From Hormiphora californensis (lineage: Eukaryota; Animalia; Ctenophora): 64,000 nucleotides of DNA. Positions within the stretch are counted from its first letter, which is position 1. Every line of letters begins with the position of its first letter. This document shows positions 1 to 64,000 of the stretch, piece by piece. Made by a program: the position numbers and the translations under genes. The notes below the pieces were generated by a model that was not told the DNA's origin, did not search any database, and saw only the letters and a list, made by a program, of their open reading frames with translations. Where the stretch lies: the NCBI GenBank assembly GCA_020137815.1, contig CM035352.1:6634001-6698000 (forward strand), written 5' to 3'.

Positions 1-401
1 TTTTTGCGCGCCCCCGGTTCGCATTATTAAAAGTCGGACTTTAAAAATTCGTTCAGCGCGGCGCGCCACAAAATTTCTTTTTTATTTCGCAAAAGTCAAA
101 TCAATAACGCGCACGCGCATATCCATGCCGCAGCGTAAAGACATAATTTGCACACCATACTCCCAGGCTATTGATTTGGCTATTGTGACATCTAAACACG
201 GTTTGTTAGGCAATGTAATAATTTAGTTAGCTAAAACACTCGAAACTTGTTACAAAAGGATCTCACACCCTCACTATATCGGAAAAATAACAGTTCTCCT
301 GTTACTTTCCAACTCCCTAAACAAAAACAGCTCTTTCAGTATCGAGGTTATATATGTGTATCTGTCCCCAAAACGGGACCCTCATACTACACATCATCTA
401 T

Positions 402-3400
402 CTATGGAGAATGGATTCCATAGGTCATGGAATCGGAACCTCGGATCCTGGTTCCATCCATGTCGGTGTAGATAGTATTGAACATCTCATGGGTATCCAG
501 CTCAGGGGACTCCCGAGCAAACTTGGTTGCCTCGTCAACCACTTTCCTGCATTCCCCATCAATCTCCTGGGAAAGAGTGAGGGTGGAGAAACAGTTGTAT
601 ATTTGTTGCATGATGAGGCTAAAATTGAGGGGGGATGATGGTGTGGCTCACACCGCATTGTATTAATTAATACTTCAAGGTAATAAGAGATACCATCGAT
701 CTGATTGTGCACACAAAACACGGTCACTAACCTTGAGCTCAGCTTCAGTGGCAAGTTCTCCCTCAATCATCATACTCTTCACCAGAGTGATGGGATCCTT
801 CGTCTTCCTGACCTCCTGGACCTCGTCACGGGTCCTGTAGCTGGTACCGGGGTCACTCATACTGTGTCCGTAGTACCGGTAGGTCTCTACCTCGGCAACA
901 ACGGGGCCCTGTTACGGAGGGGAAGGGGAGTTAGTTGGGTGGAGTTAGTTGGGCGATGGGGTTAGTTGTTATGGAGAGAGTAAGTTGGGAGAGGGTATTT
1001 ATTGGGGCAGGTTTAGGGCTTGTTATTGAGTGAGAGGTTATGACAAGGAATGGTGAAATGAAAGGGACAATCATCATGTTGTTTGTCGGGTTTCTTCATT
1101 TCAAAAAGAATAATCGTTTTGGTAAAATTTAAATAATAAATTCTATTCTCATCTGTTTACAACCAAAAAGTAAAAAATGTTCTCATTTGATTAACATTCA
1201 AATGTTCAAGCGCCAAACACAGTAATTTCAGTGAACTCCAGACAATTATCATCAGACTCTGGCTGGATAAAGACAATCCCACTCCCAGTCATCCCTCCAC
1301 ACTCAATTGTATAGGTCTGACTGGTGATGGAACTACCATCTCTCACCGATATCACCCCACAGAGCTGCATCTTTGCGGGGCGTAGTGAGATGAGAGGTTC
1401 CTTTTTGTTTGTCGCAGGGCGAGGCGGTGAGAGGGGTTCCTTCTTGTTTGAGATAGGAGCATCATCACGCTCCTTCCCCCCAATAACATAAACCAGCACT
1501 CCATCCAACCTCCACCTATTGTAATTCAACTTCCCGTTAATCACCACGACCTTGTCAACACTTGTCAGTGGGTTGATGAAGTGATACTTTAACCAGTGTG
1601 TCTCTCCCTCACACTGAGTGTGACTAGAGGTATTGGTGTCACCGTCCACCGCTAGAGCAGCCTCTCTACCTCCCCATGTTGAGGATTGCTCAACTCTGGT
1701 AGCAGGTATGGGCATGGAGATCTTGAGGGTTTTATCCTCTTCGTACACCTCTATCTCCCGGAGTTCTAGACAGGTAACTACAGGTTGGGAGAGGAACACC
1801 CCAACACCCTTCTCACCCTCACAATCCATCTCATAGGTTTGTGATTTGACTGTGGTGCCTTCTCGCACCTCAATTGCGTTGTTATCGCCGCACCTGTTCA
1901 TATGCCCATTATTACCGATCACGAACACTTCAGTCCGATCCAGTCTGTTCAACTTCCCATTAACTACCACCACCCTACCAACAGAGTAGACACCTCTAAA
2001 CAGGTATTTGTACCACTGTTTTATACCTGAACACTCCGTCTGGCTGGCTGTCTCAAGATCCCCATCCACGGCCATCTCGGCTGTTTTAGTCTCAAACGTA
2101 GTGGATTGGAGGACTAGAGCAGCAGGAATTAGGGTACCAGTACCGTCCCCCGTTCTTTCAACAGAGCACATGTTACATGATTTAGCACAATTGAATTGGG
2201 AGAATGCCGGGTTCTCCCCACAACCACCACGTGCAGCCAGGGAAGCACAGAACGGAGATTTGTCGGAGCAACACTGGACAGTGGAAATGAGGACAAGAAA
2301 TACTATGAAATGTAACATTTTGGGGATGGGTCAGAAATGAAGGATCGGTTGTGTGGCAGGTGCTATATTTATACACTGCTATCAAAACATTTCTTGGCAG
2401 AACTTGGGCGAAAGGGTATCATGTGTTCATGTTAATATATTCTTATTCTAACGGATAATTTATTGTTCTATTCGCATGCCACATAGTTCATTTTTACACG
2501 CTGATGTGAAATCTAGGAATGCACAAAATATTCAGGAGAGATAGTTAGAAGCGGGTAGGGGGAGCAATGTTGCCGTTTCTACATCTCTCCAACAGCTCTC
2601 TCCCTCTCTCTCCCATCAGCAGCTGCCACATGTCCCCCCACAGTTCTCTCTCATCCACGCTACATACTTGCTACTGCTACTACAATACCCGTTCTGTTTG
2701 AAAGAAGGACAATTAGCAGCATGCTCTCTATTATCCTCGCACGTCCTCCCTCCATCACAATGACCACAAGTTTTCATACAATTCTCCTTCATAAAAACAG
2801 AGTATTTCCCTGTGCAGTATCCACTATCCTTCCACCCACGACATTCGGTGCGCTTGTCAGCACACGTTCCTCCATCATTATCATCATCTCTATCATCATC
2901 ATCTTGCCGACCAGAGGAGACACACTGTCGACACGTTGCTGGACAGTTATCCGACATGAACTTGACATACTCTCCCGAGGTACAGAACCCATTATTCCTC
3001 CACTCAGCACATTTTGACCGGTGATACTTGCTGTTGTCAACACATGTACTCTTGCTCTTGAGAATCTGGACCCTGGCCCACCAAGCACCCTGGCCCAGTC
3101 CACATACCAGCCTTCCTCGTTTCATCTTCAAATACCCCCGTTCACCCCAGTCAGCGCCCCAGGAGTTTTTGATTTCCCAAGAGTACCGATCATATCCTGT
3201 AGTTATCACAATATGACCCTTGCCAGATAGACGGCCCTTACACCCATTGTAGAGACCAGACCGATACGCACAAGTTACAGATTGCTACCCTGATATCCGG
3301 GGGACGATCCCAGGCATCAGGGCACGGCGCGTTCCTGCATGCCCGGCCATCATGATGCCCGGGCACGCAGATGGTTCTGTGTGAACCATGTGACATTGCT

Positions 3401-6400
3401 GCGCGTCACGTAAACTGAATGGAAAGTAGTACTCACGCGCACCGTCAGCACTCACTTGCTTCCCGAGCTTGGGAACTGCCGAGCTCGGGAACTGATGCCT
3501 GGGAATCTCTAACTGGTGCCTTAGGAATACATGTCCTGTGATATCTCAAATCTAGTTGCGATAGGACCTTGTTGCAGCTGTTTTATCTGCTCGCTCTCGG
3601 ATTTGGAAACTGAGATCTTCGTGTTCCAGAAACTATCATAACTCTTGATTTTGAAGACGCCATCCAAGACGTTGTTGTAGGTGTCCGGCCGGCAATACCC
3701 ATCCTTAGCTGAAACATAATCGCATTAAAACACACTAGTTAAGCGACCATTGAGAGAAAGCACTTTAGTATATTTTTGAGGCAGTACAAGTTACCTTTGT
3801 ATTGGGCATGACCAGCAGCCCAACCAACTCCATTTTTCTGGAACCACCGCCACGGCATGTAAGGGAGCCCTCCCTTGCAGCCATTATATCCCTTCTTGTG
3901 TTGGTACGAACAGTCAAGGTAGACCTGCTCAGCTAGGGGAAACCTCCTTAAAGTTGCCTTGGTGTAGAAGAATTCCAAGATTCCAGTAGCGCCAAACGCC
4001 CAACAGCTTCCACATTGCCCTACAAGAAACATAACATTTCGAGATTATCACTTGACTCTTGTTAAGAATCACGTGATGCCCATATATGGCCATAAAACTA
4101 ACCCTGGTTTTTTACAGGTGTCATGTGACTCCTCCAGGAGGCAGACGAAGCATATCCTAACACCTCACTACCCGGGGGTCCAGTTACCACATCTCGCACA
4201 GTAAAGTTTTCTGCACTGCCACCACCCAAATACCGATCTCTCTCCTCATCACTCATCACAGTAAAGGAATTAACACCAAGCTGGTAGCCAGAATCAGAGC
4301 TGGCCAGGTTGTGGAGTTTTATCTTGTTGTAGTTGTGAAGAAAGGTGCGTTTCCGTTCTGCTCCTACAGCATCAGACCCCAAACCCTGTCTCACCTCCTC
4401 CACATCACTATAAGCTGCTAGATATAGATTGTAGGCCTCACTAGCTGAGGCAGCATTGACTATTTCATCTTTAGTTGTGCCGTTCTTGATGTCCTCCGTA
4501 AGGGGTGTTACAGGGGAGAGGAGGAGGTAGAATAACAAACAGAAATATAGCATGATCATGTGAAAATGTAAGACAGGGACGAATATGAGGGAGATAAGTA
4601 AACAATATAGTTCTGTGTGGGAAATATGAACTAGGCAAATGCCTCCAGCCGGAGCGTTATCAAAACAATTATCATTGATCTGTCGAACCCTCGTAGAGCG
4701 ACACAAAACTATCCCACACTCATGATACCAATTTATCTCATTGAAGATCGGAGATTGATAAAGAAACGATACGATTTTCTTAACTAATGACCAGGCACCG
4801 GCGTGTGTATTTCCTGCGTGTGACACGAGGAGGGCCACCCACTCATGCATCCTACACACATCAGTCATTTTCCCACGGTTACAGCCCCTGCGCGCGATTA
4901 GGGTTGCGTGCGACAAATGCTAACAGTGAAAAGTAGCCGAAGGAGAAATATCGCGCGTTCCATCACAAATCAGAGTTGACTCAATTAGGTCCCTTCCTTG
5001 CACCTGATTGGCTGATTCCTGTTTTCACTTTGAACAAAAAAGTGACATATAAAAAATATAAGTCTCACGGGGTAACAAAATGTGATTTTGATGATGTAAA
5101 ATGCACCAACCGGGATTCGAACCCGGGTCGTAAGAATGGGAATCTTACATGCTACCCCTACACCATTGGTGCGGATGGGTGATGGACGATTGGGGGGAAT
5201 TTATACTGGAATAAAGCATGGAAATCGTGAGCTGAAAACGCAAAGACTGGGGGGGGGGGGTCCAGCCCTAAAAAAAGCTAAGCTAACGGCCAAAATCAGG
5301 GTACCTTTAGCTTTTTTTTAGCTTTTTTAGCTTTATTTAGCTTTTTTTAGCTTTTTTAAGGCTAAAAAAAGCTAAAAAAAGGCTAAAATTGAGTTATTAG
5401 TGGATTCGTATAGGTTCGAATCCCGCTGACGCCAAATTTTTTAAACTTTTATTATAACGTTTTATAACGTTTTTTGAACTTTTTTAAAACTATTTTTATC
5501 AAATTTGAATAATATTTTTATCGAAAAAATGTCTCCAGAAAATGGCAGTAGGGGTGGATACAGAAATTGCTATGTATGGACATAAACGGTAGATTATGGT
5601 AAAACAAGAATTATTGCATTATGTATTCATAATGCTGTGTTTCCCTGCCCTCCCGTTTCACGTGTCACTGTCAACAGGATCAAGGCTTGGTTATAATGTA
5701 ATGTGAGATGCATACGATCTAGCTGTCAGTATACTTCTCACATAGCTTAGTTTACTCACATGACACTCGCTAACCAGCTTTTGACATTCCAACTTAACTA
5801 CTTATCTAACCTCTCACACTCGACTCGCAAGATGACAATGTGTATGTAACACGCGAAACACGCGGCAGCGCTATTCATGTTTTGTTGAGTGGCGCGCGCA
5901 CACGTCCATGAAACTGTGCCATAGTAAGTTTTGATAAAGGAGCAACTTGTTGTTGTGCGCGCGGCTCAGTTGCTACGCTGAGTACACCGGGTGGTACCGG
6001 GTTGCCCCTCGCAACGAAAGTGTGACCAAAATGGTCCCTCTACCGATTAGTTAGTATACCAAAATGTCGTTTTCGAATTCTAACCCTGCTATGCCTTTTT
6101 ACAAAGTAAAAAGGCATCCGGGTGGATGCCTTCGGCATCCACCCGGGCAGGGAAAAAATGTGCAGGAAATGAACAAATGCAGTCAATAGACGTCCGGAAG
6201 GATGAAAATTTAATGGAAAAGTGTCAAGATGAATGCTGAAAAAACATAAAAAGTAGGGCTAAAAAAAGCTAAAAAAAGTTAAAAAAAGCTAAAAAAAGCT
6301 AAAATAAAAAACGCTATCGACCAAAATCAGGGTACCTTTAGCCTTTTTTAGGGCTGGACCCCCCCCAAGATTTGATAATATGTACTTACGTTTCCTGCCC

Positions 6401-8096
6401 TCATCCAGTCGGTGACATGTTTGGTGAATTCTCGAACAGCCAGTACGTTCATTCCATCCATCTGACGGGGGTGGTGGGTGTTAAAACAAGGGACGGGGTT
6501 GTTAAACCGAGGGACGGGGTTGTTAACAATTGGAGAGGTGACAATGGTCACACATGTCACGAGGAGCACCTCTTTCAGTGGACAAAACAATGCCAACAAT
6601 GCCAAACAGTAAACACACACGGCATTGATCAGTTCATTGTTGTCCATTTAACAACAAATTTATATCAAAGCTTTCTCAAAAACACAAACACTCCATCACC
6701 CTCACCTTAATCCCAGGTACTGCATCTCCCCTTGTGTAGTAGTGGGGGTTAGCAGCCGCCCTAACATCGCTGGTTCCCATTCCATAGTGGTTGTTCTCAC
6801 AAGTGAAAAGACAGGGAACCTTGAATAGGGCTGCCAGGTTGTACGCCTCAAACACCTGAGAAAAGTTGTGTAGCTCATATTGGTAAGAGACTAAGGAGTA
6901 ATTGAATAGAGAAGAAGGGGTCTTTCGAATTTCAAGATACCGCGATACATACAACTATAAAAAAAAAGAGGTATCAGCATTCAGCTTATCAACATCTCCA
7001 TCCCAACAAAAAACTCTAAGATTTCTCTGAGTTATCTCCCTCTCAGCCCCGCTCTAACACGTTGACGTACCTGTCCCTGGTTGGCAGCTCCATCTCCATA
7101 CAGTGCAATGCACACCTTTCCATCATTCTTGAACTTGTGCCCAAAAGCAATACCAGCACCCACAGGAACCTGGGCCCCCACAATGCCGTTACCTCCAAAT
7201 AGGGTCTCTGTGTACATGTGCATACTACCACCCTTTCCCTTCTGGCAACCTCCACTCCTGCCTGGGAAGGGGAGGAGGGTGTTAAACAAAGACAGTCGTT
7301 TAGTGATTTGTTAGCAAAGGGGCCATGCTGATTCTCTCTGTGTCGTTCCAATTTTAGCCTCGAAGAAGAAGAAGATTTGTTAGTTATATCAAGGCTCCTA
7401 GGCAGCATTATCACCTGTTAGTTCAGCTAGGATTGAGTCAGGAGATAGACCCCGGGTATAGGCCCAACCGTGGTCCCTGTAAGCAGTAATGATACTATCC
7501 TCTAGGGTGATTCCAGCCTCCATACCGACACACACTGCCTCTTGACCACTAGGAGAGATTATATTAGTTTTACATTTTGATAGTTTTACATTTTGTAAAC
7601 TAGATAAGAGAATGAAGCTTGGACTTTCATGCTGTCTGCAAGCACAAGAAAAAGGGAAATCTTTCATGAATTCCAAACCTGTAAAGATGAAGGAAACCTC
7701 GGATTTCCTTTGACTTGTAGAGGGAGTTGGCACTGGTTTCAATCTTCCTAATCATTGACATATCCTTGAAGTACTTCAACCCTTCTTCCCTGAAGAGACA
7801 GATTGGTTATAATCACACTAGTATTTCACGAGACTGAACAAGTCAAATATCATGGCATCTTTTGGTAGGAATACCGGGAGGTGCTAAACACACACACACA
7901 CGGCATCTTTGTGGAATGTGGAGCTACCCCAACCCCCACCTACCCCATACCTGGTAAGAGTTGCTGTTTTCGGCAGATCAATATCAAACTTGTGAAGCTC
8001 ACAAGTGGGTAGATCAAATGTCGCCTCACTAGCCAGAGTCCTGGTTGCTATGGAGCTCCCTCCCTTAGCAACACGTGGTACCAGTTGCCTCAACAT
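402..8096 (-). CDS. PDHA1: Pyruvate dehydrogenase E1 alpha subunit, 8 coding exons (7951-8096, 7679-7789, 7415-7548, 7071-7261, 6706-6855, 6390-6461, 732-908, 402-566)
   Basis: GT-AG exons join into [76 protein letters not shown]; N-terminal mitochondrial-presequence-like peptide. Confidence 0.97.
1206..2318 (-). CDS. Secreted ShKT + two F5/8-type-C (discoidin/fucolectin-like) domain protein, intronless, nested in PDHA1 intron 6
   Basis: Signal peptide; ShKT Cys pattern [18 protein letters not shown]; two repeats with QS(T/S)T..A..AVDGD..S(Q/H)T.C; TATA-like TATAAATA (minus) ~50 nt upstream. Confidence 0.85.
   Translation of the reverse strand: MLHFIVFLVLISTVQCCSDKSPFCASLAARGGCGENPAFSQFNCAKSCNMCSVERTGDGTGTLIPAALVLQSTTFETKTAEMAVDGDLETASQTECSGIKQWYKYLFRGVYSVGRVVVVNGKLNRLDRTEVFVIGNNGHMNRCGDNNAIEVREGTTVKSQTYEMDCEGEKGVGVFLSQPVVTCLELREIEVYEEDKTLKISMPIPATRVEQSSTWGGREAALAVDGDTNTSSHTQCEGETHWLKYHFINPLTSVDKVVVINGKLNYNRWRLDGVLVYVIGGKERDDAPISNKKEPLSPPRPATNKKEPLISLRPAKMQLCGVISVRDGSSITSQTYTIECGGMTGSGIVFIQPESDDNCLEFTEITVFGA
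2616..4559 (-). CDS. Papain-family (C1A, cathepsin L-like) preproprotease with three C-terminal ShKT domains, nested in PDHA1 intron 6; exon 3 interrupted by a MITE (possibly a null allele)
   Basis: Exons 4103-4559, 3795-4019, 2616-3708. Signal peptide, ERFNIN-like [27 protein letters not shown] (Cys), GHIVITTGY (His), KNSWG (Asn), three CxxTCxxC-ending ShKT units. Confidence 0.88.
3267..3521. mobile_element. ~255 bp MITE inside the cathepsin coding exon
   Basis: Imperfect TIR cgcacaagttacagatt / aatctctaactggtgcc; subterminal IR cccaggcatca/tgatgcctggg; TA on both sides; removal restores ...DMYS-YRSGLY... Confidence 0.8.
5102..5172 (-). tRNA. tRNA-Gly (CCC)
   Basis: GCACCAA/TTGGTGC acceptor stem, GTAAGA-TTCCCAT-TCTTAC anticodon arm, GGTTCGAATCC T-loop, TTTT terminator immediately downstream. 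Confidence 0.95.
5249..6366. mobile_element. Non-autonomous TIR element (~1.1 kb)
   Basis: Ends gggggg-tccagccctaaaaaa(a)gcta / tagccttttttagggctggacccccc; subterminal tttagc/gctaaaa arrays; ccaaaatcagggtacctttagc near both ends; no clear TSD. Confidence 0.7.
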
Positions 8097-8488
8097 GATC
8101 TAGCTAACTTTGGGAGATAAAGATAGTTAGAGAGGGGTTGTTGTTAGAATTCAGTGAACACAAGAGATATGAAACGATCCAGAAACACACAAATAACCGG
8201 TATAAGATATATTTACACACAAACTTAAATACTACTTCAAATAAAACATACTATTAAAGGTGTCAAATAATACAAATAAACGGCTTCAGACATTCCTTTA
8301 TCTTTTCCACTCATTAATTTTCTTCACTTATTCATTTTAACAACACTTATTCAACTCCCACTATCTAATTCGGGCCACTATATATCAAGTAGTACAACAC
8401 TAATCCTCTTTATAATTATCGTTATCAATAACCCTCTCCTCTTTATCACACTTGATAAGCCGCTTCCTCTTCCCTCCTGCAGTTGTTG

Positions 8489-16610
<8,122 letters not shown>

Positions 16611-16794
16611 GTATCACGGTACTACTAAGACATTACTAAAGTATCAACTAGTGTCGATTTGATGTCAGCGAAAACATTCAATATAGAAACAGATACAAAA
16701 TACTTTTGAAGCAAAACTCAAAAGAATCAATCAATATACACTGCACAACTAAACCCCACAAAAAAGAAACACAAAACATGCAAATATAACTTGA

Positions 16795-18889
16795 CTAAAA
16801 GACATCACCAGTTATTCTCCGTCTCAGTGCTGCATTCTTATCAGTGTTCTGAAACAGCGCCCTAGCTATGTGCTGAATCTCTGCAGCCCTGAATACCTCC
16901 GACAACTCCCCACTCTCCCAATTTTCCACAATTTTAACCAAACTGTCCTCCATCAGGGACGGTAGGAAGGTAAACCGTGTCCAAGGTACTGTATCCTCAA
17001 CCCTCACCCTCTCTAACTGCTCTCTTAGCAGAGTAAAGTTGTTAGCTAGACAGGTACTGTGTTTTGCACTGATGTCCTCTATTTTCAGGCAATCAGAAGT
17101 GATAAGGGTAAGGGTGGTATCTAGAGTTCTAGTTATCAATACCTCATATCTAGAGGTTGGTAGCCACTTTTTCCAAGCGGAACTATACTCGTTTATCAGC
17201 GCTATAATTTGTACAAACACCATCTCAATCACCTCACCGTGGTTCTCCTTCCCTTGTCCATCCAAACCCCGAGTTTGCCGGAATAGATTGCCAATCTTCT
17301 GGTGAAGTGTCGTGTAACACTGCTGCAACATTGCCCCACCACTGTTCCTCAGTTCGATAGAAACAGAGAGAGATTGTTGGTAAGCCTGTGCTGGAAGGCC
17401 GTGCTTGTGTTCATTTGTCGTCCAGAAGAGCTCGTGATACAAGTACCACGTGTCGCAGAAATATCGAGCCACACTGGCTGGAGATTCGTCGGGGTCAAAT
17501 TTCCTAAAACACTCCATGGTGAATAACCGAGCAAGAGTAGTTGCGGAGCTTACCTAGAACATCTTTAGCGGCATCACTCAGTTCACTCTGGGACGCCTCC
17601 CTTAAGAATCCTACCAATCAACTCCATTAACTGGACAACCCTGTTTGAGATGGGCATCTCTCCGAGACGGAGTGAATTCTCTTGTTCTGGGTAGGATAGG
17701 GTGAGGGGAGAACACGGGTCGGAGGGTGGAGCAGGGGGCTCACTTCTCTGCCTCAGAGGTAGGACCTTGGTGACAGAGGTACAGGGTGCCGGGTCAGAGA
17801 GAAGAATGTCCCTCCCGGCTGTGTAACAGGAATCTTTATACTTTTCAGCGAATAAGGTATGGTGATCGGCGAGGTATGGCGCGAGTTGTGGGGAGTACTC
17901 CGGGTGGATCTCCCTTAGTTGGTCCTCGAAATTAAGGAATGGGAGAACGGTTGTGTTTTTGAATTTGTTTAGATCAGATATTTCGCTGGGTAGAGCAGGA
18001 AGGATGACATCTGATTTCAAGGACGTGATCAGTTGATCAAGAATATCCGACCAAAATATGTTTCTGAAGGTTTGCTGAGCGGGCAGAATGTCCGAGTCCA
18101 GAGCTTTGAATAACATTACGATGCCATTCAGATACCCATAACGCTGTTTACCCGCTGACTGAGTAACAGCTTTTCCAGGGCTCACTGCCACTGTTTTTCC
18201 GCCTATGATGCATGGAGCAAGAAGGTTATTGTAAATATCACTAAAAAACTGTTTAGCTATTCTTGTTATCTCTCCCCATTTCACCACCTCCAGCACCGCG
18301 ATATTATTGGTAAACTTCTCCTTGGTAATTCCGGGTGTCCAAGTGAGACACTCCCCCTCAATACAACCTCCCCACTCCTTCACTTCCTCCACAATCCCCT
18401 TCACCCGATCCTGAATCCGTTCCTGGAGGTCTGCCAGAACATCTGGCACCTGACCCCCAACACACATCTCCCTGACCCTCCCCTCTGCTTCCTTCAGCTG
18501 GACCGCCTCGGATAACAAGTCCCCGCACTCACTACTATTCTCTAATATCTCGTGCACCCGACACACTTGTTGCAGGGTAGCTATCATTGACTCACTCTGC
18601 AACATACTGTTCATCAGCGCCTTTTGGGTGTCCTCCGTGCTGACAATTGGGATCTCTAAATCACGTGATACGTGATCTTGTAATTCTGAAACCTCGGTAA
18701 GGAAGGAGGTGAGTTCTCGGTAGACCCCGTTAGTCTCCTCCATTACCCCCTCATCACATTGTGACTCTGTTGTGATTTCAGCAGCTAGGACAGATAACTG
18801 GGAGTTGATAGAGGTAATGACGGAGTCTAAGGAGGATAGGTCAGTGACATCAAGTTGAGGCCCTCAGCAGGGAATCAATTACTTTCCAT
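16795..18889 (-). CDS. ZW10: Centromere/kinetochore protein ZW10, apparently intronless, with several apparent 1-nt insertions
   Basis: C-terminal CLKIEDISA, MEDSLVKIVENW..G.L..F.A.EI..IARALFQNTD.NA.L; YFCDTWYLYHEL; the frame breaks at ~18860-18883, ~17600 and ~17554 are repaired by deleting single bases. Confidence 0.82.
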
Positions 18890-19208
18890 TATACTGAAAT
18901 TGATGGATGGTTGTACAATCAAAACAATAAAGGGGGCCGGGGGCCTGGGGTTGGAGGGGTGAGGTTGGGGGTTTCAAATATCAAGATAAAACGATTTTGC
19001 GGGGAAATATCTCTCTAGACTTCAAAACATTTACAGATAAAATATCACAAAAACCTAAAAAGCTACAAAAATAAAATGATAAAACGATCCACTGATATTT
19101 TTGTTGACAAAAACATTCCGATTACATACATGCGTATCAACCGGATATACACATAATATTGTATCTAACCACTCCAGAAATCGAAAAACATAAAATTAGC
19201 CTGTCCTT

Positions 19209-20289
19209 CTAACACATCTGACTGATGGGCCTATCTGAGAGACCCGCTGCAGCATCAGAATCAAGGAACCAGAACTAGAGTGCCCATCATCAGTTTTAAC
19301 TTTACCAGCCGGTGTTTTAGGCTCGTCACACAACGATTCAACCACTTTTTCTACTTTCGAAGCTCCTATAAATAAGGTTTCAAATTATAAAATAGAATGA
19401 TCTGTGAACGGTATAATGTATTGTATTTGAAAATAATGAGATGAGAATACACATGATTACCTGTAACAACAAACACGATATTCCGGGATTTTGCCAGAAG
19501 AGGATAAGTCATAGTGATACGAGATGAAGGGGGTTTAGGGGAATCAGTAATGGGTGCAATTAACAGATCCCTCTCCTCTAGCAGGGGGTGGCCGGGAAAC
19601 AGAGAACAAGTATGACCATCAGGTCCCATTCCACACAAGGCTAGATCAAGTCTGAGAGAAGGGAGTCGTTTCTTCATCTCTCCCTCGTACTCCTTGGCAG
19701 CATGGTCAACAGGAAAAGATGAGTTGATCTTGAGAATCTGCCAATCCGGTATAGAAACCTGAATAACAAAAGTTCATGTATTAATATTTCCAAATTTGTA
19801 TTTACATTTTACAAATTCGAACTCCGATTTACCGGGATGCTCGGGGGTTTTGCTCGGTAAATTGAGCTGCCGGTAAATCGGGGTATGACAGTACATGGAA
19901 ACATCTTACCTCTCCGAGTAGAACGTTAGAAAGAGCCCCGTAGTTGCTATCCGGATGGTCATTACTGACATACCGCTCATCGCAAAAGTAAACCCACCAC
20001 TGAGTCCAATCAATATCGGCACGCTTACTCAGACCCTTCAGAAACTTAGGCAGGCTTCCACCACTAACCGCAACATGGAAGGAACCTCTATTTTCCACAG
20101 CTTCTTTGTACCTTGGAATGTATGATTGTTTAGTATTTCAACAAACTGTGAGTGTGGTCATCAATTTTAACAAGATTGCTAGATAATCTCTCAGGACTCG
20201 ACGAACCTATCATAGACAAAGGAACATAGCCGTTTTGACAGCTCCACATTGTCGGGGAATATTTGGACCATCGCAGGCTGTGGTGACAT
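19209..20289 (-). CDS. PGLS: 6-phosphogluconolactonase; exons ~20207-20289, 19910-20111, 19461-19758, 19209-19365
   Basis: VAVSGGSLP, YFCDERYV..DHPDSNY, LCGMGPDGHTCSLFP, DSPKPPSSRITMT, VFVVTG, WFLD (last exon needs two 1-nt corrections). Confidence 0.93.
19824..19886. mobile_element. Short degenerate MITE of the CCGATTTA TIR family
   Basis: ccgatttaccgg...ccggtaaatcgg inverted ends, related to 12938-13774. Confidence 0.6.
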
Positions 20290-20855
20290 TATATCCGGTC
20301 AGTTGATCCGCTAAAAAGATAGATCTATTAACAAAGTGGTACTTACCAATAAGGTCCTCAACTTGAGGAAGATACAATTAAATGATATTTTAAGTTTCAT
20401 GTATTAGCCCGATGGCCGATAAAGTCCGTACAATGCATGCAATACAACATGGTAAGACCTAAGGGACCATTCACGACGACACTGTATAAGAATATTATAT
20501 GAACGAAGCAATGCAGCAAGCAAACGACACAAACATTGAGTCAGGTATTAGCTTACCGTGAGGAGTAACAACAACTCTACTGACTACTACACTAGGTATT
20601 AACAAGCAAGTTAATTATTTTGAGTTCGGACTTTGGGAGAAGTAAACAGCTTTTGTTTTATTGTATTTATATTTGATAAAGATACTAAAAGTAAATAAAA
20701 TGTAAATGAAGTCAAAATTCGTATAAACCTGTATAAACATAAAAAGCTCTCAAAAAACTACACTGATAATAACTGATAACTACAATACACACTATTTATA
20801 AAAAGTTCTACATAATAAATGTCTAAGTCATATTTTATCTTGAAAACTGGTGTTC

Positions 20856-22167
20856 TAGAGGAGATCCCTCCAGTCCACATTCATGTGTACTACACAATTA
20901 GTATTCCAGAAGAGTTGGGATGTTCACAATGGCAGTACTTGATTTCATCCCATGCCTCAAGAGACACCATCCACTCCCAAAATCCAGTATAATCTCCTGT
21001 CATCATGAAGGGTACAGCCTTCTCCGCTGCTGCCTGGAATGCTTCAAGTTCAGTTGTCCAGCTTTAGTAACCTAAGATACAAGTTGCAGCGAAACATGTG
21101 CATATTGTATGCAAGGTGAAGGTCGATAAGTCGCCTCCGTCTCTTCAGTTAGAGCCTCCACGGAACCATACGGGTCTTTGACGTCATCAAAGGATTCCAG
21201 GGTTTTACTAGAAGGCAGCATAGTAAACCTGGTCGGCACGATCCTGGAATTCTGGTCTTTCCTGCTGGTGTGAAAAGAGTAGCTAACATCTGGACGTAAT
21301 CCTTGATTGAGTTTCCCTCGTGCATGAGCTGTAGATCGTAGAACATGACCTCATTACCTTTGATAGCAATGTTCAGACTGTGACAGTCGCCGTGAACTAT
21401 AGAGCACCGATCAGGGAGAGTCTCCACCGCTGCAACTCTAGCCAGAGGGTCCGAATGTTCCTCGCCAAGTTTCTTGAACACCATAATAAGGCGCTCGGCA
21501 TCTCTCAAGAGGTCACCAAACTTTTCTTTAGCGATCGGGTTTCCACTAAGCAATGCCTTGATTGCAGCCACACCCATAAAAACCATAAGACCAGAACTTA
21601 GTTTGAAGAATTGTTGGACCTCGACCCGTGGTGTAAAGTGATCATCCTTCAATTCATCCCATTCGGGGTCAGATAGCTCTCCTTTTAGAGCGTACATCAC
21701 GGCGTGATATGCAGCAATCTTTTCAATGATTTTAAACCCAGTCTCAAAGGCCACACTTTCCTTGATACCACGTGGCAGTGTATTAAATCCAGGAGGAAGC
21801 AAAGTCCTCCATCAGAAAGTACTGGTATCCTTCATACTTCGTTTCTCCATAAAACTCAGGAAAGAAGTTGTTCATCAGGTTTTCAGCTTCTTCTTCATTG
21901 CATTTCTTTCTTAGTAACTCCTTGATTTTCGGTAGCAATTTTTCGTAGAATATGATTTCGTTTTTAACCACATTGCACGCTTCGGTGGCCATTTTTCCTA
22001 ATTCCAATGCTTTAGCAAACACAAACTTTAGGTTCCTCTGACTCGAAGTTGATGATATACTTCTTTTGGAGACTGGTCCATCCGATTTGTTCGTTTTCGA
22101 CCGGTGTAATTGAGGTTGAACTGGGGAAAAACTCCCCCAAAACGTGTTGAAATGCAGCTTCAGACAT
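20856..22167 (-). CDS. Ecdysteroid-kinase-like / choline-kinase-like (CHK) protein with multiple frame breaks; 3' end approximate
   Basis: NEIIFYEKLLP, FLMED, VHGDCHSLNI, FYDLQ spread over ORFs 22012-22209, 21783-22022 and 21149-21802. Confidence 0.75.
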
Positions 22168-22329
22168 AGCTTGATCTATCGATACAAAAAACTGGTTACA
22201 GGTTTCCAATTTTCACGCGTGGACGGTGGACACACTTCTTTCAAAAATCAAACCGTGCCTGATCACTCTGGTTGGGACTTGGGAGTAAAAAAAGAGGAAA
22301 AAACGCCTTTCAAAAAACGATCCGAACAC

Positions 22330-22425
22330 TGCACCGCACGGCCCCGACGTTTATTTTTACGCACGCGCATTGAAAATGTTTTTTCAGCGCGCGTAATTTT
22401 TGCGCGTTGCATGTCACGTGACACA
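22330..22425. promoter_or_regulatory. CGCG-rich promoter-like island upstream of the kinase gene
   Basis: Cluster of gcgcgc/acgcgc words and the palindrome gtcacgtgac; a similar island occupies 1-135. Confidence 0.4.
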
Positions 22426-22897
22426 GATTTCGGCCCTTTTGGCCTTCATTCCCATTCCCAAGACAGTCTCAGAACTAATAAACAAGAGAATTGGTTTTAA
22501 TCATGGTAAATGTACCAGTATGCAATTGCAAGATATTCAAACAGGGAGATAACTAGCACAGTAGCACGACAGCAACCGGCAACTGCAACGCGAACGTCGA
22601 CATACAACTAACAAGAACATCATAAACACACAAAACATCGGACCAGGAGAGGACTATCGGTACAACATATAATTGAAGATAATAAATTAAAAAAGAAAGT
22701 ATATAGTAACTCACAAAACAGCTCGAACTAGAGTTTGACACTGTCAGGCCGCGTCTACCTACAAGACACAAATACATTTTCACAATTACAAGGTCACCTA
22801 TCTGTCTTGGACACACAATACTCTGCCTCCTGTCTCATATCAATAGCATAATGGATCTCCTGAATTATCTTCATCGCAGTCTTTTCATCGCTACACT

Positions 22898-25800
22898 CTA
22901 ATCTTGAGAAGAGAAGTTGAGTCTTTGAGTGAGGGACATTAAACCTGGATCCTCCTTCTCCTCGATAGTCAGATAATGTTTCTCAAACTTATTAACCTCC
23001 TCCGCAAACACAACTGATCGATTATGACGACACTGTTTGACAGTGTTCACGGCGATCTCTGCTAACACTTTGTTTCCCCCACCCCGCTGCACCAGCCGGA
23101 TCCGTTCAGAGGAGATGATGATTCGTTCCTGTTTGTTGACATTGCACCACGAGATAAACCTCTCCCCCGGACTCTTCTGGTTGAGTCTCCACAGGGAATC
23201 CTGGCCGTGAGCCGTGTCGTCAGAGTAGGGAGGGAGTGTTTCCCCGGAGCAACATCGAGGTAGCCTCATTCGGAGTACCTCACCTGCAGAGAGAGAGAGA
23301 GAAAGATGTAAGTTAGAGTCATTAGGCAGCTGATTATGGATCCCTCCCAGAAAAAAACCAAGGGTTTCCCCCTCGAAAATTGCGGCACAGAAATGGCGGA
23401 ATTTCGGCGCAAAAGAGTGACACGCTATCGTAACCAGTATGAGCTCTCACTAACCAGATGCATGGATAGGTCGGGTACTGTGTGTAATTGCCAGGCTGGC
23501 ACCAGAAGCCAGGTCAAACACACCAACTGCAGGCTTAGTTATGGTTCCCACTACACCCTTGAAAAGTCCACTTGCCGCTCCAATCGCTCCGTGGTCGTTG
23601 ATTCCCTTGACGACTTGTTTTGGGACACTCATTAGTCCTTCGTAGAGGCCCGATCTGAGACCCGCAAAACCTGCCTTCATACTGGAACTGCTGCTTTGGT
23701 ACCTAACAATTAATCAGTATTAGAAGACCTTCTGTGTCGCGTGGTCAAACTATGGGACATGTGTATGTATGGAAATTGATTGTCATACTGAGCTCAGTCT
23801 GAGCTGTATGACTCATGTAACATCACGTACGCTTCGGAGAGTGCGGGTTTTTTGTGAGACAAGAAATTGAAATGTCAGTTATACCTAGCCGCTCGAAGCC
23901 GCTCCCTATTATTCTGAAAGTTCTCATCCCCGCTTGCCAGGGCCAGGAAGCTGCTAGCAGTGGATGTTAGCTTGTTAGCAGTATCGCTCATCCCGTGTGC
24001 CACATTCTTAACCATACCAGTAACATCTCCCTCCATACCCACAGAGAATGCTGATATGAGGTCGTTAACTAAACCTCCCATATTCCCTGCCGCTTCTGAG
24101 TTGAGGACAATCTTGAGCACGTGGCTGCCTGCACACTGCCGGTAATGGGCTATAACATCGTCCTGGACAGGATCAGGGGTGTTTTAGATACTCGGAATTA
24201 TAGTAGGTCACAAACTTGATTGAGAAACAAGAAGATTGAGTGAACTAGAAGATTGATAAAACTAGAAGGTTGAGAAAAGTGGTACTCAACAACTGGTATT
24301 CACTATTATAATAACCTTGATTGTTGAAGGAGCAGCAATAAGGTTCCTCCTCTCGTATTTTCCTAATTTCAGGCTAACATCAGAGAAATTAAGGAAAGAA
24401 CTCAGTCCTAGAGTATTGTGTAGCTCCTTCAAATCTTCTTCCAGCATGGGAGCCACTATCAGACTTACATTCACCTACACAGGATCATTTGTAAACCAAA
24501 AGACTACAGTTGGGTACGTGAAGTATTACAGACGAGTTATTCTGTTGGTTATTTATTAATTTAGTGTCACTATATCGTTGTTTATCTTGTTAGTCACTTA
24601 CAGGATAAACAACGATTTAGTAATTAGTGATACTAAATTAATAAACTAACTTAGTGTTAGTGTTCTATGTACCTGGGTCTCCTGAATGCACACACGTTCC
24701 ACCAACACAGGTTTGTGTTTCAGTTCACCCTTGGATGGCGGTGCTGACACTGTAGTACCACCACCTCCCACCTTGACAGCAGGCTGCTGTCCGGTTCTGG
24801 CAAACTGAAGTAGCTTCAGCAGCAATACCTCATCAAGCTGAGAGAGAGAGCGTTAGAGGTTTAGGACAACATTGCTTGGTAGTCATTTTTCAGTTTTTAG
24901 TGGCTGACCCCCCCCCCCCCCCTCCATTCCCATCTTTAGTGGAATGGCGCCAAGAACTGAACACTGAAACCCCCCCCCCCCCCCAACACTTCATACCTGA
25001 GCTGAGAAGTCAGCTAGAACAGCTTGGATTTCCGGGAAGACCAGCAGGTTATTCCGTCCTCTGATTTGTCTCTTTAGTCGCAGGTACAGGACCTGATCTT
25101 CTTTCCCACGGAGGGGGTGTAGGACCACGGGGACGAGACCCTCCCTGCACTGATTATCAGCCTGGTGGTAGAGACTGGAGTTGACTTAACCACAACTGTA
25201 GCTCCGTCAATTTCCCATTTATATGGTAAAACACTTGAAACTGTTATATTAATACTACTGTCTACTACTGTCTTTTTGCCAATGTCATATTATTATTAAC
25301 ATTAAATAAAGCACAATTGGAATGGTGCCAGCAGTGTGCAACTGTATTGCCGAGTATTGCAAACAATCTGAGGTGCACCATTGCCCATAGTTACCAGAGC
25401 AGGTTGCACGTGCAAGATGGTTCATCATGGGAACAAGCCCACAATTCTGCACGTGCATCTGTTTACTCTTTACGTTATGCTTTCGTTTAACTCAAAATTG
25501 TTACTTGCAACTTGCACGGCTGGGGCAGCAGCCCTGGCTATATGGTGGGCATACCGACGAGAGGATAAGGATGAGCCCAAGGATGACCTAACCATAACAG
25601 AAATTGAGAAATCCAAGGAGATTATTGAGGATACTGCCTTGGTAGAAGATGTTGTGGAGGTCACGGAGACAGATGAAGTGACCATGATGCAAGATGAAGT
25701 CGACATGCCAGATGAAGTTGACATAACAGTTTCCGAAGAAGGAGAGGATGTTGGAGGCATGTCCCGAGGTCGAAGTATGCTCTCCCTCTCCACTTCTTCC

Positions 25801-28800
25801 ACCCTGTGTAATAGCAGAGACAGGATGATGGGATCCATGGGCCTCATTATTGAGGAAGAAGAAGAAGAAGATTCCGATGAATATGAGGAAGGTGAAATCC
25901 TGGTGTTTTCAGATAGTGAGGAGTCTGAAGAGAAAGGAGAGGTTTCGGAGGCAGAGATTGAGGGAGAGGTGAAGATAGATGAGAACCTGAATGTGGAGGT
26001 CGTGCCACAGAATGTGGAGGTTCGTACAGAAGAGCCGAGGACACTTTCAACGGGAAGTATCTTCCCTCCCCCGCCTCCACGACAAATGACCTATGCCGAG
26101 TTTCGATCGCTCGCGATAGAAGCCGAGTGGCAGGAGGCGCTGGCACATGCCATGCGTATACCTGATATGAGTGAATTTTAGAATTTGACTTTTTATTTGA
26201 GATTTTATTGTAAGACGTGTAATGTAAAAACAACTGTATATTTTCACTTTCACTCAGCGCCATGTAGAAACTACTGTTTTAATTTTTCATAACGCTTCAT
26301 TGGAGCTATTGTACAATGTACAGTCGGACCCTGATTTATCGGGATGCTCGGGGTAATACAACTTGATCTGCCGAACCCTCACAGAGTGTGTAATACACAC
26401 TGTGTATGTAATAAAATGCAGCATGAGCTACTACACACCATACCCAACCTGTATATCTGACAGCTCCAGTTCCAGTGTATCAGTGTTCCCCAACTTTTCC
26501 AAGGTGAACGCTAGACCCACAAACCTCAGATACCTGCAGGGGAGGAAGACGTGTTACCACACATCACCATACCAAAATCGAGCGTGGTTACGAGAGTTAG
26601 GGATACTGATTTGAACCATAATATCCAGAGAACGTTCAAATTGGATAGCATGGTTGGATAATGGATATCATGGTTGGACGGTCCAATACATGACTTTGTA
26701 CTCTGAATTGGTGTCAGCTTGACATGGATGATCGTGAAGACGTCCAGAGTGGAGAAATGTCATCCATGAATTCGTAGACATTCACACCTGGAATATACCC
26801 TAAGTCAAGTCCAGTACTCACATAACTTCCTCAGGGATGTGATTGATGATAGACAATCCTATCCCACCACCCAGTTTCACTTGCAACTGTATAGGAACTT
26901 TAGATCCTTGCTCCTGGCCCTGTTCTTTGTACAGGTTTCTATCTCCGTCAGATGCATCCAGTAGCTTCACCACAACGGTAGCTCCGTCAACTTCAGTTTT
27001 AACCAGAACCGCCCCTGATCCTGGTCTCCTAAGTGGTACATACAGTTGGTAAGAGTTGATTTTGGAAACTGATAATTAAAATTTAGGACAAAAACTTTAA
27101 ATTCAAAATTTGTAGCAGCTTTACCTCTTATGAGTTTTAATGTTTAGTGGTGCTCGGTTGTTCCCCGCACTTCCCAGCATCACATCACAACCATCCTGTA
27201 CCACTCCATTGCGGGCCATTATCGTCAAACCAGGGAGACCACAGTACACCACTCCCGATATCGACTAAAAACAAAGGGAGAGGGGGTAGAATTGTTTATA
27301 CTTTCACGGACACAGTGTCAGGCGACTCAAGGAGGGGGTAGAATATAAAGCACATTTTAAGTCAAATTGGGAAGGGGTAAAGGATATACTCGCACGACCC
27401 TGCTGTTATAGACGATCTGATCCTTTACAGCTTCGAACAACCTAAAGTATTAAAGTAGTCAACCTACATCGATAGTCCAATGCTGAGTTTGACCTCTCTC
27501 TGGAGCAGGCTCCTTTATCACCAGACTGGCAAACGTCCCTGCATTGGGGGGTCTACCGGAGATATCTAGTCTCTTCTTGGTGACAAAGTGTTGGATCTGT
27601 CCAGTGTTGAGTACTTGCCATAGTTGGGTTATTGAGGTCGGGTTGTGCTGCCGGAGAATCACCTGCAGAGCAATGTTGGATGTTGGAGACAAATATATTA
27701 TGTGTGGTATAAGTGAGATTCATTGACCGATTTTGTACTGCCTGGCGCGCCATGACGGTGCCAGACCCCGATTTGACGACAGTACGCCCAGATGGGGTCT
27801 GCGGCCGGCGGAGCCAGAAAGATTTTGTATAGAACCCCTCCCCACTACAACTGTGTGTTACTAACCTGTTCCCCGTGTGGCACATCCAACACAAGTCTCT
27901 GAGAACTAACAGCCAGTTTATCATCAATCCTAATCGCCCTACCCTCGCCCCTACTAAGACTCTCCAGAGGCGTATCCCTAGCAACGGGCCTGGCGCCTTG
28001 CCAGGTCGTCTCGACACACAGGTACACAGCGTTAGTGTACATGAGGGCATCCTCGCTGATAGAGGCTGGGATACGGGGTACCACGGGGTAGCAGTTGGTT
28101 GTACCTCCCACAACCTGAGAAAGATGGGTGGTGTCACGTGTGTTGTCACGTGATGTCCATATAAGGTGTTGTTACAATCACGTAATGCCCATATAAGGTG
28201 TTGTTACAATCACTTGATGCCCATATAAGGTGTTGTTACAATAACGTAATGCCCATATAAGGTGTTTTACCTGCATCTCGAGGGACTGAGGCCTCAGAAC
28301 AGGTTCATCCCAATGGTAGGGTGTCCAGGAGTAGGGATCAAGGGAGGCAAAGGGAAGCCCGCTCTCCATTTGTCGATATTCTATCCGCACATGAGAGTGG
28401 TTTTCTATCCTGTAAATAGGGGAGTTAGGTAGCAACAAAGGGAAGCAGAAATTTCTTTTCATTCCTAGCAAACAATTGTCCTTCCTCCCAGTCCCAGTCC
28501 GACTCCCAACCCCAGTCACAGTCCCAGTCCCAGTCCTATTCCCAGTCCCAGTCCCACTGACCTGTATGGAGCGGGTAGGTCCTCAAAATCGCTGAATACA
28601 ACGTGGAAGGAGGCCTTCTGAACTACCACCGTACACTGCAGGAATATCTTCCTTCCTCCGTGCCCTCGCATGGCAATGACTCTACTCTCAGCACAGTTCA
28701 GCACAAACCCTCCACTCCATTCACAGTCGATTATGTCAATAGCTCGGACACAAAACAGGTGGTCCTTGTCGTGACGAGGCCATGTGAAGGGAAGGACTGA

Positions 28801-31800
28801 GTCAACACTTGCTTCTATCACTTGTGAGTCACTGATAAAGTGTGTAAGATGATAATAGTGCAGTAGAGTGTCGATTAGGCATGATAGAGCTCAGTCAATC
28901 CAATTATGAACCGAGAGCATTATTGAAACGCTATCAAAAAGTATAGTAAGACCTGGATTCTTAGTTTATTCTTACCCTGACTCGTAGGCCTGGAACCACT
29001 GCCCATAGTGTAGTTTTTGGGATGTATTGTTGTGGATGAAATACCTGGAAACCACTCTCACTTCCGTTACCATGGATACCACGGTACACTCAAAACTCAG
29101 GTCAAACACCTGAACAGACTTAACATAATAGGAATCTTCCAATCACTATTTACTATGCATTTGCTATCCAGGGATTCAATCAATCAATCAATGGTATTAC
29201 CATAGACAACCGCCTTGATTGGGAGATGGTATTATACCCTCCCCCCTTGATTTAGAGATGTTATGTATGTACCTTGTCGGGTGTCATATCACCAGATGCC
29301 ATTTTCACCTGGAACCTTCCAAAGGGTTTGCTGAGATCCAACCCAATACTCCACACGGGTCTTCCTGAGGAGAGTTAAAATATATCGAGTTGAGCTATCA
29401 ATACAATCCCATTTGTTGTAGCACCTTGTGTAGCTCACAATACATTTAATTTATTCAGCGTGCTCTGCGAGGGTTCGGCACATCAAGTAGCACATGTACA
29501 ATTAAGGAATAAGGTTGAACTTGAACCGCCCCTATAAATTACCAGTAGGGCGGTATTCCTTGCCCATTCGAACACTCAGTTCCTCTCTCAAGGTGTCATC
29601 GTGGTAATCGAACATAAGAGGATGTCGTGATCTGGCCATCTCGTGATCCTCATCCTGCGCTGCACTCTGCTCGTGGGTACTGACAGAGAGTGGGATTTGA
29701 GAGAGGGGAGGGTGGGTAAAGTCTGCTCGTGGGTACTGACAGAGAGTGGTTAGTTGAGAGAAGGAGGGAGTTGAGAGAAGGAGGGAGTTGAGAGAAGGAG
29801 GGAGTTGAGAGAAGGAGGGAGTTGAGAAGAAACAATGACCGGGGGATAATATACTATCTCCAAAGGGCCATATTATGATTGACCGACACAGCTCTAACCT
29901 ACCCGTACTGTCCAAATAGGAGTGGATAGTTGGTAAGGTTGTGTACAATGTACTTCGTGTACACCTGAATCCTCCAACATTCCTTATCTTTCAGATCGCA
30001 CCTGTAAAGTAGGATTAGTAAACACATGATTCCACCTGATAAGCAGGAACCGACCGAAACAAGTAAACAACCAATCAGAACTCGTTAGTTAGGTCACGTG
30101 ACTGGTTATCAGCCAATCAGGGACCAGTATTTCCTGATTCGGTCGGTTCCTGCTGATAAGACTAAGTAAGCATGTTAGTTGGTTACGAAGTCACCCGGGG
30201 TGACTCACCCCTATTACGTTCTTCCGAGCGCTCGAGACGAGGGGTAATTTCAATACTAAGCATGTTAGTATGTTACGTAACACAACTTACATTAGCCTGA
30301 CGGGCAGTGTCTTCCTTCTCTCATCCTGGACAGTCAGGTATTTCTGGGAGCTGGGTAGAGAGTAGGGGAGGAGCACTTTGTTAAAGTGAGGGAAACCATC
30401 AATTTGGAATGCCAGGGACAAATCCTGGTTTGGTATTTGATCGTAGATCTCCTTTTTCGTACCACTCTCAACTACAACATCTAGGAGAGACAGGATCAAA
30501 CAGTACAATGATGTAAGTTGCCCGAAGGGAAAAAGCGGTTAGCGGATTTTTGGAGCCATATCATTTCATTCTCCCAGGGCGCCTAATTTAAGCGTGTTCG
30601 GTGCACCCGCTACTACTTTTGGGCAGGTCATCCTCCAGACACAGCAACAAACAAACAAACTGTGTTTTCCTACCTTGTTCACCGTGTCTATATCTGATAT
30701 CCACGGGCAGACTATTAGTCAACACAACAGGGGTCTCAATAGTTATCTCATGTCCAGGGAGGTAGTTCTTCATCGCAGGATACCGTCCCCTAACTGCCAC
30801 TGCCACCAAATACATCCTCTCCCCCGATGCATCAGCCCGGAGAGAACTAACCACCTGACTAGCACGGGTGGTGGTGTGCCATTTTAGGGTGTCTGAATAC
30901 TGGTACCCTCCCCTGTGGGCCCGTAACTTTATGCACCAGTCCACCTTGTCAACGGGAAGGTGATCTACCTCCCCAGGCTGCAACAAGGGTAGTCTATAGG
31001 ATGGGGCAGCGTGACTAACAGGGTTCACCAGGAGGACCTCCAATGATTGGGAGGTATTGTTCCTGATGGACAGAGCGGATCTTACAGTGATGCATTTCCG
31101 AGCCCCCTCCTCTAGTACCAGATCAAAGACAACCCTGATGACACGTTCTGTGTCATCACCATACACATCTCCTTCATACTGGGTGTCTCGGAAAAACGTG
31201 CCCACTTTGTCAACTGGGATCCGGGACATTTCCCTCCATTGACCCACTGACACCAACAAAGACCGGCTCTGTCTGGAACTGGTTGATCGATATCGGCGTT
31301 CCTTGCCTAGTTCGGTGAATGTGAAGAATTCCTCCTCCCCGTGTCTGACTGACATCCAGGGGGAGGTTGAGGACCGGGGTCGGACCGAGGAGAAGGGGTG
31401 AGGATCATTCAGTGGGTGAACTCTAGTTTCCCGGGAAAACTTCAATTCAAACCCAGTTAGGTTACGGATAACAAAGGGGATAAAGGGTTTCCGGGTGACT
31501 TTCCGGTCTACTGACTGGGACGAGAGGATGGGACGGAGTCGCTGGACGGTCGTTGAGGAGAGAGAGTAGAAGGAGTGGGTTAGGTTGATGTTTAGGGGGT
31601 TCGCTGCATCCAGTTTTATTGTTGAGTAACTGTCGTTAAATATAAAGTGAAGATCTGACTTCCAGCTTTCTACCAGAGGCTCCCATCCAGACACATACCT
31701 GGGGGGAGAGGATCTTTAATCTTGTTGTTACTAGCAGTTATAATCTTGCTAGACTAAAGTCTAAAACATAGGAAACTTGTTTGGAACACCCGTGGCTTTG

Positions 31801-34800
31801 TTTTGCCAGTGCAATGATTATTGAGATAAAATGGGCAAAAACAAGAAAACTGAATCGTATTATGAAGTCTGGTGACTGGTATTGGCTTCATATATCAGAG
31901 TTCAAACGAAACTTACGAGTTGTAGTAGTCAATAAGGAGAGTTTGAGTACAGCTTGATATCTGTTTGTTGGTAGCAAGCCACAGGTGAGGTGTCATGAGG
32001 GACAATCTCAACAGTGGAACATCCCTGTCCCCATAATCATCAATCACTGTCAAGGTTACCTCCCTGCATTTCACCTCGATCCCAGCCAGTGCTCTGCCTC
32101 CACCCACACCACCATCACCCTTCTCACCACCCTCCCCTCCATTCCGTGACATTGTCTCCACACTCTGTCTCCTCACAGAATCCAAGATATTCCAAAACAA
32201 TACCGCGTCTTGGTAACTCAGCTTTGTCACCACATTATCTAACTGAACATCAAGCACAGATATCTCCTCAGCAGCTCTCAGAGCACCCCTATCTGACCCC
32301 CCGGGACGCTCATGATGTCTCAGCTCCACGGCGGCAGGTCCCACCACATCCAGGATGGAGAGAGCGGTACCCTCACAACCAAGTGTACAGGAGAACATCT
32401 CCAGGTTTTGTAGGTCTACACTGAGATCAGGGGGACAGGAGTGTTGTTTACGGAGGGTGGAAAGGGAGGTGAGTTGGAGGACTACTGCCTGGCTGTTGGG
32501 GTTCGTAGCACACTCTGGGAGAACTGGGAGAGAGAGGTGTTGTGAGTTGAATGAAAATATTATTAACTATTATGCATGTTACAAAATGTTGCGTATCACC
32601 CCCTCCTGGCCTGGCCTGAATGAGCCTGTTTATGACGGGTTAGGATATCACGTCCACGATTAAAAAGAGCTGACAACATACCAAAGTCAATATTGATCAC
32701 GGACACGTGTATTTCTATTGCACGTGTATCTTCAGGTTTGAGGGGTGTGTGGTTGGCGGTTCCAGCCTCTCCGGCTCTTACTGTTACCGCCTCATTTCGC
32801 AGTAACAACTCCGGGGAAGAGACCTGAGAGAAAGGTACTGTTTGTAACAGGGTTAAAGTTTAATCCTGAAAGTACGTTTAGTGTGTTCTAGTGAGTTCTA
32901 GTGAGTTCTAGTAGTCGGCGAGTTCTAGTATGTTCTAGTGAGTTCTAGGTCTGTGAATGATTTGACAGGCTTAGGAATCATGTCATCCAACCGGATCATG
33001 ATGGTCTAGAGGAAGGCTTAAAACTGATTAATTTCATACCTCGCCGGTGACAAATATCTTCACCAGGAGAAGGAAATCAATTATCCCATTAACTCTAACA
33101 CTGTTCAATACGAAGTTCCAGAACCGTTTCTCCGGGGTATTCCGCATGTTCACCTCCACTTGCAATGAAGTAGGTTCTCCTGTCTCTCTGGAGGTGGGAC
33201 AGAGGTTAAGCAGCAGTTATAATTCTGAATAAGGAGATCTGAGCAAGAATTAAATAGGGTAGCGACTGGCTATTTGAAATGGCGGCTAATTTGAAACACC
33301 CCCTCTACAGGCCAGCAGGTACACTAGATTTGGATTTTTAGACATCAGTGGGCTAGTCAGAACTCATACCAAGCCCACTGATGTCTAAAAATCCAAATCT
33401 GGTGCACCTGATGCCCTGTAGAGGGGGTGTTTCAAATTAGCCGCCATTTCAAATAGCCAGTCGTTACCCTAGGGAAGAAAATCGAAAAATAATGCCATTA
33501 GGTGCAAGGTGATAGGTGTTGTCGAGGGGCCTGATTAAAACAACTCAGCTACAGACAATAGACATGGCTTATTGCATTCTGTCTAGAAAACAATAACTTA
33601 CTGTTCTGTCAATACAAGAGGGAAAGCATTGCCGCTCGCTGGTCTGGTATCTTGTAATGTCATTCTTCGTGAGGTTAACTTAACAACACTGTGTTTGTTA
33701 GAGTAGGTCTGGAAACCCAAAATGGACTGGGTCAAATCAAACTTAGCCAGGGAGTGGTCTGATTCTTGGTGTATTAGCTCGATGGAGACGTTGTCCAAAT
33801 CCAGGGCTATATCTATATCTAACCAGCACCTTTGGCCATCTAGGTCCAGCCTGGGGAACATTTTAATTGGTTGATTAAGGTCCTGGTTTGAATCATAGTT
33901 ATAAAGTTCTAGTTTGTACCCGGTGCCCCCTCTCGATTGCACTCAGAATTGGTTCGGTTGTACTAACTTGTGAACATTGACAGCCTCGGTGATGTGTTCC
34001 CGGGAAATGATGAACTCTCCAAAATCCTCGCCCAGGTTGTACGCTAGGAATCCCTTTACCTTGCCCAGATCATGTTCACAAATCCTACAGGGGAGATAAA
34101 CATGCAGTTCATTAGACTGCGTATACCAGAAAAAGGGGTCAACACGTAATCGATTAAAGCTGATTTAAATATAGCTTCAAGAATCAGGGATATGAAGATA
34201 ACAGTGTCGCTAGATCAACTGAGAGTTAGCCTGAATCTGGAGATCATGTAATATTACCTGAATGATGTGGCGCTGAGTGAGCCTCTAACACAGACATTAG
34301 GGGAACTATGGTTGAATGTACTATCAAGGTTCCTCCTCACAGTCAAATCAAGAGTACATTTCCGGGGTAGCAGGGTAGTTGCATTTAACAGCTCACCCTC
34401 ATCTCCCTGCCACTCTCCTGATATCACATCCATTTCTCGGAGTGTAACTGAGAGGCAATCTAACAAACAAGGGAAACTGTCCAATTCTCTCCCTGACTCC
34501 TGGGTACTTTCCTTAGTCTCTGATTCTGTTGCAAATCTGAATGGAGACGATTGGTAGACGTAACAAGCGAATTCCCATCTCCAGAAAATAATAATGTCGC
34601 TCTAAACAACAAACAATCGGAAACAACTTTTGTAATTTGATTTGGCCACTGCAATCTATCTTTAAAACAATATCACTCTAAACACATGTACCTGCACGGT
34701 GCCCCAAAAGGTTCATGTGTACCTGAAAGTATTTGAGACCTCGATATTTCCTGGGTATCCCACTATCACATGGGCACTTGTAGCCGCCACAGGAAGTACC

Positions 34801-37800
34801 ACTACCGGGCTGCTCATGTGCACATCAAGCTTCAGTCTGTGTCCGTGCCGGGGTAGCACTTGGTATTGCCCCGTTACTGTACCCGCCCTGTTCGCCTTGG
34901 GGAGGTGTGAGGTGTGAATTGTGAGTCATACAGCAGTTTTGTAAGTAAGTATGTGATATTCCAAGTTTAGCCCCCTCCCTTGTATGGCTAACACCACATT
35001 TTATGTCATAGATCAACCCCGGCCCCTGTATATTATCGACCACTCTATTGATACCTGAATTCGGTATTTACCTGAAGAGAAGTGTCAAGGGTCATAAAGT
35101 GGTCCAGAAATGCCAAGGTCTCCGCCAGGAATCGTTTTGTGTGAACATAACGAATAGAACTGAGGTGTAACTGCAGGGTGGAATCACAGCTTCTTTCCAA
35201 GTTCTTATCCTCAGCTTTGTATTTCCTTAATTCAAACTGTAGGGCCTCCTGGCCAAGAATGGTGAATTTCTCCCTGTATAGGCCAGCAGTGGGAGACTGA
35301 TCGTGAATACTAAGGTTACCCATGCGACCCTGACAGTCGATATATTGAGGGTGGGAACTGAGATGAAGGGTCACTTCTTCTATCCGGAAAAGAGCCAGAG
35401 GGTAGTTTTTCTTGTGGAGTGTTACATTCCATTCTTTGACTTGGAACAGAATCCGCCGACCGTGGTTCTCTTCCGGGGTGCTCTAGAGGGGAAACAAGAA
35501 TTATACCATTGATTTGATAAGAGTGATTAAAGAGAAAAAACGATTTTGCAGTACTAACAGTTAATATTCAATTAAGAGCAGGAGCTTTCGACTGATCTAT
35601 GTCAGACGTCTTCAACTATAAAAGTGGTTGATAAGAGTGGTTGCCATGGGAATTGGATTCTTGTCAAAATATGATTACAGTATGTACCTCTGCAGCAGCA
35701 ATTTTTGTCGAATCACCCATTTCGTTTAGGAAATCGTTCACTGCTTGTTTCCCTCTTACCACCCGGTCAGAGCTTGCACCGGGGGAAATCTTCAGAAAGT
35801 CAAGGAGCATAGCCAGTGTCTGTGGGTTAATGTTCATATCTACACAGTTTAAATCTACCACTGCTATCTTTCCTTCTTCCTAGCAGAGAGAATGATATTA
35901 ATAGAGAGATATGGAGAGAATATAGGAAGAGAGGGAGAGAACTGAGAGAGCAAATAGAATGTAAGAGAAAGATAAGTTTAGCATGCTCAATGACCAGTTT
36001 GTTTACACCGTGAGTGTATTACAGGATGTAACATATCAAGAAGCTAACCTCAAGTTCCGGTAGATAATCAGATATCCGGATACTGACAAGGGCCTCCATG
36101 TTGCTCCCTTTCTTGTGAGGGGAAGGTACAACTGCACCCGCTGGTCCCTGGGCTGCGAGACTTCCTATAACAGGGGGATCGGTCGTGGAACAAGTGCTAA
36201 CAATGCGCGCATTTGTGGTTTTGTAAGTTTTGTGTCCGCGCGCCGTACTTATTTAGGCTCTTTTGGACTCTGGGGATTTTGGGGTTGGTCCAATAGAAAT
36301 TCTAAGGTCACACTCACATCAGGCTCAGCTGATGTCTGAGTTACCCTCTACACACACAGGCACTTTGGAATGCATGATTTATCAGCTCCACCACAGTGAG
36401 ATAACCGTGATAATCAAATATCACATATATTTACTGTCGACAATCGAGTGACAAATAGAGTTAACTTGTCACTGTGACAAGGGGCTTATTTATACAATTA
36501 AATTGTGTAAGTTATATAGATTTAATAATAACTGTGACAAGTTAACTCTATTTGTATCATGGACACCTAACGAGATGAAATATATGCTATCTACCAGGTC
36601 CTGATTTGTAAGATATATCCCTGCTATCGAGTGGTACACATACCTGCTCTAGATTTCTTGGGAGTGAAATACTCAGTCGTCGGGGGTAGGCGGTCCTTGT
36701 GTCGACTTTTAAACAGATGCCGAGCTGGACTATCCTTCTTGACAAGCTTGTCAATCACGTCAACTTTCTCCAGTGTCACGAAGATGTCTTGTAGCTTCTT
36801 TTCTCTGAGACAGGTTGGAATTAGCTTGTCACAAATTTTAACGTCCCTAACTAATATAAGTTGGTTAAAACCCTCCAACTAGTTCTGAAGAAGTCACATA
36901 TTAACATTTATTTAAAACTCACTTTAGTCCCGAGACAGAGAATCTCTCCAGCCATATCTCGGCCAGTTCGGGTTTAGTTTTGTCCAGTAGATCACCCTGT
37001 AGCAGGACCAAAACGGAGGGTAGAGTGAACTCCCACTCGACTCCTGTACAGAGTGTGTGTGTGTGTGTGTGTGAGGGGGGGGGGGGTATACAGGATGTGT
37101 ATATGTTGTACCAGTTGCAATTCTAGTCTGTTTACTACCCCACTGGGATGCTTGCCAGATTTAATCAAGTGACTTCTATCTCTCTTACGTTAGAGAACAC
37201 TGGTTGTTATGTATTTATTGACATGATATGTCATATGTCATAATATGATGTTATGTGTTTATTGACGTATGAAGATTAGACAAAACAACAGTGTTTTATT
37301 ATTATGTTTTGGTACAAAATGATAACCCACGTTTTGACTTCTTGGTCACTGCTGCTTCCTCTCCACGGTTTAGGGAAAGTGTTCTCATCCTGTGTTTTGG
37401 TGCTTTAAAATACGTAGCGTACCTGAAATGGTAATAGTAGTATTAAATAGTAGTACCTGAGCTGTAGCAGTAAGTAGTATTAAATTTCTTAAATAATTGG
37501 ATTGAAAGAACAATGGTAGCGATAGAGACTACTACTTCTGCAGTAATATCGAGTACCTATACTCTCTATTACAATCTTGGCCTCACAGCACGTGGTGCAT
37601 TACATTTCTAATCAGCAAAGATTAATGATGATCTGTTCTTGACGTAAAATATAATCGTTACTTCAAATGGTGAATAATATTCAACGCTGCTATCTAAACT
37701 TTGCTCTCCTTTCTCTCAAAAGCACAACAATATTTACCGTGTCGTTTCGATGATCTGCTCGTAGAGAAGTTTGGAAAGGGTAACCTGAATGCCCTGGGGT

Positions 37801-39384
37801 ATCTTGGCTTTTACTTCCAGACTCGTCTGAAACATATAAGGGTTCATTTTCATGAGTTTCTCGGTGACTTGTACCGAGTGATAGATAGCCAGAGGATAGC
37901 AATGTAACGTTATATCACGTCTTTAAATATCAAAATTTAAATTAGATCATAGGAGTGGATGTGGCATTTAGGGCTTTATGGAATTACGGGGATTGAAATA
38001 GAGTGGGGATGAAAATAATGTGGCTTGTCTCGTAAAATCCAGGTTTTTTAATTTAGTCGATTGTAGGTTTCTGTCTCGTGCTGAGACAGAAGCCACTGTT
38101 AGACTAAACCAAAATAAGTACCAGTCAGCCCTCATATATATTTTACCACATCTTATTCCAGCCCAGCAGTAATTACAGAGTAAAACTACAAAGTAGTTAA
38201 TTATACCCACATGTCTCGAATATGTGGCTATCGTTTAAGTGCTGTCCTTACACCACGGCCTACTCTTGTGTTTCCTTACTCCTTAGCATATTTTATATCA
38301 CTTTTATATGCTCTTAATTCTTATCTTCCCTTTTTCCTATAGTTTTCGTAATGTATGGAAATGAATTAATTGTTAAACCTCTCGGACCAAATATCAGTGT
38401 TGCCCTTTGAAAGATAATACTCTCTATGCGTGACCCGCTTGATCTCTACGCCTAACAAGCATGATCAAATGCTTTCTTTGTCAGGGTGGGGTGGGGGCTG
38501 AATAGTGCTCAGTGAGTAGGCACATTTAGTGAGGTGGTTAGATCTATTGTTCTTACTAATTTACTCACCGTTTCAGCGGTTACATCCACCAGTAGATCAG
38601 TATTGTGTAGTATAGGTAGCGTCTCCTCCTCCCCACTCCCCCTGACCGCATACAAGTGTATCTGTACAACCTCAACCTTCACACTTCCACCACCCTCCCT
38701 CGTGCTCCTTCCTCTCACAGTCACGTTCCCTAAATGCCCCTCTAGTCTCTGCTCACTGTTTGGACACCGTGGAAGTGCCACTACCGGGCTCCGAGCGGCT
38801 ATTGTGAACTCGACAGTTTTGTAGTTTAGTGCCCGTGAGGCAGCTTCTGTTGCTTTGGAGGAGATTTGAGATAGTTGCTCCTCTACTAGGATGAGGAGAC
38901 TGTTACCACTGGCAACCACACTTGACACTAGATCTGGGGAGTGATGGTAACGGAGTGTTCCCATGGTAACAGATATTGATGTTGTTGTTGATGTATCCAG
39001 GGAGGAGACATCCAGTGCTTCTTCTTTTTCTCTGAAAAATAGGGCGGGGTTAGAAAGAACAGAATTGTGACAAGAAACACATGATTTGGTGGTCATATTG
39101 CGTTATGATTGGTGGGGTATACCAGGTGGGGACAATATATTGGCAGAAAAGATAGTTCTAGAATGAAAATTATCACACATACATTTCTCCCATTTCCAAA
39201 ATACATCGCTCTCCATCTGTTTCCCTGAGCTCGATCCTGGCGACAGAAAACTCTAACTTGTCTTTAGCCCGGGCAAGTGTCACACCGAGCATTGATGCTG
39301 AACCGATCCTAGCTCCAGCTGTTCTGGTGTCAAGCAGCCCCAGTGATATCTGCTCTATACTGACCTGGCTGGAGAGAGAGAGAG

Positions 39385-39456
<72 letters not shown>

Positions 39457-42400
39457 GTCTAGATCATCTATACTATATAGAGGATTGCTAGGGTCTATAT
39501 CGCTCTCCTCTCGCTATATATCTCTATCTCTCTCTCTCCTCTCCTTCTTTCTTCTCTTCTTGCTCTCTCTCTCCTCTGCCCTCTCTCTCTCTACTTTCTC
39601 TCGCTCCTCTCTCTCTCTCTCTCTCTCTCGCCTCTCTCTCTCTCTCTACTCTCCCTTCCTATACCCTACCATCTCCTCTCTCTCTCTCTGCTCCTCCTTC
39701 TCTCTCCTCGTCTCTCTATATCTCTCTCTCTCTCACTCTCTCTCTTGCTCCCTCTCTTTCTTTCGCGATGGCATTGCGAAAAAGCGCGCACCTTTACGTG
39801 GTCTAGAACTAAAAACAGATCGGTTAACTCGTTACCACCCGATAGCAGGCTTCTCCAGTTCTCCTTACTACGACAGTGAACTTAGGTAATCACCATGATT
39901 ATAACCAGTGGTCCAGGAGAGAAAGAGAGTGAGAAGGAGAGGGAGAGAGAGAGAAAGAGAGAGAGGTGGAACTGGCTGCGTTTTTATACCACCAAGCATA
40001 ATTAACTACAGCTGTTCTACGGAAACGCATATATATTCGCATTTGGTAATATCGCCGACCATTGGTAGATTTTGAATTTTTCACCCGATCGTTAATTGGC
40101 CGCTTTACAATTTACATATATTCAGGCTGAAATACCATATTTATTCTCGTCGTGTCCTAGTTACCTTGACTGTGTAAACCCATTCGTCCTCCCTCTTGCC
40201 CTCCTCAGTTATCATCACTACTCCCTCCTTCCTGTTCCTCCCGTGCAGCTGCTAAACGCCGGGTAAATCCGAGTAGTTGGGCCACAGTGTTATGGTGGGG
40301 CTAGTACCTCAAGGATAGTTCATTCGCACCTCTAACTTGCCGGGAGGAGAGAGTTCGCGTGGCTACCGGGTAATCGGGGCCTGTTTCTATCACCTATTAG
40401 AAGAGGGAGGGGTACAGTTATCGTACATTCGGTGTTTTATAACTGTTCATGTTGGACAAACACACATGAACTATTATCCAGGAACCGACCGAATCAGGAA
40501 ATACTGGTCCCTGATTGGCTGATAACCAGTCACGTGACCTAAATAATGAGTTCTGATTGGTTGTTTACTTGTTTCGGTCGGTTCAGCTGCTATTATCCCC
40601 ATGAGACTCAATAATATCCAACCGATACATAATTTATTGTATAATTATCCCAGCTTTAGATATTACCCCCCCCCCCCCTCTTTACGCACATGATTTGTGG
40701 CCTAGTACTCTGTCTATAATTTTTATGGGGACGTGTTTATATGACCACCATGTCATTATGCCACACATTTAGTGTGGCCCCACTGATCTCCTTAATAGAT
40801 TACCCGCAAACCCCTTGTGAGCTCCCCATAAAATATAGCGGCGTAGTAAAAGGAAATCCCTCTCAGCTTTTTTAAAACATATGCAAATTTGCGATGCTTT
40901 GTTTAGTTCAAACCATTAAAACACCTTTTTTAATACATTTTTTTTTGGTGAGCTTAGTAAGGGGTAATTGTTACACTACTGGCCCTGCAAAACAATTTGC
41001 CAGCTCAAAACGCTTTGGGGCGTTTTGATTTTTTCTCCTAGCTCCCCTTTTTTTGACGGAATTTCTTTTTCGACATATCTTCAATATAGTGTTTTGTCGG
41101 ATTAGGGTGCAAATAAAATTTTAAACCTCTCGCAAGTCTTGGAACGTATTCCTAAATGTATTTGGGTTTTATTTATGAGTCCCAATATGATCATGTAAGC
41201 TAGGTCCCCCTTTTTTTTTAATTTTAAACCCCCCCTTTTTTATACTTCATTTCATTTCATTTTCTACCTGCCCCTAATAGGGCTCCCCAGTTGACCAGGG
41301 GGCCGTAACCCGGGAAAATTTTTATTTTAAAACGCCTCTCTTGGCCTCTCTAGTTGATAACACACTCAGGGGGGGAAAAAAAGAGAAGAATCGGGGTCAA
41401 GGGTCGTTTTTTTGAGGCAATCCCAACATAATGTGTAGGTTCCCGGTTTAGTCTGGTTCCATGTGTACTGTGGGGATATCTTTTCAACGGGGGCCTTTAC
41501 ATCAATAGGTGGGGCAGAGAGGAGGGATTTGGGTTAACCCTTTTCTTTTAACTCTGACTAAAGGGGTTTGTTTTGGGGAAGAGGGGGGGGGAGGGAGGGT
41601 TCAGGGTTTTTTCCGCTTGTAGCTCTGGAAAAAGGGTTGTTGTTTTAGAGGGGGGGGGAAAGGGGTTGGGCCCCAGAGGGGGGGGGTGGGGGGGGGGGAA
41701 AAGGGGTTTTAGTTTTTTTTGTTGGGTAGAGGTTTTTTGGGGGAGGAGGGGGGGGGGGGAAATTTTAAAAAGGGGGGGTTTTTTAGGTTTCGATCCTAAG
41801 GTATTGTATAATTATCCCACTTTAGATATTACCCCTCCCCCCCTCTTTAGACGCGAACATGTTTGTGGCTAGTACTCTGGCTATAATGTTGAGTTGGTTT
41901 GTTTAAATGCCACGTTCATTATGACCACCGTTTAGACAGTGTGGCCCGAACTTGATCTCCTTAATATGAGAGTTACCCGCAAGCCCCCTGTGAGCGGCTA
42001 GTACATAAAATATAGCGGCGGCAGTGAAAGGGAAATCCCTCTCAGCTTTATTAACATATGCAAAGTTGGGATGCTTTGTTTAGTCGACCATTAAACACTT
42101 ACTATACCACATTTTATTTAGTTTATAGTATGGTGTAGCTTAGTAAGGGGTAATTGTTACACTACTCGGCACATGCAAAACAATTTGCACAGCTCCAAAT
42201 CGCTTTGCCGTTCCGTTCTCACTTTTGCTCATAGCGCCACCTTGTTTTGTCTTACAAAAGACGGAGATATTGCTATTCGACTATTATACTAACAATATAG
42301 TGTTAGTCGGATATAGGTTGCAAATAAAATTTCAAACCTCCCGCAAGTCTCGGAGACTTATATTCTAATGCAATATTCATGTGTTTGATTTATGAGTCCC

Positions 42401-45400
42401 AATATGATCATGTAAGCTAGGTCCCCATTTGTTATGTTGTAACCCTCCTTTACATTTGTTTCCCCGTGCGGGACGCGGTGAAACAGGGTCTAGCAATTCA
42501 AGGCAAGTCCCCATTACATTTCATTGCTTGATATATGAGTCCCAATATGATAATGGGATGATAATACAAGACAAATCCCCATTTCATTTCATTTTCTTAC
42601 CTGCACCATAATCAGAGCATCCCCAGTTGACCACTGGTCTGTCACTGGGAAACTTCTCATTGTCATGTACGCCTCATCTTGGACCTCCCTAGTCTGATCA
42701 CACACGCTCAGAGTGGAGATAAGGAGGGAGAGATCAGAGTCGAAGGGTCGTTTTGTGTAGGCCAACTCCACGTCGTCTATGTGTAGTTCCAGGTTTAGTC
42801 GGGTTCCATGCCGTACTGTTGTGGATATCTTTTCAACGTGGACCTTTACATCAATCAGGTGGGCAGAGAGGAGAGATTCAGGGTTCACCGTGCTTTGTAG
42901 ACTCTGAGAGAGAAGGGTTGTTAGTTGTAGTGAGGAGAGACTCTGATATAGAGGGAATTGGCCCTGGGGCGCTTGCCAGCGCTGTGAAATAAGTTCATGT
43001 GTTGCCACGTTCGATATGAGTCTAATGATCAATTAGTCGATGCAATTTGTCTATACCATTGCATCGACTGATTAAGAAAATATATCTGGTGAGGTGATTT
43101 CTAAGATGGTATGTCAAGCACTGTTGTCTGTTGTTTAACAACACAGGTGTTATTAACATCTAGCTTCCTATATGGGTTCCGCTTCTACTACCAACATGTA
43201 GAGATGTAGTCATGTGTTAAAACTGCTATATAACTCTTCTGATCTTTTCTTTTTTGCCGCTATTCCCTGTGCAAGCTCTATGGATTTATCTCAATGAATT
43301 TCTCTCAATATATCCACTTTATATTAATCATCTTTGATCTCTCATGATTGTTTACTAGCACAACATGAGCTGTACGTTGCTGTGCAGTAGTGAGGCTAAT
43401 CGTAGCTGAATGTCTAGCGTCTTATGTCTATTGTGTAATTGTGCGTTGGAAATAGTCAATAGAACAATCTAGAACCATGAATTGCATCCAGTTCTATTAT
43501 ATAGTTCTGGTTGGACGATACTAACGATCGTGTAGACTGGACTAATATACATGTAGTATGCAGTATACTCCACTTGATTCAGTCCCGTTACCATTGCCCT
43601 GATACAGGTGGGACTGTATAAACGATTCCCGGTGCTTACAACCCTGTGATTCAGCTTTTCTTTCTCGAGCAACTGCAACACTCTGCTTTTCTTTCACACA
43701 CTCCCTTTCGTAACTCCGCGGATATGTTTCCTTAATCCCATGGATATGTCACGCTACTAACAGCGTAACAGGTGCTATACCAAATATGCCACACCCAGGG
43801 AGTTCACATTTTAATGTGTTAAAATGTAGCAAGTTAAGCAATGTTTATTTGAAATCTTTTTATTTCACTCTTCATGTTTTTGATTTTGCGGGCTTTAAAT
43901 GTTATTTTGCGGTTCTAAAATCTGTACCACATATAACACCAGCTGTAGCTGCAATTAATTATCCAATTTATGAATTATTTTATAACAGTCTTCTCTTGAT
44001 GTACTCAGTTTCAATCAGTTTTGAATACTAATACTACTGCGGCATTGAACAATAAATTATGGTTTATGAGGAAGGGAGGGGGGGGGGGTTCTCTCACAAT
44101 ATTTGAACTCTCAACTCCAAATGATAAAACTCACAGATGCGATGATGACTGGCTGGTCTGGATTTAGTTCTGTATTAGCAGCCTGTCGATCTGCCTTCTC
44201 CCCGGTCTTGATTTTTCGTAACACCCGCAACAAGGACCTGTATCAGGGGGTAGGATATGGAGAGGGAGAGAGAGAGAGGTAGAAAGAGAGAGATAGATGG
44301 AGAGAGAGAGAGAGAGTGTGTGAGAAAGAGTGAGAGAGAGAGAGAGAGCGCGCGAGCTATAAATTGAAAGACTAAATTTGAGAGAGAGACGAAAAAGGAG
44401 TTGTGCGTGACTAAGATCAGGGGGCACGTGTAGGATAGGGCACGATATAGAGCACGAGCTAGTGTCCCATATTCCCTAAATAATCGCTACCGCGCGGCCC
44501 AAAAAAAACTAAGGGTACGTTGGCCTTCTTTTCTCCTAGAAATTTAATTTCAATCACTCTGATATTTTGTCACAATATTTGTATGGTTACTCATTCGAGG
44601 AATCCGGAGTTTCAGCCCTCTGGATGAAAATTCATTTTTTTTCGCCTGCATGAACATTTAATGAACGCCAAAACAGGACCATATTTTGGTACCAAAGTTT
44701 TACAAATTTGTTTGGCTATCGATTTACTTTCGAACGCGACCAGTTTGGGCTTAATTGGATCACCACAAGAATCACAGTGACCAGTTTACCTAGTCTAGGT
44801 TGGGTCATGTGATCCCCATCAAATTATGACGTGTTAGCAAGAGAACTTACATTCTAACGGACGCTGTATCGGTATACCGTCCTAATTAGCAGATGTGATA
44901 CGTGATACGCGACCGTTACACCTGCTGATTGGCACTTAGTAATGACGCTAGCGGTCCAATAGGGGTCACTTGACCAGACCTAGTGTCGGAAAAGTGGCCA
45001 CTGTGTCTCTTGTGGTGGTCCAATTGAGCTAAAATTAGTCGCGTTTGAAAGGAAATCGTTACCCAAAGGCGACTGTGAAATTCCGGTTTGGAATACCATT
45101 TTTGTTTTCAAGTTCATTTAGGATTCATTCCAGTTGTAAAAATGAATGTTTAGATAGAGGGCCGAAATTCTAGCTAATATCAATATCGATCAAGTGTAAT
45201 GGCCATACGAATTTTTAGCGCCTGAATTTACCAATTTCTTGTCAAAACGGGTTAAAATCGATGTTTGGTAAAAATGATCGTTTTTTAATCATTTATTTCA
45301 CCAACTAAACTTGATTCATTTTTAATAAAAACTCGGATTGCCATTTATTATTGTTTACTCTAATGCATGGCTGCTATTTTTAAGAATAAAATCGAATTTA

Positions 45401-48400
45401 ACCATGAGAAAACGTGGAAAAACCCGAAAAACGAGAAATTGGGTTCATTCATGAACTTCACACTTTTATGTTTTGAAACTGCGGATTCCTCGAATGAGTA
45501 ACCATACAAATATTGTGACAAAATATCAGAGTGATCGAAATTAAACTTCTGGGAGAAAAGAAGGCCAACGTACCCTTAGTTTTTTTTGGGCCGCGCGGTA
45601 TTACTATAGACACTCTCTACATAGTAACAGCTCTATAATAGTATTAGCATATTAGCATATATATCTAAAGGTATGGGTGTGACTATGTGATGAATTCCAC
45701 TTCGAAATATTTCATATTCGATTTAGTCGAGTCTGTTTTTCCCTTTCTTTTAGTTTGATATGTAGTTACAAAATTCATTTGTTTCAGTTAGGTTAAGAAG
45801 CTATCAATCAAACCTCGATTTACGCGAGGGGACGGGGTTTTGCACGGTAAATCGAGGTTTGACTCACGTAACACTATCCAGTTGAAGAGCAAAGGAAAGT
45901 TTGGGGACGTTTGCTGTTAGCAGTAGGTTTGGGTGAAGGGGATCCAGACTGAACACCAGTCTTCGTTCCAATCGGAGGTTCAGGGAGAAAGGGTCTAGAA
46001 TTTGACCATCAGTCAGTCCGCTAATTCCTTCCGATAGACTGTCAAACCGGCCAGCGTGGACAGTCAAATCACTCAATTGGAGGGTGAAATTCTCATACAG
46101 GTCGTCTGAGATTGAACCTGAAAACGAAATAAATTATCGGTAGGATGAAGACTGTAAAATGTGGTAATTTTGCTGTCAGCTGGCCACACTATAGTTAGGT
46201 GTAAATGTGACCCTCCTTATCACACTCCCCCCTTCTTTTGTTCATTTATAACAAGTCACGCTCCCCTACACTTACGATTAGTGCTTAGAGGTAGGGTAGG
46301 CACATGCGGCATTGAGAGGAGGTCAGAGAGGGAGCTATTTGGGGTAGAGGGAGGTGTACTGAAGTTAGAATCTGATCCGTTCGTATCAGACCTCTGTTGA
46401 GTCCGCAGCAATCCTGGCATGTTATCCACTATCACCTGGGAGGGAGGTGAGGGTGAGGTAGAGAGGGTGAGGGAGGGAGGGAGGGAGAGGGAGGGAGGGA
46501 GGGAGGGAGGGAGGGAGGGAGGGAGGGAGGGAGGGAGGGAGGGGGTGAGGGAGGGAGGGAGGGAGGGAGGGAGGGAGGGAGGGAGAGGGAGGGAGGGAGG
46601 GAGGGAGGGAGGGAGGGAGGGAGGGAGGGAGGGAGGGAGGGAGGGAGGGAGGGAGGGAGGGAGAGGGAGGGAGGAGGGAGGGAGGGAGGGAGGGAGGGAG
46701 GGGGAGGAGGGGAGGGAGGGAGGAGGGATGGGAGATGACGGGAGGGAAGGGAGGGGGGCCCGGGGGGAGGGAGGGGCCCGGGAAAGGGAAAAGGGAAAAG
46801 GGGAAAAGGGCGGGGGGGGTTGGCGGGGGGAGGGGGGGGGGAAGGGGGGGGGGGGGGGGAGGGAGGGAGGGGGGGGGAAGGGGAGGGAGGGAAAATCCCA
46901 AAGGGTGGGACGGGGGGGGGAAGGGGAGGGCCTTCCAGGGGAAGGGAAAGGGTTTTGGGGGGGCAGGGGGGGGGAGGGGGGGGGGGGGGAAAGGGGGGGG
47001 AGGGGGGGGAGCGGGGGGGGAGGGAGGGAGGCGCGGGGGGAAAGGGCGGGGGAAAAGGGAAGGGGAGGGAGGGGGAGGGGGGAAGGGGGGGGAAAGGGGG
47101 GGGAGGGAGGGGGGGAGGGAAAAAAGGGAGGGGGGGCCCCCGGGGGGGGCCGGGGGGGGGGAGGGAGGGAAAGGGGGGGGGAAGGGGGGGAAGGGAGGGA
47201 GGGGGGGAGGGGGGAGGGAGAGGGGGGGAAAAAGGGCTAAGTTTCAAATATGGAAATTTACCAACTAGAAAAAAAGGGGGGGCGATCTACCGATCGCAAA
47301 TCGAGGGTTTCTTTTTCCATATTTTTTGATGTTTTTTTCCGGGGTTTTTTGTTTTGTTCTTTTTCTCTGTCCCCTGTCTCTGTCTCGTCTCTGTCTCGGT
47401 TCGTTTGTCTTTTGTCTCGGTTCTGTTTTCTCTTTTTCTCTTTGGCTATGTCACCCTTCTTTGGTCTATACCCTTTAATCCTCTCGTTACTTTTTCCCTT
47501 GTCTATGTTCGGGTTCCGTCATGTCTCTTTGTTTGGTCTCTGTCTTCTTTTTGTCCCCCGGGTTCCCCCAAAACCCCTCTCTCCCCCCCTAAAATTCTCA
47601 TCTCTCTTTCTTTTCTTTTCCCCTTCTCTCTCTGGGTTTTTCCCTTTTATGTTATGTGATGTGTTTTCCGTCTTTTTTTTCCTCTCTCTCTTTCTCTCCC
47701 TTTTATGTTTGTGATGTGACCCCTCTAGTTCGCAAGCACTTGTGATACGTGATACCTACGAATCACGTCGTCACACTGACGGATCACGTCGTCACACTGA
47801 CGGATCACGTCGTCACATTGACGGATCACGTCGTCACATTGACGATAGGGTGTCACATTTCCGTGCAAATTTGCATTAGATATAGTTAGATTCATGGTAA
47901 TTTCAGTGTAAAACCATGTGTTTTTATTTAAAACTCCTTCGTCCCCCTTGAATCAACGCATCACGCGAGTTAAATAAATTCAGTTGTTGCCGAGCAGTTT
48001 GTGGTTGATGTCGGAACTCTCTAAAAACTCGTTTTAGTAGGCCCAGCTGCATGGGAAAAGTCGGGTACTGGACTTAGGCCAATGTACCGACGTGAATTAT
48101 AAAAAGTTTATTGGTCCCCTAGTTTTATGCAGCTTTATGTAGCTTTCTTTAGCATTAATTTTAATTGAAAATTATAGCTCGTGATGTGCACATGTGGCTA
48201 CATATAATTGTGACGCTGCTGTAACAGTACGGTTTGTTACACGGCCTATCAAGACAGTGCTGTGTGAAATTAGGAATGTCACACACATGACACACAGTAT
48301 AGATGAATGTAATTAGTTTGTTGTGGCGATTGTTGTGACATTTTGGGAGCTCTCTCTCCCGATCCAGGACATGGATAATCTCATTCAGGCATATTTTCAG

Positions 48401-48653
48401 AAGTCAGTTTCCTCTTTCTCGCTGTATTCAATTTATTTCGTAGTAGTGGAGATTGGGAAGAGAATGAAGATCGAACATAATATGATGAAGAGTGATAAAA
48501 GAGAGCGATAGATTTTATTTTATTTGATTTGAAAAAGGTAAATATCGACTGACTCAAATTACCCGACTGACTCAAAATATGTTGCAATAAATGCCACTAA
48601 GGCCCGAGTGTTTACTACGTACTTACTACGGGAGAGAGAGTGAGAGAGAGAGT

Positions 48654-48725
<72 letters not shown>

Positions 48726-51700
48726 GAGAGAGAGATAGAAAGACGGAAAGTTTTAGAGTGATTCGACCCTGTTTAAAAATGACGTAATATGATCTCACTG
48801 CTCGATATGATCCTGGTAGTTTGATGTTGACAGACCTCTTAAATTCGTATTGTGTAGAGCATAGAGCTTCTACATAACAGTGTCGAGCTCTCTGCTCTCT
48901 ATCTCTGCTTGTTTAGTTTTTGGTCACTTTCTTCTGCTGTTTCTTTCTTCTATCATGTAACTTTCTTTCCATATTCTGCGTGTTGTTACTCACAGACGTC
49001 TTAATTTCATCTGACAGCTGACCTCCTGTTCTGCAAGTTATTCCTGACCAATATGTGGACTCAGTAGCTTGAATACTGCCCATACCCCCCAGCTACTGCA
49101 GAAGCATTCTCACTTTTTCTACCTTTGAGTTCCTTATTCCGTATTCTCCCATCTCTAAAGTTTCAGCTTGTAACATATTTGCATAGTACATAGTACTTGC
49201 ATTAGTACGTACGTACTGCAATCAAACCTCGATTTACCGGACTCCTTGGGGGAAGAATTGTTGTGCACGGTAATTCGAGTTAATGAAATAGAGTTATCCG
49301 GTGAATCGAGGTTAGACTGTAACATATGTTTTATCACACAAAAAGAACTATAACCGACTATAACTCGACCAATTGCTATAGCTGATGTTTGAGGTCAACA
49401 CGACCTCAATTACCACCAGTCCAAGCACTTGATGAGACCCTGGGATTTGGAGGGAGGGTAACCCTGATTATACTAAACGTTATCATTATCATTGTGGCAG
49501 TCTCTGGTAATGCTCTCGTCTTATATGGGTGAGTACTGAGTGTGTCTTTATTCTAGAACCCCCTTTCAACAAATAAAATGCCGTTTTGATTCATTGATGC
49601 ATTACATAATCATGATAATGTCCTCCTTAAAATTATAAGTCGGTGTTAGCTAATACCACTCCTCGCAACAATAGGTCAGCTAACACCCCCTCCTCCCGAT
49701 ATAATATTCCAGCTAATACCCCCTCCTCCCATTAATAGGTCAGCGTGCCACAATGCTCTCAAAATGGATCGGGTTAGTGTGATACTGGTGAGGAACATTG
49801 CAGTAGCGGACATTCTAATAACCATCCTCTTTTATCTACCTGCACTGGTATGTGCTTGTAGTATCATATCTTCGGGAAACAACAACCAATTACGAATTTT
49901 ACATCTATGTAAAATTCATAATAGTGTTTATAATTTCACTTCATTTCAGTTAGATTTCACCAAATGGATTCTCTCCAATATTTGTAACAAACCACCTCAC
50001 TTCAGATTAACCTGATTTACAATAAATGGGTCCTGGGCAGCGCCCTGTGTTTTATCAATGGTTGGTTTAGCTTGGTGCCCACCATAGTGGAAATACTCTC
50101 CCTGGCTATCCTATCCGGCTACCGACTTGCCATAATTAAAGGTAGGGAAAGGTACTACTGTACTGACCAGAGAATGATTGTAAGCTTTCACTAGCTGCTA
50201 GTCCATATATTGTATCTCTTTTTCTCTCGCTTAGCTTAGTTCATTTCTATAGAAGTAACCTAAGCTCCAAATCCATGCTCCAAACGTTCCACAGGTAAGG
50301 CGAAGAACAGCCTCCGAATGGACCCAGCAAAATGGTATCTTGTTCTCCTTCTCCTCTGGACGTTCATATTTATCCTTCCCTTCCTCTCGCCCCTGATTCA
50401 AGTAGTCCCTTACTACGACCCCTGGACACAGTCTTGCAATTCTTCTGATGTTAGCGACGATCATGGTCTAAGCCTCAAGGTAACAAAATATGCATAGTTT
50501 ATTTATTGAATGTATAAAATACACCGATCAGCAGGATACTTGGTATTTGGTACTTGCTCAACCTTTCAACATCATTCCCACTACAACTGAACCTTTCAAC
50601 AAAATGCTGAATATAACTTTATACAGCTGATTCACTAACTCGGAGTTTTTTCAGGTAGTTGTAATGGCTCTCTTCAGTTTCTTCTTTACCTTCCTCCCCA
50701 TGGTGTTAGTGACTCTGGTCAACTTCTCCATCATCCACTCTATCATACAATCCCGGAAAGCAGTCGAATCCTCCTCCTCCTCCTCGTGCTCCCCTGCTCG
50801 AACACTAAAGACTATCCCGCTCATATCTCTAACTTTTATAGCATCCTACCTTCCCTACCTCATAGCTCTAATAGCAAACCTCATTTCCCCTATGCCGGAC
50901 TGGTGGAGGACAGTTTCGTTTTATTTTGCTGCGATAAACACCATGGCAAACCCGTTAATTTATTTTTGTGTGAATATAAAGTTTCGCCGTTTTATTCTGG
51001 CATTCGCCCGGAGGATCCTGTTAGGAGCGAGTTTGAGGTTGTCTGATTCAAGTGAGCCAACACAAAATAATGTTGTGGCTAAGTAGTATGAAATTGAAAA
51101 TACTTCAGAGACAATATTCACTCTGCTTGAATTTACATACCTGCCCAAAGTCGATGATCACAATAGAAGAGTTTTTATCCGTGAAGCTCTCTGGGAGGAT
51201 CAGAAGGGGTGCCTGGATCCTCAGCAAAATATCCCATCTGAAGATTTACAGTTTTAAATTGAATTTGACTACAATCCTGCTCATCTCATCATGAACTCTT
51301 GAGTTTTATAGTGCCTAAATTAGACACAGTTTGGTTTACTGAGCAGCAGTAGCTGTCCATGAAAGTCTACAGAGAAGCTGATTGTGCGAGGAGTACAACA
51401 TCTCTGCTATTATTTGAACTAATGTTTGCTATAATTTACTGTTTTCTTTTACCGTTTGAAATCCCGTAGTTTTCCAGTGAAAATCTTATCGATTGTACTG
51501 CGAAGTTGGTGTTTAGTTTTGCTCCTCAGTTCGCCCAACCGAGCCAGGGCTGCCTCAACCACAAAATCAATAGTCGGGTCCAGGGCGAAGAAGTTCGTTA
51601 CTCTGCGGAGAAATTGGAAATGTAGTGGTAATGTTATACTTTATGACTGTCTCGGTCCGATTCGGAGAGGGCTTTTGTGGGACAAGGTAAGTAGGAAAGG

Positions 51701-54700
51701 CAGGAGGATATAGGGGAATGCAATTGTCACGGATATATCCTCTAGAATCAAGAATATGCAAGTTCAGTTGACAATTACCTATCAATTATATCCTCGTTAT
51801 AAACAATATCAAGGGGCTGGGTAGTCACTCTGACCAGAAGATCGAGTGCAGGGGATACCGGGTTCAGTTCGTAGTATATATCCAGCACTGGTTGGGGAGT
51901 GCTAACTGGACGGAGCTGGGACCGGCATATCACATGGGGTAGCAAGTCGCTCCGTTGGGTATGGTTATCGAGAGTTATATCCTGCACAGAGAGAGAGGGG
52001 TTATCGAGATAAAGAGATTAGAAAAGAGCCTAAAAGCTCCATACCTAGCTGTCGAACTACATAGGGTAGCGACTGGCTATTTGAAACAGTTTTTCACTTT
52101 TTTCCCTTGCCTGCCCACAAATCAAGTCGAACCCAAATTTTTTTGACCTTGTGTTACCGAGACAGTCCCTGGGTAGTTTTTGGGGTGGTTGGAGATGTCT
52201 CATTTTGGCTTCCGGGGCCAGGGTCACGTGATATCTATCCAAATTTGGTGTTTCAGTTAGCCCGCCTCGGTCTGCTAATTTGAAACACCCGTATCTCCCT
52301 CAATTTCTCCACGAAACCGAAATTTTTGACATGGAATAGTTAGAAAAGGGTTGTGCAGAGCCATTCCATGTCTGAAATCTGAATTTGGTTGCATGTGCTT
52401 GGTGCAGTTAATGTTTCCAAAAAGTGTTTCAAATAGCCAGGAAAACGGTTTTTGCCCCAAATTCGGCCAATTTTTGGCGGAAATGGCTTAAATCATAATT
52501 CATATCCTCCCTATGCTCAAAATGAACATCAAAAATTTCCGACAGCGGATTTGGAGAAAAGTGTTTCAAATAGCCCTCCTCAGTGTTTCAAATTACCAGA
52601 ATCGCTTGCCCTGCAGATCATAACATATCGGAAACCACTGAACCCGACTAATTTCGATATGCTGAATCACGTAAGCAACTTTTCCAATCCGTCTGAGGCC
52701 GATTAAGTGCCCTAATTGAGTATAATTGGGTCTAATTGACCTTAATTGCTCAATTAAGGTACTTTCCCGACCTCCGAGGGATTGGAAAGGCTGCTTACGT
52801 GATTCAGCGTATCAAAATTAGTCGGAAAAGTGCCCTCACATAAGTATAAATCATTTCCCGGTGAAAAGTTGTAAATGGGGTCATTAAGACCCAATTATGC
52901 TTAATTAGAACACTTTTCCGATCTGAGACGGAGCCCAGAGGTTTTAAAAAGCTATTTATAGTTATATTTAATTTTCTCAATTTTCATTTTTTGAAATAAA
53001 AAGGAAATCTTTGAACTTTTTATTTAAACACAAGGATTGTTTCTATTCCAGAATTTAAAATAACGGCATGTCTACCAACTGTTTGCTAGGCATCTCCCAA
53101 GACAAGCTACTACATTACATACGCGGCACTGCGTTTCAAATAGCCAGACCATGCGTTTCAAATAGTCAGACACTGTTTCACATTGGCAGGCGTTTCAAAT
53201 AGCCAGTGGCTACCCTATGTATTGTATCCTAAACAGAAAGTGAGAAAGTAAGAATAAACTAACACCAACTAATTTAACTAGAAACTAGTATTATAATCAC
53301 GAACCTGTAGAGAAGCAGATAACACAGTTGTTCCTGTTTTCATCCTGTATTCAGCCCCAACTCTAAGGTCTACAAATGAAAACTCCACTAAACTCCTGTC
53401 CTCAGACCCAGTCTGGTCTACAAGGAGCACTGAACCGTGGAGTAACTTGGCAGATAACTTCCCAAATACTGCATCCTTGTCGAAGAAGATGGAGTAATCT
53501 ACAACGGGAGCCGCTGCTGCCTCGGCTTCTTCCGCCGGAACATCTGATGGAGAGGGGGAGTTGAAAGGGAACATCTGGTGAAAAAGAGAAGGAGGTAAAA
53601 TAAAAGGTGACCACAAAATAATGAACACAACGTAGAAACCGGAACTACACATCTTGTAATCCTCTAGCTGCAGCTATTTGACTTGGTACCTTTTGAGCCA
53701 GTCCAGCTCCATACCCAGCTTCCCCAGCTGCCCGCTGCAGCAGCACGGGGAGTGATGGAGCTCAGTGCCCTGCTGAGGGCTAGAGATCTCATAATGTAAA
53801 CCTCGTCATATGACAACCCCTCCTCCAGCGGGATAAGATCCTTTCTAACTAACTCCTGAAGAGAGAGATTAGAGAGAGTCACCATACTACTTTCCCTCTT
53901 TATATTGTAGAGAGGGAGATATCAATTATCATCTCGTCTGACTATAGGTCGTCATACTTAAATTACATATTATGTACTAGAAACAGGATCTTTACCTTAA
54001 TTTCTGGTTTGACCAACATCGTCTCGTATAGTGAAACATACTGGACTAAGAGACGGGCACGAGAAGTCAGGAATGCTGTTCGGAGCCGGGATAGTCGCTG
54101 AGCAATGGGAGCTTTTACGGCCGAAATGGCAAACACCCACCAAGCCTGTGCGTTCCCTTTTACCGGAATACACGGGTGCCATTGTCGGTTTCTGAAGTAG
54201 TGAAGAAGGGATAAAACATGAAACATTTATATTGCAAATTAAACAAAGAGAACTTGTTTTTCTACACGTGTAGTAGGTATAATAATAATAATATCCGTAC
54301 TTGTATACACGCTCATACCATATAGGTAACTAGAAAAAAACAACTAGTAAACTACACGGCAATCAGAGCGGTTCACCATTGCAAATATATCTAGAGTATA
54401 TAAAGTAAAAATAATGTTCTTAATCCAAATTAAAAGTCCGGTGCTCTGATGCTCAAAAGTCCAGTCACAAAAAACCTTACTTAATTTAAATCAACACACA
54501 AACTCGAACACAGCAGTCACATACTGTTTCTCACACTTCCTCCACCTTGCCACCTCGAATCCCAAATGTCTTCCCCGGCTCCGCATCCTTCCTCTCCTTC
54601 AACGCTACCACCAGCTTCCTCCTCTCCTTCCTCTCCTCTGGAGAACGGTCAGGGGAAATGTAGACATTTTTGTGCCTTTCAGAGTTCTTCAGAGATTTCT

Positions 54701-57692
54701 TACTGGACAGTACTTGATCTCGGAAGTCTTTGCCACATAAACGTAGCTTTACAGGCCGGTCAGAACCATCCTTGTATTTCCCAAGTCGCTTCATACTGGA
54801 AATACCAGTAATACACGCACCCATACTGTTAAACACTCGCTTAATTTCGTTCTCCAGATCCTCATCGTTCTCAGCCCGGTCATCAAACAGACCATGCACA
54901 ATAACATTGTTCGCCCTGTCCTCTGTCGCTACAGCAATAGCATGACGTACCCGCTGCGGTGCTAGGGCAGTCTCACAGTTTTTCTGGAGAAGATTTAATC
55001 TCCTTCTCAGCGGTAGACTGCACGGCAATGATCTCACCGTCTCTCTTCTCCAACAGCTCACACTGTAGCTTGACTAAGCGGTCCTGGGCCTCAACCAACA
55101 ATCGCTGTGCGGTGATAAGCTCCTCTTGACAGTTAATGATTCTCCTCTCACACTCCTCAGTTTCAATAGACAGCTTGTCAATCGCCGGGTAACACCGCTC
55201 AACCAGCAAGCGACAGGCCTTCTCAGCAAACTCAGCAAGTTCAGGTTTTCCCACTCCCTTGATCTTACTCTTACTAGGACACTTCAGATTGTCCCAGAAA
55301 CAGGAAGCTGAACTAGCAGACCATTTCTTGGGGAATGAATCTGCCTCCTTCACATGAACAAACAGTTCTCGCACTAGGTCCACAACTTCACTCTGAACCT
55401 CACGGTATACCACCTTTGTCACTCTTTCATCACTGTTCACTCTGAGTCGGTTAGAAAAGCTGTTTCCAGAAGCAGTACTACCACTCATGACAGGTGAGCA
55501 CGAGGTGAGCACAGGGTGTTACAATTGGAGAGATGCTTGCGAACTTGACTGATAAGGGAGCTCACAAAACGGCACAAAAGCTGGAACAAGATAACAATAT
55601 AAGGTATACACCAAAAATAATAATATGAACTTACAATTTGACCCGTCTCTGGCAATCAATAATGTTGAGTATTCTGGCTCCCATATGATATTGTTTGCTG
55701 GTTAGTTTTAGTCGGATATCTTGGAGTGTTAGACTTGAGGTAAACCGAGCCTGATCATAACTTATCAGTGGCTCAGTACTTTTGTTTTGTGTCAACTCGA
55801 TCTTCGCTGATATAGGTTCCAGCACGTAGCACAACTGGAAGAGAAATGTGTTTTATAAAAATCACATTTTATAAAGGAGCAGATGTTTTTATGAAGGAGC
55901 AAACCTCATCTTCCATACAGTTATTCCCAAAGTTCCAATACACTGCCAAATCCTCCAGGTGGACCTCCTTTAGAACACAACCGTCCTCTGATGTAGCAGA
56001 CAAGGATGGTTGGGTAGAAAGGTGTTTTATTGTGATACCAACACAAAACGGAATTGAGGGAACTGAAACCCTGTCTTCGTACCGAATGTGCACATCATTC
56101 ACAACAAACTGAGAGAAGGGAATTAATGAGGGGGGGGGGGTTCCAGTTTTGTAAATTCACCCCTCTAGTTGTGATCATCAGAAATCACTTGAGAAGTATC
56201 AAGTGAAATTATACCTTGCCAATTAAAATTCAAATATCCAGTCGAGATGCTCGTGGGGGAGGGGGGTTTGCCCGGTAAATCGGGGGCGCCCGATTAATAT
56301 ACCGGGGTTCGACTGTACCTTCAAGTTCTCTATCACAGAGGTGAAGTAGGATGATGCGAAGGAAGACAGCCAGCCCTTTGATTGTGCATACAGTCTCTGT
56401 GAGATCTGCTGCTCAAGGCTCTCTAGTTTCCGTTGCAGTGCAGCCTTCACTTGTTCTTCCTCTCGTTCGGGGTCGTACTAAAAAAGAACGTGATTTCTAG
56501 CAATAGAAGGGAATTAATAGTGGTGTTTTAAAATGTATTGTGGTACACAATTTGATCGGTAACTTCACGTGATTTCATACAGTCTACACCAACACATGAA
56601 ATAAAATCAATGAACGAGTTGTGTTTTACCCTTGAGAAACCTTTACAGTTCTGAAAATGTTAAATAAAATAAAGTTCACTGTTCAGATTTGAAGAATTTT
56701 ATCAAAATTCTAGAAGGCTGAATCACTGATAGTTCTAACTCCACAGAAAGAGGAGGAAGTATATCTCATTTAGTACAGTTAGTACACTGGAAGCAGTAAT
56801 TGTACACTCGCTATATTGTACTTCTCTTGCGAGATCATAATATGCATTATGACGGATGCCACGCCTGGCTAATCTAGTGCATATCCTTGTAGAATGTTAG
56901 ACAGGGATTTGAAACTAAAGAGTTTTTTTCTCACGTCAGCGCGGCTATTTCTCGATCCATGTGACAGTCCGAATATAGAGGGTTCTGCCCAGAGTTTATC
57001 CTTATTACTTGTCCCATCACTTCACAATTTAATATGGGAAGGGGTAACTACTTCCCCCCTGTACAATAATTGATTCCCTACCTCGCTGCCTTGATAAGGC
57101 GTTGCATGAATGTAGAGTTGTGAGAGGCACAGTACAATACTGTTACTACTGATACCAGCTGTTACTGGGACCTGCAGTTGCAGCTTACCCACAGTACCTG
57201 AGAGAGAAATGATGAGGGGTCATGGGAAGTGGTAGTAAGAGTGGGGTAAGAGTGGGGTAAGAGTGGGGTAAGAGTGGGGTAAGAGTGGGGTAAGAGTGGG
57301 GTAAGAGTGGGGTAAGAGTGGGGTAAGAGTGGGGTAAGAGTGGGGTAAGAGTGGGGTAAGAGTGGGGTAAGAGTGGGGTAAGAGTGAGTTTTTAAAACCT
57401 ACCATCTGTAACCTTGAAGGGGAGATTGAGAGTTTCTAGTGCATCTTCTCTGAGTTTGAGATTTTCAAGCTCGACCGATCCCTGTGTCAGGCCAATGTGT
57501 ACCTAAGAAGGGTGGGTTTATAAATTAGATGGCATTTCTTTTAGACATACTTGAGTCATGGTTACCATGGTTACCATCACTACATGCTACATCAATACAA
57601 GTGTTTACCTGGTGCAAGTTAACGTTGCTAAGGTAACGGGCAAGGTATTTGTTTAGGAGCCATTCTGTGAAACTGTGGACTTGTCTCCACAT
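22898..57692 (-). CDS. VPS13D: Bulk lipid-transfer protein VPS13D, multi-exon (~35 kb; first exon 57609-57692, last ~22898-23283)
   Basis: Chorein-N (MWRQVHSFTEWLLNKYLARYL; GSVELENLKLR; NDVHIRYED), IQAPLLILP, TPPSTP, GWEPLVE, VAB region (FTWPRHDKDHLFCVR..WSGGF; PYHWDEP), ricin-like QHWTID, C-terminal GLFKGVVGTITKPAVGVFD and RMRLPR. Confidence 0.93.
24545..24650. repeat. AT-rich fold-back/inverted repeat in a VPS13D intron
   Basis: tattaatttagtgtcacta..atcgttgtttatc / gataaacaacgat..tagtgatactaaattaata. Confidence 0.65.
25477..26181 (+). CDS. Intronless protein with N-terminal membrane anchor and long acidic region, nested antisense in a VPS13D intron
   Basis: Open ~234-aa frame from ATG 25477; LLLATCTAGAAALAIWWAYRR anchor; E/D-rich; no recognised family. 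Confidence 0.65.
   Translation: MLSFNSKLLLATCTAGAAALAIWWAYRREDKDEPKDDLTITEIEKSKEIIEDTALVEDVVEVTETDEVTMMQDEVDMPDEVDITVSEEGEDVGGMSRGRSMLSLSTSSTLCNSRDRMMGSMGLIIEEEEEEDSDEYEEGEILVFSDSEESEEKGEVSEAEIEGEVKIDENLNVEVVPQNVEVRTEEPRTLSTGSIFPPPPPRQMTYAEFRSLAIEAEWQEALAHAMRIPDMSEF
28130..28268. repeat. 32-bp tandem repeat (~4 copies) in a short VPS13D intron
   Basis: cccatataaggtgttgttacaatcacgtaatg repeated. Confidence 0.85.
29752..29830. repeat. 18-bp tandem repeat (~4 copies) plus duplicated acceptor-region segment
   Basis: agttgagagaaggaggga repeats; ctgctcgtgggtactgacagagagtgg occurs twice (~29667, ~29723). Confidence 0.8.
30044..30152. mobile_element. 109-bp hAT-type MITE
   Basis: TIR CAGGAACCGACCGAA; 8-bp TSD ctgataag. 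Confidence 0.92.
33257..33469. mobile_element. Near-perfect fold-back MITE
   Basis: ~100-bp arms gggtagcgactggctatttgaaatggcggc.../...gccgccatttcaaatagccagtcgttaccc; TA flanks. Confidence 0.9.
36451..36555. repeat. Small inverted-repeat (MITE-like) element
   Basis: acaaatagagttaacttgtcac / gtgacaagttaactctatttgt. Confidence 0.6.
39372..39765. repeat. (GA)n and degenerate (TC)n microsatellites
   Basis: Direct inspection; abuts a VPS13D acceptor. Confidence 0.85.
40479..40589. mobile_element. Second copy (inverted) of the hAT-type MITE
   Basis: caggaaccgaccgaa...ttcggtcggttcagctg; 8-bp TSD ctattatc. Confidence 0.9.
44490..45598. mobile_element. Non-autonomous Tc1/mariner-like element with ~125-bp TIRs
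   Basis: TIR ccgcgcggcccaaaaaaaactaagggtacg...; TA TSD; additional internal inverted repeat. Confidence 0.92.
45806..45864. mobile_element. Short MITE remnant (CTCGATTTA TIR family)
   Basis: tcaaacctcgattta...taaatcgaggtttga. Confidence 0.6.
46438..47238. repeat. (GGGA)n tetranucleotide tract decaying into G-rich low-complexity sequence
   Basis: Direct inspection; abuts the VPS13D acceptor at ~46435. Confidence 0.85.
47762..47844. repeat. 21-bp tandem repeat, 4 copies
   Basis: atcacgtcgtcacactgacgg. Confidence 0.9.
48631..48736. repeat. (GA)n microsatellite
   Basis: Direct inspection. Confidence 0.9.
49219..49319. mobile_element. Short MITE (CTCGATTTACCGG TIR family)
   Basis: caatcaaacctcgatttaccgg...ccggtgaatcgaggttagactg. 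Confidence 0.7.
49385..51086 (+). CDS. Rhodopsin-like GPCR, 5 exons (49385-49528, 49739-49847, 50006-50141, 50295-50479, 50655-51086), nested antisense in a VPS13D intron; +1 frameshift near 49430
   Basis: GNALV (TM1), NIAVADI (TM2), KWVLGSALC, SGYRL, SYLPY, NTMANPLIY; GT-AG introns. Confidence 0.87.
52064..53215. mobile_element. ~1.15-kb non-autonomous TIR element, same family as 33257-33469
   Basis: gggtagcgactggctatttgaaac.../tttcaaatagccagtggctaccc; repeated tttcaaatagcc subterminal motif; TA flanks. Confidence 0.88.
54282..55601 (-). mobile_element. ORF1-only non-LTR retroelement (frameshifted ORF 55488-54531)
   Basis: Coiled coil followed by NVIVHGL..RLGK..RPVKLRL..VYISPDRSPEER (LINE ORF1 RRM/CTD type); (ATT)n tail; TSD aggtata (54275-81, 55602-08); no RT. 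Confidence 0.78.
56239..56315. mobile_element. Degenerate CAGTCG-TIR MITE abutting a VPS13D donor site
   Basis: cagtcga...ccggtaaatcggggg...ggggttcgactg-ta. Confidence 0.55.
57235..57385. repeat. 11-bp tandem repeat, ~14 copies, in VPS13D intron 2
   Basis: gtaagagtggg. Confidence 0.93.
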
Positions 57693-58131
57693 ACCAAGTT
57701 ACCAATCGTCACGCATTGTCAAAAGTTACATTTCTGGGATACATTGTGATATTTGATACTTTTACTTGTATTAGGTCATGGAACAACAACAACAACAACA
57801 ACAAAATGGATTTATATACCGACTAAATAGACAAGTACTCTCGATTGGTTCGAAGAGCAATTGCCATTCATAGCGGTTCTCTCATCCTATCTTGACATAT
57901 TGGTTGACAAAAGGTCGTAAATGGTAACTCATACTGGTGACTTATAACTGACATATATAGTAGACTTTATTAACTCTCAACACTTGGTGACTGTGGGTGA
58001 CAAGTATAATCAGAAAAAAATAATAACAAAAATGATAAACTGAATAGTATCTTAGATTATAAAGAATTATGTGACAGCAGCAGGGGTGACCGTGTGAGAA
58101 CGGGGACTAATGAATAACCGAAAAGAAATTA

Positions 58132-61100
58132 TTAAAGACTGATGTCGAAAACCAAATAAGGTCTTTCAGAGAAGGTAACAGTAGCATCGAACAGGTAGGT
58201 CTTCAGGCGAATACGGAAGGAGTCCTCTGAAGGTGCGTCTCTGAGGTTCTCCGGTAGGTTGTTCCAGACATGGGGGAGATATTGGGATATTCTCCTTTTT
58301 CCCAGTTTGCTCACTTTCACATTTCCAGAAAGTAGCTTTAACTTGTAATGGTCTACTTTACAGCTCTGACGAGTAGACTTCTGCACTGCAGTATTTTCAT
58401 CATGTTCCACTAGATCCTGAAGGTACTGAGGGGCACTTCCATAATAGATCTTGTACCCTAGTAGACAGATTTTGAAAAATATCCTCTTCTCAATCGTAAG
58501 GATATGGGAATCACGGTAGAAGGGGTCCAGATCAACTTTCCTCTCTCTGACTCCATGGATGTACCTTATTACTTGATTCATTAGTCCTTTCAGCGGCTTG
58601 ATGGTAGAGGCCGGTAGGTTGAAATACAGAGCATTGCAATAGTCCACTTTGGATATGACCAGCTGGGAGGCAAGCATCAGACGTAGAGGTTTATCAATGA
58701 ATCGGCGGATCTGCCAGAGGTTCCTCATAGTAACTCCAGCATTCCTCTTGACCATGGAGATTTGACGTTTCATATCCATTTGTTCATCAAGATAGACACC
58801 AAGGGTCTATCCCGATTTTCCAGCCATGTCCATGGGGGAAATGATGTTCCCATTTAGCTCAAGAGTCAGGTCACTCTCCTCGCGTACAATATCCATCTTC
58901 TTCTTCTTTCCCAGGATAAGAAACTCAGTTTTATCCTCATTAACCATCAGTCTGTTTTCAATCATCCACGTTCTTACCTCCTCCAAACATTTCTCAATAG
59001 TCTCCTTTGAACCTGTCCAGCCTTCCACAGGGCAGAATCCGATGTATATAGTGCTATCATCTGCATAAAGTCGTATTGTGAGTCCATACTTCTTTACAAT
59101 AGGTTCTAGTGGTTCCACATACAGGGCAAAGAGGACAGGACCAAGGAGAGAGCCTTGGGGTACTCCATATTTGAGAAAGAGCCTAGGTGAGAGGGCATCT
59201 CCAATTTTAACTTTATAGCTCCTGTCATTGAGATAGCTAGTGAACCATTCGAGTACCGTTGATCCAATTCCAAACCGCTTCTCCAGTCTCTTCAAAAGCT
59301 GAGGGTGGTCAATGGTATCAAATGCAGCCGAAAGATCAATTTGAACGACTGCCACAACATTTCCTCTGTCCATTTCCCCAAGGACATCATCAACGACTCG
59401 CACCATATGTGTCTCACAACTGTGGTTGGGGCGAAAACCAGATTGGCATTCACCTCGCAGGTCGTTTTTCTCCAAATGTTCATTTAGCTGTATATTAACA
59501 GCTTTCTCCGCTAGCTTGGACAGAACACTGAGATTCGAGACTGGTCTGTAGTTCGCAAGAGAGTCCACATCTCCAGATGTATTCTTGATTGTGGGCCTCA
59601 CAATAGCCTCTTTCAGTCCTGACGGGAATACACCACTCTGTAAAGAAGTGTTCACGATTTCGGTAAGCACTGGTAGTAGAGTCGGGAGAAGCTGCTTCAG
59701 CAGAGAGGTCGGGATAGGGTCTAAGTCACAGAACTTATCCGGCAGGCTCTTTACAAGGCTTGCCACTTCATCTTCAGTCATAAGACTGAAGGTCTCAAAT
59801 CTTTCTGTCTCTCCTTTAAAAGCACCGGACTCCGTTGATTTCTTTTCACCCAACTCTTCAATCTTGTCACCAATCTTCTTCTGTAGTTTATCAATCTTGG
59901 ACTTGAAAAACTCTCCAAACTCAGTTGCTAGTTTCTCCGGGTTGACCATATCTGGGAGGATAACATTGGAGTTACCCAGTAGCTTGCTCAGTTGTTGGTT
60001 GAGCCTCTTTTGATCGCGTCCACAGAGTTCAATATTTCTTCTGGTGTATTCTGACCGTTTTCTGACCTCCATCTTGTTGAAAGCTGACCTTAGTTCCACA
60101 TACATGGCCCTTAGCTGCGGCTTCTCTTTTGTCTTGTCTTTTCTCCACTTTCTCTCAGCACGCCGCTTCTTCCTCCGGAGGGTTAGCAGCTCTTCATCCA
60201 TCCATGGTGTATACTTCTCTTTCTTCCTTCTCTTCTTCATTGGACAGTGCTTATCAACCAGGGCTAGCAACGTTCCATATAACTTCTCAACAAGGCTATT
60301 AACATCCTCTTCATCAGCAGGTGAGGTAAACAGTCCACTGGCCTTTAGATCCTCATTAAAACTCTCCACATCCACCTTCGAAAAGTCCCGATACCAAATT
60401 GTCTCCGGCCGTTTCCTCTTACTGATCCTCGCAGTCAGTTGTAGGTCCACAGTAATAAGATGGTGGTCTGAAGTAGTTCCCTCCTCCAAGATCCTAACTG
60501 GTTCAAGACAATCTGCTACTGTAGCATCCATCAGGGCTAGGTCCAGAGTACCTCCATGTCTGTGTGTTGATATCAAGGGAACCATCTGTTTGAAGTCAAA
60601 CTCCTCGATCATCTCCAGCTTTTTTGGATAAAATTCATCAGGCCTTTCCATGTGAAAGTTGAAGTCTCCCATGATTAATGGTGTCCCGACTTTACAGTTT
60701 AGTTCCTCAAGGTATCCCTTGAATTCATCCAGGAAGTGGCTCTGGGTATGAGGTGCCTTCTTCGAGTACGGTGGCCTATAGATGTTTACTAGCCGGTACA
60801 TCTCACTAGCATTTCCAATAGTAGTCTCTGTACACTCAAAGGTCTTGAAACACTTGGTAGGTCCAGATTTAACACCCAGGTCCGCTCTGTATACCATTGC
60901 TACTCCACCACCAATCCTCTGCTTCCTCGGTGCCGAGTGGATTTCCCATCCTCTTTCCTTTATCTCATGATGTTTAGCATTGTCACCTTTCCTCAGGTAG
61001 GTCTCTTGAAGAAGACAGATATCAACAAGCTCGTCCTCAAGGTGTTCCAGTACACCAGCAGTCTTATTGACAAGGGAGTTGCAGTTCAATGTTCCAACTC

Positions 61101-61164
61101 TTAGTGAGTTCTCCTTCTTTCCAAGAAGTCTCGTGCCTTCCGACTGTACTCGTTTTTTAACATC
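58132..61164 (-). CDS. LINE ORF2 (APE endonuclease + reverse transcriptase), one in-frame TAG at 58807-58809
   Basis: LNCNSL, LQET, IYRPP, MGDFN, TLDL, SDHH; CQSGFR, DLSAAFDTIDH, GVPQGS, YADD; ORFs 58807-61089 and 58132-58779 share a frame. Confidence 0.93.
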
Positions 61165-62315
61165 TCAGCTCCGGCTGTTCTACTCATCAATCTCTCCTTC
61201 TCCATGATAAAGAAGGGACATTGGAAACTGTTCGCTGTGTGGGTGGTGGCATTGAGCTGATCGATCTTGCTTCGGCTACTCTTGCAGTTTGCACAGCATC
61301 TGGAGTCAACTTTTCTATCCTTCTTCACTTGACAATCCTTGAACCGATGATTTCCAGCACAGTAGGTACAAACTGGATCACCGCTGTCTCTCCTGGGGCA
61401 CATCACTGAGTCTGATTTGTGACCATAGCGTTGACACTTGAAACATTGAACGATATGGAATCGATCCTTCACAATGTGGATTTGAAAATCAAGGTTAATT
61501 CTGTCATTCCTTTTGCGAACAATCTCCCGTATCTTTTTTGACATCTGGACAACTGCATATCGATCCTCCTTATGAAGAAAGATGACTTTCAGTTCCTCTT
61601 GGTGACTTTCAACCTGCTCTTTGATTTCCTCATTTTTCCTCAGTATTTCACTGTACACTTCCTCGGCAGTGGTAATTTCTCCAGCAATGTCTGAGATTGT
61701 AACTTTGGGATTGAGCTTCTTGGTGGTCAGAGTGGCTGTTGAAGTATCAAATTCAGATTTGAGCAGTTCTTCAGCTTTGTCTCGTTGAGACTTGTCCTTG
61801 AAAACTAGATTGGTATCCTCTTCATTCGAGCTGGTTCCATCAACTGGGATTGACTGCAGAGTCTTTCGTACCTTCGCCTTTACAACTTTCCACTTTTCCA
61901 GTCCAACTTTCTCAAGTTTGAGGGTGTGCTTCTGTGGTGTCTTCTTAGGGCTGGGGTTGAGCAACTTTCCAGTATCATCAGTCTTCTCCTTGCCGTTTAT
62001 CGCCTTCTGTATCATGTCTGGTATGTTTGCAAAACACTCCCGCATAGCCTCAAGCTCCTTGAGAACCTGTTCAGACCTATCCTGTCCCACTACTGCTCCT
62101 TCTTCTGACTTGGTCTTCACAAGGTCTTCCTGCTGCTTGTCCACCATTCTCAATAGGTTAATAGCAAAATTCCATAGAATATCTTTAGTGATACCCGCTG
62201 GGGGAGCTTTTTTACCTTGCAAGATTGGGTCCATATCCACAGGTAGATTATCTTTCATAAACGTGTCCAAATCTTTCCTCGTCCATAACTTTAGCGGGAT
62301 TGCCTTCAATGTCAT
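61101..62315 (-). CDS. LINE ORF1 with three zinc knuckles
   Basis: QCFKCQRYGH..C, CTYCAGNH...C, CANC...H.A....C. Confidence 0.9.
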   Translation of the reverse strand: MTLKAIPLKLWTRKDLDTFMKDNLPVDMDPILQGKKAPPAGITKDILWNFAINLLRMVDKQQEDLVKTKSEEGAVVGQDRSEQVLKELEAMRECFANIPDMIQKAINGKEKTDDTGKLLNPSPKKTPQKHTLKLEKVGLEKWKVVKAKVRKTLQSIPVDGTSSNEEDTNLVFKDKSQRDKAEELLKSEFDTSTATLTTKKLNPKVTISDIAGEITTAEEVYSEILRKNEEIKEQVESHQEELKVIFLHKEDRYAVVQMSKKIREIVRKRNDRINLDFQIHIVKDRFHIVQCFKCQRYGHKSDSVMCPRRDSGDPVCTYCAGNHRFKDCQVKKDRKVDSRCCANCKSSRSKIDQLNATTHTANSFQCPFFIMEKERLMSRTAGAEMLKNEYSRKARDFLERRRTH

Positions 62316-62528
62316 CACTAGCTACGATCTGCAGGATAAATTCAAGGCCTCGCCTAACGACAACTAGTGTCAATCCTCCGGGTCAGATCCGGTTTTCTCT
62401 TGTCTTAGGCCTTGTCTTTCTCACACAGAAACTGTTACCAGTCTCTGATAAACCCAGAAAAGACAAAACAGAAAAGTATAAAGAGCCGAATATATACCAA
62501 AGAACTTAGCGAATTGGAAAAACGAAAC

Positions 62529-62572
62529 CTCAAATTAATTTGTTTAAAGTAGTGTTGAAAAGTTTGAAACAC
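62529..62572 (-). other. Genomic copy of a ctenophore trans-spliced leader exon
   Basis: GTGTTTCAAACTTTTCAACACTACTTTAAACAAATTAATTTGAG matches my recollection of the ctenophore leader (GAGTTTCAAACTTTTCAACACTACTTTAAACAAATTAATTTGAG) at all but base 2; not database-verified. Confidence 0.8.
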
Positions 62573-62593
62573 AAAACAAAATTGAAAATAAAT

Positions 62594-63409
62594 TCAACTC
62601 AAATTACTCAAAAATGTACGCTCTAAAAATGAATCTAAATCACCTAAACCTTCTGGAGTAGACTCTAACGCGGCGATAGTTCGTGTTTTCCCTAATCTGT
62701 AAACTGAGTAGTCTCTGACCACACCGTTCAGCCGGTCCTGTTTAATTGTCTCCTTGACAAGTTTCCTAAGAATAAGTTCACACTGGTGTTTCAGATTCTC
62801 CCTACACTTGAGTCTGTCTGCTTCCCGCTCCTTCTCCTTCTCTCCCGGGTCTACCTCAGCAGGTTGAATAAGGAGATAGTGTAGAAACTCACGGGCACTT
62901 TTCAAGCGAGCACTGGTAGTTGAGTCACTGAACGAGTTGATGGGTTCTAATTTTAAAACATGTTTCTCCCATTGTTCTGAAGGAGGCTCCATGGCAACTG
63001 AAACGCGATGAATGGTTTCCATGGTGACCAAAGGGTTGTCACGTGATAAGTTGGCCTTACATGCAGCCTCAACTGACCCTGGAAAGTGAATCTGAGCAAA
63101 CACACAGCCACACCGCTGAGCTAAATGAAACACCTCTTTCCGCATTCCTCTAAGATGGAAAGTGTCATCTAATAGTAAAACAAGATCCCCTTTTGTACTT
63201 TTAATTACCTCAGCAACATGCTCCAGGACCTTTTTCCTGGCAGTATTCCAGCCATTCGGGTCTTTATCCATATCAACCCTACCAATTATTTCATCGTAAC
63301 AAATTACAGAAATTGAAAGTTTAGAAGATTCATCCTGTTGTAGTTTGTGTGCGAGAGTGCTCTTACCAACCGCTGGAATTCCAACGAAGCAGACCAAAAC
63401 TTTTGTCAT
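62594..63409 (-). CDS. PSTK: L-seryl-tRNA(Sec) kinase, intronless
   Basis: P-loop GIPAVGKST; LLDDTFHLRGMRKEVFHLA..FAQIHF; MEPP..WEK; ADRLKC..N..H..E..LRK. Confidence 0.87.
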   Translation of the reverse strand: MTKVLVCFVGIPAVGKSTLAHKLQQDESSKLSISVICYDEIIGRVDMDKDPNGWNTARKKVLEHVAEVIKSTKGDLVLLLDDTFHLRGMRKEVFHLAQRCGCVFAQIHFPGSVEAACKANLSRDNPLVTMETIHRVSVAMEPPSEQWEKHVLKLEPINSFSDSTTSARLKSAREFLHYLLIQPAEVDPGEKEKEREADRLKCRENLKHQCELILRKLVKETIKQDRLNGVVRDYSVYRLGKTRTIAALESTPEGLGDLDSFLERTFLSNLS

Positions 63410-63482
63410 GACGTCATCATCGTGAGAGCTAAAATTGGAAACCCACAATAAGTTACAAGAAACAATAAATACATAATTTAAA

Positions 63483-64000
63483 TCATTTCAATGCCACAAG
63501 TGCCTGGTTACGAGGAGAAATCAGGGGATCAAACACTGCCTTCAACTCAGCTTTGTGCCCTCTTTCTAAGAGGTACAACAACCTATCCGCCAGAATAAGA
63601 TGCTCGCCTGCTAACCCAAGACACAACTTGAAAGTGTAAAAGAAATAATAAACCCACGTTTCCCAATTGTCTTCACTTGCAACACTCTCAGCATGCTGCT
63701 CTTCCTCGTTAGTCAAAGTAGAGTAACTGAATAATGTTAAATTTCGATTTATAAACTCAACAACTGTCTCATTCTCACGTGCCTTTTTAAAACAAACCCT
63801 CTGTCCTGTGTCCCCTGTCCTGACCCTCAAGCTGATCTCACCAACTGACCGCCAATGTTGGTTCAAAACCATTTTGGGGTTGCTTAGTTGGGCCAGTATT
63901 CGCTGTAGGTAAACCTCAATGTTATGGCAGGCCTGCTCTCTTATAGGCAGGGAGAGTGAGTGATCCCTGGATTTAAGATGATCACTAATCGGGTAGCCCT
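63483..64000 (-). CDS. METTL25B: METTL25B/RRNAD1-like methyltransferase, C-terminal part (runs off the window)
   Basis: GYPIS, REQACH.IE.Y, EHLILADRLLYLLE, FDPLISPRN.ALVALK. Confidence 0.8.
   Translation of the reverse strand, partial: GYPISDHLKSRDHSLSLPIREQACHNIEVYLQRILAQLSNPKMVLNQHWRSVGEISLRVRTGDTGQRVCFKKARENETVVEFINRNLTLFSYSTLTNEEEQHAESVASEDNWETWVYYFFYTFKLCLGLAGEHLILADRLLYLLERGHKAELKAVFDPLISPRNQALVALK

Follow-up and report, generated by a model that had tools for sequence, protein, structure and literature searches.

A LINE of 4.8 kb, which has two ORFs and APE endonuclease and reverse transcriptase (RT) domains, was found between the PSTK and VPS13-family genes of Hormiphora californensis, and its DNA is headed by the spliced-leader (SL) exon. 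It is very probable that this LINE together with its leader arose from a trans-spliced RNA, which was reverse-transcribed almost to the cap. The full account, in which the trans-spliced origin is joined by a likely renewal at the terminal AG of the leader in each cycle, appears reasonably probable and is the explanation which we prefer. The window referred to below is the whole 64-kb stretch of DNA that was analysed.

The LINE copy at the PSTK-VPS13 locus

PSTK, the LINE and the VPS13-family gene all lie on the minus strand, and the LINE is in sense to both genes. The PSTK (L-seryl-tRNA(Sec) kinase) host ORF (62594..63409, minus strand; 271 aa, stop at 62594) is free of introns and matched TIGR03575 with an E value of 1.6e-23, under the curated cut-off. 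The VPS13-family gene (57403..57692, minus strand), called VPS13D in the initial annotation and assigned here at family level, opens with exon 1 at 57692-57609 and exon 2 at 57502-57403, which are in frame, and a Pfam VPS13_N match was found on a later exon. The empty PSTK-VPS13 spacer is 123 nt long and has no leader in it, and the gap between the stop of the upstream gene and PSTK is 73 nt; these two short spacers support an operon-like gene order. An operon claim has reportedly been made for Pleurobrachia. According to a 2021 paper, there had been no report of ctenophore operons (PMC7986045).

The empty allele was found in the read contigs of all four runs. In comparison to it, the insertion spans 62568-57786 and begins 25 nt past the PSTK stop; hence the adjacency of the two held good, and the distance of about 21 nt in the initial annotation had to be corrected. 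Five target bases were removed. The host spacer retained upstream of the LINE (62569..62593, minus strand; 25 nt) is defined by the empty-allele contigs of the runs X1 and X5, whose left match stops at 62569. Microhomology was found at both ends: 62570-62569 (GT) is common to host and leader, and 57785-57782, the last four bases of the tail, are common to the target. A target-site duplication was looked for at both LINE ends and was absent, the longest common word being 8 nt and T-rich. The remaining host spacer 3' of the LINE (57693..57781, minus strand) has a candidate VPS13 acceptor and, by eye, the poly(A)-signal-like hexamers AATACA and AGTAAA. The VPS13-family ATG at 57692 lies 89 nt past the end of the LINE tail, with everything on the minus strand, as had been claimed with a distance of about 90 nt.

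Positions 62572-62529 (minus strand) are identical at 43 of 44 bases to the 44-nt leader published for H. californensis (PMC8527503), and a leader followed by a host ORF was seen in 23 of the 34 loci of the scan described below, so that the identification of this 44-mer as a ctenophore mRNA leader was confirmed. Its extent was narrowed: the last 42 letters are leader, of which the first two are common to host and leader, and the two letters before them are host DNA. The exon copy proper (62529..62570, minus strand) matches perfectly the last 42 bases of the 43-nt exon of an SL-RNA gene (locus L022), without the first A. The exon has AGs at positions 1 and 42 only, and the window copy keeps a single AG, the terminal one. 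The leader is present once in the window (BLAST self-match E 1e-19; next best 12 nt).

In locus L022, the exon is followed by a GTAAG donor and lies in a 778-bp tandem repeat with 5S rRNA. The sequence after the window leader differs from the L022 SL-RNA intron, as the initial annotation had held, and its predicted fold is weaker (-9.2 kcal/mol over 126 nt, vs -39.6 kcal/mol over 135 nt for the L022 SL-RNA). On the grounds of the missing true SL intron and the weaker predicted fold, the window leader was rejected as an SL-RNA gene. The pattern used to search for Sm sites gave no match even in the SL-RNA gene of L022.

The leader is followed by a 5' UTR of 213 nt (62316..62528, minus strand), which has no similarity to the SL-RNA intron and shows 93% identity to locus L021 over its first 150 nt. 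An Rfam search of the LINE 5' region gave two weak matches (E 1.7 and 4.4), which were judged to be chance. ORF1 (61101..62315, minus strand; 404 aa) has C-terminal Cys/His knuckles, with one CCHC-type motif at residue 291 found by pattern and two further Cys clusters found by eye; its Pfam search gave no match. The ORF2 frame (58132..61164, minus strand) overlaps the end of ORF1 and matched PF03372 at its N-terminus (APE domain, E 1e-9) and PF00078 (E 1e-30). By these two domains the LINE can be placed among the APE-type elements, probably of the Jockey superfamily; it also carries motifs which may be those of the L2 lineage. An RT tree was built from 125 RTs, none of them a clade-labelled reference, and the best named match of the RT is a fish hypothetical protein with 41%. 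The 3' UTR (57805..58131) and the (TTG)7TT tail (57782..57804) complete the element on the minus strand.

ORF2 carries an in-frame stop at 58809-58807, downstream of the RT core, hence the window copy is a product and no autonomous source. The description as a full-length LINE thus stands for length and fails for intactness. This stop is missing from nearly all other copies, as judged by read-contig depth: the non-stop letter at 58809 accounts for a depth of 1033 of 1041 in X1 and for the entire depth in X5, X7 and X12.

Leader loci in public sequence

The metagenome scan required 26 exact leader bases and left 14 5' leader positions free; decayed or leaderless copies could not appear, and leader invariance in the scan is partly selected for, because the search demanded exact leader bases. 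Of the 34 leader loci found, 23 are 5' ends of host mRNAs, 10 are retroelement-like 5' ends and the remaining one is the SL-RNA gene in tandem with 5S. No match was found in scans of viral and prokaryote contigs. Among dispersed leader loci with a clear genomic flank, retroelement-like 5' ends were found in 7 of 7, and no host retrocopy was found among the eight loci whose flank exceeds 7 nt.

The ten elements and the window LINE fall into four ORF1 groups, between which BLAST gave no match at E<1e-3, namely the window clade (seven members including the window), L016/L032, L020 and L031. Members of the window clade have RTs only 53-56% identical to that of the window, and the first 150 UTR bases of the clade's subfamilies are about 50% alike. 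The leader in the elements is the SL-gene exon letter for letter, despite these diverged RTs and UTRs, and at 8 of the 10 scan loci the unbroken match ends no more than 3 nt short of +1, crossing at least 11 of the 14 free positions. L016, L032 and L031 are likely mobile elements by resemblance of sequence; neither RT nor endonuclease was seen in them and no Pfam match was informative, L031 giving a PHD-like lead (score 0.90).

The junction falls at the exact exon end in all ten scan loci and in the window, and SL intron sequence is absent from every element locus. The 5' breaks differ, 35-43 leader nt being kept with unrelated flanks, and 1-8 5' leader bases are gone in 10 of the 11 copies (one, L031, lies at a contig end); such varied breaks with unrelated flanks would be expected of an RT that stops close to the cap. 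No second leader fragment was found within 130 nt at 10 of the 11 junctions, five of which have short flanks; the lone exception is a 12-mer leader fragment in the AT-rich flank of L016. A GT stands right after the leader in one of 23 host-type and 3 of 11 element junctions, including that of the window. The first AG past the junction lies at 21-35 in the seven window-clade members vs 1-80 in host mRNAs, which is suggestive only.

At two independent sites, those of the window and of L021, the leader joins one and the same UTR base. Moreover, the sample X7 has an unbranched contig which starts within the leader at 62555 and extends to 62087 at a depth of 609 (single-copy about 86). Since this is a single unbranched high-depth contig, the leader-UTR junction is common to the copies of that sample. 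Other family members therefore do carry the leader at the same junction, as predicted. The initial annotation had also considered an 84-nt intron (62528-62445) and the CAG at 62445, of whose use no sign was found: 8 of the 11 elements are without GT there, and no joint removing the segment was present among the 15 of 18 joints listed. Its removal from the transposing RNA was rejected, L021 and the high-depth X7 contig retaining the segment.

L020 opens with GTAAG and runs 351 nt into leader and LINE, an arrangement which would weakly fit sense intronic read-through. An ORF1-only relative of L016, located in a VPS13 intron, is leaderless and starts with a pyrimidine tract and CAG of its own.

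Probable origin and proposed renewal of the leader

Target-primed reverse transcription, begun at the (TTG)n tail, would have placed the LINE in the PSTK-VPS13 spacer, and integration may have been completed by the 2-4 nt microhomology with loss of the five target bases. The sense copy would then be transcribed through host read-through or from a start upstream of the leader. The terminal AG would be the first usable acceptor, the first AG of the leader copy being gone, and a fresh leader would swap exactly for the old one, resetting the 5' end with no tandem relic. From the sequence pattern, renewal in each cycle by trans-splicing at this genomic AG seems rather probable. In general, GAG is seldom used as a 3' splice site and is a poor acceptor, which counts against renewal. 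So does the TTTYAG directly past the junction of L016, L020 and L032 (AG at +5), since under recurrent splicing it would be expected to compete with GAG. That the LINE may be without any promoter can be suggested only tentatively.

These two splice-site points favour a single capture, in which one trans-splicing event per lineage was followed by inheritance, the element having an internal promoter and selection preserving the leader for a role in the promoter or in enhancing translation. This predicts an identical DNA structure; the 213-nt UTR has room for a promoter, the scan favours perfect leaders, and in Ascaris the leader exon is a promoter element of the SL gene. However, inheritance should erode or scramble a 5' end that has lost bases in 10 of 11 copies, no variant leader or old flank is common to a subfamily, and four unrelated groups carry exact matches to the present SL-gene exon beside UTRs whose identity is close to random. 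A single capture is thus considered unlikely. A jump of RT from LINE RNA to SL RNA has a precedent in abundant small RNAs, which are known switch partners, e.g. in U6-L1 chimeras. Such a switch would land at variable LINE points, whereas all 11 junctions lie at the exon end with a complete 5' UTR following and the window and L021 share one UTR base; it would also copy the SL intron, so that this chimera is hardly credible.

The GT directly after the window leader could point to site-specific insertion into an SL-RNA gene, of the NeSL/SLACS/CRE type, or to an orphan SL gene adjoining the LINE. This is refuted by the leaderless empty allele; further, L022 with its donor, repeat and 5S rRNA matches neither LINE flank, the SL-RNA intron was looked for near the tail and in the spacer 57693..57781 and was absent, the endonuclease is APE-type, and most elements (8/11) lack the initial GT. 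The earlier exclusion of this type was correct, and such an origin has next to no probability. One could suspect an artefact, in which the assembly wrongly linked two repeats to a unique flank, since none of the contigs listed bridged the filled host-leader junction and X1 carries the empty allele. But the leader-UTR junction is seen again in L021 and X7, both LINE ends show microhomology with the empty site, and a depth of about 8 in X1 (1040.9 minus 1033.3) carries the private letter of the window at 58809, as expected of a single copy. An artefact is very improbable and would touch the location only, leaving the family pattern intact.

Known systems and meaning for comb-jelly genomes

SL-relic retrogenes of dinoflagellates were reportedly described by Slamovits and Keeling in 2008. 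As proposed for the present LINE, their leader reaches DNA by reverse transcription of trans-spliced RNA, and a genomic leader can offer the next acceptor AG, re-splicing onto an AG within the relic being known there (PMC12014239, available text). In that text the passengers are host genes and internal-AG re-splicing leads to relic tandems, whereas the ctenophore carriers are the retroelements themselves, with the terminal AG only and no relic at the 11 junctions (short flanks in five). In Hydra, SL was seen on about 30% of the Iso-Seq reads of TEs (PMC12220107), so that TE transcripts in animals do make use of trans-splicing by the host, as proposed here; those data are RNA reads of all TE classes, and leaders fixed at genomic LINE 5' ends are not described in the part of the paper available. 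No paper on leader-headed elements in animal DNA was found; Derelle 2010, Chapman 2010 and the Hormiphora supplement may mention leader-bearing repeats.

NeSL-1, SLACS, CZAR and CRE insert into SL genes and have a restriction-like endonuclease. They share with the window LINE a leader exon directly 5' of a non-LTR element, whereas the target here is an ordinary leaderless spacer and the endonuclease is APE. R2 has its own HDV-like ribozyme, a 28S rDNA target, a single ORF and a restriction-like endonuclease. Its release by ribozyme differs from the host trans-splicing proposed here, where no Rfam match of note was found in the LINE 5' region. In the available text, R2 RNA is freed from a host co-transcript by 5' processing, resembling the proposed cycle, and its 5' junctions vary through microhomology, as in the window LINE (PMC3774820). 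By its motifs the window LINE may resemble LINEs of the L2 lineage, from which it differs in having the host leader as its 5' end. Jockey LINEs of that lineage have an APE and RT ORF2 and a simple-repeat tail as in the window LINE, and a CCHC-type ORF1, to which the window ORF1 with its knuckles may correspond; type I ORF1 occurs in L2 subgroups (PMC4120745, in the part available).

Genomic leader copies number 718 in Hormiphora and 491 in Mnemiopsis, their nature not being stated in the text available (PMC8527503). Leader-spliced retroelements would explain hundreds of such stray copies in comb-jelly genomes. A wider reading, which remains doubtful, is that several unrelated ctenophore LINE families may have given up their own promoters and act as mobile operon cistrons, most of the 718 and 491 dispersed leaders being their 5' ends. 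The leader copied into DNA would then be the element's own splice acceptor and, if this reading is true, every copy lying in sense within a transcription unit of the host would be re-capped into a perfect full-length RNA. The leader can serve as a tag for young full-length LINEs in comb jellies. If renewal is true, the LINE defines and repairs its 5' end through host trans-splicing, a job which is done by a ribozyme in R2 and by an internal promoter in L1.

The LINE and its insertion between PSTK and VPS13

The LINE lies on the minus strand between PSTK (63409-62594) and VPS13, whose ATG is at 57692 on the same strand, and a leader copy at 62572-62529 (minus strand) separates PSTK from the body of the element. 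The 44-mer at the 5' end had been recognized in the initial annotation as the ctenophore spliced leader (SL), and this identification holds, since 43 of its 44 positions agree with the 44-nt Hormiphora californensis leader printed in PMC8527503. No second leader copy was found within the 64-kb window. Judged by its leader, the source organism would be a Pleurobrachiid ctenophore. The 5' UTR is 213 nt long, ORF1 encodes 404 aa with Cys/His knuckles, the ORF2 frame encodes an APE endonuclease and a reverse transcriptase (RT), and the element ends in a (TTG)7TT tail. A stop at 58809-58807 breaks the ORF2 frame and removes the last 224 residues, so that this copy can at best be mobilised in trans. 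The ORF2 frame also overlaps the end of ORF1 (61164-60900, minus strand). Its first Met comes at about residue 90, whereas the relatives have an ORF2 Met close to the beginning of the frame; the window copy may use frameshifting or may have lost its start. LINE ORF1 types are treated in PMC4120745.

The empty site anticipated in the initial annotation was recovered without a leader, as the PSTK side is joined directly to the VPS13 side in contigs of all four DNA sequencing runs compared (X1, X5, X7 and X12; they come from four studies, and the window sequence itself may stem from one of these). The empty spacer is of 123 nt and contains no leader, hence the leader arrived together with the element. 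The insertion, read by hand from X5 and X1 records, comprises 4783 nt (62568-57786) in place of five target bases; two bases at its 5' end and four at its 3' end are common with the target, and comparison with the empty-site contigs revealed no target duplication. At about a dozen positions at least, one of them the ORF2 stop, the window copy departs from nearly all others. None of the contig pieces listed spans the filled junction between host and leader. The insertion is polymorphic and recent.

The three same-strand genes form an operon-like cluster, in which the gene upstream of PSTK stops at 63483 and the spacers are of 73 nt (63482-63410) and 123 nt (62593-57693 when empty). According to PMC7986045, published in 2021, no operons were on record for ctenophores; one such claim has reportedly been made for Pleurobrachia. 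Intron 2 of VPS13 (57380-57235, minus strand) contains a tandem array of an 11-nt unit, the length of which varies among runs at the contig joints.

Leader-bearing loci in metagenome contigs

A single scan of metagenome contigs requiring 26 exact leader bases yielded 35 matches in 34 loci, all on contigs longer than 1 kb and from few record sets, decayed leaders being undetectable by design. In 23 loci, read as mRNA 5' ends, at most 7 nt separate the leader from the contig end, and an unbroken ORF of host type follows (genes were typed by eye). One locus, L022 (263-1513), is an SL-RNA gene of ctenophore type: its 43-nt exon is followed by a GTAAG donor, and it shares a 778-bp tandem unit with a 5S rRNA gene of the same strand. 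It is matched by none of the Rfam SL families. Its intron and upstream flank agree, as compared by eye, with loose-end consensuses of X1 at 62527 and 62570. In the other ten loci the leader is fused to retroelement-like ORFs. Where more than 7 nt of flank lies beyond the leader (eight loci), seven are element-like, one is the SL gene and none is a host retrocopy.

Six of these ten loci (L003, L007, L008, L015, L021 and L034) belong to the window clade, with ORF1 31-93% identical and an ORF2 with endonuclease; RT was found in the four long enough to show it. L020 combines an endonuclease with an ORF1 unrelated to that clade, L016 and L032 are ORF1-only, the latter with a (TAA)n tail, and L031 has a PHD-like ORF; the last three are putative elements by resemblance only. 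L032:462-1656 is complete and leader-capped, spans about 1.2 kb and has ORF1 only; together with L016 it represents a candidate non-autonomous family also carrying the leader.

The unrelated ORFs of L016, L020, L031 and L032 are preceded by a common short UTR motif (TAAC/C-run/GGGCAG-like, by eye, in the first 50 nt after the leader), and three of the four begin with TTTYAG after the leader. The L020 contig opens exactly at GTAAG (minus strand start) and runs 351 nt into leader and LINE; it may be unspliced sense intronic read-through, because records of the same prefix otherwise resemble mRNAs. Three further elements were observed in the window. At 9211-10989 (plus strand) lies a 5'-truncated, leaderless L015-like LINE with an (ATT)n tail, an unusually long flanking direct duplication of about 55-60 nt and an apparently antisense position to a host gene (both by eye). 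At about 55600-54280 (minus strand) a frameshifted, leaderless ORF1-only relative of L016 and L032 lies in sense within a VPS13 intron; it begins with a pyrimidine tract plus CAG, ends in an (ATT)n tail and may have a target duplication of 7 nt. At 36479-36531 (plus strand) lies a short piece of L032-family 3' sequence that has a (TAA)n tail and, by eye, a target duplication of 10 nt.

Origin and probable renewal of the leader

In the window and all ten loci the leader-element junction falls exactly at the exon end, and 35-43 nt of leader are retained, perfect up to the break and then followed by unrelated flanks. The search pattern left 14 5' positions free, and in eight of the ten scan loci the perfect run takes in 11 or more of them. 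Next to the leader, the UTRs of close subfamilies are 73-75% alike and those of other pairs 40-58%, a near-random level; the window/L021 pair reaches 93%. The RT of the window LINE is 53-56% identical to those of the four other leader-bearing elements with an RT, and in a tree without clade labels the descendants of their common ancestor make up 41 of 125 RTs. In X7 a single 471-nt contig runs from inside the leader into ORF1 at a depth of 609, against about 86 for unique flank, which argues that the copies in this sample share the leader, independently of search-pattern bias. The exon-end junctions, the UTR and RT divergence and the X7 contig are incompatible with an SL gene, with insertion targeted to SL genes and with template switching. 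The sequence evidence points to a trans-splicing origin of the leader, which was probably gained in this way more than once.

The leader is likely renewed in each cycle. The leader exon has AGs at positions 1 and 42 only. Since 10 of 11 copies lack the first of these, the earliest acceptor in a transcript reading through a genomic copy would be the terminal AG. A new leader spliced there would replace the old one exactly, and therefore no tandem relics are predicted; none were seen at the leader junctions of the window and ten loci. A cis donor out-competes the leader (PMC4558846), for which reason trans-splicing should win in a spacer without an open upstream donor. No use of the acceptor CAG at 62445, proposed earlier together with an 84-nt intron (62528-62445), is evident, given that these 84 nt are retained in other copies. 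Renewal is opposed by the TTTYAG retained at +5 in L016, L020 and L032, by the bias of the census and by the leaderless ORF1-only element at about 55600-54280. GAG is moreover a rare acceptor. A leader inherited and transcribed from an internal promoter would yield an identical DNA structure, and we consider this rather unlikely. A promoterless element using its own leader as acceptor is, as judged from sequence, a tentative reading.

Relation to known systems and genomic leaders

In origin, the nearest known case is that of the dinoflagellate SL-relic retrogenes; as described in PMC12014239, these re-splice at an internal AG and show tandem relics, whereas the ctenophore elements show none. 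In working, the nearest is R2, which is released from a co-transcript (PMC3774820). Leader-bearing animal transposable element RNAs are already in print, since Hydra transposable element transcripts undergo trans-splicing (PMC12220107). At the level of titles and abstract openings, no report of genomic LINEs starting with the leader came up for ctenophores or other animals. The Hormiphora leader is carried by 56% of Iso-Seq reads and occurs at 718 places in the genome, with 491 in Mnemiopsis; the passage of PMC8527503 that gives these figures does not state their nature. The leader-headed 5' end is real and is general to several groups of ctenophore retroelements, and such retroelements likely account for the dispersed genomic leaders.

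Follow-up and report, generated by a model that had tools for sequence, protein, structure and literature searches.

Structure of the element

The window, by which we mean the whole 64,000-nt stretch of Hormiphora californensis DNA that was analysed, carries on its minus strand a near full-length LINE (non-LTR retrotransposon) at 57784..62520, delimited by its ORFs, by Pfam matches to APE endonuclease and reverse transcriptase, and by the sequence of both ends; the 5' limit at 62520 is approximate. The 3' untranslated region together with the terminal microsatellite lies at 57784..58131 (minus strand), and the element ends in a (TTG)7 tail (57804-57784), which is presumably more in keeping with CR1/L2-like elements than with poly(A) Jockey elements. 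The only second look-alike found in the 64-kb window is a single reverse transcriptase fragment of 337 nt, 64% identical, at 9419-9755.

ORF1 (61101..62315, minus strand) encodes 404 amino acids followed by a TAA stop codon at 61103-61101. Toward its C-terminus it contains three CCHC zinc knuckles, after which the protein continues as ...SRTAGAEML-KN-EYSRKARDFLERRRTH. No Pfam family was matched by ORF1 at E 0.01 or better. A word search recovered 11 homologues and a profile search gave 9462 matches at E 0.001 or better, and all three knuckles (C-x2-C-x(n)-H-x(n)-C) were invariant in the ORF1 alignment. A published account (PMC4120745) describes type I ORF1s as combining an RRM with CCHC knuckles and places them in the Jockey/CR1/L2 group. 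The closest named protein to the element bears the label 'X-element', an automatic assignment only.

The ORF2 frame (58132..61164, minus strand) has the N-terminal APE endonuclease (~61095-60463) and the reverse transcriptase (~59559-58915) of an APE-type LINE, as seen from the Pfam matches to Exo_endo_phos (residues 24-234, E 1.1e-09) and RVT_1 (residues 536-750, E 1.1e-30). The frame is interrupted once, by a TAG at 58809-58807. Its two pieces, 61164-58807 and 58806-58132, share one frame, which rules out a frameshift as the cause of this interruption. The 94% identical relatives P0132 and P0133 (986 aa) remain open across the same position. Because of the in-frame stop, the copy in the window is dead: full-length ORF2p cannot be made from it.

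The ORF1/ORF2 junction and a predicted slip site

ORF1 and ORF2 overlap by 64 nt (61101..61164, minus strand), with ORF2 in the -1 frame. Upstream, the -1 frame is closed by a TGA (61165..61167, minus strand) located 6 nt 5' of the slippery heptamer A_AAA_AAC (61152..61158, minus strand), the predicted -1 slip site, which ORF1 reads as TTA AAA AAC (Leu-Lys-Asn). The initial annotation had described precisely this arrangement, with a 64-nt overlap and an ORF1-phased heptamer at 61158-61152 just past the ORF2-frame TGA, and its description proved correct to the base; the overlap runs from 61164 to 61101. In the ORF1 frame the overlap encodes the 16-residue tail after Lys-Asn, so that the zero-frame stop falls 16 codons past the heptamer; in the -1 frame, which continues without a stop from 61164 into the APE domain, it encodes the predicted linker RVQSEGTRLLGKKENSL in front of the endonuclease domain. 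The stop of ORF1 lies right next to the first codon of the endonuclease: the end of ORF1 reads CAC TAA GAG, and the ORF2-frame codon spanning the stop is CTA.

It had also been claimed that ORF2 has no AUG before its first endonuclease motif, which agrees with our finding that the open frame has its first Met at residue 90, past the catalytic residues, 36 residues beyond the glutamate of QET and within the Exo_endo_phos match. No ATG overlaps or lies near the ORF1 stop in an AUGA or UAAUG type of arrangement, and none occurs within 69 codons downstream.

In the proposed mechanism, tRNA-Lys on AAA and tRNA-Asn on AAC would slip back by one base onto A_AAA_AAA, after which CGA GTA CAG... would be read, giving ...EMLKN-RVQSEGTRLLGKKENSL-RVGTLN... 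with the predicted transframe peptide ...EMLKN|RVQSEGTR... The majority of ribosomes would not slip and would terminate ORF1 16 codons later. The efficiency of the slip is probably low, since the element in the window has no stimulatory structure, and a low efficiency would suit an element that needs little ORF2p compared with ORF1p.

The heptamer in the window is, by itself, weak evidence. The window was chosen for having it; in-phase X_XXY_YYZ heptamers occur five times in the 1418 codons of the element's ORFs, one or more would fall in the 21-codon overlap with a probability of 0.06-0.08, and a -1 frame that stays open for 21 codons is nothing unusual. It is solely by comparison with relatives that the heptamer gains significance. 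With regard to RNA structure, the initial annotation had seen only weak stems downstream, and folding confirmed this: four folds covering 62-144 nt past the heptamer gave z scores of +0.22, -0.03, -0.14, and -0.26 (200 shuffles each). No Rfam family was matched, and the 57 nt that follow the heptamer showed no pairing with the 3' untranslated region above chance (z +0.45; 201 of 300 shuffles as good).

Junctions of distant relatives in DNA

Using the ORF1 HMM, this type of ORF1 was found in two of the 118 fetched loci, L080 and L048, and the evidence at the level of DNA comes from three loci, the window and these two. In both relatives ORF2 lies in the -1 frame, and no ATG precedes the endonuclease domain. 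L080 has an in-phase A_AAA_AAC at 1358-1364, within a 16-nt overlap and with a TGA 3 nt before the heptamer; L048, whose ORF2 is intact (967 aa), has an in-phase T_TTA_AAC at 751-757. By chance, an in-phase heptamer would be expected with a probability of 0.085 in L048 and 0.021 in L080, or ~0.002 for the two together. The two DNA loci that encode Lys-Asn, those of the window and L080, both use NNA AAA AAC.

A GC-rich hairpin of 8-11 bp lies at 767-784 in L048, 6-9 nt past the heptamer (z -2.25; 4 of 200 shuffles as good). No stimulatory structure was detected in L080 (folds z -0.53 and +1.53). Another fetched locus, L018, reads ...DIELNPGP immediately before the endonuclease domain.

Among the near-identical copies listed, the junction hardly varies (one organism-B contig has two differences over 61121-61220), and for this reason these copies speak neither for nor against frameshifting.

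Conservation of the site across the ORF1 family

At the protein level, we took the best 150 ORF1 profile matches as cluster representatives at 50% identity or less and omitted one of them, P0127, a 271-aa fragment, which left 149. The initial annotation had proposed conservation of the heptamer as one check on its reading. Besides the in-phase heptamers at both of the two DNA loci, Lys-Asn was present 14-30 residues past the last knuckle Cys in 108 of the 149 representatives, compared with 445 of 3032 random 17-residue windows drawn from the same proteins as a control. The position is narrow, with 92 of 115 Lys-Asn sites at offset 18-21. Protein sequence cannot separate AAA from AAG, and Lys-Asn following a position rich in Ser, Ala and Pro could in itself be a protein motif.

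The residue before Lys-Asn follows a strict rule. After removal of two mis-anchored rows (P0237 and P0258), residues without an A-ending codon were found there in 0 of 106 cases, versus 164 of 530 (31%) at positions -2 to -6 (Fisher p 9e-16). Glu and Gln are present at this position, Asp, Asn and His never are, and most of the residues are Ser, Ala or Pro. In five representatives the end is instead Leu-Asn, preceded by a residue that a U-ending codon can encode, and one ends in Gln-Gly-Asn; together with the T_TTA_AAC of L048, these are the variants that X_XXA_AAC permits. No such dipeptide was found in 27 of the 149 representatives, among them a subfamily that has ...DF... there, and the slip site is therefore not universal.

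Past Lys-Asn, the ORF1 tail varies from 0 to 20 residues; 22 representatives have no tail at all, 15 have a single residue, and 20 have 16 residues. Tails of 0-10 residues are commoner than the 16-residue tail, which is kept in 20 of 122 members. Such variation in length is as expected if the zero-frame sequence past the slip site is unimportant. Among 38 close ORF1 tails, five of the six single-base replacements past Lys-Asn, as inferred from the window's codons, are silent in the ORF2 frame.

We also examined where ORF2 begins in its 53 closest relatives. The starts assigned by gene finders lay within the endonuclease domain in 35 of them, exactly at the boundary codon, on a callable ATG, GTG or TTG, in nine, and upstream in nine. 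In P0025, whose source retains the literal first residue, a real Met stands 12 codons before the domain boundary. Because ORF1 of the 66-70% identical relatives ends Thr-His-stop at this place, we infer that their boundary codon cannot be ATG and would have to be YTR. An in-frame ORF2 AUG in other copies, which the initial annotation had named as speaking against its reading, thus does not emerge as a conserved feature, either from the 53 closest relatives or from the His-stop argument. Among the longer proteins, none was found in which ORF1 and ORF2 are fused in frame, which is weak evidence.

Alternative routes to ORF2

Comparative sequence evidence supports the -1 programmed frameshift and resulting ORF1-ORF2 fusion that the initial annotation had proposed, and we consider it probable that ORF2 would be translated by a -1 slip at A_AAA_AAC. 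The element in the window has a heptamer in the ORF1 phase, an open -1 ORF with no start codon, and a site conserved together with its phase; what it does not have is a stimulatory structure 5-9 nt downstream, present in L048 and not in L080. The main rival to frameshifting is reinitiation, in which ribosomes that have terminated at the TAA at 61103-61101 would restart at the beginning of the endonuclease domain, either with no AUG or from a near-cognate codon, for instance the TTG at 61089-61087, the heptamer being incidental or Lys-Asn being an ORF1p motif. Reinitiation is the studied LINE route according to two reviews (PMC2881922, PMC3894237), and it fits both the adjoining of the ORF1 stop to the first endonuclease codon and the absence of a frameshift-stimulating structure in the window. 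The 16-residue spacing is retained in its 20 family members down to ~31% identity, and nine of the 53 ORF2 relatives have a callable start exactly at the boundary codon, both of which also favor a restart. We nevertheless regard it as unlikely. The window offers no AUG, the codon spanning the stop is CTA and could be only YTR in the 66-70% identical relatives, L080 has no ATG from the ORF1 stop to the endonuclease domain, and most ORF1s of the family stop 0-10 residues past Lys-Asn rather than at the domain boundary. A restart would, moreover, account neither for the rule that the residue preceding Lys-Asn has an A-ending codon, nor for the variants Leu-Asn and U_UUA_AAC, nor for the ORF2-silent replacements located before the ORF1 stop.

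Much of the conservation is seen in proteins, so Lys-Asn might instead be a C-terminal motif of ORF1p, with the heptamers a by-product of A-rich codons (the sense strand of ORF1 is 35% A) and with ORF2 reached by internal entry or non-AUG initiation. The predominance of Ser, Ala and Pro before Lys-Asn could then be a structural preference. This appears improbable given that Lys-Asn forms the last two residues in 22 members and lies 16-20 residues from the end in others, and that a protein motif has no reason to bar Asp, Asn and His yet admit Glu and Gln at the preceding position. Nor would one expect a protein motif to give way solely to Leu-Asn or Gly-Asn, each after a residue that matches it, or to be encoded as NNA AAA AAC in both the window and L080. 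A change in the RNA itself, finally, could bring ORF2 into frame, either through an extra A added by polymerase slippage in the six-A run of the heptamer or through splicing of a 50-nt GT..AG stretch (~61149-61100). The ctenophore gene model P0146 (747 aa, in the 90% cluster of ORF1) reads ...LKNE|VGTLN..., skipping exactly those 50 nt and restoring the frame; however, it also leaves out the greater part of ORF2 and has an odd end, as happens with ab initio models across repeats. The TTTAAAC of L048 is not a homopolymer run, and neither are the sites of the Leu-Asn members, L080, with its overlap of just 16 nt, has no GT donor from the heptamer to the stop of ORF1, and splicing does not account for the rule on the residue before Lys-Asn. 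A change of this kind is, in our estimate, very improbable.

Relation to known systems and implications

The translation of ORF2 from bicistronic LINE RNA is an old open question which, to our knowledge, has been studied only in human L1 and silkworm SART1, in both cases with results pointing toward reinitiation. A_AAA_AAC is the gag-pro slip site of MMTV, and retroviruses and LTR retrotransposons use -1 frameshift sites between gag and pro or pol. The LINE in the window resembles these systems in having a canonical heptamer at the 3' end of a zinc-knuckle ORF, a start-less polymerase ORF in the -1 frame, and a predicted fusion made by a minority of ribosomes. It differs from them in being a non-LTR element with an APE endonuclease and no protease, in that its frameshift is a predicted one, and in lacking a pseudoknot or stable hairpin 5-9 nt downstream, as judged by folds against shuffles. 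A full-text literature search, which did not cover the older papers that treat overlapping LINE ORFs (R1Bm, jockey, mosquito elements), returned no description of a conserved slippery heptamer where ORF1 and ORF2 of a LINE meet.

The closest published statement is that the TRE elements of Dictyostelium require a -1 frameshift (PMC5911963). As described there, TRE5-A and TRE3-A share with our element the APE-type non-LTR class and the -1 arrangement of ORF1 and ORF2, but they inhabit an amoeba and belong to a different clade with a different ORF1. In PMC3894237 and PMC2881922, SART1 (silkworm, R1 clade) is described as using UAAUG stop-start coupling and human L1 as translating ORF2 in an unconventional, AUG-independent manner. 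Both have a bicistronic RNA in which translation of ORF2 depends on ORF1, a layout found here as well, and the ORF1 of SART1 has three knuckles, as has that of the window. Unlike these elements, which on the same accounts reinitiate and make separate proteins, the LINE studied here has no AUG near the ORF1 stop and has a conserved heptamer upstream of it. The 2A 'ribosome skipping' peptides reported at the N-terminus of LINE ORF2 in PMC3894237 and PMC3708506 are likewise a LINE recoding device that sets the output of ORF2p; they act at the level of the peptide, inside one ORF, and the element in the window has no motif of this kind, such as the ...DIELNPGP of L018.

If frameshifting is the correct reading, the retroviral Gag-Pol solution would be used by many LINEs of this large branch (4236 ORF1 profile matches at E 1e-10 or better). 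An ORF1-ORF2 fusion protein is predicted, which bears on cis-preference and on RNP assembly, and the efficiency of the slip would fix the ratio of ORF1p to ORF2p. For annotation, the rule would be to read NNA AAA AAC through in -1 where an ORF2 has no AUG. More tentatively, it is possible that A_AAA_AAC, with its variants U_UUA_AAC and G_GGA_AAC, is an ancestral and general device by which zinc-knuckle (type I ORF1) animal LINEs obtain their endonuclease and reverse transcriptase as a Gag-Pol-like fusion, usually without a stimulatory structure. The RNPs of the zinc-knuckle LINE branch would, in that case, be built like retroviral Gag/Gag-Pol particles.

The element and its surroundings

The LINE, delimited by its ORFs, Pfam matches and end sequences, lies on the minus strand at about 62520-57784 and is near full-length. 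ORF1 (404 aa, 62315-61101) ends at a TAA at 61103-61101; a Pfam search with it gave no match, and three CCHC knuckles lie close to its C-terminus. The ORF2 frame (61164-58132) opens right after a TGA at 61167-61165; within it, Pfam places an APE endonuclease at residues 24-234 (Exo_endo_phos, E = 1.1e-09) and a reverse transcriptase at residues 536-750 (RVT_1, E = 1.1e-30). At its 3' end the element has a 3' UTR followed by a (TTG)7 tail. Since relatives with 94% identity read on at the single in-frame TAG in ORF2 (58809-58807), this copy is recently dead; as it is otherwise intact, the insertion is young but dead.

Directly upstream is a long host ORF on the minus strand (62597-63487) with a KTI12/AAA_33 match (P-loop kinase-like, E = 2e-11), and the LINE is placed just behind its stop codon. 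The sole other look-alike within the window is a diverged reverse transcriptase fragment of 337 nt at 9419-9755, in the opposite orientation and 64% identical to the corresponding part of the element, and is probably an old remnant of a related LINE.

The ORF1-ORF2 junction

Read directly from the sequence, ORF2 is in the -1 frame relative to ORF1 and overlaps it by 64 nt. The heptamer A_AAA_AAC at 61158-61152 is in phase with ORF1 (TTA AAA AAC), separated by 6 nt from the TGA of the -1 frame upstream. There is no early ORF2 AUG: the first Met of this frame comes at residue 90, past the endonuclease's conserved N and QET residues. The initial annotation had described the junction correctly, including the weakness of the downstream stems; four folds of the stretch behind the heptamer gave z from +0.22 to -0.26. 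Taken alone, the heptamer in the window is not significant, with 5 in-phase heptamers per 1418 codons in the element's ORFs and an expected chance of 6-8% of finding one in the 21-codon overlap.

In Rfam the only match was to a snoRNA and fell below the threshold (E = 1). Long-range pairing of the stretch behind the heptamer with the 3' UTR was also considered. The duplex (-27.4 kcal/mol) was no stronger than shuffles (mean -28.9, z +0.45). Of 73 other segments taken from the element, 24 did equally well, and long-range pairing was therefore rejected for this element.

Near-identical copies were collected in four DNA runs. Among the differences listed, none falls between 61091 and 61220, and the comparison is uninformative for the junction because the copies differ so little there. 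On the contigs of one organism (organism B), nearly all ORF1 differences within 61230-61520 fall on the third position of a codon (coordinates that are multiples of 3), a sign of purifying selection on ORF1 and hence of an active family. On the same contigs, 61040-61220 and the 5' part of ORF2 are far less diverged than this ORF1 segment, an unevenness that suggests modular or mosaic subfamilies.

The start of ORF2 in close relatives

A word search returned 11 relatives of ORF1 and 214 of ORF2, of which the best 120 were listed. At 66-70% overall identity the ORF1 tail (...SRTAGAExL-KN-EYSxKARDFLxRRRTH) is nearly unchanged, and KNEY is retained in relatives with 31-38% identity. One member of the 90% cluster of ORF1 is a gene model attributed by its source to the ctenophore Pleurobrachia bachei. 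The DNA runs containing the stretch all belong to two organisms or to marine metagenomes, and the host is probably a ctenophore.

Some ORF2 relatives carry N-termini of the form MRxGTFN, which we rejected as proof of an ORF2 AUG, as M is printed for any start. The 66-70% ORF1 relatives end in Thr-His-stop, so that the ORF2-frame codon spanning the stop can only be YTR; hence the gene finder must have taken a TTG as the start of the relative P0002, whose sequence opens with M (MRVGT...). P0133 begins with M where the otherwise identical JGI protein P0132 begins with L, and since they differ only there, ENA and Logan proteins evidently show M at any called start. At the TGA overlap, GTG and TTG are likewise callable as starts. 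Of the called ORF2 starts in the 53 closest relatives, 35 fall within the endonuclease domain, nine on the boundary codon and nine upstream; judged from these calls, the start codon is not conserved. P0025 (JGI), however, has a genuine Met, 12 codons ahead of the domain boundary.

In a set of 38 close ORF1 tails, six replacements were found behind the heptamer. Projected onto the codons of the window, all but one (T>A) leave the ORF2-frame protein unchanged; the five silent ones are R>L, R>Q, E>A, E>G and R>K. This pattern in the proteins hints that translation of the ORF2 frame already takes place upstream of the ORF1 stop.

Conservation of Lys-Asn across the ORF1 superfamily

A profile built from ten ORF1s (alignment A4) was searched against 1.84 billion representative proteins and matched 9462 of them at E ≤ 0.001 and 4236 at E ≤ 1e-10. 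From the best 150 matches, 149 were analysed, leaving out one fragment (P0127). Lys-Asn, the dipeptide encoded by the heptamer, occurs 14-30 residues past the last knuckle cysteine in 108 of these 149 representatives, against a background of 445 in 3032 random 17-residue windows of the same proteins (14.7%). Its offset from that cysteine is 18-21 in 92 of 115 cases. The tail beyond it varies from 0 to 20 residues (0 in 22 representatives, 1 in 15, 16 in 20).

The residue preceding Lys-Asn is S (52), A (15), P (15), E (7), Q (6), T, I, L or others. Eight amino acids have no A-ending codon. With two mis-anchored rows dropped, none of the eight was found at this place in 106 representatives, whereas at positions -2 to -6 they account for 164 of 530 residues (Fisher p = 9e-16). 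Ser, Ala, Pro or Thr, all with NCN codons, precede Lys-Asn in 86 of the 106; the conserved word may thus be longer, C-A_AAA_AAC, with a possible E-site context effect. Among proteins lacking Lys-Asn, one has Gln-Gly-Asn at its end and five have Leu-Asn there; the residue ahead of Leu-Asn is N (three times), P or Y, each of which can be encoded with a final U. Lys-Asn, Leu-Asn and Gly-Asn are the dipeptides permitted by X_XXA_AAC (A_AAA_AAC, U_UUA_AAC and G_GGA_AAC). None of them is present in 27 of the 149 representatives, among which is a subfamily that has ...DF... at this place.

DNA of distant relatives

Family-specific scans of viral_contigs and genome_contigs for DNA of relatives with 45-70% identity gave no matches. 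We fetched 118 LINE loci, 80 mostly distant ones from a metagenome scan and 38 from a second scan of genome_contigs. The latter (L081-L118) are contigs filed as bacterial or archaeal MAGs or isolates that encode animal-type LINE ORF2 relatives, likely a eukaryotic contamination of those assemblies. One distant metagenome locus, L018, has a 2A-type motif (139-162, ...LLLSGDIELNPGP) immediately before the endonuclease domain; such 'ribosome skipping' is the other known recoding route for LINE ORF2.

An ORF1 HMM found this ORF1 type in only two of the 118 loci, L048 and L080. L080 reads ...GAG TCA AAA AAC TAT TAA, with A_AAA_AAC in phase at 1358-1364, a -1 frame TGA 3 nt 5' of it and an overlap of 16 nt; its ORF2 is broken once. 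In both L080 and the window, the Lys-Asn codons stand as NNA AAA AAC. L048, whose ORF2 is intact (967 aa), carries T_TTA_AAC in phase at 751-757 within a 67-nt overlap, and 6-9 nt past it a GC-rich, extendable hairpin (767-784; z -2.25, 4 of 200 shuffles as good). Neither locus has an ATG before the endonuclease domain. By chance, an in-phase heptamer would be expected with a probability of 0.021 in L080 and 0.085 in L048, and in both with about 0.002.

Proposed mechanism and alternatives

The initial annotation had interpreted the junction as a -1 frameshift yielding an ORF1-ORF2 fusion, and the comparative evidence supports this reading without proving it; among the explanations considered, it is the best supported. 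The tRNAs on AAA and AAC would re-pair onto A_AAA_AAA, and reading would continue with CGA GTA CAG..., crossing a linker of 17 residues before the endonuclease domain. The product in intact copies would be a fusion of about 1370 aa, and ribosomes that do not slip would complete ORF1. A search for longer proteins with a natural ORF1-ORF2 fusion found none, which is weak evidence.

AUG-independent reinitiation at the ORF1 stop is unlikely: that stop does abut the boundary of the endonuclease domain, but reinitiation fits neither the rest of the family nor the rule of the A-ending codon before Lys-Asn. Still less probable is that Lys-Asn is conserved purely as a protein motif. A change at the RNA level, by insertion of an A or by splicing of a 50-nt GT..AG gap, seems very improbable. 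The gene model P0146 (747 aa) does use this gap; against this, L048 carries TTTAAAC and the overlap in L080 is just 16 nt.

Relation to known LINE translation

In the parts of them available, two reviews of LINE translation (PMC3894237, PMC2881922) describe reinitiation (SART1, L1) and 2A peptides and do not mention frameshifting, and the available part of a large recoding review (PMC5009743) mentions HeT-A and TART as the only non-LTR elements. Full-text literature searches, which did not reach older subscription papers, brought up no description of a LINE junction with a conserved slippery heptamer. PMC2861651 and PMC11203168 contain nothing on frameshifts, overlapping ORFs or slippery sites, the section consulted of PMC13343379 nothing on ORF2 frameshifting, and PMC1947958 mentions frameshifts only in PCR clones, in an unrelated context.

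The window element and L080 are without a stimulator, which argues for a low frameshift rate. Such a rate would suit a LINE, though the absent stimulator also weakens the case for frameshifting. The candidate signal is of a known type, here in a class of elements where it is not established.
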